Below the pieces are notes generated by a model. That model did not search any database, was not told the origin of the DNA, and saw only the letters and a list, made by a program, of their open reading frames with translations. The position numbers and the translations under genes are program-made. A stretch of DNA of 64,000 nucleotides from Candidatus Latescibacterota bacterium (lineage in GTDB: Bacteria; Latescibacterota; UBA2968; GCA-2709665), in NCBI GenBank assembly GCA_965248435.1, contig OZ252100.1, positions 672,001 to 736,000 of the forward strand, given 5' to 3'. Positions 1 to 64,000 of this stretch are shown in pieces. Positions within the stretch are counted from its first letter, which is position 1. Each line of letters starts with the position of its first letter.

Positions 1-1
1 G

Positions 2-2551
2 CTGCGTCAAACCGAACCCGTCGAAGGCGCCGACGAGGATCAATTTCTCGATTTCCTTCTTGTGAATCGAGACCCGATCGACGAAATCCAGAAGGTTGCG
101 AAACGGGCCGCCCCTTTCCCGTTCTCGAATCAGGGCTTCCTGACTCCTCTGACTCAGGTTGCGAATGTGCATCAGGCCCGGCCGCATCCAACTGTGTTTG
201 CCCCAGTACTTGATGCCCGACTCATTGATGTGAAGGGGAAGGATGCGGATGCCCCACCGTCTCGCCTCGTTCAGGTAGGCATCCTTCGCATAGAACCCGT
301 GGTTGTTGCTTATGACTGAAGCGAGGAATTGGGCGGGATAATGGGCCTTTAAATAGGTGCATCTGAACGACAGCTGCGCATAGCTGGCGCTGTGGGACTT
401 ACAAAAACTGAATCCGGTGAAGCTGCTCACCCGCTCCCAGAGCTCGGCCGCCTGTTCGAAGGCATAGCCGCTGTGGTCGATGCATCCCCTGACAAACGCC
501 TGGGACGTCTGCTGCCATCCCACGAACGGGACCTCCCCTTCGTGGGAACTGTTCATCATCTTTCTGATCTTGTCGGCCTGCTTGTAGCTGAGCCCGGCGA
601 TGTGGTGACAGATCTTCGTGACGTCTTCCTGAAAGGCGCAGACATCGTGCGTCTCCCCCAGAATGGCCTCGAGAGAGGGATGTAAAAAGTCCCAGTCCCG
701 AACCCCCGCTTTCATCTTCCGGTGCCGCTCGACAAAAAGCTGCGTGTATGCCGACCCGGCCGGCCGGACCAGGCTCGACGTGATGGTGATTTCCTCGAAC
801 GATTCGGCCTGTGCCTTTTTGTTCAATCGTGTCTGTGCCGGACTCTCGATGTAGAAAATCCCCTTCGTCCTGCCCTTCCGGATGACATCCCGTACTCGGG
901 GATCGTTGTAACACTTCTCCAGATCCCACACATCAGGATCCGGCAACGATTGGTCCTCCAGCTGCTGCAGCGTATCGCGCAGCACGGACAGAGAGCCATT
1001 GCCGAGGACATCGAACTTGATCAGGCCCAGCTCATCGATCCCGTTGTGCATGTCGATCTGGGTGATCACCCGGTTTTTCTCCCCACCCGAAGATTCGCAG
1101 GCAACGTGCCTCCAGATCGGATCGTTCGTGATGAGCAGGCCCCCCGGATGCTGACCCAGAAACCGCGGCTTCCCTCTGATCTTCTCCGCCAGTTCCAAAA
1201 TGTGACAGATCTCTTCGTCTTCTATCTTTTTGGTCCGCGTCCGATGGCTTTCCAGGATGTCTGAGACCTGCTCCTCGCTGTATCCGAACACCTTGGCGGT
1301 CTCTCGAAAGGCGGCCCGCCGTCTGAAATGGTTCGTCGTACAGGTCACCGCGACCCGATCCTGTCCCCATTTTTCGATGATGTAGTCGAAGACCTCGTCC
1401 CGCTCATCCCAGCCGAAGTCCAGATCGGCGTCCGGAGGCGATGCCCGGTCTTCATTCAGAAATCGCTGAAAATAGAGATTGTATTCGATCGGATCGAGGT
1501 CGCTGGCGCCGATATTGTAGAACGTGATGGAATTCGCAGCGCTTCCTCTCAGGATCGTTGCATCCTTCGGCCTTCGATATCGGGTCTTGAACCGCTCATT
1601 CGCCCAGTCCCGGATCTGTTTCACGAACAAGAAGTAAGACGGGTATCCCAATTTCGAAATAACGTCCAGCTCCATCTCTTGAAGGCGCTTCGCCTTTTTA
1701 TAGGCCCCCGCTCTCCCGCGGTAGTTGACCTCCAGCCCCTCCCCGGCCAGCTTCTCCAAATAAGTCCTGGGTGTGTATCCCTCCGGGACCGAAATCTCCG
1801 GAAAAATCCACTCGCCCAGTTCGAGAACGGCATTGCACTGCGCTGCGATGCGCTCTGTATTGTCGATCGCCTCCCTGTGATTCGGAAACAAACGTTCCAT
1901 CTCCCCCTGCGATCGAAAACTCGCCCCCTGTGGAGCGGTCTCCTCAGGTTTCAACCGGGAGAGCGTGGACGTCAACCGGATGGCGGCCAGGATGCGATGC
2001 GTTTCCCAGTCATCCCCGTGCAGGAAAAAGGAGTTGTTGGAGACCGCAAGCGGGACGTCGAGGGCCTTCGCTGTTTCCTCCAACTGCCTGCTGCGCTGAC
2101 GTGTGCACGGCGAATGGTTGATGAGCTCACCGTAGAGGCTGCCCCGGTTCGGGGTCTGCGCGAGGAACTCGACCAGGTGCGGGAAGGCGGACATGAAGAT
2201 GAGATTCGGCCAGCCCCTGGCGAAAATCCTTGAAAAGGAAAACATTTTCGAATCCAGATGGCGCCGGGTGATGATCTCACACAGGTCCGCGTAGCCCGCG
2301 GCGTTCCTGGCCAGGAGCACGACATGTTCGTGGGGTCGGTTCGGCTCCGTCAACTCCACGCCGAGGATCGGTTTGATGCCCTCTGCCCTGCATTCGAGAT
2401 AAAACCGGATCAGGCCGCTCATCCGATCGGTATCGGTGAGGGCGACGGCCTTCATGCCGGAGGCCCTGGCCTGGCGGACCAGTTCCCCCGTCGCGCATAC
2501 GCCCGCACAGAAGGAAAAGACCGAATGACAGTGCAGGGGGACGAAGCTCAT
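2..2551 (-). CDS. dnaE2: DNA polymerase III alpha subunit, DnaE2 (error-prone)-like; 3' end runs off the window
   Basis: Absent from the ORF track because no stop falls in the window. Manual translation from ATG at 2551 gives MSFVPLHCHSVFSF...ALTDTD (PHP domain), RGSAANS, PPDADLD (catalytic aspartates) and GFSFCKSHSASYA. RGSAANS is the DnaE2-type variant. Confidence 0.88.
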   Translation of the reverse strand, partial: MSFVPLHCHSVFSFCAGVCATGELVRQARASGMKAVALTDTDRMSGLIRFYLECRAEGIKPILGVELTEPNRPHEHVVLLARNAAGYADLCEIITRRHLDSKMFSFSRIFARGWPNLIFMSAFPHLVEFLAQTPNRGSLYGELINHSPCTRQRSRQLEETAKALDVPLAVSNNSFFLHGDDWETHRILAAIRLTSTLSRLKPEETAPQGASFRSQGEMERLFPNHREAIDNTERIAAQCNAVLELGEWIFPEISVPEGYTPRTYLEKLAGEGLEVNYRGRAGAYKKAKRLQEMELDVISKLGYPSYFLFVKQIRDWANERFKTRYRRPKDATILRGSAANSITFYNIGASDLDPIEYNLYFQRFLNEDRASPPDADLDFGWDERDEVFDYIIEKWGQDRVAVTCTTNHFRRRAAFRETAKVFGYSEEQVSDILESHRTRTKKIEDEEICHILELAEKIRGKPRFLGQHPGGLLITNDPIWRHVACESSGGEKNRVITQIDMHNGIDELGLIKFDVLGNGSLSVLRDTLQQLEDQSLPDPDVWDLEKCYNDPRVRDVIRKGRTKGIFYIESPAQTRLNKKAQAESFEEITITSSLVRPAGSAYTQLFVERHRKMKAGVRDWDFLHPSLEAILGETHDVCAFQEDVTKICHHIAGLSYKQADKIRKMMNSSHEGEVPFVGWQQTSQAFVRGCIDHSGYAFEQAAELWERVSSFTGFSFCKSHSASYAQLSFRCTYLKAHYPAQFLASVISNNHGFYAKDAYLNEARRWGIRILPLHINESGIKYWGKHSWMRPGLMHIRNLSQRSQEALIRERERGGPFRNLLDFVDRVSIHKKEIEKLILVGAFDGFGLTQ

Positions 2552-2597
2552 AAAACAACCCTCGAATCGCAAAGACCAACCCACCGCAGAATACACG

Positions 2598-2634
2598 TGC
2601 ACAAATGTATACCTATTTGTCAGCGGTCTGTCAA
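2598..2634 (-). promoter_or_regulatory. sigma70-type promoter of dnaE2 with an overlapping dyad (candidate operator)
   Basis: Minus strand TTGACA (2634-2629)-N17-TATACA (2611-2606). The imperfect palindrome ACAAAT-N8-ATTTGT (2601-2620) overlaps the -10. Confidence 0.6.
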
Positions 2635-2979
2635 GGGCAAAAAAAGACCCCGGAGAAAACTCCAGGGTATTGTGTATAACATGTTGTTAACAATAATTTT
2701 ATATGTATTTCTCTGCTCTATTATTGCCGATGCGTTTTACCCATCGGCAACAAGAATACCTGCCATTTAAAGGGCCAGGAACAGCACCAGCAGAAGAAGG
2801 CCGTAGACCGTCAGCGTCACGACGGCGACTCTCGACGCCATCCAACTGGAATTCATTCGGGACCTTCCGTAAGCGGGGAAAACTTCAGCGATGTGGAACA
2901 GGGTCACGGCTCGGGGGGAGCGTTGCGAGGTGCAAAGTTACACATTAAGATCGGCCAGGTCAAAGCTTTTGTATCACGT

Positions 2980-4176
2980 TCACGTCTCCTGACCCCTAAC
3001 TCGCGAAATATGCAGGGTCAGGGCCTCGGCCACCACCTCCTCAACCTTGTCCAGGCTATCGAAAGGCTTTTGAAGCCTGAGATCGAACGCGGCCAGCCTC
3101 GGATCGTTCGGCTCCAACTCCCACCCGGTCATCAGCACCGTAATCGCAGACGGGTCCATCTGCCGGATCCTTTCGGCAACCACTTCTCCCGGCTCCCCCG
3201 GCAGGCCCAGATCGATCAGGGCCACACCATAGCGGCCCGGAGCAAATCTTTTGAAGGCCTCCGATGCGTCCAGCGCGGTCTCAACTTCGTAGTTCTTCGA
3301 GAGCAATCGAGACAGGACCCTCTGTACGCTCGCGTCGTCTTCGATGATCAGGATGCTTCCCCGATCCACCTCGCGCGCGACGTTCTTCTGTTCCTCCGGC
3401 TGTGGACCTGTATGTACGGGGAAATGGATCCTGAAGGTGGTGCCCCTGCCCGGCGTGCTCTCCACCTCTATCCCGCCATCCCATTGGGTGATGATCCCGT
3501 GAACCCCCGAGAGTCCTAATCCCGATCCTACATTTGTCTTTGTCGTAAAGAAGGGCTCGAAAACCCGTTTCCGCACGTCCTCGGGCATCCCGCTGCCCGT
3601 GTCGCTGAACGCCAACACAACTTCCTCTCCCCGCGACTGTGCGTCGATCCGGATCGTCCCACCATCCGGCATCGCCTCGACGGCGTTACTAAGGAGGTTC
3701 TGGAAGACATCCTGCAGCCCTTCCTCCGTCCCTGCTATGTCCAGAAGACCATCAAGGCGGGTGACAATTTTGATGGACAGCCCCTCATCTTGCCACTTCC
3801 GCTGTGTTTCCCCCGCCAGCGTGGCCACGATCGAGCGAAGACTCACCGCCCCCGGGGCGGTTTCGTCGGCGCCCTTCACCGACCGCCTGAGCCGCCGCAC
3901 GATCTCCCTTGCCCTTCGGGCAGACGAGATGATCTCTTCCACTTCGATCAAGAGGTCAGGGTCTTCGGTCGCTCTTTGAAGCAGCTGGGCGGGACCCATA
4001 ATTCCCGTCAGAATGTTGTTCAGGTTGTGACTCAGACCCGCAGACATCTGACCCAGGGCCCGCTGCCGTTCGATCTGGACGCGTTCCACTTCCCCGGCCT
4101 GGAGTTCAGCGAGTTGACGGCGCAGTTCCGCCAACTCGCGAATCAGCTCCTCTTTGGTTTTCTGTTCGTCTGTCAT
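2980..4176 (-). CDS. Hybrid histidine kinase (HisKA-HATPase-receiver) without an input domain
   Basis: H-box SHNLNNIL, N-box NLLSNAVEAM, DTGSGM, FEPFFTTK, GSGLGL, and a C-terminal receiver (IIEDD, DLGLP, KPF). Confidence 0.92.
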   Translation of the reverse strand: MTDEQKTKEELIRELAELRRQLAELQAGEVERVQIERQRALGQMSAGLSHNLNNILTGIMGPAQLLQRATEDPDLLIEVEEIISSARRAREIVRRLRRSVKGADETAPGAVSLRSIVATLAGETQRKWQDEGLSIKIVTRLDGLLDIAGTEEGLQDVFQNLLSNAVEAMPDGGTIRIDAQSRGEEVVLAFSDTGSGMPEDVRKRVFEPFFTTKTNVGSGLGLSGVHGIITQWDGGIEVESTPGRGTTFRIHFPVHTGPQPEEQKNVAREVDRGSILIIEDDASVQRVLSRLLSKNYEVETALDASEAFKRFAPGRYGVALIDLGLPGEPGEVVAERIRQMDPSAITVLMTGWELEPNDPRLAAFDLRLQKPFDSLDKVEEVVAEALTLHISRVRGQET

Positions 4177-4210
4177 CCGGTTTCCGGGAAGGTGTCAGAG
4201 GGGGCGCAAA

Positions 4211-4921
4211 CTAAAACCCTGCGATCATGAAAAGCCCACACAAGCAGAGTGTGACGCCTGCAAAGGCGTGACTGAATTTTTGAATTCTGAGTTGGGGCAA
4301 GGCACCCAGTCCCGCGAGACCGGCGAACACGAGACCCAGCACGGTCACAAGCGTGACCACTGCGAAAACGATCGTCACCCAAATCACACCCGCGAAGCTG
4401 TGCTGAAACGCGGGCACTAACAGTACCGGGATCAGGGGTTCGCAGGGGCCCAGCACGAAGATGGTGAAGAGCACCCAGGGTGCCAGCTTCGCGCCATCAC
4501 TCGCCCCGTGTGGATGGGCGTGCTCACGATGGTGGGCGTGTTCGTGGTCGTGGAGTGTTCCGTCGGCGTGCACGTGGGAATGGGCGTGAGGCCGGTCCCT
4601 CAGTCCCCTGCGGAGGCCCCAGGCCGTATAGACGATCCCAAAAGACAACAAGGCCCAGGCAGCGAGACTCCCTCGCGCCGATTCAACGATTTCCAGATTG
4701 GACACCAGAACACCGGCACCGATGACCACTGCTCCGAGGACAACCGACCCGAGGATGTGTCCAATCCCGCACAGGGCGGCGATGCAAAGCGTCTTCGATC
4801 CGGACCAGGAACCCGCCCTGCCCATCGCGATAAAGGGCAGGTAGTGGTCCGGCCCCAGCAGGGTATGGAAAAATGCGATCGTCGCCGCGGTAATCGTCAA
4901 GGCAAGGAGGTCGTGCGGCAT
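4211..4921 (-). CDS. Nickel/cobalt permease (UreH/HoxN-like, DsbD_2 family) with His-rich loop
   Basis: About 6 hydrophobic segments, HTLLGPDH motif, His-rich loop HAHSHVHADGTLHDHEHAHHREHAHPH, GPCEP motif. Confidence 0.8.
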   Translation of the reverse strand: MPHDLLALTITAATIAFFHTLLGPDHYLPFIAMGRAGSWSGSKTLCIAALCGIGHILGSVVLGAVVIGAGVLVSNLEIVESARGSLAAWALLSFGIVYTAWGLRRGLRDRPHAHSHVHADGTLHDHEHAHHREHAHPHGASDGAKLAPWVLFTIFVLGPCEPLIPVLLVPAFQHSFAGVIWVTIVFAVVTLVTVLGLVFAGLAGLGALPQLRIQKFSHAFAGVTLCLCGLFMIAGF

Positions 4922-5003
4922 TTGACGCCCTTCCTAGAACCAACTCGGGATCGAACCGCAGGGAGCGGAGATCCGATGTCCGTGGATCGTTCCGAGGATG
5001 CGT

Positions 5004-5651
5004 TCACAACTCCAATACCATCAAGATACCACACACAGAGAGCGCGATGCCGGCGACGGCGTGGCTGAACCTCTGGATCCGCAGTTCGGGCAGGGCATCG
5101 ATCCCAACGAGCCCCACGAAGACGAGGCCGACCATCGTCACGAGCGTGACCACAGCGAACACACTGACGACCCAGATCACACCGGTGAGACTATGCTGTA
5201 GTGCAGGTACCATCAAGATCGGAATCAAAGGCGCGCAGGGATCCAGGATGAAGATCGTGAACAGCACCCAGGGGGTAGACTTCGCGCCATCGTCAGGATG
5301 GGCGTGTGCGTGGGAATGGGCGTGAGGCCTCAGTCCCTTGCGGAGGCCCCAGGCCGTATAGACAATCCCAAAAGACAACAGGGCCCAGGCCGACAGATTC
5401 TCACGCGCGGATTCGAAGACCTCCAGGTCGGACACTGCGGCACCGATCCCGATGCCCACCGCACCCAGGATGACGGAGCCGAGGACGTGGCCGCTGCCAC
5501 ACAGTGCGGCGATGCAAACCGTCCTGGACCTGGACCAGGAACCCGCCCTGCCCATCGCGATGAAGGGCAGGTAGTGGTATGGCGCCAGCAGGGAATGGAA
5601 AAATGCGATCGTCGCCGCAGTAATCGTCAAAGCCAGGAGATCGTGCGGCAT
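5004..5651 (-). CDS. Second nickel/cobalt permease paralogue with a shortened His loop
   Basis: Near-identical to 4211-4921 (same N-terminus MPHDLLALTITAATIAFFH). Confidence 0.8.
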   Translation of the reverse strand: MPHDLLALTITAATIAFFHSLLAPYHYLPFIAMGRAGSWSRSRTVCIAALCGSGHVLGSVILGAVGIGIGAAVSDLEVFESARENLSAWALLSFGIVYTAWGLRKGLRPHAHSHAHAHPDDGAKSTPWVLFTIFILDPCAPLIPILMVPALQHSLTGVIWVVSVFAVVTLVTMVGLVFVGLVGIDALPELRIQRFSHAVAGIALSVCGILMVLEL

Positions 5652-5694
5652 GTGGGGTGCTTCCTACACCAACTCAAGGTCGAAATCAGTCGTG

Positions 5695-7092
5695 CTATAT
5701 ATGAATCGCACGTTTATCCACGGCCAGTGCCGCTTCTTTGATCGCCTCGGGCATGGTCGGATGGGCATGCACCGAGCGCGCGATGTCTTCCGTGCTGGCC
5801 ATGAATTCCAGAGCGACAGCCCCCTCGGCGATCATCTCCGAGGCGCGGGCGCCCAGGATGTGCATCCCGAGCAGTCGATCGGACCCCTCCTCACCGAGGA
5901 TCTTAACCAGACCCTCGGTGGACTCGAGGCTGTGCGCCCTGCCGTTCGCCATGAAGGGGAACTTACCGATGCGAACGCTCAGGCCTTCCTCCTTCGCCCC
6001 CTCTTCGGTCATCCCGACGGAGGCCAGTTCCGGATGCGTATAGACAACGCCCGGGATCGCGTCGTAGTTCACGTGGCCGGCGTGGCCCGCCATGGTTTCG
6101 ACGGCGGCGACGCCCTCCTCCTCGGCCTTGTGCGCGAGCATCGGACCGGCGATCACATCTCCGATCGCGTAGATGCCTGGAACGTTCGTTTCGAACTGCT
6201 CGTTGACGGCAATCCGTCCCGCCCTGTCCAGCTCCACGCCCACGCCGTCTGTGTTCAGGCCTTCGCTGTGGGCTCTGCGTCCAACGGCGACCAGCAGACG
6301 ATCGCAGATCTCCTGTCGCTTCTCCGACCCGGTGACGAGCTCGAGATGGACCTTTCCGCCCTTCACCTCGGAGGTGTCTGCCTTCGTCTCGAGCAGAAAC
6401 TCCAGGCCCTGCTTCTCGAGCACGCGCTTCAGTTGGGTGCCCATCTCCAGGTCCATCCCGGGAACGATATGGTCCAGCATCTCGACGACCAGGACCGACG
6501 AACCCAAACGGTTCCAGACGGATCCGAGTTCCAGACCGATGGCCCCGGCGCCGATCACGACGAGCCGCTCGGGCACTTCAGGCAGGCACAGGGCTTCGGT
6601 GGAGCTGAGAATATGAGTGCTGTCGAACGGAAGGCTCGGCAGTTCGATCGGGACGCTTCCGGAAGCGATCAGAATCCGCTCTCCGCTCACCGTCTCCGTG
6701 CCCTTCTCACCCACCACCTCCACGGACCCTGCGCTGATCAGGTGTGCTGTTCCCTGGAGATGTGTGACCTTGTTCTTCCTGAACAGACCGCTGACGCCTC
6801 GCGTCATGTTCTGGACGATCTCGTCCTTGCGCTTCATCATCGCGCCCAGGTCCAGGCCCACCTTTCCCGTCTTGATCCCATGGCGCTTGAACGTGGTTCG
6901 GGCCTCGGAAAACAGCTCGCTCGATTCCAGAAGCGCCTTGCTCGGGATGCAACCAATGTTGAGACACGTGCCACCCAGGGCCTCCTTCTCCACGCACGCC
7001 ACCCGCATCCCCAACTGAGCGGCCCGGATGGCTGCAACGTAGCCTCCCGGGCCGGCCCCGATCACGATCAGATCGAATTTCTCTTCCGGCAT
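5695..7092 (-). CDS. lpdA: Dihydrolipoyl dehydrogenase (E3)
   Basis: GAGPGGY, GGTCLNIGCIPSK and HAHPT motifs. Start reassigned to MPEEKFDL (ATG at 7092). Confidence 0.96.
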   Translation of the reverse strand: MPEEKFDLIVIGAGPGGYVAAIRAAQLGMRVACVEKEALGGTCLNIGCIPSKALLESSELFSEARTTFKRHGIKTGKVGLDLGAMMKRKDEIVQNMTRGVSGLFRKNKVTHLQGTAHLISAGSVEVVGEKGTETVSGERILIASGSVPIELPSLPFDSTHILSSTEALCLPEVPERLVVIGAGAIGLELGSVWNRLGSSVLVVEMLDHIVPGMDLEMGTQLKRVLEKQGLEFLLETKADTSEVKGGKVHLELVTGSEKRQEICDRLLVAVGRRAHSEGLNTDGVGVELDRAGRIAVNEQFETNVPGIYAIGDVIAGPMLAHKAEEEGVAAVETMAGHAGHVNYDAIPGVVYTHPELASVGMTEEGAKEEGLSVRIGKFPFMANGRAHSLESTEGLVKILGEEGSDRLLGMHILGARASEMIAEGAVALEFMASTEDIARSVHAHPTMPEAIKEAALAVDKRAIHI

Positions 7093-7140
7093 GTTGTCTC
7101 CGTTATTTATTTCCGAGTGACAAATTCGCGATTCTCCTGT

Positions 7141-7213
7141 TCGCCGTCTGGAGACGGCTCCTACCGGATGAATTGGCACCGTGCATCTGGTAGGAGCCAA
7201 CTCCCGTTGGCGA
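7141..7213. repeat. Inverted pair of GTAG-type REP sequences (REPIN-like)
   Basis: 7141-7164 reverse-complements to GTAGGAGCCGTCTCCAGACGGCGA; 7190-7213 reads GTAGGAGCCAACTCCCGTTGGCGA. Each has its own internal hairpin. Confidence 0.75.
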
Positions 7214-7240
7214 CGATATGATTCGCGGTGTTTCTCTTGC

Positions 7241-8464
7241 TTAAACCTCTAACATCATCCGCGCAGGATCTTCCAGCAGCTGCTTGAGTCGGACGAGGAA
7301 CGTGACGGAATCTTTTCCGTCCACAATGCGATGGTCGTAGGTCAGCGCCAGGTACATCATCGGACGAATCTCGACCTGGTCCCCAACGGCCATCGGCCGA
7401 CTCAGAATGTTGTGCATTCCCAGGATACCGGTCTGGGGCGGGTTCAGGATCGGCGTCGAAAGCATCGAGCCGAACACGCCCCCATTCGTGATCGTAAACG
7501 TCCCGCCGCTAAGCTCTGCGACGCCGAGTTTTCCGTCCCTTGCCGCGAATGCCACACGTTTGATCTCGGACTCGATCTTCGCGAAAGACATCGTCTCTGT
7601 GTTCTTCAACACGGGAACAACGAGTCCTCGCTCCGTACTCACGGCAATCCCCGTGTGGACGTGCTGATGGTAGACGATCTCTTCCCCGTCGATGCTCGCG
7701 TTCACATCTTGAATTTCTTGGAGGGCAAGCACGGATGCCCTCACGAAGAACGACATGAGTCCCAGTGAAATTCCGTGCACTTCCTGAAACCGTTCCTTAT
7801 ACGCCTTCCGCAGGGCAAACACGCCGCTCATATCCACTTCGTTGAACGTCGTGAGCATCGCCGCGGTTTGCTGAGCGGACACGAGGCGCTCAGCGATCCG
7901 TCGACGGATACGGCTCATCGGGACACGTTTGATGCCCTCGGCATCGAATCCGGGCGCGGGCGGTGCCACAGGTACAGGCGACGGTTTCGGAGCAGGCGTT
8001 TTCGGTGCCTTCTCGACCTCTTGCCTCTTCACGTGGTCCACCACGTCCTGCTTCGTGATCCTCCCGTCTTTCCCCGATCCCTTGATTCCTGCCGGGTCCA
8101 CCGCCTCCTCTTCTATGAGGCGTCTGACCGCCGGGCTCAGGTCATCGTGGTGTGACCCAGCCGCCGGTTCGGGCGCGGCCGTTTTGGCCTCTTTTTTGAC
8201 GTCTGCCTTCTTGGCAGCCGGCGCGGCCCCCGATTCATCGATCCGAGCGACGGCCTCGCCAACCTGTACTGTATCCCCATCCTTCTTGAGCCTCTCAAGC
8301 GTACCGGCGCCCGGAGACGGGAGTTCCGCGTCCGCCTTGTCGGTCTCGATCACGCAGATCGGCTCATCCACTTCCACCTGGTCCCCGTCGGCCTTCAGCC
8401 ACTCCACGAGGATTGCTTCCGTCACAGATTCACCCAGTTCAGGAATTTCTACATCGATAGCCAT
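7241..8464 (-). CDS. sucB: 2-oxoglutarate dehydrogenase E2, dihydrolipoyl succinyltransferase
   Basis: Lipoyl domain ETDKA, E3-binding domain [10 protein letters not shown], catalytic DHRIVDG. Confidence 0.96.
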
Positions 8465-8479
8465 GTCCTTTACCCCACG

Positions 8480-11230
8480 CTAGAGCCCGAGTGCCTCTTG
8501 AACGATCCGCTTCTGGTCTGCCTGATGCACCTGCATGTTTCCCACAGCCGTACTCGCCGATGGTTCCCTGCCGATGAACGTCAACTGTTTCTTGGAGGGC
8601 AGGAACTCGGCGATGTAGTCCTCTATGTAGTTCAATGCACCCTGGTTCTTAGGCTCCTCCTGGACCCAGAAGACCTCCTTCGCGTTCTCATATCGGTCCA
8701 GGACCTTTTCAATCTCGATACCGGGTAGGGGGTGCAACTGCTCCACGCGCACGATGGCGACGGCGTTCGCCTTGTCTCCTTCGCGGCCCTCCAGGATGTC
8801 GAAGTAGACCTTCCCGGAACACAGCACGACGCGCTTCACCTTTTTGGGTTCAGAGATGGAAGCGTCGTCGATCACCTCGTGGAATCGACCTTTCGTCAGG
8901 TCTTCCACGCTCGAAGTCGAGAGCTTGTGACGAAGCAGGCTCTTGGGCTGCATCAAGACGAGGGGCTTCCGGAAACTCCGGTGCATCTGCCTGCGCAGAG
9001 CGTGGAAATACTGGCCTGGTGTCGTCAGGCAGCACACCTGGATGTTGTCCTCCGCGGATAGCTGAAGGTAGCGCTCCAGGCGCGCACTCGAATGCTCCGG
9101 ACCCTGGCCTTCGTAGCCGTGAGGAAGGAGCATGACGAGCCCGCTCATGCGCCCCCACTTCGTCTCCCCGCTCGTGATGTACTGGTCGATGATCGGCTGT
9201 GCCATGTTCGCGAAATCGCCGAACTGCGCCTCCCAGATCGTAAGCTGCCAGGGGTCCGCAGAGCTGATTCCGTACTCGAAACCCACCACAGCCAGCTCAG
9301 ACAGCATCGAGTTCAGGACTGTAAACGTCGCCTTGCCTTCCGCCAGGTGCTCCAGTACAAAGTAGGGTTTTCCGTTCGTGACATCGTGCCAAACGGCGTG
9401 TCTGTGGCTGAACGTCCCCCTCTGACAGTCCTGCCCCGCCAGTCGAATCGAGATACCTTCAAGCAGGAGGCTGCCGAAGGCGAGCATCTCCGCACATCCC
9501 CAGTCGATCGGTGTCTTACCCTCAACCATGTCGCGTCGGGTGGCCAGCAACCGCTCCAGCTTCCTGTATGGTGAAAATCCGTCTGGAATGGTCGTTGCGT
9601 GCTTCGCGACCTTCTTCAGCTCCGTCTTCTTGACGGCGGTTTCCGCAGTCCACTCATCCCCAGGCCGGGTCAGCCCCTTCCAGACCCCACCCAGCGATGC
9701 CATTCGATGCTGCACGTGCTCGGCGCGCGCGGCCTCCTGCGCCTTCAGCAGGCGCTCCCGGACGTTGGACCGCATCCCCTCCACCTCGTCTTTTGTGATC
9801 AGATTGTGCTCCAGGAGACTTTCAGCATAAATCTTATCGACCGAGGGATGTTTGCCGATCTCCTTGTATCGTATCGGCTGGGTATAGGAGGGATCGTCGG
9901 ATTCGTTGTGACCGTACTTTCTGTAGCACCAGAGATCGATGATCACATCCGACTTGAATGCCTGACGAAACGCCATCGCCATTCTGGCCACGTGAACGAC
10001 GGCTTCGGGATCGTCCCCGTTCACGTGAAAGACGGGGGCGTGAATGACCTTCGCCACATCGGAAGGATAGGATGTAAATCGGGTTTGCCGCGGCGTCGCG
10101 GTAAACCCGATTTGATTGTTTACGATGATATGGATCGTGCCGCCGGTGTCGTACCCATTCAACTGCGTGAGGTTAAGCGTCTCGGTTACGATTCCCTGTC
10201 CCGTAAAAGACGCATCTCCGTGGATCAAGACAGGAATCACGCGGCCTTTCTGGATGTCGTCCAGCTGGTGCTGTTTGGCATAGACCATCCCCTCGATCAC
10301 CGGGTTCACAAGCTCCAGATGGCTGGGATTTGGACTGAGAGAGATGTGCACTTCACGTCCCTCCTGTGTAACGTAATCGTGGGAAAATCCCTGGTGATAC
10401 TTGACATCGCCCGACCCCTCGGAGCTCTCTTCCGGCTTCGTGCCCTCGAATTCACTCAGAATGGCCTCATACGGCTTATGCAGCAAATGGGCCAACACGT
10501 TCAGGCGTCCGCGATGGGCCATACCCATCACGATTTCGTCCACCTCCTGCGCCGCTCCCGATTCCGCCAGCGTTGACAGGAGCACGATCTGGGCCTCCCC
10601 GCCTTCAATCGAGAACCGCTTGTGGCCGAGATATTTGGTGTGCAGGAATTGCTCGAACCCCTCGGCAGCCACGAGCTGGGAGAGGATGTCGTGGCACTGT
10701 GACTTGGACAGTTTCGGTCGGTTCAGAACCGGCTCCATCTGCTTGTAGAGCCACTCACGCTGGCTTTTGAAAGGAATCTCCGTGAATTCCACTCCGATCG
10801 TCCTGCAGTAGGTCTGCCTGAGCTTGTCGATCAGGTCCCTGAGCGATCCGTCCGTCGGTCCCACAAACCCGCCGGAGCCGACCTGGCGATCCATGTCATC
10901 TTTGGAGAATCCACACTCGGAAATGTCCAGAAGGGGGTGTGCAGGCCTCTCGTAGCTCAGGGGATCCAGGTTCGATTCGAGGTGGCCGAAGGCCCGGAAG
11001 TTGTGAACAAGCCCGAAGGCACCCTTATCACGGGATGTATCATCATCCTCGAATTTGCCATCCCCGGACGCTGCCGCTGTCCCGGCTCCCCCGCTGCCCA
11101 GCTCGAATCCCGAGAAGAATACCAGCCACTCCTGGCCCAGTGAATCGGGATCGGCCTTGTACTGCTCGTAGAGATCCTCGACATAGTCCAGGCTCGAAAG
11201 GTTGGTAAAATCGATCTTATTCATGGTCAT
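8480..11230 (-). CDS. sucA: 2-oxoglutarate dehydrogenase E1
   Basis: KRFSIEG, GMAHRGRLN, GDVKYH, HGDASFTGQG, WEAQFGDF and GPEHSSAR motifs. Confidence 0.97.
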   Translation of the reverse strand: MTMNKIDFTNLSSLDYVEDLYEQYKADPDSLGQEWLVFFSGFELGSGGAGTAAASGDGKFEDDDTSRDKGAFGLVHNFRAFGHLESNLDPLSYERPAHPLLDISECGFSKDDMDRQVGSGGFVGPTDGSLRDLIDKLRQTYCRTIGVEFTEIPFKSQREWLYKQMEPVLNRPKLSKSQCHDILSQLVAAEGFEQFLHTKYLGHKRFSIEGGEAQIVLLSTLAESGAAQEVDEIVMGMAHRGRLNVLAHLLHKPYEAILSEFEGTKPEESSEGSGDVKYHQGFSHDYVTQEGREVHISLSPNPSHLELVNPVIEGMVYAKQHQLDDIQKGRVIPVLIHGDASFTGQGIVTETLNLTQLNGYDTGGTIHIIVNNQIGFTATPRQTRFTSYPSDVAKVIHAPVFHVNGDDPEAVVHVARMAMAFRQAFKSDVIIDLWCYRKYGHNESDDPSYTQPIRYKEIGKHPSVDKIYAESLLEHNLITKDEVEGMRSNVRERLLKAQEAARAEHVQHRMASLGGVWKGLTRPGDEWTAETAVKKTELKKVAKHATTIPDGFSPYRKLERLLATRRDMVEGKTPIDWGCAEMLAFGSLLLEGISIRLAGQDCQRGTFSHRHAVWHDVTNGKPYFVLEHLAEGKATFTVLNSMLSELAVVGFEYGISSADPWQLTIWEAQFGDFANMAQPIIDQYITSGETKWGRMSGLVMLLPHGYEGQGPEHSSARLERYLQLSAEDNIQVCCLTTPGQYFHALRRQMHRSFRKPLVLMQPKSLLRHKLSTSSVEDLTKGRFHEVIDDASISEPKKVKRVVLCSGKVYFDILEGREGDKANAVAIVRVEQLHPLPGIEIEKVLDRYENAKEVFWVQEEPKNQGALNYIEDYIAEFLPSKKQLTFIGREPSASTAVGNMQVHQADQKRIVQEALGL

Positions 11231-11354
11231 TCCTCAGCCGCACCAGGAGAAACTGCAATCCCTTCGCCCGTATTCCAGGGCGCAAATGTAATACTCCCGG
11301 GTACTTATTGTCAAGCCAAACGAGGCTGTGAGCCGATGTATAAACGGTTATCCT

Positions 11355-11440
11355 CGACCACCGACCGCGGACCACGGACCGGTTAAACCCAAAAGATGGC
11401 GCTATTCATCTCGCCGTCTGCCGTCCGTGGTCTGCCGTCC
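11355..11440. repeat. Palindromic element built from degenerate 7-mers (GACC(A/G)C-type units, then the inverted arm)
   Basis: cgaccac cgaccgc ggaccac ggaccgg ... gccgtct gccgtcc gtggtct gccgtcc. Related copies lie at 21904 and 30577. Confidence 0.75.
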
Positions 11441-11599
11441 GCATCTCCGACAACTCTTTGTTTTACAAAAAGATTGCGCACAGGTCGCGTTCTCCGATTC
11501 AGGTAAGGCCCGCAATTTTTGGGGTCGTTGCCCTTTCCGAGACCGGAGATCGGACCGGAGCGTCCCGGCGGACGAGGGGTCTCAAGTCTAATGTTTTTC

Positions 11600-11628
11600 T
11601 TGACACGTCCCACGATTAATTTTATATT
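11600..11628 (+). promoter_or_regulatory. sigma70-type promoter of the ilv-leu operon
   Basis: TTGACA (11600-11605)-N17-TATATT (11623-11628). Confidence 0.75.
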
Positions 11629-11686
11629 TTTCAACAGCTAAAGACACACTTTGAGGAATCACACTATCATTCTGAGCTTGAGACAA

Positions 11687-11797
11687 ATGTTGACATTCCA
11701 CTCACCTTTTGATTCCGCCGCCCGCCTGCACCCACCGCGTCTTGCCAGGATTATTCTGATCCTCCCCGTACTTCTGAGCCTCAAACTGACTATATAG
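11687..11797 (+). CDS. Branched-chain amino acid attenuator leader peptide (36 aa)
   Basis: Manual translation MLTFHSPFDSAARLHPPRLARIILILPVLLSLKLTI*. The C-terminal run is rich in I/L/V and lies between the promoter and ilvN. Confidence 0.75.
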   Translation: MLTFHSPFDSAARLHPPRLARIILILPVLLSLKLTI

Positions 11798-11899
11798 TCA
11801 GAGGCACCATCTCGAGTCGTTCTCCAATAACAGAAAGGACCAGGGATTGAGCCTCTGAAGCGATTCAAAGGCAGTCGCCGCCTTATATCTACTAAAGGA
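11778..11899 (+). promoter_or_regulatory. Alternative-helix attenuator ending in Shine-Dalgarno sequestration
   Basis: Mutually exclusive pairings among GCCTC..CTGACT, AGTCAGAGGC, GCCTCTGAA, TTCAAAGGC, GCCTT and AAGG(A). Confidence 0.6.
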
Positions 11900-11907
11900 T
11901 GTTGATC

Positions 11908-12417
11908 ATGGCCGAACAGCACACCATCTCTGCCCTCGTCGAAAACCACTTCGGGGTTCTATGCCGCGTCTCGGGGCTCTTCTCCAGCCGGGGATTCAAC
12001 ATCGATAGCCTCTCCGTCGGAGAGACCGAAGACCCCAGCATCTCACGAATGACGATTGTCGTCAAGGGGGACGACGCAGTTCTGGAACAGGTCGTAAAAC
12101 AGCTCAATCGTCTCGTCGACGTGATCCGGGTGATCGACATTACGCAAGGCAAATTTGTCGAACGCGAGTTGGCCTTGATCAAAGTAAAAGCAGACACTGC
12201 AACACGTTCCGAGATTATTCAGATTGCAGAGGTCTTCAGGGCGAACATCGTCGACGTCAGCACGGCCTCGATGACGATTGAAACAACGGGAAAAGAAGAC
12301 AAGATCTTGGCGATCATCAACATGCTCCGGACATACGGAATTAAAGAGATCGCCCGCACGGGCAACGTGGCCCTCCTACGGGATTACCAGCCCAAGGTCG
12401 ATTCGGGTGCGGAGTAG
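11908..12417 (+). CDS. ilvN: Acetolactate synthase small (regulatory) subunit
   Basis: [34 protein letters not shown] domain. SD AAAGGA lies 8 nt before ATG 11908. Confidence 0.95.
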
Positions 12418-12461
12418 GAACCACATTAACCTGAGGATCATTCAGGGGAGGAGTATTCGAA

Positions 12462-13457
12462 ATGCGGATGTACTATGATAAGGATGCAGACCTCGGCGTC
12501 TTGAACGGCAAGACCGTGACCGTGATTGGCTACGGAAGCCAGGGCCACGCCCATTCCCTAAATCTACACGAAAGCGGCGTCAAGGTCGTCGTGGGTCTTC
12601 GCGAGGGAAGCGGTTCCTGGCAGTCGGCAGAGGACGCCGGACTGAAGGTGATGCCCATATCTGACGCAGCCAGCGCCGGTGACGTCATTATGATCCTCAT
12701 CAACGACGAAGTGCAGGGAAAGGTCTACAACGAACAGATCGCGCAGGGTCTGATGGGTGGTAACGCAATCGCCTTCGCGCACGGATTCAACATCCACTTC
12801 GGACAGGTGGTGCCGCCCGCGGATGTTGACGTCTTCATGGTTGCGCCCAAGGGTCCCGGACATCTGGTACGTCGCGTTTTCTCTCGTGGAGGCGGCGTGC
12901 CTGCCCTCCTGGCCATCCACCAGAATCCGACAGGAAAGGCAAGAGAGGTTGGACTGGCCTATGCGAAAGGCCTCGGAACGACCCGGGCCGGCGTGATCGA
13001 GACGACCTTCAAGGAAGAGACGGAGACGGATCTGTTCGGGGAGCAGGCGGTGTTGTGCGGTGGGATGACCGAGCTCATCCGTGCCAGCTTCGACACCCTG
13101 GTCGAGGCTGGATATCAGCCGGAAATTGCCTATTTCGAGTGTCTCCACGAGGTGAAACTGATCGTAGATTTGATCTACGAAGGCGGCATCGCCAACATGC
13201 GTTCCTCCATCTCAGACACGGCCGAATTTGGCGATCTAACGCGGGGCAGACGCATTGTGACGGATAAGACGCGTCAAACAATGAAAAAGATTCTGGATGA
13301 AATCCAGTCAGGCGTGTTTGCCAAGGAGTGGCTGCAGGAGAATCAGGTGGGCCGCCCTGTCTACTCTGCGCGGAAGCGTCAGGACCAGAACCACCTGATC
13401 GAAGAGGTGGGCGCAAAACTGAGGGGGATGATGCCCTGGCTGAAAGAGGATGAGTAA
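12462..13457 (+). CDS. ilvC: Ketol-acid reductoisomerase
   Basis: [16 protein letters not shown] and [14 protein letters not shown] motifs. Confidence 0.98.
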
Positions 13458-13478
13458 CGAGAAGCCCAATCAGGTTAA

Positions 13479-13611
13479 CGTTCCAGTGTAAAGGGGGTGA
13501 GGACAGATGGAACCCGGTCTTGGTGACCTGAAGGAGAATAGCGAGCTCTGGCTTATCGGGCAGGTGGAACTGGAGCGCCGGTGGGTTCCATCTGCCAAAA
13601 GGACCGATTGA
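13479..13611 (+). promoter_or_regulatory. Structured leuA leader with a 34-codon uORF (13507-13611)
   Basis: 12-bp perfect inverted repeat CAGATGGAACCC/GGGTTCCATCTG (13504-13515/13583-13594) covers an ATG that follows GGGGGTGAGG. Confidence 0.45.
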
Positions 13612-13636
13612 CTCCGGCGTAAGGAGGTCTTAGAAG

Positions 13637-15181
13637 ATGTCAGAACATGATCGTGTTATCATCTTTGACACCACGTTGAGAGATGCCGAGCAGACCCCCG
13701 GGGCATCTTTGACCGTGCGGGAAAAGCTGGAGATTGCGCACCAGCTGGCCCGACTAAAGGTAGACGTTATCGAAGCAGGTTTTCCGATCTCTTCGAACGA
13801 AGATTTCGAGGCCGTCCACCGGGTCGCGTCTGAAGTCGAGGGACCTATCATCTGCGGGCTGGCGAGGGCGCTGCCGCAGGACGTGGATCGCGCGTGCGAG
13901 GCGCTTCGTGATTCGCCGAATCCCCGGCTGCACACCTTTATCGGAACGTCTCCCAACCACATCGAAATGTTGCGGAAAAAGCCCGCGGACGTCCTCAAGA
14001 TGGCTGTGGCTGCCGTGGAGAACGCGAAGTCAAAGGTGGAAGATGTAGAGTTTTCCCCGATGGACGCCACGCGGACGGAGCCCGAGTACCTCTTCGAGGT
14101 CCTCACAGCCACGATCGACGCCGGCGCCACGACAGTCAACATCCCCGACACCGTCGGCTATGCCGTCCCGGAGCAGTTCGGTGCGCTCATTCGGGACATC
14201 ATCAAGCATGTGTCCAACATCCAGAAGGCCGTGATCAGCGTCCACTGTCACGACGATCTCGGCATGGCCGTTTCCAACACCTTGATCGCCCTGAAAAACG
14301 GCGCCCGCCAGGCGGAGTGTACGATAAACGGCCTCGGCGAGAGGGCCGGGAATGCCTCGCTCGAAGAGATCGCCATGGCCGTGCGCACACGGCGTGACTA
14401 TTTCAATATCGACTCCAACATCGAATCCCGGGAAATCACTCACACCAGTCGGCTCGTCAGCCGGTTGATGGGCATCGGCGTCCCGCCCAACAAGGCGATC
14501 GTCGGATCAAACGCCTTCGCGCACAGTTCCGGCATCCACCAGGACGGTGTCTTGAAGCAGCGGGAAAACTTCGAAATCATCGCACCCCAGGATGTCGGCC
14601 TGGAGGACACGCAGATCGTGCTCACTGCTCGGTCCGGCCGCCACGCCCTGCGACACCGGCTGGAAAAACTGGGAACTCAGCTCTCTCAGGAGGACCTGGA
14701 TAAGACTTATGAACGCTTTCTGCGCGTCGCGGACAAAAAGAAGGAGGTCTATGACGAGGACCTGATCGCGATCGTGAGCGACGAAATCCGGGACATTCCC
14801 GAAAAGTACCACCTCGACTACCTCCACACAGTCAGCGGGACTGGAACGGTCCCATCCGCCACCGTCCGGCTCCGCGTGGACAACAAAGAAACCATTCAGG
14901 AATCCGCCTGGGGAGACGGCCCCGTCGACGCCACCTACCGGGCCATCGCCAAGGCCACCAAAACCGTCATCAAAGTGGATGAGTATATCATCCGCTCTGT
15001 AACGAGCGGGGCCGAGGCCATGGGCGAAGTCAACCTGCGCGTCACCCAGAACGGCCTGCACGCAACAGGGCGCGGCGCCTCTACGGATATCATCGAGGCC
15101 AGCGCAAAGGCCTACGTCGACGCGCTCAACCGGCTGGCTGCACGCAAGAAGATGAGTGGACCTCAGCCAGAAGGGGTTTAA
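13637..15181 (+). CDS. leuA: 2-isopropylmalate synthase
   Basis: DTTLRDAEQ, HCHDDLG, GERAGN, and a C-terminal regulatory domain (GDGPVDA). Confidence 0.97.
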   Translation: MSEHDRVIIFDTTLRDAEQTPGASLTVREKLEIAHQLARLKVDVIEAGFPISSNEDFEAVHRVASEVEGPIICGLARALPQDVDRACEALRDSPNPRLHTFIGTSPNHIEMLRKKPADVLKMAVAAVENAKSKVEDVEFSPMDATRTEPEYLFEVLTATIDAGATTVNIPDTVGYAVPEQFGALIRDIIKHVSNIQKAVISVHCHDDLGMAVSNTLIALKNGARQAECTINGLGERAGNASLEEIAMAVRTRRDYFNIDSNIESREITHTSRLVSRLMGIGVPPNKAIVGSNAFAHSSGIHQDGVLKQRENFEIIAPQDVGLEDTQIVLTARSGRHALRHRLEKLGTQLSQEDLDKTYERFLRVADKKKEVYDEDLIAIVSDEIRDIPEKYHLDYLHTVSGTGTVPSATVRLRVDNKETIQESAWGDGPVDATYRAIAKATKTVIKVDEYIIRSVTSGAEAMGEVNLRVTQNGLHATGRGASTDIIEASAKAYVDALNRLAARKKMSGPQPEGV

Positions 15182-15234
15182 AGGCCGTCGTTCGTGAGAT
15201 CGCTTTTCCGAGTAGCCTTGTGCGCACACTCCGC

Positions 15235-15360
15235 TTGTCATTCCGAGCGTCAGCGAGGAATCTCAACAGGCAACGCAGCAGCCGCTACGTTGGCGTGAGA
15301 GATCGGCGAGTACTTCGCTCTTGAGATTCCTCGTCGCCAAAGGGCTCCTCGGAATGACAA
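15235..15360. mobile_element. Non-autonomous palindromic element (RPE/REP-like MITE)
   Basis: Terminal inverted repeats TTGTCATTCCGAG/CTCGGAATGACAA and inner repeats CGAGGAATCTCAA/TTGAGATTCCTCG. Confidence 0.75.
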
Positions 15361-15423
15361 ACTTAGCTCTGGAGAGTTTCGGTTCTTTATTAAACCCGGC
15401 TGCGAGGGGGTTGGGCATCCTCC

Positions 15424-15462
15424 TTCATCATTCGACATTCTGCTTTTCGACACTCATCGTTC
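15424..15462. repeat. Degenerate 7-mer tandem repeat (TTCGACA-like)
   Basis: ttcatca ttcgaca ttctgct t ttcgaca ctcatcg. Confidence 0.5.
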
Positions 15463-15488
15463 CATTTCTTGAGGGGTAAACGCCAACA

Positions 15489-16892
15489 ATGGGCCAGAGT
15501 CTGTTTCAAAAGGTCTGGGATGCGCACACCGTCCGTGAGCTCCCTTCGGGTCAAACCCAGCTCTTCGTCGGGCTGCATCTGATCCACGAAGTCACCAGCC
15601 CGCAGGCCTTTCAGATGATGCGGGAACGCGGCCTCGCAGTCGCCTATCCGGAGCGGACGTTCGCGACGGTCGATCACATCGTGCCCACCGAGATCCGAAC
15701 CCGGCCCTTCATCGACAACCTGGCTGAAGAAATGATGGGGGCCCTCGAAGAGAACACCGATGAGTTCGAGATCCCCCTCTTCGGCCTGAACGACGATCGC
15801 CAGGGGATCGTGCACGTTATCGGCCCCGAACTCGGACTCACACAGCCCGGCATGACCATCGCCTGCGGAGACAGCCACACCTCCACCCACGGCGCGTTCG
15901 GGGCGATCGCCCTCGGCATCGGCACCTCTCAGGTCCGCGACGTCCTGGCCACGCAGTGCCTGGCGCTGGAGCCACTCAAGGTCCGCCGAATCCTCGTGAC
16001 CGGCTCGCTGCCTTCCGGCGTTTACGCTAAGGACGTGATCCTCAACATCATCCGCCGGCTCGGGGTGAAGGGTGGCGTCGGTTACGCCTACGAATACGGC
16101 GGTTCCGTTCTCGACGCAATGAGCATGGAAGAACGCATGTCCGTCTGCAACATGTCGATCGAGGGAGGCGCAAGGGCCGGCTATGTCAATCCGGATCAGA
16201 CGACGTTCGACTATTTGGAAGGCCGTCCCCATATCCCATCGGGTGACGCCTTCGGCCGTGCCGTAGATTGGTGGACCTCGATGGCCTCCGACAGGGATGC
16301 CGACTACGACGATGTCTTCGAGCTTGACGCCATCCAGTTGGAGCCGACGGTCACGTGGGGCATCAATCCAGGCCAGGGGATCTTCGTGACCGAGAAGATT
16401 CCGAAGCCTGAGGATGTGTCCGAAGGCGAACGGGACGCCGTCACCGAAGCCTGCGAATTCATGGACTTCAAACCCGGCGCACCCATTGCCGGAACGCGGA
16501 TCGACGTCGCCTTCATCGGCTCCTGCACAAACAGCCGCATCTCCGATCTGAGAGAGGCTGCCAAGATCGCAAAAGGTCAGCGAGTTTCGCCCAACATCAA
16601 GGCCCTTGTCGTCCCGGGATCTCAAGCGGTGCGCAAGGCAGCCGAGGCGGAAGGGCTTCACGAAGTCTTCAAGGCGTCCGGTTTCGAGTGGCGGGACGCA
16701 GGGTGCTCGATGTGTCTTGCCATGAACCCGGACAAGCTTCAGGGTCGTGAGATCTGCGCGTCTTCCAGCAACCGCAATTTTAAAGGCCGGCAGGGCAGCC
16801 CGACGGGCCGAACCCTCCTGATGAGTCCGGCCATGGTCGCAGCCGCCGCTATCGCCGGAGAGGTCGTTGACGTACGTCAGCTTATGAATTGA
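15489..16892 (+). CDS. leuC: 3-isopropylmalate dehydratase large subunit
   Basis: [29 protein letters not shown] and NRNFKGRQG motifs. Confidence 0.98.
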
Positions 16893-16906
16893 GGGAAGGA
16901 AGCTTT

Positions 16907-17503
16907 ATGTCCGCATCCATCTCATCCGTCGTCAACGTGTCAGGTCGCGGCATCCCGGTCCGCGGGAACGACATCGATACCGACCGTGTCATCCCCGCAC
17001 GCTACTTGATCAGCATCACGTTCGAGGGGCTTGGCGAACACGCCTTCGAGGACGATCGAAAGTCGACGGATCACCCCTTTGACGACTCGAGGTTCCAGGG
17101 CGCTTCGATTCTGATCGCCAACGCCAACTTCGGGTGCGGATCTTCTCGGGAGCACGCCCCCCAGGCCCTGATGCGGTGGGGCATCCGGGCGCTGGTGGCC
17201 GAATCGTTCGCCGAAATCTTCCAGGGAAACGCAACGGCAATGGGTGTCCCCTGCGTCACCGCCTCGCCTGAGGACGTCGGCGCGCTTATGGAGACCGTAG
17301 ACGGAGACCCCGCACAGGAGATCACCGTCGACCTGCGGGAAAAGACGCTGACCTGTGGCCAGACGGTAATTCCACTGGAGATCCCTGACGGCACCCGTGT
17401 CCAGCTTCTGGAGGGGGCGTGGGACGCCACCGGCATGCTGCTCGAGGGAGCCGAAAAAGTGCGCAGTGTCGCGAAGGGCCTGCCTTATATTTCAGGATTC
17501 TGA
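16907..17503 (+). CDS. leuD: 3-isopropylmalate dehydratase small subunit
   Basis: DIDTDRVIPA and NFGCGSSREHA motifs. Confidence 0.97.
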   Translation: MSASISSVVNVSGRGIPVRGNDIDTDRVIPARYLISITFEGLGEHAFEDDRKSTDHPFDDSRFQGASILIANANFGCGSSREHAPQALMRWGIRALVAESFAEIFQGNATAMGVPCVTASPEDVGALMETVDGDPAQEITVDLREKTLTCGQTVIPLEIPDGTRVQLLEGAWDATGMLLEGAEKVRSVAKGLPYISGF

Positions 17504-17634
17504 ATCTAACACACCACCGAGGTTTACGCCTCGCTGCTGACGGCGAACCTGGTGGCTGAGGTTGGCTGTCGTCAGACGATCGTCCGTTGCCGAACGACCT
17601 GATGCGGCAATGGACTTTTTCATTTGGAGGGACT

Positions 17635-18699
17635 TTGGCACACAAGATAGCAGTGATTCCTGGTGACGGCACGGGGGCGGAGGTGGTCGCCGAAGGCCTC
17701 AAGTGCCTGGAGACCGCGGCTGAAAAGTGCGGCTTCAAGTACGAGACCGTCGAATTCGACTTTGGTGGGGAGCGCTACAAACGGACCGGAGAGACCCTTC
17801 CCGACTCCGGGCTGGAGGAGTTGAGGTCCTTCAAAGCCATTTACCTCGGGGCCATCGGCCATCCTGATGTCAAACCGGGGATCCTGGAAAAGGGCATTCT
17901 CCTTCGCATCCGATTCGAGCTCGACCAGTACATCAACCTGCGTCCCGTCAAGCTCTACCCGAACGTCGACTGTCCGTTGAAGGGCAAGGGCCCTGAGGAG
18001 ATCGACTTCGTCGTCGTCCGCGAGAATACGGAGGGAATTTACACCGGGGCAGGTGGTTTTCTGAAGCGCGGCACGCCGGACGAAGTCGCGATGCAGGAAT
18101 CGATCAACACCCGGAAGGGCGTGGAGCGCTGCCTTCGCTACGCCTTCGAGTTCACCCGAAAGCGGAACCAGGAAAAGACGCTCACTCTGTGTGGCAAGAC
18201 CAACGTCCTTACCTATGCCTTCGACCTCTGGGAGCGCGCCTTCCACGAAGTCGGCGAAGCAGACTACCCGGATATCAAGAGAGATTATGCCCACGTAGAC
18301 GCGACCTGTATGTGGATGGTCAAAAACCCGGAATGGTTCGACGTGATCGTCACCGACAACATATTCGGGGACATCATCACCGACCTCGGAGCGATGATCC
18401 AGGGCGGCATGGGCGTCGCCGCCGGCGGGAACATCAACCCGGAAGGCACCTCCATGTTCGAGCCGATCGGCGGCTCCGCGCCGAAATACACCGGTCAGGG
18501 CATCATCAACCCGATCGCCTCCATCGCCGCGTGTCAGATGATGCTGGACACGCTCGGCGAAGAGAAAGCGGCGTCCATCCTCGAGGATGCGATCATCGAA
18601 GTCGTCGGCACGAAGCTGAAGAGCATGGGCGCAGGCCAGATGGGCTACAGCACGTCGGAGGTCGGAGATCTTGTCGCAGATGCAGTAGCCAGGGCGTAG
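17635..18699 (+). CDS. leuB: 3-isopropylmalate dehydrogenase
   Basis: [25 protein letters not shown] and EPIGGSAP motifs. TTG start after GGAGG. Confidence 0.93.
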
Positions 18700-18734
18700 G
18701 ACCACACAGGTTGGACCACAGTGGAGGAACTCAC

Positions 18735-19208
18735 GTGGCGCAAAAAGCGACTTTTGGGGCGGGCTGTTTCTGGGGCGTAGAAGCGGCGTTCCGCCAGGTT
18801 GAGGGCGTTCTGTCTACGGCGGTCGGGTACCTCGGGGGGTCTTTCGAAAACCCGACATATCAGGACGTCTGCTCAGGGACCACCGGACACGCGGAGGTCG
18901 TGGAAGTCGAATACGACCTGTCCAAGGTCTCGTACGATAAGCTTCTCGATCTGTTCTGGGAGATCCACGACCCGACGACGCCGAATCGCCAGGGCCCGGA
19001 CATCGGCTCACAGTACCGGTCCGCGATCTTTTTTCACGATCCGGAGCAGGAAGCGGCGGCCGTTGCGTCCAAAGCGAAACAGGAGAGCGGCGGCCGTTAC
19101 AGGCACCCGATCGTCACGGAGATCACGGCCGCATCCAAGTTCTATCTGGCGGAGGATTATCACCAGCAGTACCTGGAAAAACGGGGGCTTGCTAATTGCA
19201 AGATTTAA
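18735..19208 (+). CDS. msrA: Peptide-methionine (S)-S-oxide reductase
   Basis: GAGCFWG, GHAEVV, QYRSAIF and AEDYHQQY motifs. GTG start after GGAGG. Confidence 0.96.
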
Positions 19209-19238
19209 GCAAGAATATTACAGCGCAGTTTTCCGATT

Positions 19239-19341
19239 CTGGAGTATTGCAGTACTGGAGTGCTGGAGTATTGGACAACCGGGAGCCTAGCCCTGTCGCC
19301 ACAACACTCCATTACCCCAACACTCCATTACCCCAACATTC
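19239..19341. repeat. Inverted pair of 8-mer tandem repeat tracts
   Basis: ctggagta ttgcagta ctggagtg ctggagta ... caacactc cattaccc caacactc cattaccc caacattc. Confidence 0.75.
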
Positions 19342-19358
19342 ACGCTCTTTTCCTCATC

Positions 19359-20240
19359 ATGTTTGAACAGGTAAGCCATGTCGTGATGGTGATGCGAGAC
19401 CTTGCCCCCTGCCAGGCCTTCTACAGCGATGCTGTGGGTCTCACAGAAATCGGTCGGAGTGAAGGTCCGGCCGGTCCGGTCTGCCTCTTCAGGCTGGGGC
19501 CATCTGTTCTGGAACTGCATCAGGACCCTTCGGCACCCCCTCCTGTCGCCGACCCCGATAACCCCGCAGAGATTCCGGCAGCCTGGATGCCGGTCAACCA
19601 CATCGCTCTGTTCGCCGAAAGCGCAGACGGGGTCTATTCTGCGTTGAAGGAAGATGTGCCGTTCAAGGGTCCGCCACACACGACCCCGGTCGGCCATAGA
19701 AACACCCAGAGAGCGCTGATGGGATTCTTCGACCCCAACGGATTCAACGTGCAGGTTTCCGAACCGGTCGATCCTCGCAGCCACCTCGAACCCCGGCGGA
19801 ACGCAAAGCGCGAAATGGCAGGCGAATCACGCGGCAAGCTTTTCGGTGGGATAGATCACATCTCGCTCGGCTGTTCCGATTTTGGCGCTAGCCGGGCGTT
19901 CTATGGTGACACACTGGGATTAGAAGAATTCTTTTACAGCACGAGCCGCGAGGAAGGCCAGGAAGTGTCGGGTGATTTCGAGCAGGGCGCCTTTGCGGTC
20001 GGCGGCACCGATATCGAGCTCGCCACGAGGCCGAGCGACGGCGGACCGGGCACCGTCAGACAACTCGGGCTCTCGACCTCCGACATCGACAGGGCGTATG
20101 AGGTGCTGCGGGACCGAGGATTGCAACCCGACGGTCCCCCATCCGAATCCACACCGATCCCCCAGGTGCGGCGGCGTGCCTTTACCCTGCGGGATCCAGA
20201 CGATCTGTCCGTCCAAATCACTCAATCGATACAGGGCTGA
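19359..20240 (+). CDS. Two-domain VOC (glyoxalase/bleomycin resistance/dioxygenase) family protein
   Basis: Two repeats of H-x-x...FY...LGL...LEL...DPxG. Confidence 0.8.
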   Translation: MFEQVSHVVMVMRDLAPCQAFYSDAVGLTEIGRSEGPAGPVCLFRLGPSVLELHQDPSAPPPVADPDNPAEIPAAWMPVNHIALFAESADGVYSALKEDVPFKGPPHTTPVGHRNTQRALMGFFDPNGFNVQVSEPVDPRSHLEPRRNAKREMAGESRGKLFGGIDHISLGCSDFGASRAFYGDTLGLEEFFYSTSREEGQEVSGDFEQGAFAVGGTDIELATRPSDGGPGTVRQLGLSTSDIDRAYEVLRDRGLQPDGPPSESTPIPQVRRRAFTLRDPDDLSVQITQSIQG

Positions 20241-20248
20241 GGTGAAAA

Positions 20249-20626
20249 TTGACGGTCGCCGTATCGATCTTCGGTCTCCTGGTTGTCGCGTTCGGCGCGT
20301 GGGGTGTCGTACATCCCCAATCGATCATGCGCTTCGGGGCCTCCTTCTGGCACTCTGACCGGGGCGCCGGTTTCGGAGTTGGAGGCCGGGTGGTTTTTGG
20401 TCTCCTGCTCATCCTGGCCGCGCCTGAAACCCGGTTTCCCGATGGCGTGCTTGTCCTCGGGCTTGTGACGCTGCTCGCCGCACTGGCCATCCTGGTTATC
20501 GGCTTCGATCAGCTGCGCACCTTCGTGGACCGGTGGCCCCCTACCAGGAGCGGGCTCATGCGACTCTGGGCGCTCGTGGCGATCGCCCTCGGCGTCTTCC
20601 TGGTTCACGCCGCGAAATTAATCTGA
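20249..20626 (+). CDS. Small integral membrane protein
   Basis: Four hydrophobic segments; GAGG before a TTG start. Confidence 0.6.
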   Translation: MTVAVSIFGLLVVAFGAWGVVHPQSIMRFGASFWHSDRGAGFGVGGRVVFGLLLILAAPETRFPDGVLVLGLVTLLAALAILVIGFDQLRTFVDRWPPTRSGLMRLWALVAIALGVFLVHAAKLI

Positions 20627-20666
20627 TCACAGGACTACTCACAGATGATGTCAAAGGGAGGTCTTT

Positions 20667-21035
20667 ATGGAGTTCATCGATTCGAGGCAGGATTTTCCGA
20701 TCAGCAAGGCCGTCATTCACAATGGGAAAGTGCTGGAGACGGTGTTGACCGCCATCCCGAAGGGGCAAACCAAACCGGTAGAAGGCGGGGCGGGTGCCGA
20801 GATGCGCGAGATCTTCAGCCAGCTGGATGTGATCCTGGCCGAGGCCGGTCTGGACAAGACGAACCTGTGCACGGCGCGTCTCTACCTCGAAAACGTCCTT
20901 AGTGATGTGGCTGAAGTCAACAAAGCCTGGACTGAGTATCTGGGCGACCACGCTGTCTGCCGGCGCTGTTACGGTGTTGACCTCCAGTCGGGTATGCTGG
21001 TGGAAGCGGCATTCGTAGCGGAATTTCCGGAATGA
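20667..21035 (+). CDS. RidA/YjgF/UK114 family protein
   Basis: Size and pattern (L...GLDKTNL...YL..VNKAW..Y...R...LVE) fit the Rid family; strong SD GGGAGG. Confidence 0.8.
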   Translation: MEFIDSRQDFPISKAVIHNGKVLETVLTAIPKGQTKPVEGGAGAEMREIFSQLDVILAEAGLDKTNLCTARLYLENVLSDVAEVNKAWTEYLGDHAVCRRCYGVDLQSGMLVEAAFVAEFPE

Positions 21036-21883
21036 CAGCGCCCTCTCCTGCTACAAGTATGAATAAGACGTGCATCAAGCGCGGTGAGCCGTTCAGCGAG
21101 GCGCGCACGGACGGAATCATCCTGGAGTTCAAGCGGGAGGGGTTTGTGCTCATCCCCGGCGTTCTGGACAAGGAGGAGACGAGCGCGCTCAGGGCGAAGA
21201 CCGATGAACTGTTCGAGACTCCGGAGCTGACCGAGTCCGGACATAAGGGCAAAAGGTCGTTCATCGTCTGGCATCTGAATGAGCTGGACCGTATCTGGTG
21301 CGACATGCTGATTCGGGACCCGATCTATTCGCTGATGGAAGCGCTCCTGGGCTCCGGTTTCCAGCAGTGCGGAAACCAGGTACTGCGCAACAGAGGAGAG
21401 GATAGAATCGATCACTGGCACGTCGACAACAGGCTTTGGGTGCCCCTGCCGGAAGACATCCCACGCTTCGACGCCCGCATCGAGATGCCCATATTCTGGC
21501 TCACAGTACAGATCGCCCTTTCGGACATCGACACGATGGACCACGGCCCGACGCAGTATGTTCCCGAGAGTCACTACTCCGGGAGAAATCCACCCAAGGA
21601 CGATCCGGCACCGGAGTTCGAGGGCCGAGGGCCGGTCTCCATCCTTTGCAGGGCAGGCGACATCTATCTTCACAACCCGCAGTGCTGGCATCGGGGCACA
21701 CCGAACAGCTCCGGCGAGTACCGCTATCTGCTCCAGCAGCAGTATGGCCAGCCCTGGGCGTTCCGCCGCTATAACGCCTACATCAAATACGAAATGCCGG
21801 AGCGTCTTATGGAAGACGCGGATGAAAGGCTCTTCAACGTGCTGGGCAGCTTTCGCTTCAACCCCGAGGATTACTATCGGTGA
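21032..21883 (+). CDS. Phytanoyl-CoA dioxygenase (PhyH) family Fe(II)/2OG oxygenase
   Basis: EGF..IPG, WHVD, GPTQYVPESH, AGD, and WHRG.PN...R. Confidence 0.88.
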   Translation: MTAPSPATSMNKTCIKRGEPFSEARTDGIILEFKREGFVLIPGVLDKEETSALRAKTDELFETPELTESGHKGKRSFIVWHLNELDRIWCDMLIRDPIYSLMEALLGSGFQQCGNQVLRNRGEDRIDHWHVDNRLWVPLPEDIPRFDARIEMPIFWLTVQIALSDIDTMDHGPTQYVPESHYSGRNPPKDDPAPEFEGRGPVSILCRAGDIYLHNPQCWHRGTPNSSGEYRYLLQQQYGQPWAFRRYNAYIKYEMPERLMEDADERLFNVLGSFRFNPEDYYR

Positions 21884-21903
21884 TGCAGAAATCGGTGGTC
21901 AGA

Positions 21904-21938
21904 TGACCACGGACAGCGGACCGCAGACGGCAGACGGC
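21904..21938. repeat. Single arm of the GACC(A/G)C/GACGGC 7-mer repeat family
   Basis: tgaccac ggacagc ggaccgc agacggc agacggc. Confidence 0.65.
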
Positions 21939-21961
21939 GATACGATTTACGGAGTACCTTC

Positions 21962-22753
21962 ATGACCAAACGAGCGCTGCATACCCTGACCGAGGATCAG
22001 GTGAACGAATTCGGGCTGAACGGCTTCCTGGTGGTCGAGGATGTCCTGTCGGCTGATGAGGTCGAAACCGTCGCCGACAGGTGTGATTTCATCGCTTCCG
22101 GCAGCGCTGAACACATTCCGGAGACCGGCGTCCAGCTGGAGCCGGAATTTCGCGAGGGAAGACGGCCCGTCACGGACCAGGTGATGCAGGTCCGGAAGCT
22201 CTACAACACAGCTGCGGTCGACGAGGTGATGTGGAACCACGCCTGCAACACCAAGATCGTTGACATCATCGCCGACCTGCTGGGTACCGAGGACATCAAG
22301 ATGTACGGCGACCAGCTGTTCATGAAGCCCCCCGAGGTCGGGTCGGTCCAGCGATGGCACATGGACTCCGGTTCGTGGCGCAACATCTTCCCGATGGACC
22401 TGGTCACTGCGTGGACCGCCCTCGACGACGCCACGTCGGAAAACGGATGTATGGAGTTTATCCCGGGCTCTCACCACTGGGGCATGATGACGAAGGACCA
22501 GCTGGAACCTTTTGTGGACGACTTCGGAAAAGACCCCTGGCCGATCGTGCCCATGCCTCTGCGCTCGGGCAGCATCAGTTTCCACCACAGCCTCGTGCTG
22601 CACGGGAGCGGCGCGAACCAGTCCGGCAAGCGCCGTCGAGGCTACGCCGTGCACTACATGCGTGCGAACTCCCTTAACGATGAATCGGTGAACGGCCCGA
22701 AGATGCCGCCGTTCAAGCAGGTGCGGGGCCGCTCTTTTCCAGGACGCGTTTGA
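21962..22753 (+). CDS. Phytanoyl-CoA dioxygenase (PhyH) family protein
   Basis: FMKPP, WHMD, ENGCMEFIPGSH, HGSGANQS..RR. Confidence 0.92.
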   Translation: MTKRALHTLTEDQVNEFGLNGFLVVEDVLSADEVETVADRCDFIASGSAEHIPETGVQLEPEFREGRRPVTDQVMQVRKLYNTAAVDEVMWNHACNTKIVDIIADLLGTEDIKMYGDQLFMKPPEVGSVQRWHMDSGSWRNIFPMDLVTAWTALDDATSENGCMEFIPGSHHWGMMTKDQLEPFVDDFGKDPWPIVPMPLRSGSISFHHSLVLHGSGANQSGKRRRGYAVHYMRANSLNDESVNGPKMPPFKQVRGRSFPGRV

Positions 22754-22754
22754 G

Positions 22755-24002
22755 ATGACACAGACGAATCCACAAACAGAAGCAAGACGCACCGATCCCG
22801 ATTTCGTGATTTATGTGCCTCGCGGCAACGATGATTCTGTTGAATCGAGGAACGTTCACGTCATCGTGACGCCAACGCCTGGCGGGATCTTTCTCGCCAC
22901 CTGGACCCAGGCAGACGTCCTGCACGGACCTAACCAGCGCATCGTCGTGTCTCGCAGTCACGATCGGGGACAGACCTGGACCGAACCTGAAGTGATCGAC
23001 GAACCGGAGCCCGGAACCGAGCACATCGCTTCGTGGTCCAACCTGGTCGTCGCCCCGGAGACGGGTCGGGTCTATTGCCTCTACCACAAGAACAAAGGCG
23101 TCGATTTCGACCGGGGGCATACCGGTGTGCTGGCCTGGCGGGTCTCGGATGACGAAGGGACCACGTGGAGCGACCGGTTTCAGACCACGATCGGCCGTGG
23201 GGCGATCGATCACCCGGATGAGGGAGTTCCGAGCAACTGGGTAACGGCGGGCTGGCAGGCGCCCATCGTCACGGAAACGGGTCAGGTCCTCTGCCCCATC
23301 ACGCGGTGGGCCAGTCCGAGCTATCACCAGCGGGAGCCCAAGTCTTTCGCGCTGCAGCATCACGAGGCCTGGTTCCTGCGATTCGAGAACATCCTGACCG
23401 AACCCGATCCGTCTAAGCTGGAGGTGACCACCCTTCCCCGGGCAGATCACGGAATCCGCGTCCCCAACCCGGAGGAACCGGGATACAGCGCGTCCATGGA
23501 ACCAGCGATACAGAATCTGTCCGACGGTCGGATCTTCTGCCTTCTGCGGACCATGACCGGGTCGATCTTCTACTCTGTTTCTGGAGATTTCGGAGAAACC
23601 TGGTCCGAGCCGGACGTGCTGCGCTACGCGGCGGGTGGGGCCGAAGTACACCACCCCAATTCGCCTTGCCCGTTGTTTAGACTCGAGGATGGCCGTTATC
23701 TGCTGTTTTATCACAACAACGACGGGACAGCGAACGGGGGGACCGGACCGGGGGATGTCAGGTCCCGTGGTCCCGTGTTTGTCAGCGTGGGACACGAAAT
23801 CGACAACCCCGATGGCCAACCCGTTGCCTTCGCCGACCCGAAACTGTTCTACGACAACGGCGGCAAGTCCGGGCTGGCCCTCTACGGCAGCTTTTTCGAA
23901 CATGACGGAGTTCGCTACTGGTGGTACCCTGACGCTATGCGCTTCCTGCTCGGCAAAGTCGTGAGGGATGAACTCCTGAATGACGCCGGGTTACCGTCTT
24001 AA
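22755..24002 (+). CDS. Sialidase-like BNR/Asp-box beta-propeller protein
   Basis: Asp boxes SHDRGQTW, SDDEGTTW and SGDFGETW. Confidence 0.8.
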   Translation: MTQTNPQTEARRTDPDFVIYVPRGNDDSVESRNVHVIVTPTPGGIFLATWTQADVLHGPNQRIVVSRSHDRGQTWTEPEVIDEPEPGTEHIASWSNLVVAPETGRVYCLYHKNKGVDFDRGHTGVLAWRVSDDEGTTWSDRFQTTIGRGAIDHPDEGVPSNWVTAGWQAPIVTETGQVLCPITRWASPSYHQREPKSFALQHHEAWFLRFENILTEPDPSKLEVTTLPRADHGIRVPNPEEPGYSASMEPAIQNLSDGRIFCLLRTMTGSIFYSVSGDFGETWSEPDVLRYAAGGAEVHHPNSPCPLFRLEDGRYLLFYHNNDGTANGGTGPGDVRSRGPVFVSVGHEIDNPDGQPVAFADPKLFYDNGGKSGLALYGSFFEHDGVRYWWYPDAMRFLLGKVVRDELLNDAGLPS

Positions 24003-24044
24003 TGCGCTACAAAGCAAATCAGGTTTCTTTAAAGAGAGGTTCCA

Positions 24045-24458
24045 ATGCCAATTCCTGAGTCCGTGAAGCGGGCACTCGCAGCGAAGGGGAACAGGAAGAC
24101 CGATTTTGACCGGGTCAGAGCGGCCCTTAATCACGAGGAACCGGACTGCGTCCCTGTATGGGAGACGACGATCGAACCCGAAATCAAGCAGCAGTTCATG
24201 GGGCGCCCGCTCAAAGGACACGCCGAGGAGATGGAATTCTTTAAATTGGCGGGCTATGACGCCTACCCTGTCTCCCCGACCGTCATCAGCGTTCACGCGA
24301 AACGCAGGCAAGTCGGAAAGGATAGGGGCGGCGTCAAGGCGACAAGCTATACCACGAGTGCCTACAACCTCTCCGAAGAGATGGGGGCTGACGGATACGG
24401 CAAGGACGCGATCGCCTGTGTTGAAAGGGCCAAAGAACTCCTCGGCATCCCCGTTTAG
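24045..24458 (+). pseudogene. Chimeric remnant: UroD/MtaA-family N-terminus fused to a corrinoid-protein C-terminus
   Basis: N-terminal DRVRAALNHEEPDCVP and C-terminal EEMGADGYGKDAIACVERAKELL; only 137 aa. Confidence 0.65.
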
Positions 24459-24470
24459 GGAATCGGATCC

Positions 24471-25298
24471 ATGGCACAATCGACCAAATTGCAAGGAAAA
24501 CGCGTGCTGGTCACCGGAGCCGGAACCGGCATCGGCAGGGGGATCGCCCTGGAATTCGCGAAGCAGGGGGCGGCCGTGGCCCTGCATTACTACAATGAAG
24601 CCGGCGCGCAGATCGCGGTGGATGAGATCAACGCAGCGGGCGGCAAGGCCGAGGCCTTCCAGGCCGATCTGCGGGAAATCGAACAGGGTCGAACGCTGGC
24701 CGACCAGGCACTGGATTTCCTCGGGGGAATCGATGTGCTGGTGAACAACGCCGGCATCACGTTGAACAAGCCTTTTCTGGAAGTCACTCCGGAGCAGTTC
24801 GATACCTTATATAATGTAAACATCCGGGCCATGTATTTTCTGACCCAGGCTGTCGTGCCCGGCATGATCGAGCGGGAAGACGGCGTGGTGGTCAATTTGG
24901 CCTCTATCCACGCCTATGCCGGAATGACGGAACACACGGTCTATGCCGGGACGAAGGCTGCAATCGTGGCCTTCACCCGGGTCCTGGCCCTGGAGCTGGC
25001 ACAGAAAGGGGTTCGTGTGAATGCGATCGCACCGGGCTGGATGCTGGTGGAAAACCACATTGAGGCCATGGGTGATTTCGACTTTGATGAGTTCGGAACC
25101 CGCATCCCCGCGGGACGGATCGGCACGCCCCAGGACATCGGCTCTCTGGCCGTCTTCCTTGCCTCGGACGAAGCCCGATATTTCGTTGGCCAGACCCTCG
25201 TCATGGACGGCGGCATGACTGCGATCATGCCGCTGACGGGCGATTTTAGAGAGCGTCGCACGGAACAGTTTGGAAAGGGATATGTCCCGGGGCTCTAG
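24471..25298 (+). CDS. SDR family oxidoreductase
   Basis: TGAGTGIG, NNAG and YAGTK motifs. Confidence 0.95.
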   Translation: MAQSTKLQGKRVLVTGAGTGIGRGIALEFAKQGAAVALHYYNEAGAQIAVDEINAAGGKAEAFQADLREIEQGRTLADQALDFLGGIDVLVNNAGITLNKPFLEVTPEQFDTLYNVNIRAMYFLTQAVVPGMIEREDGVVVNLASIHAYAGMTEHTVYAGTKAAIVAFTRVLALELAQKGVRVNAIAPGWMLVENHIEAMGDFDFDEFGTRIPAGRIGTPQDIGSLAVFLASDEARYFVGQTLVMDGGMTAIMPLTGDFRERRTEQFGKGYVPGL

Positions 25299-25317
25299 CC
25301 AGCTGGAAGGATCAGGG

Positions 25318-27525
25318 ATGACCGTAAGAGGTAGGGTCATACAGGGCGAAACAGGCGAGGGAATGTCTGGAATCGCCGTTTCAAACGGCTGGACCATCAC
25401 GCTCACACGGGATGACGGAGCCTTCGAACTCGATGTGGATCTTACTCGCTACCCCTTCGTATTCCTGAATACGCCCTCGGGATTTCGACCTGCAGACTCT
25501 TTCTATCGCAGAATCGATGCGCTTGAGGATGCTCAGGATATCGTCCAGTTCGATTTGATTCCGGACCCCTCCCGGAGTAAGGCCAAACTGCGACTGGCGG
25601 CTGTGAGCGACGCCCACATTGTGCTAGATGACAAGCAGCAGGGCGTTTCCATTGTCTCCACCGAAGAGGTTTTGCAGGATCTTTCCCAGGTTATTCGTGA
25701 GTGTCAGCCCGATTTCATCGTGAACACCGGTGACCTCACGAGTCAAGGCACCGAAGAGGCATTTGCAGCTTACAACGCGGCGGTCGATAAGGTGGGTGTG
25801 CCAGTGATGTCGCTCGTGGGCAATCACGATATGAATGAGAGCCCGCATCCCGATTCAGCCCACCTGAAGAGTCTCGGTCCAGATCAGTACAGTTTCGACT
25901 GGGGACCATTCCATTTTGTTGTATACCCGTGGCCCGAGCCTGAAAACGGGACCAGAGAAAAACGTTTCGACGAGTGGTTCAGGGCCGATCTCGCGCGACA
26001 GACTGAGACAAAGAAGGTCGTAGTCGTTGCCCACGGTCCACCCGGACCAACCACAGAAAATGAAACCACGTCCTACTCCTCGTATGTGCCACGTGAAGTA
26101 TGGGACGACCCTCGCGTCATACTTGTGTTGCACGGTCATTATCACACGACACGAGTCCTGAACATCGGTTCCACCTGGGTCGTTTCGATTCCCTGTCTGA
26201 CACGAGGCACGATTGACACGAATCCTCGGGGCTATGCGCTCATCGACCTGGCCGAGGATGACGTTAAGGTAACCATTCGAGCGTTGCGACAAACGGTCCA
26301 TGTGGACGGAGAGCCACCTCCGGCACTGTTCACTAAGTCAAGAGATCTGCCCCTTCAAAGAAAATGGACGCAGGTTTTGCCCTGCAGTCTGCACCGCTCC
26401 GAAGTCATCGAATGGAACGCTCAGATTCTGCTGACGACCGGCGATGTGGGAGATGCCGACGGCTACGGCATCTGGTGCCTTGAAGGCGACACAGGTAAGG
26501 TGGATTGGCACATTCGCACGGATTCTGTCGTAAAAACAGGGCCTGCAGTGTCCAGCGACGATCGAAGATCGATAGGCGTAGCGGCGAGTGTCGCCGGCCG
26601 AGTATATGGCTTTGACCCGAGCAGCGGTAACATTTTGTGGGAGAGCGAATTGCCCGGCTATCCAAATCGTTGGCTGCACTCCCAGCCGGTCATCAGCAAC
26701 GGCAGAGCGATTGTCGCGAACCGCTGCTCCAGGACGGCGCTGGATCTATACAGCGGAAGCGTCCAGTGGCATCACGACGAGCCGGGCGTTGAAGACGACG
26801 CACAGTCGGCCTGCCATCAAAGCCCTGTTGCTTTGAACGGTAAACTACATTTCGTCAAAAATGACGGGAAGCGGGGGATGAAGCTGGTTACGATCTCTCT
26901 CGAAAACGGAGAAGTGGAATGGGAGGCCCCTCTGGACGCTGTGGATGAGGTCCTTAGAGAGCGCTATCCTAGGCGCCACATGCGCCAGTGCGCTTCTGTC
27001 CTGCGGACGGGAGACGAAATCGTATCGCCAGGATTTTGGGATCAGGTGGCCATGTTCTCCTGCGAGACGGGAGAGGCCCTGTGGCAGAATCCTCTGCTCG
27101 ATTCTGGAGAACGCGCAAACCTCTCAGTGGCCGAAATGGGTGCTGCGTTTGCCTGGGGATTTGCTATCTCCGGGCGACACATCCTGGCAACAACCGCCGA
27201 CGGTTACGCCTACGCGATCGATCGGTCTACGGGTCAACGCATCTGGAGAACACGGACCTGCGCGGATCCATTGATGGACATGGTGCCCCATTACCGGGGC
27301 ACGGCGCACGTGCAAACCCACCCCGTCCAGTTTGACAACCTCATACTCACAGGGGGATCGGACGGCTACCTTGTTGTCCTTGACCCGGAGTCTGGGGATG
27401 TCGTGGAACGCTTCTTCTTCGACTCCCCGATTACCGTTCCCCCCCTCGTGACCGATCGGGGAATAGGCGTGTTCGCCTTCGATGGCCGGGTAACGTGGTA
27501 CGAACCTTTCCGGGATACTGCCTGA
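25318..27525 (+). CDS. Calcineurin-like metallophosphoesterase fused to a PQQ-like beta-propeller
   Basis: SDAH, TGDL, GNHD, HGHYH, followed by repeats of the form DxxTGxxxW. Confidence 0.8.
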   Translation: MTVRGRVIQGETGEGMSGIAVSNGWTITLTRDDGAFELDVDLTRYPFVFLNTPSGFRPADSFYRRIDALEDAQDIVQFDLIPDPSRSKAKLRLAAVSDAHIVLDDKQQGVSIVSTEEVLQDLSQVIRECQPDFIVNTGDLTSQGTEEAFAAYNAAVDKVGVPVMSLVGNHDMNESPHPDSAHLKSLGPDQYSFDWGPFHFVVYPWPEPENGTREKRFDEWFRADLARQTETKKVVVVAHGPPGPTTENETTSYSSYVPREVWDDPRVILVLHGHYHTTRVLNIGSTWVVSIPCLTRGTIDTNPRGYALIDLAEDDVKVTIRALRQTVHVDGEPPPALFTKSRDLPLQRKWTQVLPCSLHRSEVIEWNAQILLTTGDVGDADGYGIWCLEGDTGKVDWHIRTDSVVKTGPAVSSDDRRSIGVAASVAGRVYGFDPSSGNILWESELPGYPNRWLHSQPVISNGRAIVANRCSRTALDLYSGSVQWHHDEPGVEDDAQSACHQSPVALNGKLHFVKNDGKRGMKLVTISLENGEVEWEAPLDAVDEVLRERYPRRHMRQCASVLRTGDEIVSPGFWDQVAMFSCETGEALWQNPLLDSGERANLSVAEMGAAFAWGFAISGRHILATTADGYAYAIDRSTGQRIWRTRTCADPLMDMVPHYRGTAHVQTHPVQFDNLILTGGSDGYLVVLDPESGDVVERFFFDSPITVPPLVTDRGIGVFAFDGRVTWYEPFRDTA

Positions 27526-27561
27526 TCTGAGTGATTTTCCTGGAATGAAGGATCAAAACCC

Positions 27562-29487
27562 ATGAAAAAATTCGAACGACTGTCAGACCATCTCTACCGT
27601 TTCGAAGACACGTGCAACGTCTACGTCCTGACGGACGGGGACACGGCCCTGCTTATCGACGCAGGATCGGGCGCCGTCATCGACCATCTTGGTGAGCTAG
27701 GTATCTCACGCGTGGAATGGGTCCTGCAGACCCACCACCATCGCGACCAGTGCTGGGGCGACGCAAAGCTGATCGACGGAGGTGCGGCCATCGCCGTGCC
27801 GCAGCACGAGCGGCATCTGTTCGAACAGGCCGAGCTGTTCTGGCAGACGCGCCGGACATTTGACAACTACAACGATCGCAACACGTTCTTCACGATCGGA
27901 AAGGACATTCCCGTCCAGGCTGCGCTGAACGATTACGAGTACTTTGAGTGGCGCGGCACGCGTTTCTTCGTCCTCCCTGCCAAGGGTCACACGTTAGGGT
28001 CGGTCGCACTGCTGGCAGAGGTCGACGGTCGTTTGATCGCCTTCACCGGCGATTTGATGGGCCGGGGCGGCGTGCTCTACCAGCTCCACGCCATGGAGTA
28101 CAACTATGGAGATATGATCGGCGCCCTGTTCACGCTCGAGTCGATCCAGGTGCTCAGAGATTGCCTCACCGGAGAAATCATTGCGGGCCAGAAGTTTACC
28201 GATGGGTCTTCAGACACGCCTCCCCTCCTCCTGCCCTCCCACGGTGAGACGATCGACGACCCTATCGGCGATATCAATCGCCTGGAACGAAACCTGACGG
28301 AGTTGGCGGCCCTCGGACGTGGGATGCGAATGGCAGGGCGCGAAAGCATCCCGGAGCCACTCTTCCTGCCTGAGCCCAAATTCATACAGCTTTCGGACCA
28401 CCTGCTCTGGGGTGGAGAATGGACCTGCTCCTTCTTCTATGTCCTGCTTTCCGACTCCGGAAAGGCTATGTTCATCGACTATGGCCACGGGTTTCGCGCG
28501 CACATGCACACCTTCTCCGACCACGACGGTCTGGAATCGATGCGTTTCATCGAACATCACCTGAAACAGCTCAGGAGGGACTTCGGCGTAGAGGCGTTCG
28601 ACCTGGTCGTACCGACACACATTCACGACGACCACACGTGCGGCATTCCCCACCTTCAGCGCCATTACGGGATCCGCTGCTACGCACTCGAACAGGTCGC
28701 CCAGGTCCTGGAAGACCCTGCGGCGTGGGCTTCGACCCCCTGCACCTTCCCTGTCCCCATCCGGGTCGACCGGAAACTGAAGGATGGTGATCTATTCGAA
28801 TGGGAAGAGTACACCTTCGACATCCATTTCGCGCCCGGGCAGACCGAGTATCATTCCGTTCTGGTGTCTCAGATCGACGGAAGAAGAGTCGCCTTCACGG
28901 GCGACAACTATTTCATGCACGAAGTGATGTCAGGCGGGCAGATCCAGATGAAGCCGTATCAAACCACCGTCCTGCGCAACAGTTTTCAGCTGGACATGCA
29001 CCGCCGCTGCGCGGACGTCATGCAAAAGGTGGCGCCAGAACTCATCTGTCCGGGCCACAACGGCATCTATGAATGCGACAAGAAATCGCTCGACACATAC
29101 GCCGACTTCATTCAACGCAAGGAGAGGCTGTTCAGAAATCTCGTCGCCGACCCGGCAGATCAGCACATCGATCTGTTCTGGGTTCGAATGCTGCCCTACG
29201 TATCGCAGGTCAAAGCCGGCCAGAATGCTCACTACAAACTGCTCCTGCGCAACAATTTGGAGCGCCAGGCAACATTCGAGGCGCGGCTTCTCGCGCCTAG
29301 CGGCTGGACCGCTGCGGGCGAATTCTCTTCCCTCAAACTCGAGGCAGGTGCACGCGGTCAGCTCTCACTCGAGGCGACCGCGCCTGACGACGCCGACGGA
29401 ACTCGTCGGCTCATAACAGCGGAGCTTTGTATCGACGGCAACTCTCAGGGACCTGTGGCCGAGGCGCTGATCACAGTGGTTCCCTGA
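27562..29487 (+). CDS. Tandem MBL-fold metallohydrolase
   Basis: Two HxHxD motifs (THHHRDQ, THIHDDH), each followed by FTGD and PSH/PGH. Confidence 0.82.
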   Translation: MKKFERLSDHLYRFEDTCNVYVLTDGDTALLIDAGSGAVIDHLGELGISRVEWVLQTHHHRDQCWGDAKLIDGGAAIAVPQHERHLFEQAELFWQTRRTFDNYNDRNTFFTIGKDIPVQAALNDYEYFEWRGTRFFVLPAKGHTLGSVALLAEVDGRLIAFTGDLMGRGGVLYQLHAMEYNYGDMIGALFTLESIQVLRDCLTGEIIAGQKFTDGSSDTPPLLLPSHGETIDDPIGDINRLERNLTELAALGRGMRMAGRESIPEPLFLPEPKFIQLSDHLLWGGEWTCSFFYVLLSDSGKAMFIDYGHGFRAHMHTFSDHDGLESMRFIEHHLKQLRRDFGVEAFDLVVPTHIHDDHTCGIPHLQRHYGIRCYALEQVAQVLEDPAAWASTPCTFPVPIRVDRKLKDGDLFEWEEYTFDIHFAPGQTEYHSVLVSQIDGRRVAFTGDNYFMHEVMSGGQIQMKPYQTTVLRNSFQLDMHRRCADVMQKVAPELICPGHNGIYECDKKSLDTYADFIQRKERLFRNLVADPADQHIDLFWVRMLPYVSQVKAGQNAHYKLLLRNNLERQATFEARLLAPSGWTAAGEFSSLKLEAGARGQLSLEATAPDDADGTRRLITAELCIDGNSQGPVAEALITVVP

Positions 29488-29505
29488 TAAACGGAAGGTT
29501 AAGGC

Positions 29506-30558
29506 ATGCTGACCAAAACTCCAGATGAGCTCCGTCAGATTACGAAGGGGATCCTCATCGCTGTCGGGACGCCTGAAGACTGCGCGGAGGTAGTTACCGA
29601 AATCCTCGTCGGCTCGCACCTGGCCGGACACGACTCCCACGGGATCCAGCACTTGCCGCGCTACGTCAAGGAAGTACAGGCCGGCGACATCGTGCCCGAC
29701 GCCCGTCCCGAGATCGTCTCGGAGGCGGCCGGCACTACCCTCGTGCGTGGAAACTGGGCCTGGGGCCACTTCACGGCCGACTTCATCACGCGCCTCGGGA
29801 TCCGGAAAGCTCGAGAAAACGGGATCGCCCTGATCAGCACCGTAGAGGTGAACCATATCGGCCGGTTGGGCCACTACATGGAGCACGCGGCCGCGGAAGG
29901 AATCACTACCCTGCTCGTTTCCGGCGGCCACTCCGTGGAATCACAATCAGCCGCTCCGTACGGAGGCCGCAAGGCCGTTCTGTCCCCCAATCCCATCGCG
30001 ATTGGGTTTCCGGCGGCGAAGGGTTCGCCCGTAGTCCTCGATATCGCGACGACACAGGTCGCACACGGCAAGGTCGCGCTGGCCCAAGCCAAGGGTGAAC
30101 AGATTCCCCTGGGCTGGATCATCGACAAAGATGGCAACCCGACAACAAATCCAAACGACATCGATATCTACAAACAAGAGGGCGCCCTCCTGCCATTTGG
30201 CGAGCACAAAGGGTTTGGGTTCATGGTCGCGGTGGAGATCCTCGGCAGGATCCTTTCGGGCTCAGATGCCTATGCGGACACGCCCCACGGCGGCACCTAT
30301 TTCCGTCACGCGGGCGCGAGTCTGATCGCGATCGACAGCGGCGTATTCTCCTCTCTCGGAGAATTCGCTGAACGCACCGAAGAACTCGTCCGACGCATTC
30401 ATGCCGTCCCGCCCGCACCTGGATTTGAGGAAGTGATGGCACCGGGAGATATTGAACTTCGGACCCGGGCAGAACGACTCAAGTCGGGTGTTCAAATCCC
30501 CGAATCCACGTGGGATGAGGTGGTCCAGACCGCAGAATCGCTCGGAGTGAGCCTGTGA
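29506..30558 (+). CDS. Ldh_2 (malate/L-lactate/ureidoglycolate dehydrogenase-like) oxidoreductase
   Basis: GHDSHG, NHIGR, NPIA, LDIAT and HKG motifs. Confidence 0.92.
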   Translation: MLTKTPDELRQITKGILIAVGTPEDCAEVVTEILVGSHLAGHDSHGIQHLPRYVKEVQAGDIVPDARPEIVSEAAGTTLVRGNWAWGHFTADFITRLGIRKARENGIALISTVEVNHIGRLGHYMEHAAAEGITTLLVSGGHSVESQSAAPYGGRKAVLSPNPIAIGFPAAKGSPVVLDIATTQVAHGKVALAQAKGEQIPLGWIIDKDGNPTTNPNDIDIYKQEGALLPFGEHKGFGFMVAVEILGRILSGSDAYADTPHGGTYFRHAGASLIAIDSGVFSSLGEFAERTEELVRRIHAVPPAPGFEEVMAPGDIELRTRAERLKSGVQIPESTWDEVVQTAESLGVSL

Positions 30559-30576
30559 CATCAAACCCGCCTTGCA

Positions 30577-30657
30577 CGACCACAGACCGCGGACCGCTCA
30601 AACCCTTAGCAACAAGTGTGTTCTACCTGGCGGTCTGCTGTCCGTCGTCCGCGGTCC
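30577..30657. repeat. Palindromic 7-mer repeat element (same family as 11355-11440)
   Basis: cgaccac agaccgc ggaccgc tcaaaccc ... gcggtct gctgtcc gtcgtcc gcggtcc. Confidence 0.75.
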
Positions 30658-30916
30658 TGTGCAGCGAATCTCGTGCATCGTCTTAAGCCTAAAGTAATTA
30701 ACAGGTTATTCCGATAGGACGATATGGACCACATAATTTCTATGGCTTGAACGATCAGATAGGATAACTTCCTTGATCCAGAACAGAAAAGCCGAAGGCG
30801 GGTGGAATGACACGGGCGGTTATCGCCGCCCGGACGACATCGAATCGAACGCGTAGCGTTTTTACCCTCAGACCTTTCATTTACCGATCTTCGATTCGCC
30901 GTCGCAGGAGAAACCC

Positions 30917-32524
30917 ATGTCAGACCTGATTCAAGTCTACGATTCCACGCTTCGTGACGGGGCCCAGGCCGAAGGTATTTCATTTTCATCAGATGATAAG
31001 TTGATGATCGCCAGACGGCTGGATGATCTAGGCGTGCACTATATCGAAGGTGGCTGGCCGAACCCGACGAACCCCAAGGACCTCGAATTCTACGACCTGG
31101 CCAAGGATCTGTCTTTGAAGCAGGCCAGGATCACAGCATTCGGAAGTACTCGCCGTCCGACCAATCCGCCGGAAGAGGATGCCATCCTCAACACGCTGCT
31201 CAAAGCCGGCACAGAAATTATCACCATCTTCGGCAAGAGCTGGGAACTCCACGTTACCGAGACGCTGCGCACGAGCCTCCCAGAGAACCTGAAGGTCATC
31301 CAGGATTCCGTGGCCTATCTCGTGGACAACGGAAAAGAGGTGATCTACGACGCCGAGCATTTCTTCGACGGGTACAAAGCAGATTCCGGCTACGCCCTGG
31401 ACACCTTGCAGGCAGCGCAGGAGGGAGGCGCTTTGATCCTTGTGCTTTGCGATACGAATGGCGGGACCCTGCCTTCCGAGCTTGGGGGTATCATCGACGA
31501 GGTCAGAGGGAAAATCAAGCTGCCGTTCGGGATCCACACGCACAACGATTCAGGAATGGGCGTTGCCGCCACGATCACGGCTGTGGAGCGCGGGGCAGTG
31601 CAGGTGCAGGGTACCTTCAACGGCTACGGCGAACGATGTGGAAATGCGAACCTCTCCGCAGTCCTTCCGAACCTCGAGCTAAAGATGAACAAGCGGTGCA
31701 TCGGCCCCGAAAACCTGTCGAAGTTGATGGACTTTTCACGCTTCCTGAGTGAAGTTGCGAACGTCTATCACGATCACCGGCAGCCGTTCGTTGGCGAGAG
31801 TGCCTTTGCGCACAAGGGCGGGGTCCACATCGACGCGATGATAAAACATCCGGCCTCTTACGAACACTGTGACCCTGAAGTCGTAGGAAACCGGCGGCGG
31901 TTTCTGCTTTCGGAGCAGTCCGGGGCGGCGACCGTAACGGCCAAACTGGAACACCTCATCCCGGGACTGGACAAACGCGACCCTACTGTCGTCAAGCTGC
32001 TCCGCCAGATCAAAACACTGGAACACGAGGGCTACGTCTTCGAGGGCGCGGAGGCCTCTTTTGAGATGCTTGCTAGAAAGGCCCTGGGAACCCACCGGGA
32101 CCCCTTTCAACTGATCAGTTTCCGGACCATCAATCGAAAGACCTCGGAGGGAACTGAGGTGGAGGCCATCGTCAAAATCAGCGTCGATGAGGAGACCTAC
32201 CACACGGTCGGCGAGGGAGACGGACCGGTCAACGCGCTCGACGCAGCCCTCAGGCATGCCCTGGAGGAAGTCTATCCCACCTTGAAAGATGTCCGCCTGG
32301 AAGACTACAAGGTGCGTGTCCTTTCGAGCCAGGAAGGGACCGCTGCCAAAGTCCGAGTCCTGATCGAATCGTCGGACGGGACATCGATCTGGAGTACGGT
32401 CGGCGTTTCTGAAAACATCATCGAGGCTAGTTGGATCGCCCTGGTGGATAGCCTGACTTACAAACTCTTCAAAGACGGTGTCCTCTCATCCCACGCTTCA
32501 AAGACCGAGAAGAGACTGGCTTAA
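30917..32524 (+). CDS. cimA: Citramalate synthase
   Basis: DSTLRDGAQAEG, YIEGGWP, DAEHFFDG, GERCGNANL and AFAHKGG motifs. Confidence 0.93.
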   Translation: MSDLIQVYDSTLRDGAQAEGISFSSDDKLMIARRLDDLGVHYIEGGWPNPTNPKDLEFYDLAKDLSLKQARITAFGSTRRPTNPPEEDAILNTLLKAGTEIITIFGKSWELHVTETLRTSLPENLKVIQDSVAYLVDNGKEVIYDAEHFFDGYKADSGYALDTLQAAQEGGALILVLCDTNGGTLPSELGGIIDEVRGKIKLPFGIHTHNDSGMGVAATITAVERGAVQVQGTFNGYGERCGNANLSAVLPNLELKMNKRCIGPENLSKLMDFSRFLSEVANVYHDHRQPFVGESAFAHKGGVHIDAMIKHPASYEHCDPEVVGNRRRFLLSEQSGAATVTAKLEHLIPGLDKRDPTVVKLLRQIKTLEHEGYVFEGAEASFEMLARKALGTHRDPFQLISFRTINRKTSEGTEVEAIVKISVDEETYHTVGEGDGPVNALDAALRHALEEVYPTLKDVRLEDYKVRVLSSQEGTAAKVRVLIESSDGTSIWSTVGVSENIIEASWIALVDSLTYKLFKDGVLSSHASKTEKRLA

Positions 32525-32548
32525 CCCTCAAGAACGCGGTTGCTGTGT

Positions 32549-33721
32549 ATGGAAATCACATCTAGAAGAATCGAACGTCTGCCGCCCTATGTGTTTGAAG
32601 AGGTGAACGCATTGAAGATGAGGCTGAGGCGGAGAGGCATTGACATCATCGACCTGGGCATGGGGAATCCGGACCAACCGACCCCAGCACATATCGTCGA
32701 AAAGCTCAACGAAGTCTCTCAGGACGGCAAGACACACCGGTATGCCCCTTCCGCCGGCCTCATGGCCCTGCGACGCGCCATCTGCCGGCACTACAAGCGC
32801 CGCTACGACGTAGACCTGGACCCGGAGACGGAGGCCATCGTGACGATCGGTTCCAAGGAGGGCCTCTCTCATATCTGCCTCGCGCTGCTCGATCCGGGCG
32901 ACCTTGCCGTCGTACCGAATCCGGCCTACCCTTTGCACTTATATGGCGTAGCCATCGCAAACGGAAACGTGGTCAGCCTTCCTCTGAGGCCGGAAAAGGA
33001 ATTCGTGCCCGAGATTCAGATGATCTCACGGGAGCTCTGGCCAAAACCGAAAATGATGATCTTCAATTTCCCACACAACCCAACCACGGCGACCGTGGAT
33101 ATCGCTTTCTTCGAAGAGATCGTGGATTTCGCGAGGCGTCAGCAGATCATCGTGATTCACGACCTGGCCTACGCGGATATCGTTTTCGATGGATACCAGG
33201 CCCCAAGCCTCCTGCAAGTCAAAGGGGCAAAGGAAGTTGGCGTCGAGTTCTTCACGATGTCCAAATCTTACAACATGGCCGGGTGGCGTGTCGGGTACTG
33301 CCTGGGCAACCCGGACGTGATCAAAGCGCTGTCCGTCATCAAACAGTACTATGACTATGGGGTCTTTACTCCGATACAAGTAGCCAGCATTGCCGCCCTG
33401 GACGGCCCCCAGGACTGCGTCGAAAAGGCGGCGAAGACCTACCAGGAACGCAGAGATACCCTCGTAGAGGGCCTTGACCGAATCGGATGGCCTGTTCCCA
33501 GCCCCAAGGCGTCCATGTTCGCCTGGGCGCCCATACCGGAGAAACATCGGCACCTCGGGTCGATGAAATTTTCTCTCAAACTCATGGAAGAGGCCGAAGT
33601 CGCGGTCGCCCCCGGCATCGGGTTCGGAGATATGGGAGAAGGCTACGTCCGCATCTCCCTGATCGAGAACGAAGACCGGATTCGTCAGGCGATCCGAAAC
33701 ATCAAGCGAGCGCTGTTTTAA
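32549..33721 (+). CDS. PLP-dependent class I/II aminotransferase (AlaC / LL-DAP-AT-like)
   Basis: RLPPYVF, IGSKEG, NFPHNPT and SKSYNMAGWRVG motifs. Confidence 0.9.
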   Translation: MEITSRRIERLPPYVFEEVNALKMRLRRRGIDIIDLGMGNPDQPTPAHIVEKLNEVSQDGKTHRYAPSAGLMALRRAICRHYKRRYDVDLDPETEAIVTIGSKEGLSHICLALLDPGDLAVVPNPAYPLHLYGVAIANGNVVSLPLRPEKEFVPEIQMISRELWPKPKMMIFNFPHNPTTATVDIAFFEEIVDFARRQQIIVIHDLAYADIVFDGYQAPSLLQVKGAKEVGVEFFTMSKSYNMAGWRVGYCLGNPDVIKALSVIKQYYDYGVFTPIQVASIAALDGPQDCVEKAAKTYQERRDTLVEGLDRIGWPVPSPKASMFAWAPIPEKHRHLGSMKFSLKLMEEAEVAVAPGIGFGDMGEGYVRISLIENEDRIRQAIRNIKRALF

Positions 33722-33733
33722 AGGGGCTGCTTC

Positions 33734-34927
33734 TTGGAGTTGATCGAAGGTTCTATCGTCTCGCCAACTGGATTTAAGGCTGCAGGCGTTGCCTGCGGCC
33801 TCAAGCCCGAAGGCAGAGACCTGGCGTTGATCGTTTCGGACCGGCCTGCCAACGCGGCGGGGATGTTCACGACGAATCAGGTGACCGCCGCACCCATACG
33901 ACTGAACAGGACACACCTTCAGGACGGTCAGGCGCAGGCCATCGTGGCGAACAGCAAAAACGCAAACGCCTGCACAGGAGATCAGGGACTCATAGATGCG
34001 CGGAGAATGGCTGAGCTGTCCGCTGACACGCTCGGCCTGACACCGGAGCAGGTGCTGGTCAACTCGACGGGCGTGATCGGTGTTCCGCTGCCCGTGGGCA
34101 AGATCGAATCGGGCATCCCCGAAGCGGCCGCGCAGTTGTGCGAAGAGGGCTGGGAGGCGGCTGCAGAGGCGATCATGACCACGGATACCGTCACCAAGAT
34201 GGCAACCGTAAGAGCGGAGTGGGCCGGTCGAGCCCTCACGCTCTGCGGCATCGCCAAGGGTGCGGGGATGATCGCCCCCAACATGGCCACGATGCTCGCC
34301 TTCCTAGCGACAGATGCAACCCTCTCCCCCGAGGACCTCAAAACCGCTCTCGGCGAAGCCGTGAGCAAGTCCTTCAACTGCATCACTGTCGACGGAGACA
34401 TGAGCACGAATGACACCGTTCTCATCCTCGCAAACGGGGCAAGCGAAGGAGACAGATTTTCAGGGCAGGAAAACGAGGCTTTTCAGGAAGGACTGGACGC
34501 CGTTTGCATCAGTCTTGCGAAACAGATTGCGCGCGACGGCGAGGGGGCCACGAAACTGATCACCGTCCGGGTCGGCGGCGCCAGGTGCGAAGATGATGCC
34601 AGAAAGATCGGACTCTCTGTCGCCAACTCCAACCTCGTGAAGACGGCTGTCTTCGGGAGGGATCCCAACTGGGGCCGCATCCTCTGTGCCGTGGGTTACG
34701 CAGGTGTGCCGATCGAGGAAAACAGGATCTCTGTCTCCGTGGCCGACATCCCTATCTATGAGAAGGGCGCGGGACTTCATTTCGATAACGACACCGCGGT
34801 GGATGCGCTCTCAAATGGTGAGGTAGAGATTCGCATCGACCTGGGGGAGGGGAGCGAAAAAGCGGAAATTTACACGTGCGATCTCACCTACGACTATGTC
34901 AGAATCAACGCGGAATACACAACTTGA
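33734..34927 (+). CDS. argJ: Bifunctional ornithine acetyltransferase / N-acetylglutamate synthase
   Basis: NANACTG, MTTDT, KGAGMIAPNMATML, DGEGATK and YVRINAEY motifs. Confidence 0.97.
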   Translation: MELIEGSIVSPTGFKAAGVACGLKPEGRDLALIVSDRPANAAGMFTTNQVTAAPIRLNRTHLQDGQAQAIVANSKNANACTGDQGLIDARRMAELSADTLGLTPEQVLVNSTGVIGVPLPVGKIESGIPEAAAQLCEEGWEAAAEAIMTTDTVTKMATVRAEWAGRALTLCGIAKGAGMIAPNMATMLAFLATDATLSPEDLKTALGEAVSKSFNCITVDGDMSTNDTVLILANGASEGDRFSGQENEAFQEGLDAVCISLAKQIARDGEGATKLITVRVGGARCEDDARKIGLSVANSNLVKTAVFGRDPNWGRILCAVGYAGVPIEENRISVSVADIPIYEKGAGLHFDNDTAVDALSNGEVEIRIDLGEGSEKAEIYTCDLTYDYVRINAEYTT

Positions 34928-34966
34928 GTCTCTTGTAAGCGTCGCAACAGACGGGAGGGAAAACAA

Positions 34967-36187
34967 TTGAGCGATGTTGAAAGGAATTGGTTCGCCAGTC
35001 GCGTCCTGGGCATCGAGGAATCGATCACGATCGCGACCAGCGCGAGGGCCGGGCAACTCAGACGCGAGGGGATCGACATCATTTCCCTGAGCGCGGGTGA
35101 GCCCGATTTCGATACTCCCGGGAACATCAAGGAAGCCGCCCTTCAGGCCATCAAGGATGGAAAGACCAAATACACACAGCCGGCCAGCGGGATCCCCGAA
35201 CTCAAGGAAACCATCTGCGACAAACTTAAACGGGATAACGGGCTCTCCTACGATCCCCCTCAGATCGTCGTCGCCTGCGGCGCCAAGCAGGTCATCTTCG
35301 ATGCCATCATGGCCCTGATCGAAGATGGAGACGAAGCGATCATACCGGCACCCTATTGGGTGAGTTACGCGGATCAGGTCAAGCTGTTCGACGGGAAGCC
35401 GGTGATTGTAGAAACGACCGCCGAGTCCGGCTTCCGGATTTCTCCCGAGCAACTTCAGAATGCCATCTCACCCAAAACCAAGTTCGTCCTGTTCAACAGC
35501 CCGAACAATCCCACCGGCGAAGTCTATACCAGAGACCAGCTCCAAAAACTGGCCGATGTGATCGCCGACGCCGGCATCTATGTGATCTCCGACGAGATCT
35601 ACGAAAAGATCATCTATGACGGTTTAGAGCACATCTCCATCCCCTCTCTTAATCCCGCACTTATTGATAAATCCCTAGTTATAAATGGGTTATCCAAAGC
35701 CTATGCCATGACAGGCTGGCGTGTCGGCTACGGGGCGGGGCCGCCCGATCTCATGAAATTGATCGCGAAAGTTCAGAGTCAGGAGACGACGAACACCTGT
35801 TCCATCTCACAGTACGCGGCCCTAGAGGCCCTTCGCGGCCCTCAGGCAAGTGTGGAAATGATGCGCCAGGCATTCGAAGAGCGACGCGAGGTCATCGTGA
35901 ACGGCCTCAACCAAATCTCAGGCATCGCGTGTCGGAAGCCTCAGGGCGCCTTCTATGTTTTTCCTGATGTTTCAGAGCTCTACGGTCGGTCCGATGGCAA
36001 AACCGTGATTCAAAACGACGTCGATTTCTGCGAATTCCTCCTCAATCAGGCGCGGGTCGCCGGTGTGCCCGGAAGCGGGTTCGGTGCCGACGCCCACATT
36101 CGACTTTCATACGCGACATCGACGGAATTGATCGAGGGCGCCCTGGACCGGATCGAGAAGGCTGTCGGCCAACTCGAGCCGGCCTGA
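34967..36187 (+). CDS. Aspartate aminotransferase-like class I aminotransferase
   Basis: AGEPDFDTP, SPNNPTG, DEIY and SKAYAMTGWR motifs. Confidence 0.92.
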   Translation: MSDVERNWFASRVLGIEESITIATSARAGQLRREGIDIISLSAGEPDFDTPGNIKEAALQAIKDGKTKYTQPASGIPELKETICDKLKRDNGLSYDPPQIVVACGAKQVIFDAIMALIEDGDEAIIPAPYWVSYADQVKLFDGKPVIVETTAESGFRISPEQLQNAISPKTKFVLFNSPNNPTGEVYTRDQLQKLADVIADAGIYVISDEIYEKIIYDGLEHISIPSLNPALIDKSLVINGLSKAYAMTGWRVGYGAGPPDLMKLIAKVQSQETTNTCSISQYAALEALRGPQASVEMMRQAFEERREVIVNGLNQISGIACRKPQGAFYVFPDVSELYGRSDGKTVIQNDVDFCEFLLNQARVAGVPGSGFGADAHIRLSYATSTELIEGALDRIEKAVGQLEPA

Positions 36188-36230
36188 GGGAAGGTCTGCC
36201 GGATAATTCGCCTTTGGAGAGTATTTGTCT

Positions 36231-37190
36231 ATGAAGAAGAATGCCTATCTCGATTTTGAGCGACCTATCGCCCAGCTCGAAGAGAAGATCGATGAGATCA
36301 AGGCACAAGCGGCCGCGGAGAACTTAGACGTGCGGGCCGAACTGGCCTCTCTCGAGGCCAGGGTTAAGAAGGTGCAGGAAGAGATCTATTCCAACCTGAC
36401 GCGCTGGCAAAAATACCAGCTCTCCAGACACCCACTTCGACCGCACACCCTCGATTACGTCGAGCTTCTTTTAACAGACTTCGTGGAACTGCACGGAGAT
36501 CGCTCCTTTCGAGACGACCCTGCGATGGTTGGAGGATTCGGGCGAATCGACGGTGAGCCCATTATGATCGTAGGCCATCAGAAGGGTCGGAACACCAAGG
36601 AAAACCTTCAGAGAAACTTTGGCATGGCCAACCCCGAGGGATACCGTAAGGCATTGAGATTAATGCAATTAGCTGCGAAATTTTCGTGCCCCGTCCTCTG
36701 TCTGATCGATACACCCGGCGCCTACCCGGGGCTGGGCTCCGAAGAAAGAAGTGTCTCCGAAGCGATCGCTCGAAATCTTTTCGAGATCTCCAGTCTGCCG
36801 ACCCCAGTCATCGTTGCCATCGTGGGAGAAGGGGCCAGCGGTGGCGCAATTGGAATAGGAATCGGGGATCGTATCCTGATGCTCGAAAACGCATGGTATT
36901 CCGTGATCAATCCCGAGTCCTGTTCACTCATTCTATGGCGCAACCGTGATTACAAAGAAGAGGCAGCCGAAGCCATGAAGATCACGGCGCCCGATCTTTT
37001 GGAATTGGGGATCATCGACAAGGTCGTACCGGAACCCTTTGGAGGGGCCCATCGAAATCACGACGAAACGGCCGGGGCATTGAAGCGAGCGGTAGTGGAA
37101 GGCCTGGACCAACTCAGACAGGTTCCCTTGGACCAGCTCGTTCGAATGCGGCGAGAAAAATTCTATCGCATGGGAGTATGGGAAGAGTGA
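36231..37190 (+). CDS. accA: Acetyl-CoA carboxylase carboxyltransferase alpha subunit
   Basis: [21 protein letters not shown] and IDTPGAYPG motifs. Confidence 0.97.
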
Positions 37191-37214
37191 TGGATTTTTC
37201 GATTCCCGGAGAGC

Positions 37215-37245
37215 AAAAAATGGGCCACGTCAGGTCCATTTTTTT
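37215..37245 (+). terminator. Intrinsic terminator after accA (possibly bidirectional)
   Basis: AAAAAA-TGGGCC-acgtca-GGTCCA-TTTTTTT. Confidence 0.75.
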
Positions 37246-37457
37246 GTTGTCGGCAGAGATACTACCCTCTTGCCCGACTAACCTATTGTGGCTTCATCTG
37301 CTACTTGAGATTACATTTCACAAACTATTTGAGGCGCGTCCAAAGCCGATTCTCCGTCACGTTTACACTTAAAAATACTTTTTGTATCGATTCGCTTAAG
37401 TTTCAAGATGTTATCTCACCGAGCTTCTTCTTAAGCGAAATTTGTCTCAAATAAGTC

Positions 37458-37541
37458 TTGACTGAAGGCTGTTGTGCATATATATTCTGACTGTTCTGAA
37501 CAAGCCAAAAGCTTGTATGTTATTGTGCAACAATCTATTAT
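37458..37541 (+). promoter_or_regulatory. Two tandem sigma70-type promoters facing a non-coding region
   Basis: TTGACT (37458)-N17-TATATT (37481) and TTGTAT (37513)-N17-TATTAT (37536). Confidence 0.65.
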
Positions 37542-37575
37542 AACATAATATGTACGTCCGTTACAACGTTACTCC

Positions 37576-37742
37576 ACTGGGAGGGAAAACGGGGAATCTG
37601 GGTCACCTTTGATTCATCGATGCGGTCGTCTTCCGAAACTGTTGTGATGATCGTAGGCAATCCCTTATCTGTGAACCGGAGGTCGAGACCCTTTGTCTCA
37701 CGAGTACTACCGCAAGTGATTCCAAGGTCAACCTCCCTTAGT
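37576..37742 (+). ncRNA. Candidate structured ncRNA domain A (nested long-range helices)
   Basis: GGGAGG/CCTCCC, GGAATC/GATTCC, TGCGGT/ACCGCA, CTTCCG/CGGAGG, plus two side hairpins; no ORF of 60 aa or more. Confidence 0.5.
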
Positions 37743-37839
37743 CATCGTTTCTCCAACCGACGTTTTCTCACTCACAGAAGTTGATTCAGAAGGCGTTTCT
37801 TGTAGGCTCGGATCTTCATTTGCCTTTTCAGTTTGAATT

Positions 37840-38048
37840 GGGCGGAATGGAGCGCTGAGGGTCTATCAGGTAAGATCTGTCTCCGGAGGGAGGCAGGGCA
37901 GGTTCTCTGCCGGTCAGCCAAGGCATTATTGGGGGAGATAATTCCTTGAACCAGACCGATAAAATCAGAGAGCTTGGTCTCTCTTCCGATACGTCACAGT
38001 CGAACCTGGATGATGACCCGAAGCCAACTCCATCCGCCCTTTTTTTTT
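37840..38048 (+). ncRNA. ~200-nt rod-shaped RNA, 6S RNA-like
   Basis: Nested pairing from GGGCGG-a-ATGGAG/CTCCAT-CCGCCC inward to an apical loop near 37932. G-U pairs favour the + strand, and a T9 tract follows. Confidence 0.6.
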
Positions 38049-38375
38049 GCCGGATCTGCGGGTGACGAAATCTCTGACATAAGCGACCCACCGGAGTGGC
38101 CTCGTTCGTTATGACGAGAGATGGGGTTCGTGACCAGCGGGTTTGCGGGGTCGAGTGGGGATGGGACGCTGGGCCCCTTTTTAAAGCTTTCTAGAAGCCT
38201 GACCGAGATGTCGAAAGACGATCCTATCAGACTGTCCTATTATATGTAAAGCGATTGAAATCGCTAATACTGGCGATTTCTGGCCGATCTGTAACTCATA
38301 AGAATTTGATGGTGAATGAGTTGTATGCCCAAAAGACCCCGAGGGCCAAACGCAAGGCCCCCCAGGCCAGGCCAC

Positions 38376-38407
38376 AAAAAAACCGGCTGAGATCTCAGCC
38401 GGTTTTT
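38376..38407 (-). terminator. Intrinsic terminator (bidirectional) downstream of the response regulator
   Basis: Perfect palindrome AAAAACCGGCTGAGATCTCAGCCGGTTTTT. Confidence 0.8.
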
Positions 38408-38751
38408 CTAAAAGCAGGGTTTACGCTGGAACTAGGAGGTTTCGCCCAGCACCTCATCCACCTTGTAGCTCGCGGACCCAGAGGTTTGAAATCCACCTCT
38501 TCAGCCGTAGAGGAGACCACGATGAAAGGAAGCGAAGGAAAACGCTCCTGAGCAGCCTTCATGAGCTCGAGACCCGTCATGTTCGGCATCTGATTATCCG
38601 TGACGACGAGGTCCACGGCTCCACCCTCTAAAACCTTAAGGGCTTCACGCCCATCTTCAGCCTCAAGGATTTGGACCTCCTCTTCTTCCAGCAACGACCT
38701 GATTACCAGCCGCACTTCAAACAAATCATCTACGATAAGAACCTGTTTCAT
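38395..38751 (-). CDS. Stand-alone receiver-domain response regulator (C-terminus possibly frameshifted)
   Basis: LIVDD, AEDGREAL and VTDNQMPNMTG motifs. Promoter TTGCTT-N17-TATATT at 38824-38796. Confidence 0.8.
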   Translation of the reverse strand: MKQVLIVDDLFEVRLVIRSLLEEEEVQILEAEDGREALKVLEGGAVDLVVTDNQMPNMTGLELMKAAQERFPSLPFIVVSSTAEEVDFKPLGPRATRWMRCWAKPPSSSVNPAFRKTG

Positions 38752-38828
38752 GTATCTGCTCCCGTTTGGATTGCCGCCAAGCTTCCAATAAAAATAATAT
38801 AGCCACGGTCCCTAAAAAAAGCAAGGAT

Positions 38829-41213
38829 TTAGGGCCTCGGCAACCAGCCTTCGGCCTTGATGGCCTCCTTACCGACATCGATTCGAATCGCCCCTCTTAG
38901 GTCCGTGCGATAGGTTGTGATCCCCATCACGTCGAACCTTTGAATGACTTCCGGAGCCGGGTGTCCAAAGCGGTTGTTCGTTCCGCAGGAGATGGTCGCG
39001 AGGCTAGGATTCACGGCTTCGAGGAATCTGCGGGTCGAGGAAGTACGTGATCCGTGGTGCGCAACCTTCAGGACCTCGGAATGGAGCCGATCACCCCATC
39101 CAAGGAGGTCTGGGTCCGTCTCTTGTTCGATATCTCCAGTCAGGAGCACCGCCTTCCCTCCATAGGTCAGCCTCAGAACAACAGAGCCGTTGTTCAACCC
39201 ATCCAGCGATACACCCGCTTCCGAGACAAAGTGTGGGTTCGGGTGAAGGACGAGCCCCCCCACCCCACCAAGCCCGACCAGGCTGTCCCCGGCCGCAACG
39301 GCGTAGTACGAGATACCTCTCTCCTGAATCAGGGTCCTGATCCTCTGAGCGGTCCAGGAATCATAACGTTGCCCTGAATCCAGGTAGGCACCGATTTCGA
39401 GCGTCTCGAGCAGCGTCACCAGTCCTCCGATGTGGTCACCGTGCGGATGCGACGCGACCACTACATCGATCCGCTCGATGCCCAGTTCCCTCAGAAAAGG
39501 GACCAGGACACGCTCCCCCACGTCATATCCTTGTTGTCGCACCCCGCCGTCGACAAGCATCGTCCTTCCGCGAGGAGACCTGAGAAAAACCGCATCTCCC
39601 TGACCGACATCCAACACAGTGATCTCCAGATTAGACGGGCGACGAATCAGGTCTTCCCAGACCCAGAGGTTCGCGAACGCGAGCGCACAAAAGGCAATCC
39701 ATTTGCCCACTTTCGGCTGACGAACCTCGGGGAGAACGGTCGTGAGGACGCAGAGGTAGAGTCCAACGAACGCCCACGATGGCTTTGGCACTTCCACGAG
39801 CGCCCAGTCCGGTTCGCCCAGCAGACCGGCACAGGCAATCGCTGCCTTCAACACTGCCCAGATCGCGCCATTTATCAGGATCGCGACCTGTACAAGAGAG
39901 ACCGAAAGGATGGCTGAAAGCAGCCCGAGTGACACTGCAGCTCCAACAAGGGGTACCACAACGAGATTTCCCAGAATCGAAATCGGGGACAGATGTCCAA
40001 AATAGGTCGCGACAAATGGGGCGGTCCCTGCCTGAGCAGCGAGCGAAACGGCAACAGGCATAGAAATCCACTTCTTCCAAACCTGCCTCCCCTGGGGCAC
40101 CCACTCCTGAATGGCCGGGCAGAGTGCGAGGATGGCCGCGGTGGCCGCGAACGAAAGCTGAAAGCCGACGTCGAAAAGCTCCTGCGGCCGATAGGCGAGC
40201 AAGCCCAACCCAGCGACACCCAACGTGTTCAGCCCATCCCCGTCCCGGTCGCTCAGTGCCCCCAGGACAACCAGGGACCCCATGATCGAAGCCCGAAGAA
40301 CCGAGGGGCGAAGTCCCGTCACGAGTGCATACATCAAGACCCCGGCCACAGTCATCACGCCGGTCCATCGCTGCCCTAGGCCGAGGCAGCGCAGTCCAAA
40401 GAAGATGGACGCCGCAACCAGGCCCACGTGCAGTCCAGAAACGGCCAGTACGTGATTGACGCCCGACCTCGCGAACGCCTCTCGGACCTCCTCTGGCACG
40501 CTCCGCTTCTCTCCAAGAAGGAGACCTTTGAGAAGGCCGGCAGGCGCGCCAGAGAGATTCTTATCTACAGATCGACGAACCGTTCTTCTAATGGGCAGGA
40601 TGACCTGCTTCCAGAGCCCATTCCTTCTTCCAGGCCGGATTTCGACGATCTGTCCGGGGTCTCGTACTTTGGCCGTCCCATATATCCCCTTTCGCTCCAG
40701 GTGGCTCCGATAATCGAAGCCTCCAGGATTCCTCGCAGGCTCGGGCCTGCGCAGCCGGACACGGAGGTGTAACGAATCTCCGTATTCGATCTCAGGACCG
40801 GGTGCCTTAAATCGAATCAAGACGGAGCCACAGGTTGAAAATTGCTTTGTGTCCAGCAGGGCGCGTTCAACGTCTAGAACGAGGCTCAAATCATCCCCCA
40901 CCCATTCGGGCTCTCGAGAAACCTCACCGATGATCTCGACCTCACCCCGGGGATCGATCCAGTGGACGATGTGGCGTGGAGGAAGCAGCGTTGCCATTTC
41001 GTAACGCATCATCCCGGAGGAACAAAGAAGAAAGCCGATGTTCCATCCTATCCACCGACCTCTCCACTTTGAGATCGAGCCAACAAGGAGGAGTGAAAAC
41101 GATACCGTTGTAGTGGCGACAGCAGCGGCACCCGGCAATGCCCAGGAATTGCCCAGGGCGATTCCCAGTCCAAACCAGACGGCTGCCTCGAGTGCAGGAC
41201 GTCGACGTCCCAT
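38829..41213 (-). CDS. comEC: DNA internalization competence protein ComEC/Rec2
   Basis: RNPGGFDY, HVLAVSGLH, GFQLSF, DVGQGD, HPHGDH and HHGS motifs. Start reassigned to ATG 41213 after GAGG. Confidence 0.95.
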   Translation of the reverse strand: MGRRRPALEAAVWFGLGIALGNSWALPGAAAVATTTVSFSLLLVGSISKWRGRWIGWNIGFLLCSSGMMRYEMATLLPPRHIVHWIDPRGEVEIIGEVSREPEWVGDDLSLVLDVERALLDTKQFSTCGSVLIRFKAPGPEIEYGDSLHLRVRLRRPEPARNPGGFDYRSHLERKGIYGTAKVRDPGQIVEIRPGRRNGLWKQVILPIRRTVRRSVDKNLSGAPAGLLKGLLLGEKRSVPEEVREAFARSGVNHVLAVSGLHVGLVAASIFFGLRCLGLGQRWTGVMTVAGVLMYALVTGLRPSVLRASIMGSLVVLGALSDRDGDGLNTLGVAGLGLLAYRPQELFDVGFQLSFAATAAILALCPAIQEWVPQGRQVWKKWISMPVAVSLAAQAGTAPFVATYFGHLSPISILGNLVVVPLVGAAVSLGLLSAILSVSLVQVAILINGAIWAVLKAAIACAGLLGEPDWALVEVPKPSWAFVGLYLCVLTTVLPEVRQPKVGKWIAFCALAFANLWVWEDLIRRPSNLEITVLDVGQGDAVFLRSPRGRTMLVDGGVRQQGYDVGERVLVPFLRELGIERIDVVVASHPHGDHIGGLVTLLETLEIGAYLDSGQRYDSWTAQRIRTLIQERGISYYAVAAGDSLVGLGGVGGLVLHPNPHFVSEAGVSLDGLNNGSVVLRLTYGGKAVLLTGDIEQETDPDLLGWGDRLHSEVLKVAHHGSRTSSTRRFLEAVNPSLATISCGTNNRFGHPAPEVIQRFDVMGITTYRTDLRGAIRIDVGKEAIKAEGWLPRP

Positions 41214-41393
41214 ATTCCTCCCCACTGCCCACCGATCCCGTGTACTCACACCCCTCGCACGAACGTGCAATTCCCATACCGCCTCGAAACCTCCCAAAAT
41301 AGGCCGATTCCGAGCCACATAGGGAGGAACATCCCTTTCACTCCCTGAACAGGTCTTTCCCCCTCATCCAGCGAGCGTTTTCCCAATAATTGT

Positions 41394-41422
41394 TTGACAA
41401 TCCTTACACCTGATGGTATATT
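41394..41422 (+). promoter_or_regulatory. sigma70-type promoter of the ecfT-truA operon
   Basis: TTGACA-N17-TATATT. Confidence 0.72.
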
Positions 41423-41499
41423 TTCGACCACAGGAAGCGCCCAAATATCTGCTTTTACGAAAGGTTACAGCAAACTGTGAGGATCCGGTCCTGCCGATC

Positions 41500-42297
41500 T
41501 TGAAGGATATCACGCTGGGTCGCTTCATCCCGGGAGACTCGACACTGCACGGCCTGGATCCTCGCGCCAAGCTCTTCGTCACGGCAGTCTGGATGATCAT
41601 CCTTTTATCGAGCAGCTCTGGCTTGATTCCTGTACTGGTTCTGGGGCTGAGTCTCCTGCTTGGAAAGGTGTCCGGATTTCCCCTGAGATTTCAGCTCAGG
41701 AACTTTCGGCCGCTCATTCCCATCCTTGTCCTAACGTTTATTCTGAACGCGATGCTCACTCCCGGGGAGAAGCTCTATGCACTTCCGGGAGGCACGGGTG
41801 AGCTTTCTTTCGAGGGCATCCGGCGTGGTCTTTTCCTTCTCTTGCGGCTCTGCGCACTCGTGTTGATGACGACGCTCCTGACGCTTTCAACATCCCCTCT
41901 GGAACTTGCCGATGGGCTGGAATCCATTCTTCGCCCTCTGAAACGGTTTGGTCTACCCGCTCACGAACTGGCGATGACGATCACGATAGCGCTCCGGTTT
42001 GTTCCGATTCTGATGGACGAGGCCGATCGCCTGCGCATGGCGCAGCTGGCCCGGGGAGCGGACTTTGGAGGAGGTCCCATTCGGCGTGCCAAGAGCCTGC
42101 TTCCCATTCTCCTGCCCCTTTTTCAGTCTGCCTTCGGACGAGCGGATCGGCTCGCAGTAGCGATGGAGGCACGTTGCTATCAAGGCGAGAAAGGACGCAC
42201 CCACTACCGCAGACTGGCCATGTCTTTCACCGACTACAGTGTGCTGACGGTTTCCCTCCTGGCAGCAGGCCTGATTATGGGCCTGGGGGGATTCTGA
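41500..42297 (+). CDS. ecfT: ECF transporter transmembrane component T
   Basis: LHGLDPRAK, IALRFVP, AQLARG and AMEARCY motifs. TTG start chosen because the ORF-track ATG lies inside the promoter. Confidence 0.92.
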   Translation: MKDITLGRFIPGDSTLHGLDPRAKLFVTAVWMIILLSSSSGLIPVLVLGLSLLLGKVSGFPLRFQLRNFRPLIPILVLTFILNAMLTPGEKLYALPGGTGELSFEGIRRGLFLLLRLCALVLMTTLLTLSTSPLELADGLESILRPLKRFGLPAHELAMTITIALRFVPILMDEADRLRMAQLARGADFGGGPIRRAKSLLPILLPLFQSAFGRADRLAVAMEARCYQGEKGRTHYRRLAMSFTDYSVLTVSLLAAGLIMGLGGF

Positions 42298-42306
42298 TCC
42301 TCCGGT

Positions 42307-43056
42307 ATGCGGCGCAATATTCGGCTTGTCCTCGAATATGACGGAACGGAATTCAAGGGATGGCAGATTCAGCCGGGCCAGCGCACGGTGCAGGCGGAGC
42401 TGGAGTCCTGTTTATCGAAGATCTTCGGTGATCGAATCCGTGTGGTTGCCGCGGGTCGTACGGACTCCGGTGTCCATGCCCTTGGACAAGTCGTCAACTT
42501 TAGTGCGAACGGCTCGATCAGCGTAGATCGGGTCCCTCGCGCCTTAAACGGCATGCTCTCATCGGATATCGCGGTTCGAGGTGCCGATGAAGTGCCGCTT
42601 ACCTTCCACGCGCGGCGGGATGCCGTTAGGAGAAGATATTTTTACAGAATCGGATATGGCAGGCGTGCGGTTGGTCGGGCATACAAATGGTGGATGCGAT
42701 CCAGGCTGGAAGTAGAGGCCGTAGAAGATGGACTTTCAAGGCTTCTGGGCAGCCACGATTTTTCTTCTTTTTGTGTGGCGGTGTCTCAGTGCAGGAATCC
42801 AGACTGTCATCTGTATGAATCTCGCCTGGAAGAAACCGAAGGCGAAATCTGTTTCCACTTCGAGGCCAACCGCTTCCTGAGATCTATGATCAGGGGCATC
42901 GTCGGAACATTGGTCCAGGTCGGTCGTGGAGATCGATGCTCGCAGGATATATCCAGAATCCTTGAGGCGAGAGATCGGAGATTCGCGGGACCGTCCGCGC
43001 CTCCACAGGGCCTGTTCCTCGACCGGGTGATCTACAATGACACAGTAGGGGGGTAA
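42307..43056 (+). CDS. truA: tRNA pseudouridine(38-40) synthase
   Basis: YDGTEFKGWQ, AGRTDSGVHA and APPQGL motifs. Confidence 0.97.
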   Translation: MRRNIRLVLEYDGTEFKGWQIQPGQRTVQAELESCLSKIFGDRIRVVAAGRTDSGVHALGQVVNFSANGSISVDRVPRALNGMLSSDIAVRGADEVPLTFHARRDAVRRRYFYRIGYGRRAVGRAYKWWMRSRLEVEAVEDGLSRLLGSHDFSSFCVAVSQCRNPDCHLYESRLEETEGEICFHFEANRFLRSMIRGIVGTLVQVGRGDRCSQDISRILEARDRRFAGPSAPPQGLFLDRVIYNDTVGG

Positions 43057-43062
43057 CTCGAT

Positions 43063-44163
43063 TTGTGGCGGTTCATTTTCAGCATACTCTGGATCGCCCT
43101 CCTCTTCGGCGCGCACCCGGTCTGGTCGGCGAAATCGTTACAGGAGGAAATAAACGACACCAGACGAAACGCGATTGTTCGAGCCATTGAGAAAGTCGCG
43201 CCTTCTGTTGTCAGCATCAATACCACCTCGCTTGAAGAGTATGCCATTCGACATCGATATCCGGTGTTTGATTTCCTCTACTACTTCCCCGAGGAGGTCC
43301 CCGGTATCGGCTCGGGATTTATCATTCGGAAAGATGGTTACATCCTGACGAATCACCACGTGGTGGAAGGAGCCCGAGAGGTTTCCGTCACCTTTTCAGA
43401 CGGAAGAACCTTCAACGTTACGGATGTCGCACGAGATGTCTTGGTCGACCGGCAAACAGATCTTGCGGTGATCAGAATAGAGGCGAAAGACCTCCCGGTT
43501 TCTAAATTCGGAGACTCGGACAAAGTCATTATCGGGGAATGGGCGATCAGCATCGGCAACCCCTTCGGGCTTCTCATAGAAGACCCGAAGCCAACTGTTA
43601 CCGTCGGCGTGATCAGTGCGGTAGATCGCAACTTTCGTCCAGACGATGGCGGCCATATCTATCAGGGCATGATCCAGACCGATGCCTCCATCAACCCGGG
43701 AAACAGCGGCGGACCGCTCGTCAACAGCATTGGAGAGGTTATCGGGGTCAACACATTCATCCTTTCCAAGAGTGGCGGTTCTACAGGGATCGGGTTCGCG
43801 ATTCCAATAAACCGCGCCGTTCAGGTGGCCAGGAATCTGATCGACAGCGGCACGCGGGAGTTCTGGACCGGATTCTGGTTGCATCCGAACCTCACTCCCT
43901 GGTTGGCCCGCGCGGTGGGTCTCCCTATTCATTCTGGCGCGTTAATCACCCGAATCGAGAAAAACAGCCCGGCGGCGCGGGCAGAAATCGACCCGGGCGA
44001 CCTGATCGTTGAAGTGAACGGTCTCCGCGTGAAAAGCGATCAGGACGTTGCCGGGGCCTTCCGTACGGGAAGGGTCGGTGAGGCATTCACGCTCAAGGTG
44101 TTGCGGGGTCGAGTTTTCAGGAATGTGGAGCTTGTCCTTGAGGAGGCCCCTGAGGTTCAGTGA
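43063..44163 (+). CDS. HtrA/DegP-family serine protease with one PDZ domain
   Basis: Signal peptide, TNHHV, DLA and GNSGGPL motifs. Confidence 0.93.
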   Translation: MWRFIFSILWIALLFGAHPVWSAKSLQEEINDTRRNAIVRAIEKVAPSVVSINTTSLEEYAIRHRYPVFDFLYYFPEEVPGIGSGFIIRKDGYILTNHHVVEGAREVSVTFSDGRTFNVTDVARDVLVDRQTDLAVIRIEAKDLPVSKFGDSDKVIIGEWAISIGNPFGLLIEDPKPTVTVGVISAVDRNFRPDDGGHIYQGMIQTDASINPGNSGGPLVNSIGEVIGVNTFILSKSGGSTGIGFAIPINRAVQVARNLIDSGTREFWTGFWLHPNLTPWLARAVGLPIHSGALITRIEKNSPAARAEIDPGDLIVEVNGLRVKSDQDVAGAFRTGRVGEAFTLKVLRGRVFRNVELVLEEAPEVQ

Positions 44164-44801
44164 TGGCAAAGGAAGCCTGGCCGATCCTCATCCCGATCGG
44201 CATCTGCTCCGCAATCACGCTGGGTCTGTTCTGGGTTTACTCGCAGCCCGGGTTTGGGTATCTTGGGGGTATCCTGGCCGTCGGGACGGGATTCGTGGCC
44301 GCTTTTTTCCGAGACCCGAACCGTGTTCCGCCCGCTGACGGAGGGGCGATTGTCTCGGCCGGAGATGGCAGGGTCGTTGCCGTTCAACCGATTAAAGCAG
44401 ACCCGTGGCTTGAAGGCGACGGGATTCAGGTGAGCGTCTTCCTCTCAATCTTTAACGTTCACGTCAATCGGATCCCCGTCTCAGGACTTGTGGACGCCTT
44501 TGAGTATCGGTCTGGGAAGTTCAGACTGGCTTTTTCGCACCAAGCTTCCGCCGAGAACGAACAGGCCGTTGTCCGTATCCAGGGGTCCGACTTCACGATG
44601 GTCGTTAAGCAGATCGCAGGGTTTTTGGCGCGTAGAATCGTGTGCCGGCTGTCCAAGGGTGATGAGGTCAGCATCGGACAGCGTTTCGGGCTCATCAAGT
44701 TCGGATCCAGGATAGATCACCTCCTTCCGCCAACAACGAGCATAAAGGTAAAAGTCGGCGATCGGGTGAAGGCCGGCGAAACCATCATCGGAGTTGTCTA
44801 G
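44163..44801 (+). CDS. psd: Phosphatidylserine decarboxylase proenzyme
   Basis: FFRDP, HVNR and IKFGSR motifs. Confidence 0.94.
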   Translation: MAKEAWPILIPIGICSAITLGLFWVYSQPGFGYLGGILAVGTGFVAAFFRDPNRVPPADGGAIVSAGDGRVVAVQPIKADPWLEGDGIQVSVFLSIFNVHVNRIPVSGLVDAFEYRSGKFRLAFSHQASAENEQAVVRIQGSDFTMVVKQIAGFLARRIVCRLSKGDEVSIGQRFGLIKFGSRIDHLLPPTTSIKVKVGDRVKAGETIIGVV

Positions 44802-44802
44802 C

Positions 44803-45525
44803 ATGAAAAAACGCACCGTACTGCCCAACCTGTTTACCGTGTGCAACCTCCTTTGCGGGTTTCTTTCTATCGCATACGCCAGTCAGGGCAGGCTCGTTCC
44901 GGCTGCCTGGCTGATCGTGATTGCGGGCTTTCTGGACGCGTTCGACGGGAAAATCGCGCGCTTGCTCGATGCCCCAAGTAGGTTCGGGGTTCAGTTCGAC
45001 TCTCTCGCCGACGTTTGTTCCTTTGGTGTCGCACCCGCTGTACTGATGTTTAGCTATTACACGGATCTACTGGCCATTCGGTGGCTGCCCTTTACGGTCT
45101 GCTTCTTCTTCCTGTTGTGTGGCGCGCTGCGCTTGGCCAGATTCAACACGCAGCAGGAGGGCTTCGATAAAGATGATTTCAATGGACTTCCGACGCCCCC
45201 GGCGGCCGCAACACTCGCCGCCTTCATTGTGTTCACTCAGCGCGTATGGGAGAGCTCGCACGAACCACAGGTCGCGGTTCCCCTCTGTGTGATGGTCTCC
45301 CTGTTGATGATCAGCCCGTTCGACTATCCCGCATTCCCAAAATTCAGTTTTGAAACACGCAAGGATCGCGCTCGCTTGATATTAGCATTGACGGCCGCGG
45401 TGCTCATCATTCTTTTCACGGACGAGGCCTTTTTCCCCATCGCGCTTTGTTTCGCGCTCTCAGGTGCTGCTCGGTGGCTGTTTAACCTGATCACCCACCG
45501 AGAGGTGGCTGACGCCGGATCCTGA
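44803..45525 (+). CDS. pssA: CDP-diacylglycerol--serine O-phosphatidyltransferase
   Basis: PNLFT, DGKIAR...G...DSLAD and RLARFN motifs. Confidence 0.94.
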   Translation: MKKRTVLPNLFTVCNLLCGFLSIAYASQGRLVPAAWLIVIAGFLDAFDGKIARLLDAPSRFGVQFDSLADVCSFGVAPAVLMFSYYTDLLAIRWLPFTVCFFFLLCGALRLARFNTQQEGFDKDDFNGLPTPPAAATLAAFIVFTQRVWESSHEPQVAVPLCVMVSLLMISPFDYPAFPKFSFETRKDRARLILALTAAVLIILFTDEAFFPIALCFALSGAARWLFNLITHREVADAGS

Positions 45526-45547
45526 AGTAACTCGAAAGACAAAGGCC

Positions 45548-45829
45548 ATGGGCAAAAAGAGTATCGGTGTGCTGATCATCGCCCTCTTCATCGGGGTGTT
45601 GGCGGCGAGCGTTTTCGCGGCGGTACTGAATGTGATTTTCGAGAGCCTTGGTCTCCAGAACAATGTTGTCCAGAAGGTCCTCGTCGATCCTTTGGTACAG
45701 TATGAATTTGGCCCCATTCCCCTGAACCTGATCGTCATGTCCCTTACCTTTGGAATTTCATTTGATTTCAACGTGCTGAGTCTCCTCGGGATCGGCACGG
45801 CCTGGTACTATGTGAAGTACTCTTACTGA
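45548..45829 (+). CDS. Small membrane protein (DUF4321-like)
   Basis: Hydrophobic 93 aa with the pattern LNL..MSLTFGISFDFNVLSLLG. Confidence 0.6.
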   Translation: MGKKSIGVLIIALFIGVLAASVFAAVLNVIFESLGLQNNVVQKVLVDPLVQYEFGPIPLNLIVMSLTFGISFDFNVLSLLGIGTAWYYVKYSY

Positions 45830-45845
45830 AAAGGAGGTGACAACC

Positions 45846-46106
45846 ATGCTGGGGGGAATTGGAACGTGGGAAATCCTGCTCATCTTCCTGGTCTTACTGC
45901 TCCTCTTTGGAGCCAGACGGATCCCTGAGATCGCCAGGGGCTTGGGCAAGGGCGTCACTGAGTTCAAGAACGCCGTCCGCGACGTGAAGGAAGAGATCGA
46001 GACGGCAGACTCGCCATCAGTCTCAAACCCTTCACCAGATTCGCCTTCGTCCACGACAGAATCGAAGGTTGAGACCGGAGAGCAAGCGTCAAAGCAGGCA
46101 CAGTGA
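45846..46106 (+). CDS. tatA: Twin-arginine translocase subunit TatA/E
   Basis: LLLFGARRIPEIARGLGKGVTEFK; strong SD AAGGAGGT. Confidence 0.93.
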   Translation: MLGGIGTWEILLIFLVLLLLFGARRIPEIARGLGKGVTEFKNAVRDVKEEIETADSPSVSNPSPDSPSSTTESKVETGEQASKQAQ

Positions 46107-46145
46107 TCGATCTGGCCAAGCCATAGAAGGGTGGTTGAAGCCTCA

Positions 46146-47594
46146 ATGAGGCCCTTGAACGAACGATCTGCTTGTGACCTCATTGAAGCCCTCAGGGGTC
46201 AGCAGGTCACCGCCCGCCAGTTGACCGAATCTGTATTCGAACGGATTCAGGAAAGAGATTCGGAGATCAATGCGTACATCACGCTCGACAAAGATGGCGC
46301 ACTCCGGAAGGCCGATGAAGTTGATCGCAAGATCGCCGCGGGAGACCCCGTGGGATCGTTGGCCGGAATTCCGATAGCCCTCAAAGACCTACTCTGTACA
46401 AAAGGCCTCCCTACCACCTGCGCTTCTCGCATCCTCGAAACGTTTATCCCTCCTTACGATGCAACCGCAGTCGCTCGACTCCACGAAGCAGACGCCGTCA
46501 TCATCGGCAAACTCAACATGGACGAGTTTGCGATGGGGTCCTCCAACGAAAACTCGGCGTTTGGATCCGTGCGCAATCCGGTAAGCACCGACAGGGTGAC
46601 GGGGGGGTCGAGCGGAGGTTCTGCTGCTTCGGTTGCAGCCGGCGAAACAGTCCTCGCGCTCGGAACGGACACGGGTGGATCCATCCGCCTCCCCGCTTCC
46701 TTTTGCGGTGTCGTCGGTCTGAAACCTACATACGGAAGAGTCTCCCGTTTCGGCCTAGTGGCTTTTGCCTCTTCCCTGGATCAGATCGGCCCGATCACCC
46801 GAGACGTCTCCGACGCAGCGCTGCTCCTGGGCGTCATCTCCGGCCACGACCCCCTCGATTCTACATCGGTTGATCTCCCTGTTCCCGCCTACACAGCGAA
46901 CCTTCGAGCGGGCGTGGAGAATTTGAACGTGGGGCTCCCGAAGGAGTACTTTACCGATGGCCTTGATCCAGATGTCCGCGAAGCCGTGATGCGAGGGGTC
47001 AAAATTCTGGAAGGCGCTGGCGCCCACATTGAAGAGGTCTCACTCCCCGTCGCCGGGCATCCCGAGTACTCGATCGCCTCCTACTACATCATTGCGACAG
47101 GAGAAGCCTCTTCCAATCTGGCACGGTACGATGGGGTGAGATACGGCCTCAGGACTGAGGACAAAGACCTGACCCAAATGTACTGCAATACGAGACAAAG
47201 TGGATTCGGAGCGGAGGTCAAGCGTCGGATTATGCTGGGAACCTACACACTCAGTGCAGGCTACTATGACGCCTACTACCTGAAGGCCCAACGTGCCCGG
47301 ACGCTCATCAAAGAAGACTTTGACCGCGTTCTTGAGGGTTGCGATATCGTAGCCGCCCCGGTTGCGCCAACGACGGCGTTTAAAATTGGAGAAAAGATCG
47401 ACGATCCTCTTCAGATGTATCTTTCTGACATTTATACCGTTTCCGTGAACCTTGCCGGAATCCCGGGAATCTCGGTACCCTGCGGTTGCTCAGCGGAAGG
47501 GCTCCCCATCGGGTTGCAGCTCATGGGTCGGCCATTCGACGAGGAAACCCTGCTCCAAGCCGCATACGTTGTAGAAAAGGGACAATCCACTTGA
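46146..47594 (+). CDS. gatA: Asp/Glu-tRNA amidotransferase subunit A
   Basis: [25 protein letters not shown] and EVKRRIMLG motifs. Confidence 0.97.
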
Positions 47595-49039
47595 ATTTTG
47601 AGCCCGTGATCGGCCTGGAAGTTCACGCCCACCTGGCGACACGGACAAAGATATTCTGTGGCTGCAGCACTGCGTTTGGAGCCGAGCCGAACAGCCATGC
47701 CTGTCCCGTCTGTCTCGGTCTGCCGGGCGCATTGCCCGTACTGAATCGAAGCGTCATAGATCTCGCGATGCGAATTGGCCTGGCGGTTGAATCCACGATT
47801 CAGCCGCGCAGTCGATTCTTGAGGAAAAACTATTTCTATCCTGACCTTCCCAAGGGCTATCAGATTTCTCAATTCCAGTCCAACGAGGAGATGCCTCTGG
47901 CCACAGGCGGTGGGATCGAGATCCCAACCGAGGGGGGCACAAAATCGGTCCAGTTGGTTCGCATTCACGTTGAGGAGGATGCAGGCAAGAGCATCCACGA
48001 TGAAGCCTTTGTGGCGGCAGACGAGTCTCTGGTGGATGTGAACCGGTGTGGCGTGCCCTTGATAGAAATCGTCACCGAACCGAAAATATTCTCGCCCCAG
48101 GAGGCCTCCGATTTCCTGACCCGTCTCAGACAGCTTCTAATCTATACGGGCGTATCCGAAGGTGACATGGAAAAGGGGCATATGAGAATAGACGCAAACG
48201 TCTCGATCAGGCCGATTGGAGCATCCGAACTTGGGGTGAAAACCGAAATCAAGAACATGAACTCCATTCGTAATTGCCACCGCGCGCTCGAATCCGAAAT
48301 CCACAGACAGATCGATGTATTGGAAAGCGGAGGCGAGATCGTCCAGGAGACGCTACTTTACGACGCAGACCGAAACGAGCTGCGCCCGATGCGGAGCAAA
48401 GAATATTCTGACGATTATCGCTACTTCCCGGAGCCCGACCTCGTGGCCATCGTCCTGGACGATGCCTGGATCGAACGCGCCAGGGCCGACCTGCCAGAGC
48501 TGCCGGAGGCAAAGCGCTCACGCTTCATTTCCGACTACGGATTGACAGCCGGCCAGGTGGATGTGATTACTGCCTCGAAGGGTGTTGCAGACTATTACGA
48601 AGCTACGATTACCGCCGGGAGCCCTCCACACGAGGCGTTGAACTGGGTCCAGGGTCACGTCCTTCGCGCAACGAACGAACGAAGGATTTCCCCATCAGAA
48701 CTGCGTGTCACGCCCAAGCACCTGGCAGAACTGATAGAGATGATCGAGGCAGGCACCATCAGCAACAAGATCGGCAGGACGGTCTTCGACGAAATCGTAG
48801 AGTCTGGAGAGGCGCCAGCAGCCGTCATCGAAAAGAGGGGCCTGGTCCAAATCAGTGATGAGGGCGACCTCGAGGAACTCATCGAAACTGTCCTGTCAGA
48901 ACACGCCGATGAGGTGGAGCGCTACAAGAGCGGCCAGAAACAACTCGCCGGCTTTTTTATGGGTCAAGTGATGAAAAAGACCAAAGGTCAAGCTAATCCG
49001 AAGCTTGCCGACAAGCTGCTTAAGGAGAAGCTTGGGTAG
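47591..49039 (+). CDS. gatB: Asp/Glu-tRNA amidotransferase subunit B
   Basis: [23 protein letters not shown] and [10 protein letters not shown] motifs. TTG start overlaps the gatA stop. Confidence 0.97.
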
Positions 49040-49090
49040 TCGCCTGCGCCTGGGCTTGAATGTGGGCCGGGATGTCCGCACGACATTCCC

Positions 49091-49756
49091 ATGACCGCCC
49101 ACCTCATCCTCTTTGCCAAGAATCCAACCCCTGGCACGGTCAAGACCCGCCTCCAGACCCGCTACACGCCTCAACAGGCCGCTGAAGTCTACCGTGCGTT
49201 TATCCAGGACAGCCTGGAGAGCGCCCAGGGCCTCTCAGTGGACCGCTGGATCCTCGCGTACACACCATCCGATGCCGAATCGCAGATCCGCTCTATCGCT
49301 GGCCCGAAGTGGGACTTGCTGCCGCAGACAGGCAGTGATCTGGGCGAGCGAATGCGCCACGCCGCCCTTCAGAGCTTTGCGCAGGATGCCACCCGGGTCG
49401 TCATTTTGGGCACGGATCTGCCCTCCCTCCCCCCGAGTTATGTCGAAGAAGCCCTGGAACTGCTCCGAGAGAACGAGATCGTGCTGGGCCCCACTGTGGA
49501 CGGAGGGTACTATCTCGTGGGGCTCTCCAATCCCCACGAATCGATATTTCAGGGAATTAATTGGGGAACCGAAAAGGTGTTTTCCCAAACGCTGGAACTG
49601 ACAAAGCGCCTCTCGCTCGGCCTGATTCCTGTCTGGTACGACGTCGATACACCTGATGATCTCGATTTTCTCCTCGCACATGCCGCTGCACTGGAGCAGG
49701 CCGGGCATCCACCCCTGCTGCGCCATACCCGACGCCTCTGCTCAACCTACACCTGA
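49091..49756 (+). CDS. DUF2064 / TIGR04282-like glycosyltransferase
   Basis: FAK.P.PG.VKTRL, DLGERM, GTDLP, DGGYYL and DVDT motifs. Confidence 0.85.
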   Translation: MTAHLILFAKNPTPGTVKTRLQTRYTPQQAAEVYRAFIQDSLESAQGLSVDRWILAYTPSDAESQIRSIAGPKWDLLPQTGSDLGERMRHAALQSFAQDATRVVILGTDLPSLPPSYVEEALELLRENEIVLGPTVDGGYYLVGLSNPHESIFQGINWGTEKVFSQTLELTKRLSLGLIPVWYDVDTPDDLDFLLAHAAALEQAGHPPLLRHTRRLCSTYT

Positions 49757-49766
49757 GTTAGCCGCC

Positions 49767-51122
49767 GTGCCTGACACCCAGAAATTCGACCCGACCCTCG
49801 TTCCTCGAGTGCTCTCTCTTTCGGTCCCTCTCGCCCTCGCCGGACAACTGGAGAACCTGGTCGGATTCGTGGATATTTACATGGTTGCCGCACTGGGTCC
49901 CGCTGCGATCTCCGCCGTGGGAATCTCGCGCGTCGTTATTATGGTCATCGGCGTCACGATCATGGCCGTGCTCACCGGCACATTCGCGATTGTCGCTCAG
50001 GCCTTCGGCGCAGAATCTTTGAGAGATGCAAGTAGCGCAGGAAAGCAATCCTTGACCCTCGTTGCCATCTTCAGCATCTGCGTTTCTTTCGTGGGCATTC
50101 TTGGTTCTCCGTTCCTTCTGGCCACACTCAGTGGGGATCCCGAGGTCGTTGCCCAGGGTATTTCTTACCTCAGGGTCTTCTTTGCCGGCCTGATTTTGAT
50201 GGCACTCAATTTCACGATCACGACCTGTCTTCACGGAGCGGGCGACACGAGGACCCCCCTGTTCATCAGCCTGTTTTCAAACACCATAAAGATTGGAGCC
50301 AGTTACCTCCTGATCTTTGGAATTTGGGGCCTCCCCAGGCTGGGTGTGATGGGAGCAGCGCTCGGAACGGTCGTATCCCGATTCTTCGGCTTGTCAATCG
50401 GCCTCTGGGTTGCTCATTCGGGCCGCTACCGCTTCACCTTTGTGCCCGGTACGTCCTTTCGTCCCCAACCTGAGCTCACGCGCCGAATCCTGAAAGTCGG
50501 TGTCCCCTCCGCGCTGCAGGGTCTTTTCCGAAACGGTTCCAACCTCGTCTTCGTCAAGCTTGTTGCGCTAACGGCCTCCTCGACGACCGCCGTGGCCGCA
50601 TTCTCAATCGGAAACCAGATGGAGCGGGTCCTTCGGAGGACCTCCCTCGCATTCGGGACTGCCGCGACTGCTCTGGTCGGACAGGACCTCGGCGCAGGCC
50701 TGCCGGACAAGGCGAACCAACAGGGATGGACTACGCTTTTCGTCGCGGTGATCTTCGCCATGGGACTTGGACTCGCCGTATCGCTCCTGGCTCACCCGAT
50801 TATGGGCCTGTTTACGGAGGACCCTGGCGTCACCGCAATCGGTGTCCTTTACCTCTATGCCATGGCCCTGGCGGAGCCATTTATGTGCACAGCCATCGCG
50901 AGCGGAGGCGGGCTTAGAGGAGCCGGCGACACCCTTCCCCCGCTTTACCACACCCTGATCGCTCAATGGCTCATTCGACTTCCGGTTGCCTATCTGCTGG
51001 CATTCCCTCTTGGCCACGATATACTGGGCATCTGGACCAGTCTCGTCGTCTTCAGCGCACTTCAGGGCGGGCTTACTTTGAGAAAGTACGCGAAGGGCGA
51101 ATGGAAGGGAAAAACGATCTAG
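49767..51122 (+). CDS. MATE family efflux transporter
   Basis: About 12 TM segments; GAGDTRTPL and GAGDT repeats. Confidence 0.9.
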   Translation: MPDTQKFDPTLVPRVLSLSVPLALAGQLENLVGFVDIYMVAALGPAAISAVGISRVVIMVIGVTIMAVLTGTFAIVAQAFGAESLRDASSAGKQSLTLVAIFSICVSFVGILGSPFLLATLSGDPEVVAQGISYLRVFFAGLILMALNFTITTCLHGAGDTRTPLFISLFSNTIKIGASYLLIFGIWGLPRLGVMGAALGTVVSRFFGLSIGLWVAHSGRYRFTFVPGTSFRPQPELTRRILKVGVPSALQGLFRNGSNLVFVKLVALTASSTTAVAAFSIGNQMERVLRRTSLAFGTAATALVGQDLGAGLPDKANQQGWTTLFVAVIFAMGLGLAVSLLAHPIMGLFTEDPGVTAIGVLYLYAMALAEPFMCTAIASGGGLRGAGDTLPPLYHTLIAQWLIRLPVAYLLAFPLGHDILGIWTSLVVFSALQGGLTLRKYAKGEWKGKTI

Positions 51123-51236
51123 TTGAGTAGCAGAAAGCCTCCCAACAAGAGGACTTGATAGACCGGCAAAGAGAATTATATTAGTGCGACAACACGGTGA
51201 GGATGAACTTCAGACCAAAGAGGGAATTTTTGGAAG

Positions 51237-52181
51237 ATGGGAAATCACGAAGTTGAAAACGTAGTGATTATGGGAACGGGCTGTGCCGGGTTGACCGCGG
51301 CGCTCTATGCGGCCCGGGCGAACCTCAGTCCGCTCATGGTTGAAGGAGACCTGGCGGGGGGGCAACTTGGGACGACGACGCTCGTCGAGAACTATCCCGG
51401 ATTCCCGGAAGGTGTCGACGGGCCCGTATTGATGGAACAAATGCGTGAACAGGCCGTCAAGTTTGGCGCCAGAATAGAAAGGGGCCTCGTTGCCCGTGTG
51501 AATGGAGAATCTGCGCCTTTCCAACTCGAATTAGACGATGAGAGGACGATCGCAACCAAAACGGTTATTGTAGCAACCGGAGCCAGTCCGAGATACCTGG
51601 GCATCGAGTCCGAGCGTCGCCTTCTGGGCTACGGTCTCAGCTCCTGCGCAACGTGCGATGGCGCCTTTTTCCGCGATCAGGAGGTCGTTGTCGTAGGCGG
51701 TGGGGACACCGCGATGGAGGATTCGCTCTTCCTCACCCGTTTCGCTTCCAAAGTCACGATCATCCACCGCCGCGATCAGTTTCGTGCATCAAAGATCATG
51801 CAGGAACGGGCTTCTGAAAATTCGAAGATCGATTTCCTCTGGAATTCAATCGTAACGGAGGTTCTCGACCCTGAGAAAAAAGAGGTGACCGGAGTAAAGA
51901 TTCAGAACGTGATCAATAAGGAAGCAGAAATGTTCCCATGCCAAGGCGTGTTTATTGCGATCGGCCACGAACCGAATACGAAGATCTTCAAAAATAAGCT
52001 GGATCTGGACGATCAGGGATACATCCAGGTGAAATATCCGAGAACGTGGACGAATGTTCCAGGTATCTTCGCGTGCGGAGACTGTGTAGATCACACATAC
52101 CGTCAGGCGGTAACGGCCGCAGGCACCGGCTGTGCTGCCGCGATCGATGCGGAACGTTTTTTGGCCGAGAGCGGGACTTGA
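51237..52181 (+). CDS. trxB: Thioredoxin reductase
   Basis: GGQL, ENYPGF, CATCDG and GGGDTA motifs. Confidence 0.97.
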   Translation: MGNHEVENVVIMGTGCAGLTAALYAARANLSPLMVEGDLAGGQLGTTTLVENYPGFPEGVDGPVLMEQMREQAVKFGARIERGLVARVNGESAPFQLELDDERTIATKTVIVATGASPRYLGIESERRLLGYGLSSCATCDGAFFRDQEVVVVGGGDTAMEDSLFLTRFASKVTIIHRRDQFRASKIMQERASENSKIDFLWNSIVTEVLDPEKKEVTGVKIQNVINKEAEMFPCQGVFIAIGHEPNTKIFKNKLDLDDQGYIQVKYPRTWTNVPGIFACGDCVDHTYRQAVTAAGTGCAAAIDAERFLAESGT

Positions 52182-52208
52182 AGCTTGCAACAGCAAAAGG
52201 ATGACTCG

Positions 52209-53486
52209 ATGAGATCCCTGGGCAGACACATCCTTGTAGAATATTTCGGGTGCTGTCAGACAGCCCTAAACGACGTAGACCACGTCGAACAAAGTATGAT
52301 AAAGGCAGCCGAGGCTTCTGGTGCGACAATCATCAATACCACCTTTCACCACTTTTCTCCGTATGGCGTTTCCGGCGTGGTCGTCATTCAAGAGAGCCAC
52401 ATGTCCATCCATACCTGGCCGGAGTATGGATTCGCAGCTGTGGACCTGTTCACGTGCGGAGATCAGATCGACCCACAGGCCTCATATCGCACCTTATGTG
52501 AGTTGCTGCAGGCGGAGAGAGGATCCACGCTGAACATGCGGCGAGGCCATCTCGGGCAACTGAAGAAGATCGATGATGGTAGTGGGTTCTCTCCAAAACG
52601 CAACGCAGCGCCAGAACCGCCCGAGCCGTATTCAAGAAATATCTGGTTTACAGATCGGGATGATGACATTGCCCTGTCCCTTCGGCACGCCGGAATCCTG
52701 TTTTCCGAGGAATCTGAGTTCCAGAAAGTGGAGATCCTGAACACCTATGGGTACGGGAAGATGCTCGTCTTGAACGGGGCGGTCATGTGCACAGAGAGGG
52801 ATGAGTTCGTTTATCACGAAATGATTACCCACGTGCCCATGCTCACGTCGCCCGATGTGGAACGGATTCTGGTTATCGGAGGGGGTGATGGAGGCGCCGC
52901 CAGGGAGGTCCTCAGACATCCCCAGGTGAGCGAAGTCGTCGTTGCAGAAATCGACGAAGTCGTTGTAGACGCCTCTAAGACTCACCTGCCAACCCTGGCA
53001 GAATCCTTCAATGATCCCAGGGTGAAACTCGAAATCCGGGATGGTTCAGACTACATCCAGGCGTGCCAGGACGGGTCCTTCGACCTGATTATCGTCGACT
53101 CCACCGACCCCGTGGGTCCCGCCAAAGGTCTGTTCTCCGACCAGTTTTATTCCGAGGTCTATCGCTGCCTCAAACCGGACGGGCTCATGGTCGCCCAGAC
53201 TGAACCCCCGTCGCTTTATTCTGAAATCTTCAAAGAGATCTACCGGCGTCAGCGGAACATCTTCGGGGCGGGGAAGGTCCACTGCTACCTTGCTTCGATC
53301 CCGACGTACACGACGGGAACGCTGAGCTTCTCATACGCCTCGAAGGGCACAGCCCACCCCGTCGAGAATTTCGATCGTGAGAAATCGACGGCGTTTGCAC
53401 GAAAAAATCGTCTGAAATACTACAATGAGGAAGTCCACCCGGCCGCCTTTTCCCTTCCGACCTTCATAAAAGATCTGCTCAATTAG
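52209..53486 (+). CDS. speDE: Fused S-adenosylmethionine decarboxylase / spermidine synthase
   Basis: N-terminal ESHMSIHTWPE and FTCG; C-terminal YHEMITH, IGGGDGG and DSTDP. Confidence 0.92.
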   Translation: MRSLGRHILVEYFGCCQTALNDVDHVEQSMIKAAEASGATIINTTFHHFSPYGVSGVVVIQESHMSIHTWPEYGFAAVDLFTCGDQIDPQASYRTLCELLQAERGSTLNMRRGHLGQLKKIDDGSGFSPKRNAAPEPPEPYSRNIWFTDRDDDIALSLRHAGILFSEESEFQKVEILNTYGYGKMLVLNGAVMCTERDEFVYHEMITHVPMLTSPDVERILVIGGGDGGAAREVLRHPQVSEVVVAEIDEVVVDASKTHLPTLAESFNDPRVKLEIRDGSDYIQACQDGSFDLIIVDSTDPVGPAKGLFSDQFYSEVYRCLKPDGLMVAQTEPPSLYSEIFKEIYRRQRNIFGAGKVHCYLASIPTYTTGTLSFSYASKGTAHPVENFDREKSTAFARKNRLKYYNEEVHPAAFSLPTFIKDLLN

Positions 53487-53529
53487 GGTTTCGGCTGCGC
53501 AAAGGTTTATCCGACCACGGAGGGCGTAC

Positions 53530-54654
53530 TTGAGCTTTTCTCGACCTGAGGGCCTAGAGGGACCCCGCGCGTGCGGTCCCTACGAACTCCCCGGGGTGCT
53601 GGATCTCGCGAACCTGGTCATGCGGACCCTGGAAACGCCAAAGGACCGTCCTCCTTCTCGCCCGACCATCGGCTTCGATTATCCTCACGTCTTTAACCCC
53701 CACAACCTGGATAACATCAGGATCTTCGTTCACCACGGACACGTCGTCTGCTCCCTCGGAATCTACCCGACGATCGTCCGCACCCCTCGCGGTGAAATAT
53801 CGGTCGGAGGCATCTGCTGCCTGGCGACCCATCCTGAATACCGAAGGCTGGGTCTGGCCACACAGATTATGGAAGATGCCCACGCAAAGATTCAGAGCAA
53901 CGGCCATCATATCGGCCTGCTCAGCACGCTGATTGTCGACTATTATCGCAAGCTGGGCTGGGAAACGGCCGGACGTCAGCGCTTCTTTACGTTTGACCGG
54001 GGCAATGTCCGATTCCTACCCGGTGGTGATGACATCGAACTGACTGAGGACTGGCGATCGCGGGCAAAGGAGCTCAACCTCTTACATCTCGAAGAACCGA
54101 TCAGTTCACCCAGAAGTGATGAACGTTTCCACCTGCTGATGGAGCGAAAAGCTGAAAGCGTCTTCGTTGGCCTTCGGAAGGGCGAGGCGGCCGCGTATGC
54201 GTGTGTCAAGGGCCATCTCGTTAAAGAATACGGGGGCAAACTAGAAGATGTCGGCGCCCTTCTCAAGGCGGTATTCGCTGAATTGGATGAATCCGACACA
54301 TCCACGACAGAACGCCTTCCAGGTCACCGAGCGACGATCCAGATGCAGGTGCAAACGCCGGATACCCTCGGTGGACTGCCCGGCTTCCTCTTACAGAATG
54401 GCGTTGCCAGCCACTTCCAGGATATGGGCATGATCAAGCTGATCGATGTTCAGGGGTTGCTCGGCGCCATCCAACCCCATCCGATTCGGGCGACCCAGAC
54501 CGGTCAACACTGGCAGATATCGAACGGAGAGGTCGAGCAAACCTTGAGCGAACGAGAGCTTGTAAAGCTGCTCTTCGGACCAGAGAGACGGCCTGGCTTT
54601 GCCCCCGACCTGTTTCCCATCGATTTTTATCAGTGGCCCACCGATCGGGTTTGA
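53530..54654 (+). CDS. GNAT family (Eis-like) acetyltransferase
   Basis: ATHPEYRRLGLAT and YYRKLGW motifs. Confidence 0.8.
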   Translation: MSFSRPEGLEGPRACGPYELPGVLDLANLVMRTLETPKDRPPSRPTIGFDYPHVFNPHNLDNIRIFVHHGHVVCSLGIYPTIVRTPRGEISVGGICCLATHPEYRRLGLATQIMEDAHAKIQSNGHHIGLLSTLIVDYYRKLGWETAGRQRFFTFDRGNVRFLPGGDDIELTEDWRSRAKELNLLHLEEPISSPRSDERFHLLMERKAESVFVGLRKGEAAAYACVKGHLVKEYGGKLEDVGALLKAVFAELDESDTSTTERLPGHRATIQMQVQTPDTLGGLPGFLLQNGVASHFQDMGMIKLIDVQGLLGAIQPHPIRATQTGQHWQISNGEVEQTLSERELVKLLFGPERRPGFAPDLFPIDFYQWPTDRV

Positions 54655-54681
54655 AGCCCCTCACGGCAGACCTCCCTTCCC

Positions 54682-55422
54682 GTGCCCCGACACCTTACTC
54701 GCCAGTCACTCGCCGAAGACCTGAGCAATCTCGGGATCGAGTCGGAAGATCTACTGTTCATCCACTCTTCCTTCAAGAGCCTCGGGCCCGTGGACGGCGG
54801 CGCAGACACCGTCATCGGCGCCCTTGAAGATGTGGTCGGCGCGCGGGGGCTCATCCTGATGCCCTCCTTCAACCTCATAGACAAGGAACTACGGACAAAG
54901 GTCTGGGATGTAGAGACCACCCCGTCGACCGTAGGTTGGCTGACTGAATACTTTCGTAAAATGGCCGGGACTTACCGCTCCGATCACCCCTCCCATTCCG
55001 TCGCTGCTCGCGGGAAGGGCGCCTCCGAGTTTGTGACCGGTCATCTCCTCTCTGAGGGTTTTAAGTCGCCCTGGGACCGAAATGGCTGGGGACGGACCTA
55101 CGGGACCCATTCCCCGATGTTCAAGGCCTACGAGGAAAACGGGAAGTTGCTGATGCTGGGGGTCGACTACGAATCGTCAACCTACGTGCATTTCGTTGAA
55201 GTCGTCAGATGGAATGCGCGCCTCGCTCGAAACTCGGCGGCGGAATACCCCAAGCTTGATCGCCCGGCCCTGGGGGCATTCTGGGACCGAGCAGGCAACC
55301 TGAGGCGGGGCCTTCTGGGAGATGCGGATTGCAGGCTCTTCAACGTTCGGGACTACGTGGACACGCTCCTTCACGAAGTCCAAGGCAACCCACACCCGTA
55401 TCTCCTGAAGAGAAAACAATAA
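54682..55422 (+). CDS. AAC(3)/YokD family N-acetyltransferase
   Basis: HSSFKSLG, MPSF, RSDHPSHS and STYVH motifs. Confidence 0.88.
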   Translation: MPRHLTRQSLAEDLSNLGIESEDLLFIHSSFKSLGPVDGGADTVIGALEDVVGARGLILMPSFNLIDKELRTKVWDVETTPSTVGWLTEYFRKMAGTYRSDHPSHSVAARGKGASEFVTGHLLSEGFKSPWDRNGWGRTYGTHSPMFKAYEENGKLLMLGVDYESSTYVHFVEVVRWNARLARNSAAEYPKLDRPALGAFWDRAGNLRRGLLGDADCRLFNVRDYVDTLLHEVQGNPHPYLLKRKQ

Positions 55423-56381
55423 TGAGTCTACTCGAACAGGTCCGGGTCCGATGCAACGCGGTCGCGGATAGGGCAGGGTCCGTTCAGATCGACACCGATC
55501 GCATCGCATCCTACGCCGCCTCTCTGCCGATAGACCGGTTGCGGAACCCCGAAGTCGATCCGGGCTGCCACTATTTGGGTCACGGGGTCGAGACCATTGC
55601 TTTTTTTCTGACCTTGAACACGGTCAACTTTGGGTCGGGCTACTTCCCAATCCTGAAGAAGCGACCCGGGATGTCGGGCTATTTCACGATCGCATCGTCC
55701 CTGAACGATTACTTCAGGGAAAACGGCCCCCTCTCGGCGGAAAAACTTGCGCAAATTTCTCCAGAGGCGTGTGCAAGACTGTTCGGGCAGGATGCCGAGA
55801 GCGAACCCATCCGAGAGCTGATGCAGCTTTTCGCAACAGCCCTCGGTGATCTGGGTCTTCACCTTCTGAATCGGTTCGAGGGCAAGTTCGACGCGCTCGT
55901 CGAATCGGCGCAATGTTCCGCAGATCATCTGGTCAGGCTCCTCTGCGAAATGCGCTACTTCAACGATGTGGAATCCTACAAAGAGCTACAGGTCCCTTTC
56001 TTCAAACGGGCGCAAATCACAGCCGCCGACCTCTCTCTCGCATTCGATGGTCAGGGTCCGGGACAATTCAATGACCTCCATCATCTCACGATGTTTGCCG
56101 ACAACCTCGTTCCTCACGTGCTCCGGATCGACAACGTCCTCCGCTACGACGATGCGCTGGCCGCGCGAATAGATCAAGCCGAATTGATTCCCGCGGGTTC
56201 AACAGAGGAGGTGGAACTCCGCGCCTGCGCCGTCCACGCCGTCGAACTCCTTGTCTCTGAGCTTGCATCGTTAGGTCAAAGGCTCACGTCGATGGAAGTG
56301 GACAATCTGCTCTGGAACCGGGGACAGCAGTCAGAATACAAGACTTTTCCACGTCACCGGACCCGCTCCGTTTTCTACTAA
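55422..56381 (+). CDS. Queuosine salvage family glycosylase (DUF2419/Qng1-like)
   Basis: VNFGSG, PFFKRAQI, LTMFAD..VPHVLR, EVELRA and HRTRSVFY motifs. Confidence 0.85.
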   Translation: MSLLEQVRVRCNAVADRAGSVQIDTDRIASYAASLPIDRLRNPEVDPGCHYLGHGVETIAFFLTLNTVNFGSGYFPILKKRPGMSGYFTIASSLNDYFRENGPLSAEKLAQISPEACARLFGQDAESEPIRELMQLFATALGDLGLHLLNRFEGKFDALVESAQCSADHLVRLLCEMRYFNDVESYKELQVPFFKRAQITAADLSLAFDGQGPGQFNDLHHLTMFADNLVPHVLRIDNVLRYDDALAARIDQAELIPAGSTEEVELRACAVHAVELLVSELASLGQRLTSMEVDNLLWNRGQQSEYKTFPRHRTRSVFY

Positions 56382-56460
56382 CCGCCCTGACCGTTACTTG
56401 ACGCGAGCTGAGCTTGGCATTATATTTCATAAGTTAAAAAATTTGCCAGGAGTTAACTAC

Positions 56461-56712
56461 GTGACGACCGAACAGGCCACATCTCTCAAAAAAACCTTAG
56501 AAGTGATGATGAACAAGATCTCCCAGAAGGAGATCGTCATCGAACAATTGACTCAGATCGGCCGACTACAAGAGGAGATTTCACCGACCGCGCCGGCCGA
56601 ACTCAAGCACTATCTCCAGAATCGAAGCTATACGAAGGCGCTTCAGTATTTGAACACAGGATTTGTGATCGAAGACCCTGATAGACCTGATTGTGACGAA
56701 GACCACCCATAG
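56461..56712 (+). CDS. Small conserved-looking hypothetical protein
   Basis: Own promoter TTGACG-N17-TATATT (56398-56426), SD AGGAG, GTG start, and a downstream terminator. Confidence 0.7.
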   Translation: MTTEQATSLKKTLEVMMNKISQKEIVIEQLTQIGRLQEEISPTAPAELKHYLQNRSYTKALQYLNTGFVIEDPDRPDCDEDHP

Positions 56713-56732
56713 GTATTCAGGAAGCATCAAGC

Positions 56733-56769
56733 AAAAAGGCCCCTGCGTCCATCGCAAGGTGCCTTTTTT
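56733..56769 (+). terminator. Intrinsic terminator
   Basis: AAAAAGGC-CCCTGCG-tccat-CGCAAGGT-GCCTTTTTT. Confidence 0.65.
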
Positions 56770-56832
56770 CGCTCTACGTACTTCCAGTCGAGTTTGTTGG
56801 TAGCGTAAGTGGCCGTTCGCGGGAGGACGTTT

Positions 56833-58008
56833 TTGGCAACCATTGTGGACGGAAAACGGCGAATCCCGTTCATGCGTGGAATGCTAACCCACTATCTGAT
56901 CGAACAGGGATTCTCATTCAAGGAGGCTTACGCGGTCGCCGACCGGGTCCGAACGGCGATCCAGGACAAGGCCACCGTCTCCTCAAAGACAATGAGACGC
57001 CTCATTCGTGCCCACGTGAAGGAGCTTTTCGGGGATCGATCGGCCGGCGACGCCAAATTCTGGTCGCCGACGTTAAAGCAGGTGCTTGTGGAAGATGAGG
57101 AGGGAAGCGCCCCCTTCTCTCGGGAGCATCTATCCCGATCCCTGGTCGTTACTGGCGTAAGCGAGGAGCGGGCTTACCCGATCGCGGAGCGGATAATGGT
57201 CCGCTTTGTCCAATCGAACAAAACGGTCGTCAGCCGGGACGAGATTCGAAGGGCAGTCCTCAAGCTCCTGCAGGACGAATATGGAGAGGAGTTCGCACAG
57301 CGCTACAGGACGTGGAACTGGTTTCGGAATCGTGAGCAAACCCGGCCTCTGATTCTCATGATCGGCGGTGCGACCGGAGTCGGAAAGACGACCGTTGCGG
57401 TGGCCCTGGCAAATCTGCTCAGGATCTCGAGAGTCGCATCCACAGACGAGATTCGCCAGGTAATGCGTCTGATGATCGCGCCGGACCTCATACCTGTCCT
57501 TCACGACTCTTCCTATCAGGCCTGGGAGCATCTGACCATTCCCCCTCCAGGAAAGGTGGATGCGGTCGTCTACGCCTTCCGCGAACAGGCGACCCGTGTC
57601 GCCGTCGGGGTAAAGGCCGCGATCGATCGTTCGATTGAAGAAAATGTAAACCTCATCATAGATGGCGTTCATCTCTTGCCCGATCTTGTCGAGGTGGAGC
57701 CTCGTTCAAAGCAGGCACTGTTCATAAGGGTCAACCTCTATCTATCAGATCCTGAGCCCTTTGTAGAACGGTTCGAACTGCGCGGACAGGAGGCTTCGAG
57801 GCGGTCTCAACATCGATATATAGAACACCTGGACGAAATCCTCAAGATTCAAAAACATATTCTCAAGGTCGGCAAGGCAAACGGCGTTCCTGCGATCGAA
57901 AACAACGACATGGACGAAACCGTGCAATCTCTCTCTCTACAGATAATGGATAAGCTCCAGGAGGAAGCGAAAGCCCCCAGGGCACGGAAAACTTCCAAGA
58001 AATCCTAG
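56833..58008 (+). CDS. ATP-cone domain P-loop kinase (2-phosphoglycerate kinase-like)
   Basis: Two ATP-cone-like repeats (PFMRG, PFSRE), Walker A GATGVGKT, STDEIRQVMR and IDGVHLLP. Confidence 0.8.
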   Translation: MATIVDGKRRIPFMRGMLTHYLIEQGFSFKEAYAVADRVRTAIQDKATVSSKTMRRLIRAHVKELFGDRSAGDAKFWSPTLKQVLVEDEEGSAPFSREHLSRSLVVTGVSEERAYPIAERIMVRFVQSNKTVVSRDEIRRAVLKLLQDEYGEEFAQRYRTWNWFRNREQTRPLILMIGGATGVGKTTVAVALANLLRISRVASTDEIRQVMRLMIAPDLIPVLHDSSYQAWEHLTIPPPGKVDAVVYAFREQATRVAVGVKAAIDRSIEENVNLIIDGVHLLPDLVEVEPRSKQALFIRVNLYLSDPEPFVERFELRGQEASRRSQHRYIEHLDEILKIQKHILKVGKANGVPAIENNDMDETVQSLSLQIMDKLQEEAKAPRARKTSKKS

Positions 58009-58045
58009 GGGTCGCTTGCTGAGGTAATCAAGAGAGGCGATTAAG

Positions 58046-58702
58046 ATGATCAGGTCTATTACTATTTTCGGAAGAATCGGATTGCTGGCCTTGCTGTTCT
58101 GTTCGGACAGCGAAGGGCAGACGCGACTCGAAGGGATAGGCGAGGTCGGTGGGGGCATATTCCTGCCGACGGGGTCAGAGGGAGACGTTGCACAGCTCAG
58201 TCCAGCCCTGCAGCTCGTGGCGAGCGTTAGGTTTGCGAACCATCTGGGAGCTGAAGCGGAATTCCTTTACGTGCCGATCGTTTTCGAGTCCGACGCCCTC
58301 CCCTTTTCCGCTTACAGGCGGAGCTCGCAGATATCTGCGGTCGCGGGTCCCCGATTTATATCCGGTGCGCTCCTCGGATCTACACGGGCCGCGGTCGCGT
58401 ACCTCTCCCTCCGAGCGGGCTTCGCGAGGATCGTAACCGAGACGAACACCCTCTTATTCGAAGGCGGATGGATTGGACGCTCTGCACAAGCAGTTGAAAA
58501 TCCAGGGCTTACAGGAACTTCCTACACTTCCAGACGGGAGGCTTTTGTCCTTTCCCCTAAAGTGGGCACCCTCTTCCGCCTTACCGAAAGATCTGCCTTC
58601 AACATCGCTTTCTTCCCCATCTTCGTATTCGATCAGGATGAAGTAAGCACCCAGTTCTACATCACCGTAACCTTCGCCCTTTCCGCCTGGCAAATCTTCT
58701 AG
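58046..58702 (+). CDS. Secreted / outer-membrane beta-barrel-like hypothetical protein
   Basis: Signal-peptide-like N-terminus, alternating beta-strand pattern, C-terminal Phe. Confidence 0.5.
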   Translation: MIRSITIFGRIGLLALLFCSDSEGQTRLEGIGEVGGGIFLPTGSEGDVAQLSPALQLVASVRFANHLGAEAEFLYVPIVFESDALPFSAYRRSSQISAVAGPRFISGALLGSTRAAVAYLSLRAGFARIVTETNTLLFEGGWIGRSAQAVENPGLTGTSYTSRREAFVLSPKVGTLFRLTERSAFNIAFFPIFVFDQDEVSTQFYITVTFALSAWQIF

Positions 58703-58729
58703 CGTAATTGCCCTGGATGAGGACAGGTA

Positions 58730-59710
58730 ATGACGAAAGCTAAGATTATAGCCAAAACACTGGCAGCACGATTTGGCAAACCTTCACCGCTTGCCCTCAC
58801 TTACGAACTCACACATCTCTGTAATCTCGAATGCATCTACTGCGACCGTCACACACCCCTACCGAAAGAATTGTCTCACGATGTCATTTTTGGGGTTCTT
58901 GAAGAATTCATTGAATTGGGGATGTGGAAGATCAACCTGGATGGTGGTGAGCCTTTGGCCCATCGGCATATCGACGAGATCGTCTCGTGGCTTGCCGAAC
59001 GCGACATATCGGTCCGGATAAACACGAATGGCATTCTTGTACCCAAAAAGATTGAATCCATAAAGAAGATGTCGGTAGTGAAGATAAGTCTGGATGGGCC
59101 GAGAGAGAACCACTCCATGCGCGGAAAGGGATCATTCGATAAGGCGATTCACGGGGCCACCGCGGCCAGGGAGGCGGGCGTCCCGAAGGTGGCGTTTACG
59201 TGTGTCCTGGGACAACACAATGCCAGTGCGATCGATTCCCTCATCGATTTGCTTGAGGAACTTAACTTCCCCGTAATTTTTCAGCCCCTGCGCAACAGTC
59301 TGTTTCAAGGAATGGACCGGGACGGCTCTGAATTTCAGTTACAGGACTTGGAGCTAAAGACCGCATTCGCAAAGATCGAAGAACGGAAACGGTCGAGTGA
59401 AGTCATCAACAACAAGTGGTCCAGTCTCCGCCACTTCAGGACGTTTCCTGATGACACATCACTGCCTTGTTCAGCGGGCTGGATTTCCGCGACCATGGAC
59501 CCAGAAGGCAACCTTTATCATTGTGGGCAGATCAACCGGGGGGATAAAACGAAGAACGTTTTACGGCGCGGCGTTCGGGCTGCGTTCGAAAATTTGAACA
59601 GAAACGGATGTCCTCAGTGCTGGTGCGCTCGAACCGTTGAAGGCAATTACAAGTGGGGCGGTCGCATTGACAAACTGATTCCCCTTACGGCGCGACGAAT
59701 ACCTGCCTAG
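58730..59710 (+). CDS. Radical SAM protein with a SPASM/twitch-like C-terminus
   Basis: CNLECIYC, GGEPL, and CSAG...HC...CPQCWC. Confidence 0.9.
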   Translation: MTKAKIIAKTLAARFGKPSPLALTYELTHLCNLECIYCDRHTPLPKELSHDVIFGVLEEFIELGMWKINLDGGEPLAHRHIDEIVSWLAERDISVRINTNGILVPKKIESIKKMSVVKISLDGPRENHSMRGKGSFDKAIHGATAAREAGVPKVAFTCVLGQHNASAIDSLIDLLEELNFPVIFQPLRNSLFQGMDRDGSEFQLQDLELKTAFAKIEERKRSSEVINNKWSSLRHFRTFPDDTSLPCSAGWISATMDPEGNLYHCGQINRGDKTKNVLRRGVRAAFENLNRNGCPQCWCARTVEGNYKWGGRIDKLIPLTARRIPA

Positions 59711-59791
59711 GTTCTCTTAAGAGCAGCAGCTCTACTATTGGCCAGCCGGGGATTCGGGCTGCGGTAAATGCTGGTATACGCTACTTCGCTT

Positions 59792-59822
59792 TTCCTACCT
59801 TCCTACCTTCCTATCTTCTACC
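59792..59822. repeat. 8-mer tandem repeat (TTCCTACC)
   Basis: ttcctacc ttcctacc ttcctatc ttctacc. Confidence 0.65.
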
Positions 59823-59839
59823 GATCCCGGAGTTGACTC

Positions 59840-60580
59840 ATGTGCTTCGACCGACTGCGCAGCTATTTTGCAGTGCGCGTCCGAAAAGACTTGCACTTTC
59901 GAAGAGTCATGGAAACAGATTTGGCGATGCGGTGGCTCAACTCCGGAACCGGGCAGCGTATATTAGACATCGGCTGTGGGGATGGGACCTACGACTATCG
60001 CCTCGTTCGCCAGGGAGCGACTGTGGTGGGGATCGACATCGATCGGCAGAGACTTCTGAGAGCGTCACACCATCATTTAGGTCGCGGTCTTGTATTCCTC
60101 GAAGCCCGCGCCGAGTCCATTCCTGTCAGAAGCGGATCTTTTGATTCGGTGATGAGCCTCTGTGTTTTCGAGCATCTGGCCCACGACGATCAGGTGCTGG
60201 CGGAGGCACGCCGTGCCTTGCAATCCAAAGGACGATTGCTCCTGACGCTCGACAGTTTCAGCCGACCCGACGTATCGGAGTGCTGGCGTAACCGCCTCCG
60301 AAAGACACACGGTGTGCGCCAATTGTACACGATCTCCGCCATCGAATCGAAGTTGCAACAACAAGGCTTTCGGTTGCTTCGTTCTCGCTATGTCATGTCC
60401 TCACCCCTCGACCTCCATCTCATCAAGCTGAGCTATGATACAGAACACATGAAACCGATCTGGGCTGCCCTGATACGCACATTCCTGGTGACCGCCGGGA
60501 GATTGATAAGCCATCTCGCCAATACCGGACTGAGTGCGGACAGTGGATGGACCTTGATGGTGGAGGCTTCTCTGGCCTGA
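59840..60580 (+). CDS. Class I SAM-dependent methyltransferase
   Basis: ILDIGCGDG, GIDID and VFEHL motifs. Confidence 0.88.
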   Translation: MCFDRLRSYFAVRVRKDLHFRRVMETDLAMRWLNSGTGQRILDIGCGDGTYDYRLVRQGATVVGIDIDRQRLLRASHHHLGRGLVFLEARAESIPVRSGSFDSVMSLCVFEHLAHDDQVLAEARRALQSKGRLLLTLDSFSRPDVSECWRNRLRKTHGVRQLYTISAIESKLQQQGFRLLRSRYVMSSPLDLHLIKLSYDTEHMKPIWAALIRTFLVTAGRLISHLANTGLSADSGWTLMVEASLA

Positions 60581-60655
60581 GGTCGATGCCATTCACGAAT
60601 GGTTACAGTTTCACCGGAAACCTTGAACGACTGACCCGTAACTTCTGAGTTCACC

Positions 60656-61768
60656 GTGCCGGATACCCGAATCGAGCGAATTGCCGAAGTTCTCGTCAAC
60701 TATTCCCTGGACATTCAGCCCGGGCAGAAGCTGCTGATCAGGGGAGGCGCGGCGGCCGAGGCCCTTATACGTGAATCCTATCGGAAGGCCATGCACGCTG
60801 GCGCTCTTGTTTCACTTCAGGTCGGTCTCCCGGGCCTGTCAAAAATCTTCTTCGAAGAAGCGAGCGACGAGCAGCTCGAATGGGTCCAGCCGCTCTACCG
60901 CATGGCTGCCGAAGAGTACGATGCCTATCTCGCCATCCAGTCTGAGGTCAACACTCGGGAGGGAAGTGGTTTCGACAGCGAAAAGGAGGCCAGGTTCGGT
61001 CGAGCTGTGGAACCGGTGCGTGAAACGTTCTTCGAAAGGGCGGCAGCCGGAAACCTGAAATGGTGTGTCACGATCTTTCCGACGAACGCCTACGCACAGG
61101 ATGCAGGGATGGCCCTGGAAGATTACGAAGACTTCGTTTTTGGCGCTTGTCTGCCTGACCCGGACGACCCGGTCGGATTCTGGAAAAAGATGGAGGAACG
61201 GCAGGATCGGCTTGTGAACTATCTGTCAAAAGCGAAGCAACTTCGTGTGCAGGCCGAGGACACCGATCTCAGGGTCGGCGTAGCGGGTCGTACGTGGATC
61301 AACTGCTCAGGGCGAGAGAATTTTCCCGACGGGGAGGTCTTTACGGGTCCGATAGAAACGGAGACGGAGGGCGCGGTCAGGTTTTCCTACCCTGCCGTTC
61401 ACGGGGGCCGTGAAGTGACCGATGTCCGCCTGCAATTCAAAAAAGGTCGCGTGGTGAGTGCCACAGCGGATCGGGGTGAGGAATTCCTGCGGGACATGCT
61501 TGAACGAGACGAGGGCGCGAGTGTGCTCGGGGAATTTGCGATTGGCACCAATCCGGGCATCGATCGGTTTACGCGCAATACGCTATTCGATGAGAAGATT
61601 CAGGGAACCGTCCACATGGCCCTTGGGAACTCCTATCCCGAAAGCGGGGGTGTGAATAAATCTCAGATCCACTGGGACATGGTCTGTGACCTCAGGAAAG
61701 GCGGTCGGCTCTTTGCGGATGGCGAGCTGATATACGAGGACGGGTCTTTTCTGATCGACCTGGATTAG
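60656..61768 (+). CDS. Aminopeptidase, M29 (AmpS/PepS) family
   Basis: NFPDGEVFTGP, DEKIQGTVHMALG and SQIHWD motifs. Confidence 0.93.
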   Translation: MPDTRIERIAEVLVNYSLDIQPGQKLLIRGGAAAEALIRESYRKAMHAGALVSLQVGLPGLSKIFFEEASDEQLEWVQPLYRMAAEEYDAYLAIQSEVNTREGSGFDSEKEARFGRAVEPVRETFFERAAAGNLKWCVTIFPTNAYAQDAGMALEDYEDFVFGACLPDPDDPVGFWKKMEERQDRLVNYLSKAKQLRVQAEDTDLRVGVAGRTWINCSGRENFPDGEVFTGPIETETEGAVRFSYPAVHGGREVTDVRLQFKKGRVVSATADRGEEFLRDMLERDEGASVLGEFAIGTNPGIDRFTRNTLFDEKIQGTVHMALGNSYPESGGVNKSQIHWDMVCDLRKGGRLFADGELIYEDGSFLIDLD

Positions 61769-61813
61769 CCCACCGATTGGGGAATGCAGTTTTTATGATC
61801 ACCCAACGGGGAT

Positions 61814-61857
61814 GAGACGCTCCGCCGGGGCGTCTCTACACGATCCACGATCCACGG
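61814..61857. repeat. GTAG-type REP hairpin abutting a 7-mer tandem repeat
   Basis: GAGACGC-N9-GCGTCTC-TAC followed by cacgatc cacgatc cacgg, between convergent genes. Confidence 0.55.
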
Positions 61858-61859
61858 GT

Positions 61860-62915
61860 TCACGCCCACTTCTCGGGGTCCAGGCCAAGCTCTCTGGCTG
61901 CTTCACACATATCCGCCCACGTAGGCTCCTCCACTTCAATACCATCTGCCTCCAACTGTTGCGCCTTCCGAAATTCAGGCTCTCCAGGAAGCAGGATCTC
62001 CTTGAAACCGGGAGCCAGACGGCTGCTCCTGACGTGGAGAATCAACGCCTCGACTTCCTCGTAGTAATAATCCATTTCAGCGAAGTGTTCAATGTTGTAG
62101 GCCGTTAGCAGCACCCCATTGCTCACCATCGCACGCTCGCCCGCCGCACACCCCTGGCCGCTCAATATCCCTCCAAGTAGCTCAACGACGAGGCCAAGCC
62201 CGAATCCCTTGTGCGCCACCACGCCTCCCAGTGGAAGGATTGCGCCCGGTGGATCGGCCTTGAAGTCGTTGGGTTCCGTCGTTGGGTTGCCGTCAGAGTC
62301 GATTAGCCACCCTTCGGGCACCTTCTCGCCCCGATTTATCGCCACGCGAATCTTTCCCTCGGCTACTACGGAAGTCGTCATGTCCACGAGGATGGGATCT
62401 GCCTCGCGACGGGGTGCCGAAAAGGCGATTGGATTCGTGCTCAGCCGCCCGTCCATACCTCCAAACGGGGCGATTTGGTAGCCAAGATGCCCTGCATTCG
62501 CGAAGATCAACCCGATCATGCCCTCGCGGGCGATTTTGAGTGGATAGGCCCCGACGCGGCCAATGTGGCTCGTGTTTCGAAGGCTCACCGCCGCAACGCC
62601 GTGCTGCCGGGCCTTCTCGATTACAACGTCGGTGGCGAATGTAGCCCCGACCTGGCCGAGGGCGCCCCCAGCATCCACAACGGCACTACACGGGTTTTCA
62701 CTGACGAGTTCGGGTTTTGCACGCGCCTGAAACACGCCGTCACGCATAGACCTGACATACTGACCGAACCGAATGACGCCGTGCGAATCGTGGCCGAACA
62801 GGTTTGATTCTATCAGGTGGTCGACGACGGCCTTTGCGTCCTCCTCTGTACACCCGGAGGCTTGAAAAAGCTCGTAGCCGATTTCTCGCAGCAGGTGAGC
62901 ACTCACTCTTGGCAC
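61860..62915 (-). CDS. Ldh_2 family oxidoreductase (paralogue of 29506-30558)
   Basis: GHDSHG, SHIGR, TNPIA and HKGFGL motifs. Confidence 0.92.
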   Translation of the reverse strand: MPRVSAHLLREIGYELFQASGCTEEDAKAVVDHLIESNLFGHDSHGVIRFGQYVRSMRDGVFQARAKPELVSENPCSAVVDAGGALGQVGATFATDVVIEKARQHGVAAVSLRNTSHIGRVGAYPLKIAREGMIGLIFANAGHLGYQIAPFGGMDGRLSTNPIAFSAPRREADPILVDMTTSVVAEGKIRVAINRGEKVPEGWLIDSDGNPTTEPNDFKADPPGAILPLGGVVAHKGFGLGLVVELLGGILSGQGCAAGERAMVSNGVLLTAYNIEHFAEMDYYYEEVEALILHVRSSRLAPGFKEILLPGEPEFRKAQQLEADGIEVEEPTWADMCEAARELGLDPEKWA

Positions 62916-63051
62916 AGGAACTCCTTTCTTGTTGAAGGATGCGGGTTTAACCGCGGATCAAACAATTCCGCTTGACTCTCTCGCTTTAATGGGTATTATG
63001 CTCATGTGCTCCCCTGTATGCATGATAAGCCTCATAATTAAAGGCAGTTAA

Positions 63052-64000
63052 GTGACAGAATCTGAATTCAGACATCTCCTGGAAATCGAAGCTTTTCCCC
63101 CGCTTCCTGGGGTCACCTCGGAAATCCTTAAGGTGACGAAAGAGCTGGGCGCCCCGATCAAGGCAATCGCCAAATTGCTGCAAGCGGATCCGCCCCTCCT
63201 CAACAAAATCCTGACTGTGATAAACGCGCCTTTCTACCAGTTCACAGAACCGATATCCGAGATTGAACAGGCGCTTTCCATTCTGGGTTACAGGAAGGTG
63301 TCCAGCCTCGCCGTTGGCCTTTCCCTCTTAGATCTGTTCCCTCCCGAGCAGGCCCATGGCTTCGATTACAGGGGCTTCTGGGAACGCTCGCTTGCGACGG
63401 CGATCGCAGCTGGGGAAATCACGACGCATTTGCACGAAAATATGCTCGAGGAGCCATTCGCTGTCGGACTCATGCAGGACGTCGGTACCCTTCCTCTGGT
63501 CCGCTACAACGCCTTCAAGTATGGGCAGGCCATCGGACTCGCTCGGGGCATGGGCACACATATCGTGCACGGAGAACGAGAGCTCCTGGGCATAGATCAC
63601 GCCACCGCAGGGGCCATTCTTTGCAAATACTGGAACCTCTCTGCTCAATTCGCAGAAATTGTAGAACACCAGCACTACTCCGAGTTTAACGCCGATGTCG
63701 CCGTGGATCTAAAGGAGACCATCCAGGTTGCAAACCTTTCCAACCTTATGACAGACTCGCTCTATAAGTCGGACTCCGAATCCCAAAGAGAAATCCTCTA
63801 TGAGAGAGCTCAGACCTTCTTTTTCCGGTTCAGTCGCAGTCTGGTCGATGAAATCCTGGAAAAGATACCGAACCATTTGAAAAAAATTGCTCCAGTATTC
63901 TCTCTGGACGTCGGCCGTACCGATGAAGCAGAGGCGCCGGCTGCCGAAGAGTATCACGAAAAGTGCCCGGAGTGCGGCGCAGACGGATCGAGCAAGTTCT
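63052..64000 (+). CDS. HDOD-domain signalling protein, 3' end outside the window
   Basis: Manual translation: FPPLPG...DPPL..KIL..INAPFY...FWERSL...GLMQDVG...LGIDHA.AG...W, then CPECG. Confidence 0.85.
   Translation, partial: MTESEFRHLLEIEAFPPLPGVTSEILKVTKELGAPIKAIAKLLQADPPLLNKILTVINAPFYQFTEPISEIEQALSILGYRKVSSLAVGLSLLDLFPPEQAHGFDYRGFWERSLATAIAAGEITTHLHENMLEEPFAVGLMQDVGTLPLVRYNAFKYGQAIGLARGMGTHIVHGERELLGIDHATAGAILCKYWNLSAQFAEIVEHQHYSEFNADVAVDLKETIQVANLSNLMTDSLYKSDSESQREILYERAQTFFFRFSRSLVDEILEKIPNHLKKIAPVFSLDVGRTDEAEAPAAEEYHEKCPECGADGSSKF

Follow-up and report, generated by a model that had tools for sequence, protein, structure and literature searches.

The window, by which we mean the whole 64,000-nucleotide stretch of DNA analysed, carries an accA gene whose product has its best named homologues in Ca. 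Latescibacterota, followed by a convergent comEC/Rec2 gene (Table 1). An earlier note on this DNA had placed, in the gap between accA and a response-regulator gene, a dedicated and undescribed non-coding RNA transcription unit, with two promoters and flanking terminators, consisting either of one multi-domain RNA of ~475 nt or of a precursor processed into two. Both flanking hairpins are present and are probable terminators, and the one that follows accA probably insulates the RNA gene from accA. The region is also free of longer + strand ORFs, as claimed, with none of at least 60 amino acids between the promoter and the T9 tract and a longest one of 54 amino acids (37620-37784). The length of ~475 nt holds for a span that starts at domain A, the first of the proposed folds, while the whole unit, from its predicted start near 37493 to the T9 tract, comes to ~556 nt.

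Table 1. Features of the accA–comEC interval in window coordinates
Feature	Coordinates	Strand	Description
accA	36231..37190	+	Upstream synteny anchor; NCBIfam PRK05724/TIGR00513 above cut-off
Hairpin with U-tracts, 3′ of accA	37215..37245	+	12-bp inverted repeat; probable terminator
IHF-like site	37401..37413	+	One mismatch to presumed consensus WATCAANNNNTTR
σ70-type promoter	37458..37486	+	TTGACT-17-TATATT; predicted start near 37493
Variable 5′ leader	37493..37839	+	347 nt; holds domain A and the middle hairpin; not class-conserved
Rod RNA, putative mature form	37840..38039	+	Closed by a 12-13-bp stem; z -5.67; covariance model and covariation
Internal loop, 5′ strand	37882..37887	+	Family motif YCYRGG; one-base variant in the window
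Apical loop YYGGGGGAGA	37929..37938	+	Invariant; on an 11-12-bp, strongly covarying stem
Internal loop, 3′ strand (8-nt element)	37988..37995	+	UGCA core in relatives, UACG in the window
T9 tract	38040..38048	+	Abuts the closing stem; probable 3′ end
Perfect inverted repeat with A/T tails	38376..38407		Probable terminator for convergent genes
comEC/Rec2	38829..41318	-	Convergent, downstream synteny anchor; TIGR00361 above cut-off

Known RNAs were sought by Rfam, tRNA and tmRNA scans of the whole window, which returned no matches: nothing reached an Rfam gathering score, ARAGORN was likewise empty, and the absence of RNase P and tmRNA reported in the earlier note was thereby borne out. RNase P, tmRNA and SRP RNA signatures were also absent, by Rfam and ARAGORN, from the window and 13 of the 51 related loci described below. 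A permissive Rfam scan of the gap between accA and the response-regulator gene gave terminator-hairpin noise only.

The response-regulator gene (38395-38751, - strand) is a stand-alone gene that is apparently frameshifted near its 3′ end; family models cover only residues ~1-87, and the tail resembles, in another frame, that of an intact copy at locus L031. By tblastn, such a gene lies between the RNA and comEC in just one of the 51 loci, with a possible remnant in L022. On a larger scale, most long ORFs between 11899 and 62915 of the window are on the + strand, a marked strand bias over ~50 kb; a similar architecture is reported for Gemmatimonadota (PMC11237797).

A conserved rod-shaped RNA between accA and comEC

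Relatives were collected by searching a genome collection with a lineage-specific AccA motif, which yielded 51 loci on 49 contigs, mostly titled Latescibacterota with a few Gemmatimonadota or unnamed bacteria, and ~12 kb was examined per genome. The retrieval pattern is lineage-specific by design, and the counts given here speak for that lineage, not for other phyla. accA is followed by a convergent comEC in 46 of the 51 loci, and the loop motif YYGGGGGAGA occurs downstream of accA in 47. Among the four loci that lack the motif, L029 is a partial second accA, and L048 retains the 5′ half of the rod, the match stopping near the contig end. In the other two, L005 and L019, a different gene, by eye rpsT, follows accA in place of the RNA-comEC block and comEC is absent, suggesting that the RNA has moved or been lost in that sister lineage. 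The rod of L048 (~6040-6237) ends immediately ahead of the apical loop and gives way to unrelated AT-rich sequence, probably a misassembly. Two chromosomes carry two accA-motif loci each, OX638317.1 (L008 and L047) and OZ251458.1 (L029 and L039); L008 and L047 lie near opposite ends of OX638317.1 and have slightly different rods, possibly through a strain merge or a duplication.

A covariance model of the rod, built from the window and 19 loci, finds 46 full-length homologues in the 51 loci, 27 of them outside the training set, with a conserved length of 165-204 nt. Five of the matches are short forms of 165-171 nt that score 29-39 bits. L017 scores only 10.8 bits (E 0.42), yet the loop, the two internal-loop motifs and the promoter are all present there. 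The rod gene occurs as one copy per locus, inside a conserved block of core genes. A mobile-element reading was dropped, since blastn against 50,697 phage and 72,556 plasmid records gave no match at E <= 1. Judged from these sequence comparisons, the Latescibacterota locus is a conserved, single-copy, stand-alone structured-RNA gene.

The fold proposed for the 200-nt rod ahead of the T9 tract is confirmed. Its predicted energy of -93 kcal/mol is better than that of every one of 200 shuffled sequences, and 21 rods folded one by one all fall below their shuffles (z -2.5 to -7.1). The rod is unbranched, the covariance model having no branch points. From the ends inward, the closing stem gives way to a variable region, reduced in the short forms, and then to a short helix that covaries and an internal loop; beyond the internal loop, a helix rich in purines and U leads to two bulged helices, with a 3′ bulge rich in A, and to the apical stem of 11-12 bp with its invariant loop.

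Conservation and covariation in relatives, which the earlier note had named as a check, bear the rod out: it is kept after accA, and in a 20-row alignment made on sequence alone two-sided changes affect 29 of 48 pairs and 82.9% of the cells are paired, values reached in none of 500 shuffles. Slid controls of the alignment give 10-15 pairs and 39-49% paired, a comparison that favours the structure tested, which had been chosen from consensus folding and averaged pair probabilities on the trimmed alignment. The number of further pair types is not above that of shuffles (237/500). RNAalifold recovers only 16 pairs from the untrimmed sequence-only alignment, because of register shifts in that alignment. 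In the model-fitted alignment of 49 matches, including the L048 fragment and one reverse-strand match, 32 of the 48 pairs are two-sided. In fixed register, pairing in the two middle helices reaches only 55-70%, owing to slippage or to real variation. The rod is a real, conserved, structured RNA gene.

The pairing also reveals the strand, G-U pairs outnumbering A-C juxtapositions in the rod helices by 139 to 44, from which it follows that the RNA is the + strand. The same excess, together with a dedicated conserved promoter and a 3′ terminator, makes it highly improbable that the locus is a DNA element or a mere terminator region, even if hairpins and IHF-like sites occur in DNA elements too. 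The gap in the window contains no DnaA box, and single near-matches appear in only five of the 51 loci; a replication origin was rejected for want of a DnaA box cluster.

Promoter, 3′ end and variable leader

The σ70-type promoter is conserved with the rod. A TTGAC-N16-19-TAYAYT pattern lies within 600 nt after accA in 48 of the 51 loci, as well as in the window. Of the two + strand promoters proposed previously, the promoter scan returned this one alone; the second is not conserved, and we rejected it because relatives lack a conserved -35/-10 pair at the corresponding offset. The stretch concerned (37515-37550) is an AT-rich imperfect inverted repeat, and visual inspection shows a similar repeat, at about +25 to +55, in many loci. 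Upstream, an IHF-like site (at most one mismatch to the sequence that we take to be the IHF consensus) precedes the -35 box by 56-59 nt in 40 of 49 promoter regions, where the background rate is 0.00028 per position. Far upstream of the promoter, an IHF-like stretch in reverse orientation (~37270-37285 in the window) was noted by eye in many loci. Two imperfect inverted matches of 18-19 nt link the rod to sequence that precedes the promoter (37251-37268/37895-37912 and 37402-37420/37932-37950) and are probably due to chance.

At the 3′ end, the rod in relatives is followed by a U-run or by a separate terminator hairpin a few nucleotides downstream, as judged partly by eye. A separate hairpin is missing from the window, L049 and the L001 clade, in which the U-run abuts the long-range closing stem; there the 200-nt rod may itself serve as the terminator hairpin. 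What lies downstream is thus a terminator or U-run and then a convergent gene, an arrangement that does not fit a cis-regulatory leader or riboswitch. With no same-strand gene downstream, the RNA would act in trans.

Between promoter and rod lies a leader that varies by lineage. The promoter-rod distance ranges from 63 to 393 nt across 48 sequences and its length tracks clades, being only 63-65 nt in a clade of 16 loci. The leader of the window folds near chance (z -0.7) and aligns significantly with two of 16 leaders (L049, z 45; L031, z 5.5). Domain A (37576-37742), for which the earlier note had claimed structure, folds about as well as its shuffles (z = -0.99, 31 of 200 equally good). The middle hairpin fares little better: its arms are present, at 37759 and 37788, but its fold does not exceed chance (z = -1.6, matched by 6% of 300 shuffles). 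Three further ideas were discarded, namely that domain A is a decayed rod copy (rod-model score of at most 1.9 bits, a single chance nhmmer match), that the leader is a rod copy (own-genome leader-versus-rod alignments at p >= 0.05 in 15 of 15) and that the leader encodes a small conserved protein (ORFs differ among the seven sequences examined, with ORFs at the leader-rod boundary disregarded).

These data bear on the proposal of a large multi-domain RNA, or of a precursor yielding two functional RNAs, domain A and the rod. Precedents exist in the CoRP RNA of Corynebacterium, an uncatalogued intergenic RNA described in part of PMC11077062 as cut from 516 nt into fragments of 318 and 198 nt that both bind RNA polymerase in RIP-seq, and in the tandem 6S genes that PMC7726162 mentions for the Bacillus cereus group. 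The 347-nt leader and 200-nt rod resemble the two CoRP fragments in size, a likeness by description, not by sequence; unlike what those passages describe for CoRP RNA, the leader here is not conserved, and a tandem 6S arrangement, which would match the idea of a pair, differs in that domain A does not duplicate the rod. The window and L049 share one domain A helix, with a changed pair, and several long leaders fold better than their shuffles, with z down to -4.0. Set against this are the 63-65-nt leaders of 16 loci, the lack of leader homology across clades, and the near-chance fold of domain A (z -1.0), and we regard a second functional RNA as very unlikely. Thus, a dedicated, undescribed transcription unit stands, on the strength of conservation, covariation and a conserved promoter and 3′ end, whereas its 475-nt multi-domain or tandem form does not. 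The conserved gene is the 165-204-nt rod alone, smaller and simpler than had been proposed. The contrast between a conserved rod and a variable leader indicates that the leader is dispensable; it looks like a lineage-specific precursor leader, and we infer that the gene is transcribed and the precursor processed.

Invariant apical loop and conserved internal loop

In the apical loop, GGGGGAGA is unchanged in 48 of 48 aligned rows, rows that had been picked by that motif, against a mean column identity of 52% for the rod alignment, and its supporting stem shows two-sided changes in 8 of 12 pairs. The loop is predicted to be single-stranded (median unpaired probability 0.95) and contains GGAG. 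A trans-acting RNA with such a loop could be a base-pairing regulator or ribosome decoy whose G-rich loop would pair with targets rich in C and U or with the 16S rRNA at its anti-Shine-Dalgarno end. We consider this unlikely: the G5 run never changes to A in the 48 rows, though A would presumably improve anti-Shine-Dalgarno pairing; a 200-nt rod with a second fixed motif exceeds the needs of a seed; and perfect complements of the loop are rare in the scanned loci, a test of low power.

The second motif is the internal loop. Its 5′ strand matches the motif YCYRGG in 40 of 47 loci, and in 39 of those 40 it precedes the apical loop by 45-48 nt; the motif is missing from the short forms. The 20 aligned long forms have a consensus loop of 6-7 x 8 nt and the five short forms one of ~0 x 10, and a size of 11-13 x 13-14 would be reached only with the adjacent weak helix melted. 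In 47 of 48 sequences the 8-nt element on the 3′ strand is found 47-53 nt after the apical loop, and in 45 of 48 at least 6 of its nucleotides are self-complementary, the window, with UACG, being an exception. On the AccA tree, its outer positions change from A-U through G-U to G-C in one clade and from G-C through G-U to A-U at two tips, so that the pairing-preserving changes amount to few independent events, and changes at the inner positions are split between compatible and incompatible ones. As far as such substitutions can tell, the outer changes could fit a 2-bp mini-hairpin or intermolecular kissing equally. The UACG of the window breaks the palindrome, which favours the mini-hairpin over kissing, and this core fits what we take to be a tetraloop of the UNCG type.

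The fixed spacing of two motifs suggests a possible, if on balance doubtful, alternative, in which the rod belongs to a new class of housekeeping RNP or scaffold RNA and acts as a ruler, keeping ~45 bp between the G5AGA loop and the UGCA internal loop as sequence-specific sites for a protein or complex other than RNA polymerase, perhaps dimerising via the 8-nt element. The invariance of the loop in an otherwise divergent rod, the fixed spacings between motifs, the self-complementary element with its pairing-preserving steps and the absence of Rfam or 6S similarity are consistent with such a role. No linked candidate partner gene is found in the 51 loci, however, and the dimer is weakened in particular by outer pairs that could equally close the intramolecular mini-hairpin, by the non-palindromic UACG of the window, by the split inner changes and by a compensatory path of few independent events.

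Comparison with polymerase-binding RNAs and proposed role

The rod is not recognised as a 6S RNA by sequence-structure models. Neither the window nor 13 of the 51 loci contain a match to the 6S model (Rfam RF00013) at gathering score, and RF00013 and other 6S models give none even at E <= 10 in three permissive scans of short regions, which return nothing but noise from terminator hairpins, while E. coli 6S, as a positive control, scores 139.8 bits. Conversely, the new rod model gives E. coli 6S at most 1.3 bits. This silence in both directions, together with a bubble about half the canonical size, is the reason that we do not file the rod as a 6S RNA.

In overall form, the rod is nonetheless reminiscent of 6S. 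Excerpts of PMC8414754 and PMC8876501 describe 6S RNAs as rods of 160-200 nt, and the rod here, at 165-204 nt, is unbranched with closing and apical stems and is likewise a single chromosomal gene in conserved synteny. In the long form, its internal loop is ~40-50 nt away from the 5′ end, like the bubble of the Rfam model; a purine run follows the internal loop, comparable to GGGag in the Rfam consensus; the apical arm is bulged, with an A-rich 3′ bulge; and the spacing from the bubble motif to the apical loop is ruler-like, which argues for a 6S-like reading. A mini-hairpin is possible on the 3′ strand of the bubble, as in B. subtilis 6S-1 according to part of PMC8876501. Moreover, 6S primary sequence is described as poorly conserved and new polymerase-binding RNAs as able to escape searches (PMC11077062, in part).

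Several features differ from 6S. Specifically, the bubble measures 6-7 x 8 or 0 x 10, against 16 x 13 in the Rfam 6S model, the terminal stem is longer, and the excess of single strand is on the 3′ side, the reverse of 6S; ensemble unpairedness, at 9/5 for E. coli 6S versus medians of 4/8 for the rods, does not discriminate. We know of no description of the invariant G5AGA loop as a 6S feature. The synteny is accA-comEC, and none of the 6S neighbours named in the source excerpts (zapA/ygfA, rarA/uspA) flanks the rod. The excerpted PMC8414754 gives as the hallmark of product-RNA (pRNA) templates a GG at pRNA positions 4/5 or 5/6 with an A just upstream. By an eye count, 10 of the 20 rows aligned have a template CC-N3-A; it lies at the bubble's apical edge and would set the pRNA start at the wrong edge of the bubble. 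Likenesses to a σ54 (-24/-12) mimic, Y RNA, SRP and T-box, judged by eye against the motifs of each, were dropped because spacing or motifs failed across the alignment.

Polymerase-binding RNAs exist beyond the 6S and Ms1 families, as CoRP RNA illustrates in the passages of PMC11077062 considered here. Ms1 of Actinobacteria, described in part of PMC9130861 as ~300 nt long with extra terminal hairpins and as binding core polymerase, resembles the rod in being a lineage-specific structured RNA in conserved synteny on which canonical 6S searches fail, but differs from the unbranched rod of 165-204 nt as there described. The rod has neither the about 230-300 nt with terminal hairpins that would mark an Ms1 RNA nor the ~516-nt conserved transcript that would mark a CoRP RNA. 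The rod RNA is apparently an undescribed family, absent from Rfam 15. The open-access literature searched contained no paper with both 'Latescibacter' and '6S RNA', and none among the matches listed described the rod RNA, which large motif-discovery supplements could include.

Our analysis points to a divergent polymerase decoy as the most likely identity, with a substantial chance of a new class. In the form that we favour, and to which we give even chances, the rod is a 6S-like RNA-polymerase decoy cut from a longer precursor. In the window, the σ70-type promoter with its upstream IHF-like site would drive a precursor of ~556 nt, whose dispensable 5′ leader would be trimmed to leave the rod, protected by its closing stem. 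The rod would bind RNA polymerase as a promoter mimic, with the small conserved internal loop standing in for the open bubble, perhaps widened as the neighbouring purine/U-rich helix melts, and the bulged apical arm, of fixed length, taking the place of upstream DNA. The polymerase would then be released by short product RNAs, for which the 5′ strand at ~37870-37888 would be the template. Short of even, yet to be taken seriously, is a new, non-6S class of core housekeeping RNA across the sampled Latescibacterota, a rigid rod with the G5AGA loop and the UGCA bulge at fixed spacing that would serve as a scaffold or decoy, possibly as a kissing dimer, or would bind polymerase with a mirrored 6S geometry.

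Both the polymerase-decoy reading and the new-class reading are directly testable, as the rod is short and easily made by in vitro transcription and complete chromosomes are available for many of its carriers. Whichever reading holds, the phylum gains an RNA family, and no paper in the searched literature names a 6S RNA for that phylum. If the rod does not bind polymerase, it represents a conserved RNA class that is new, with two sharply defined motifs that lend themselves to mutagenesis. If it does bind, promoter mimicry is possible with a bubble of half the usual size and a loop that never varies, searches for 6S RNA must widen, and the finding bears on the proposal, set out in part of PMC11077062, that every bacterium has an abundant polymerase-binding RNA.
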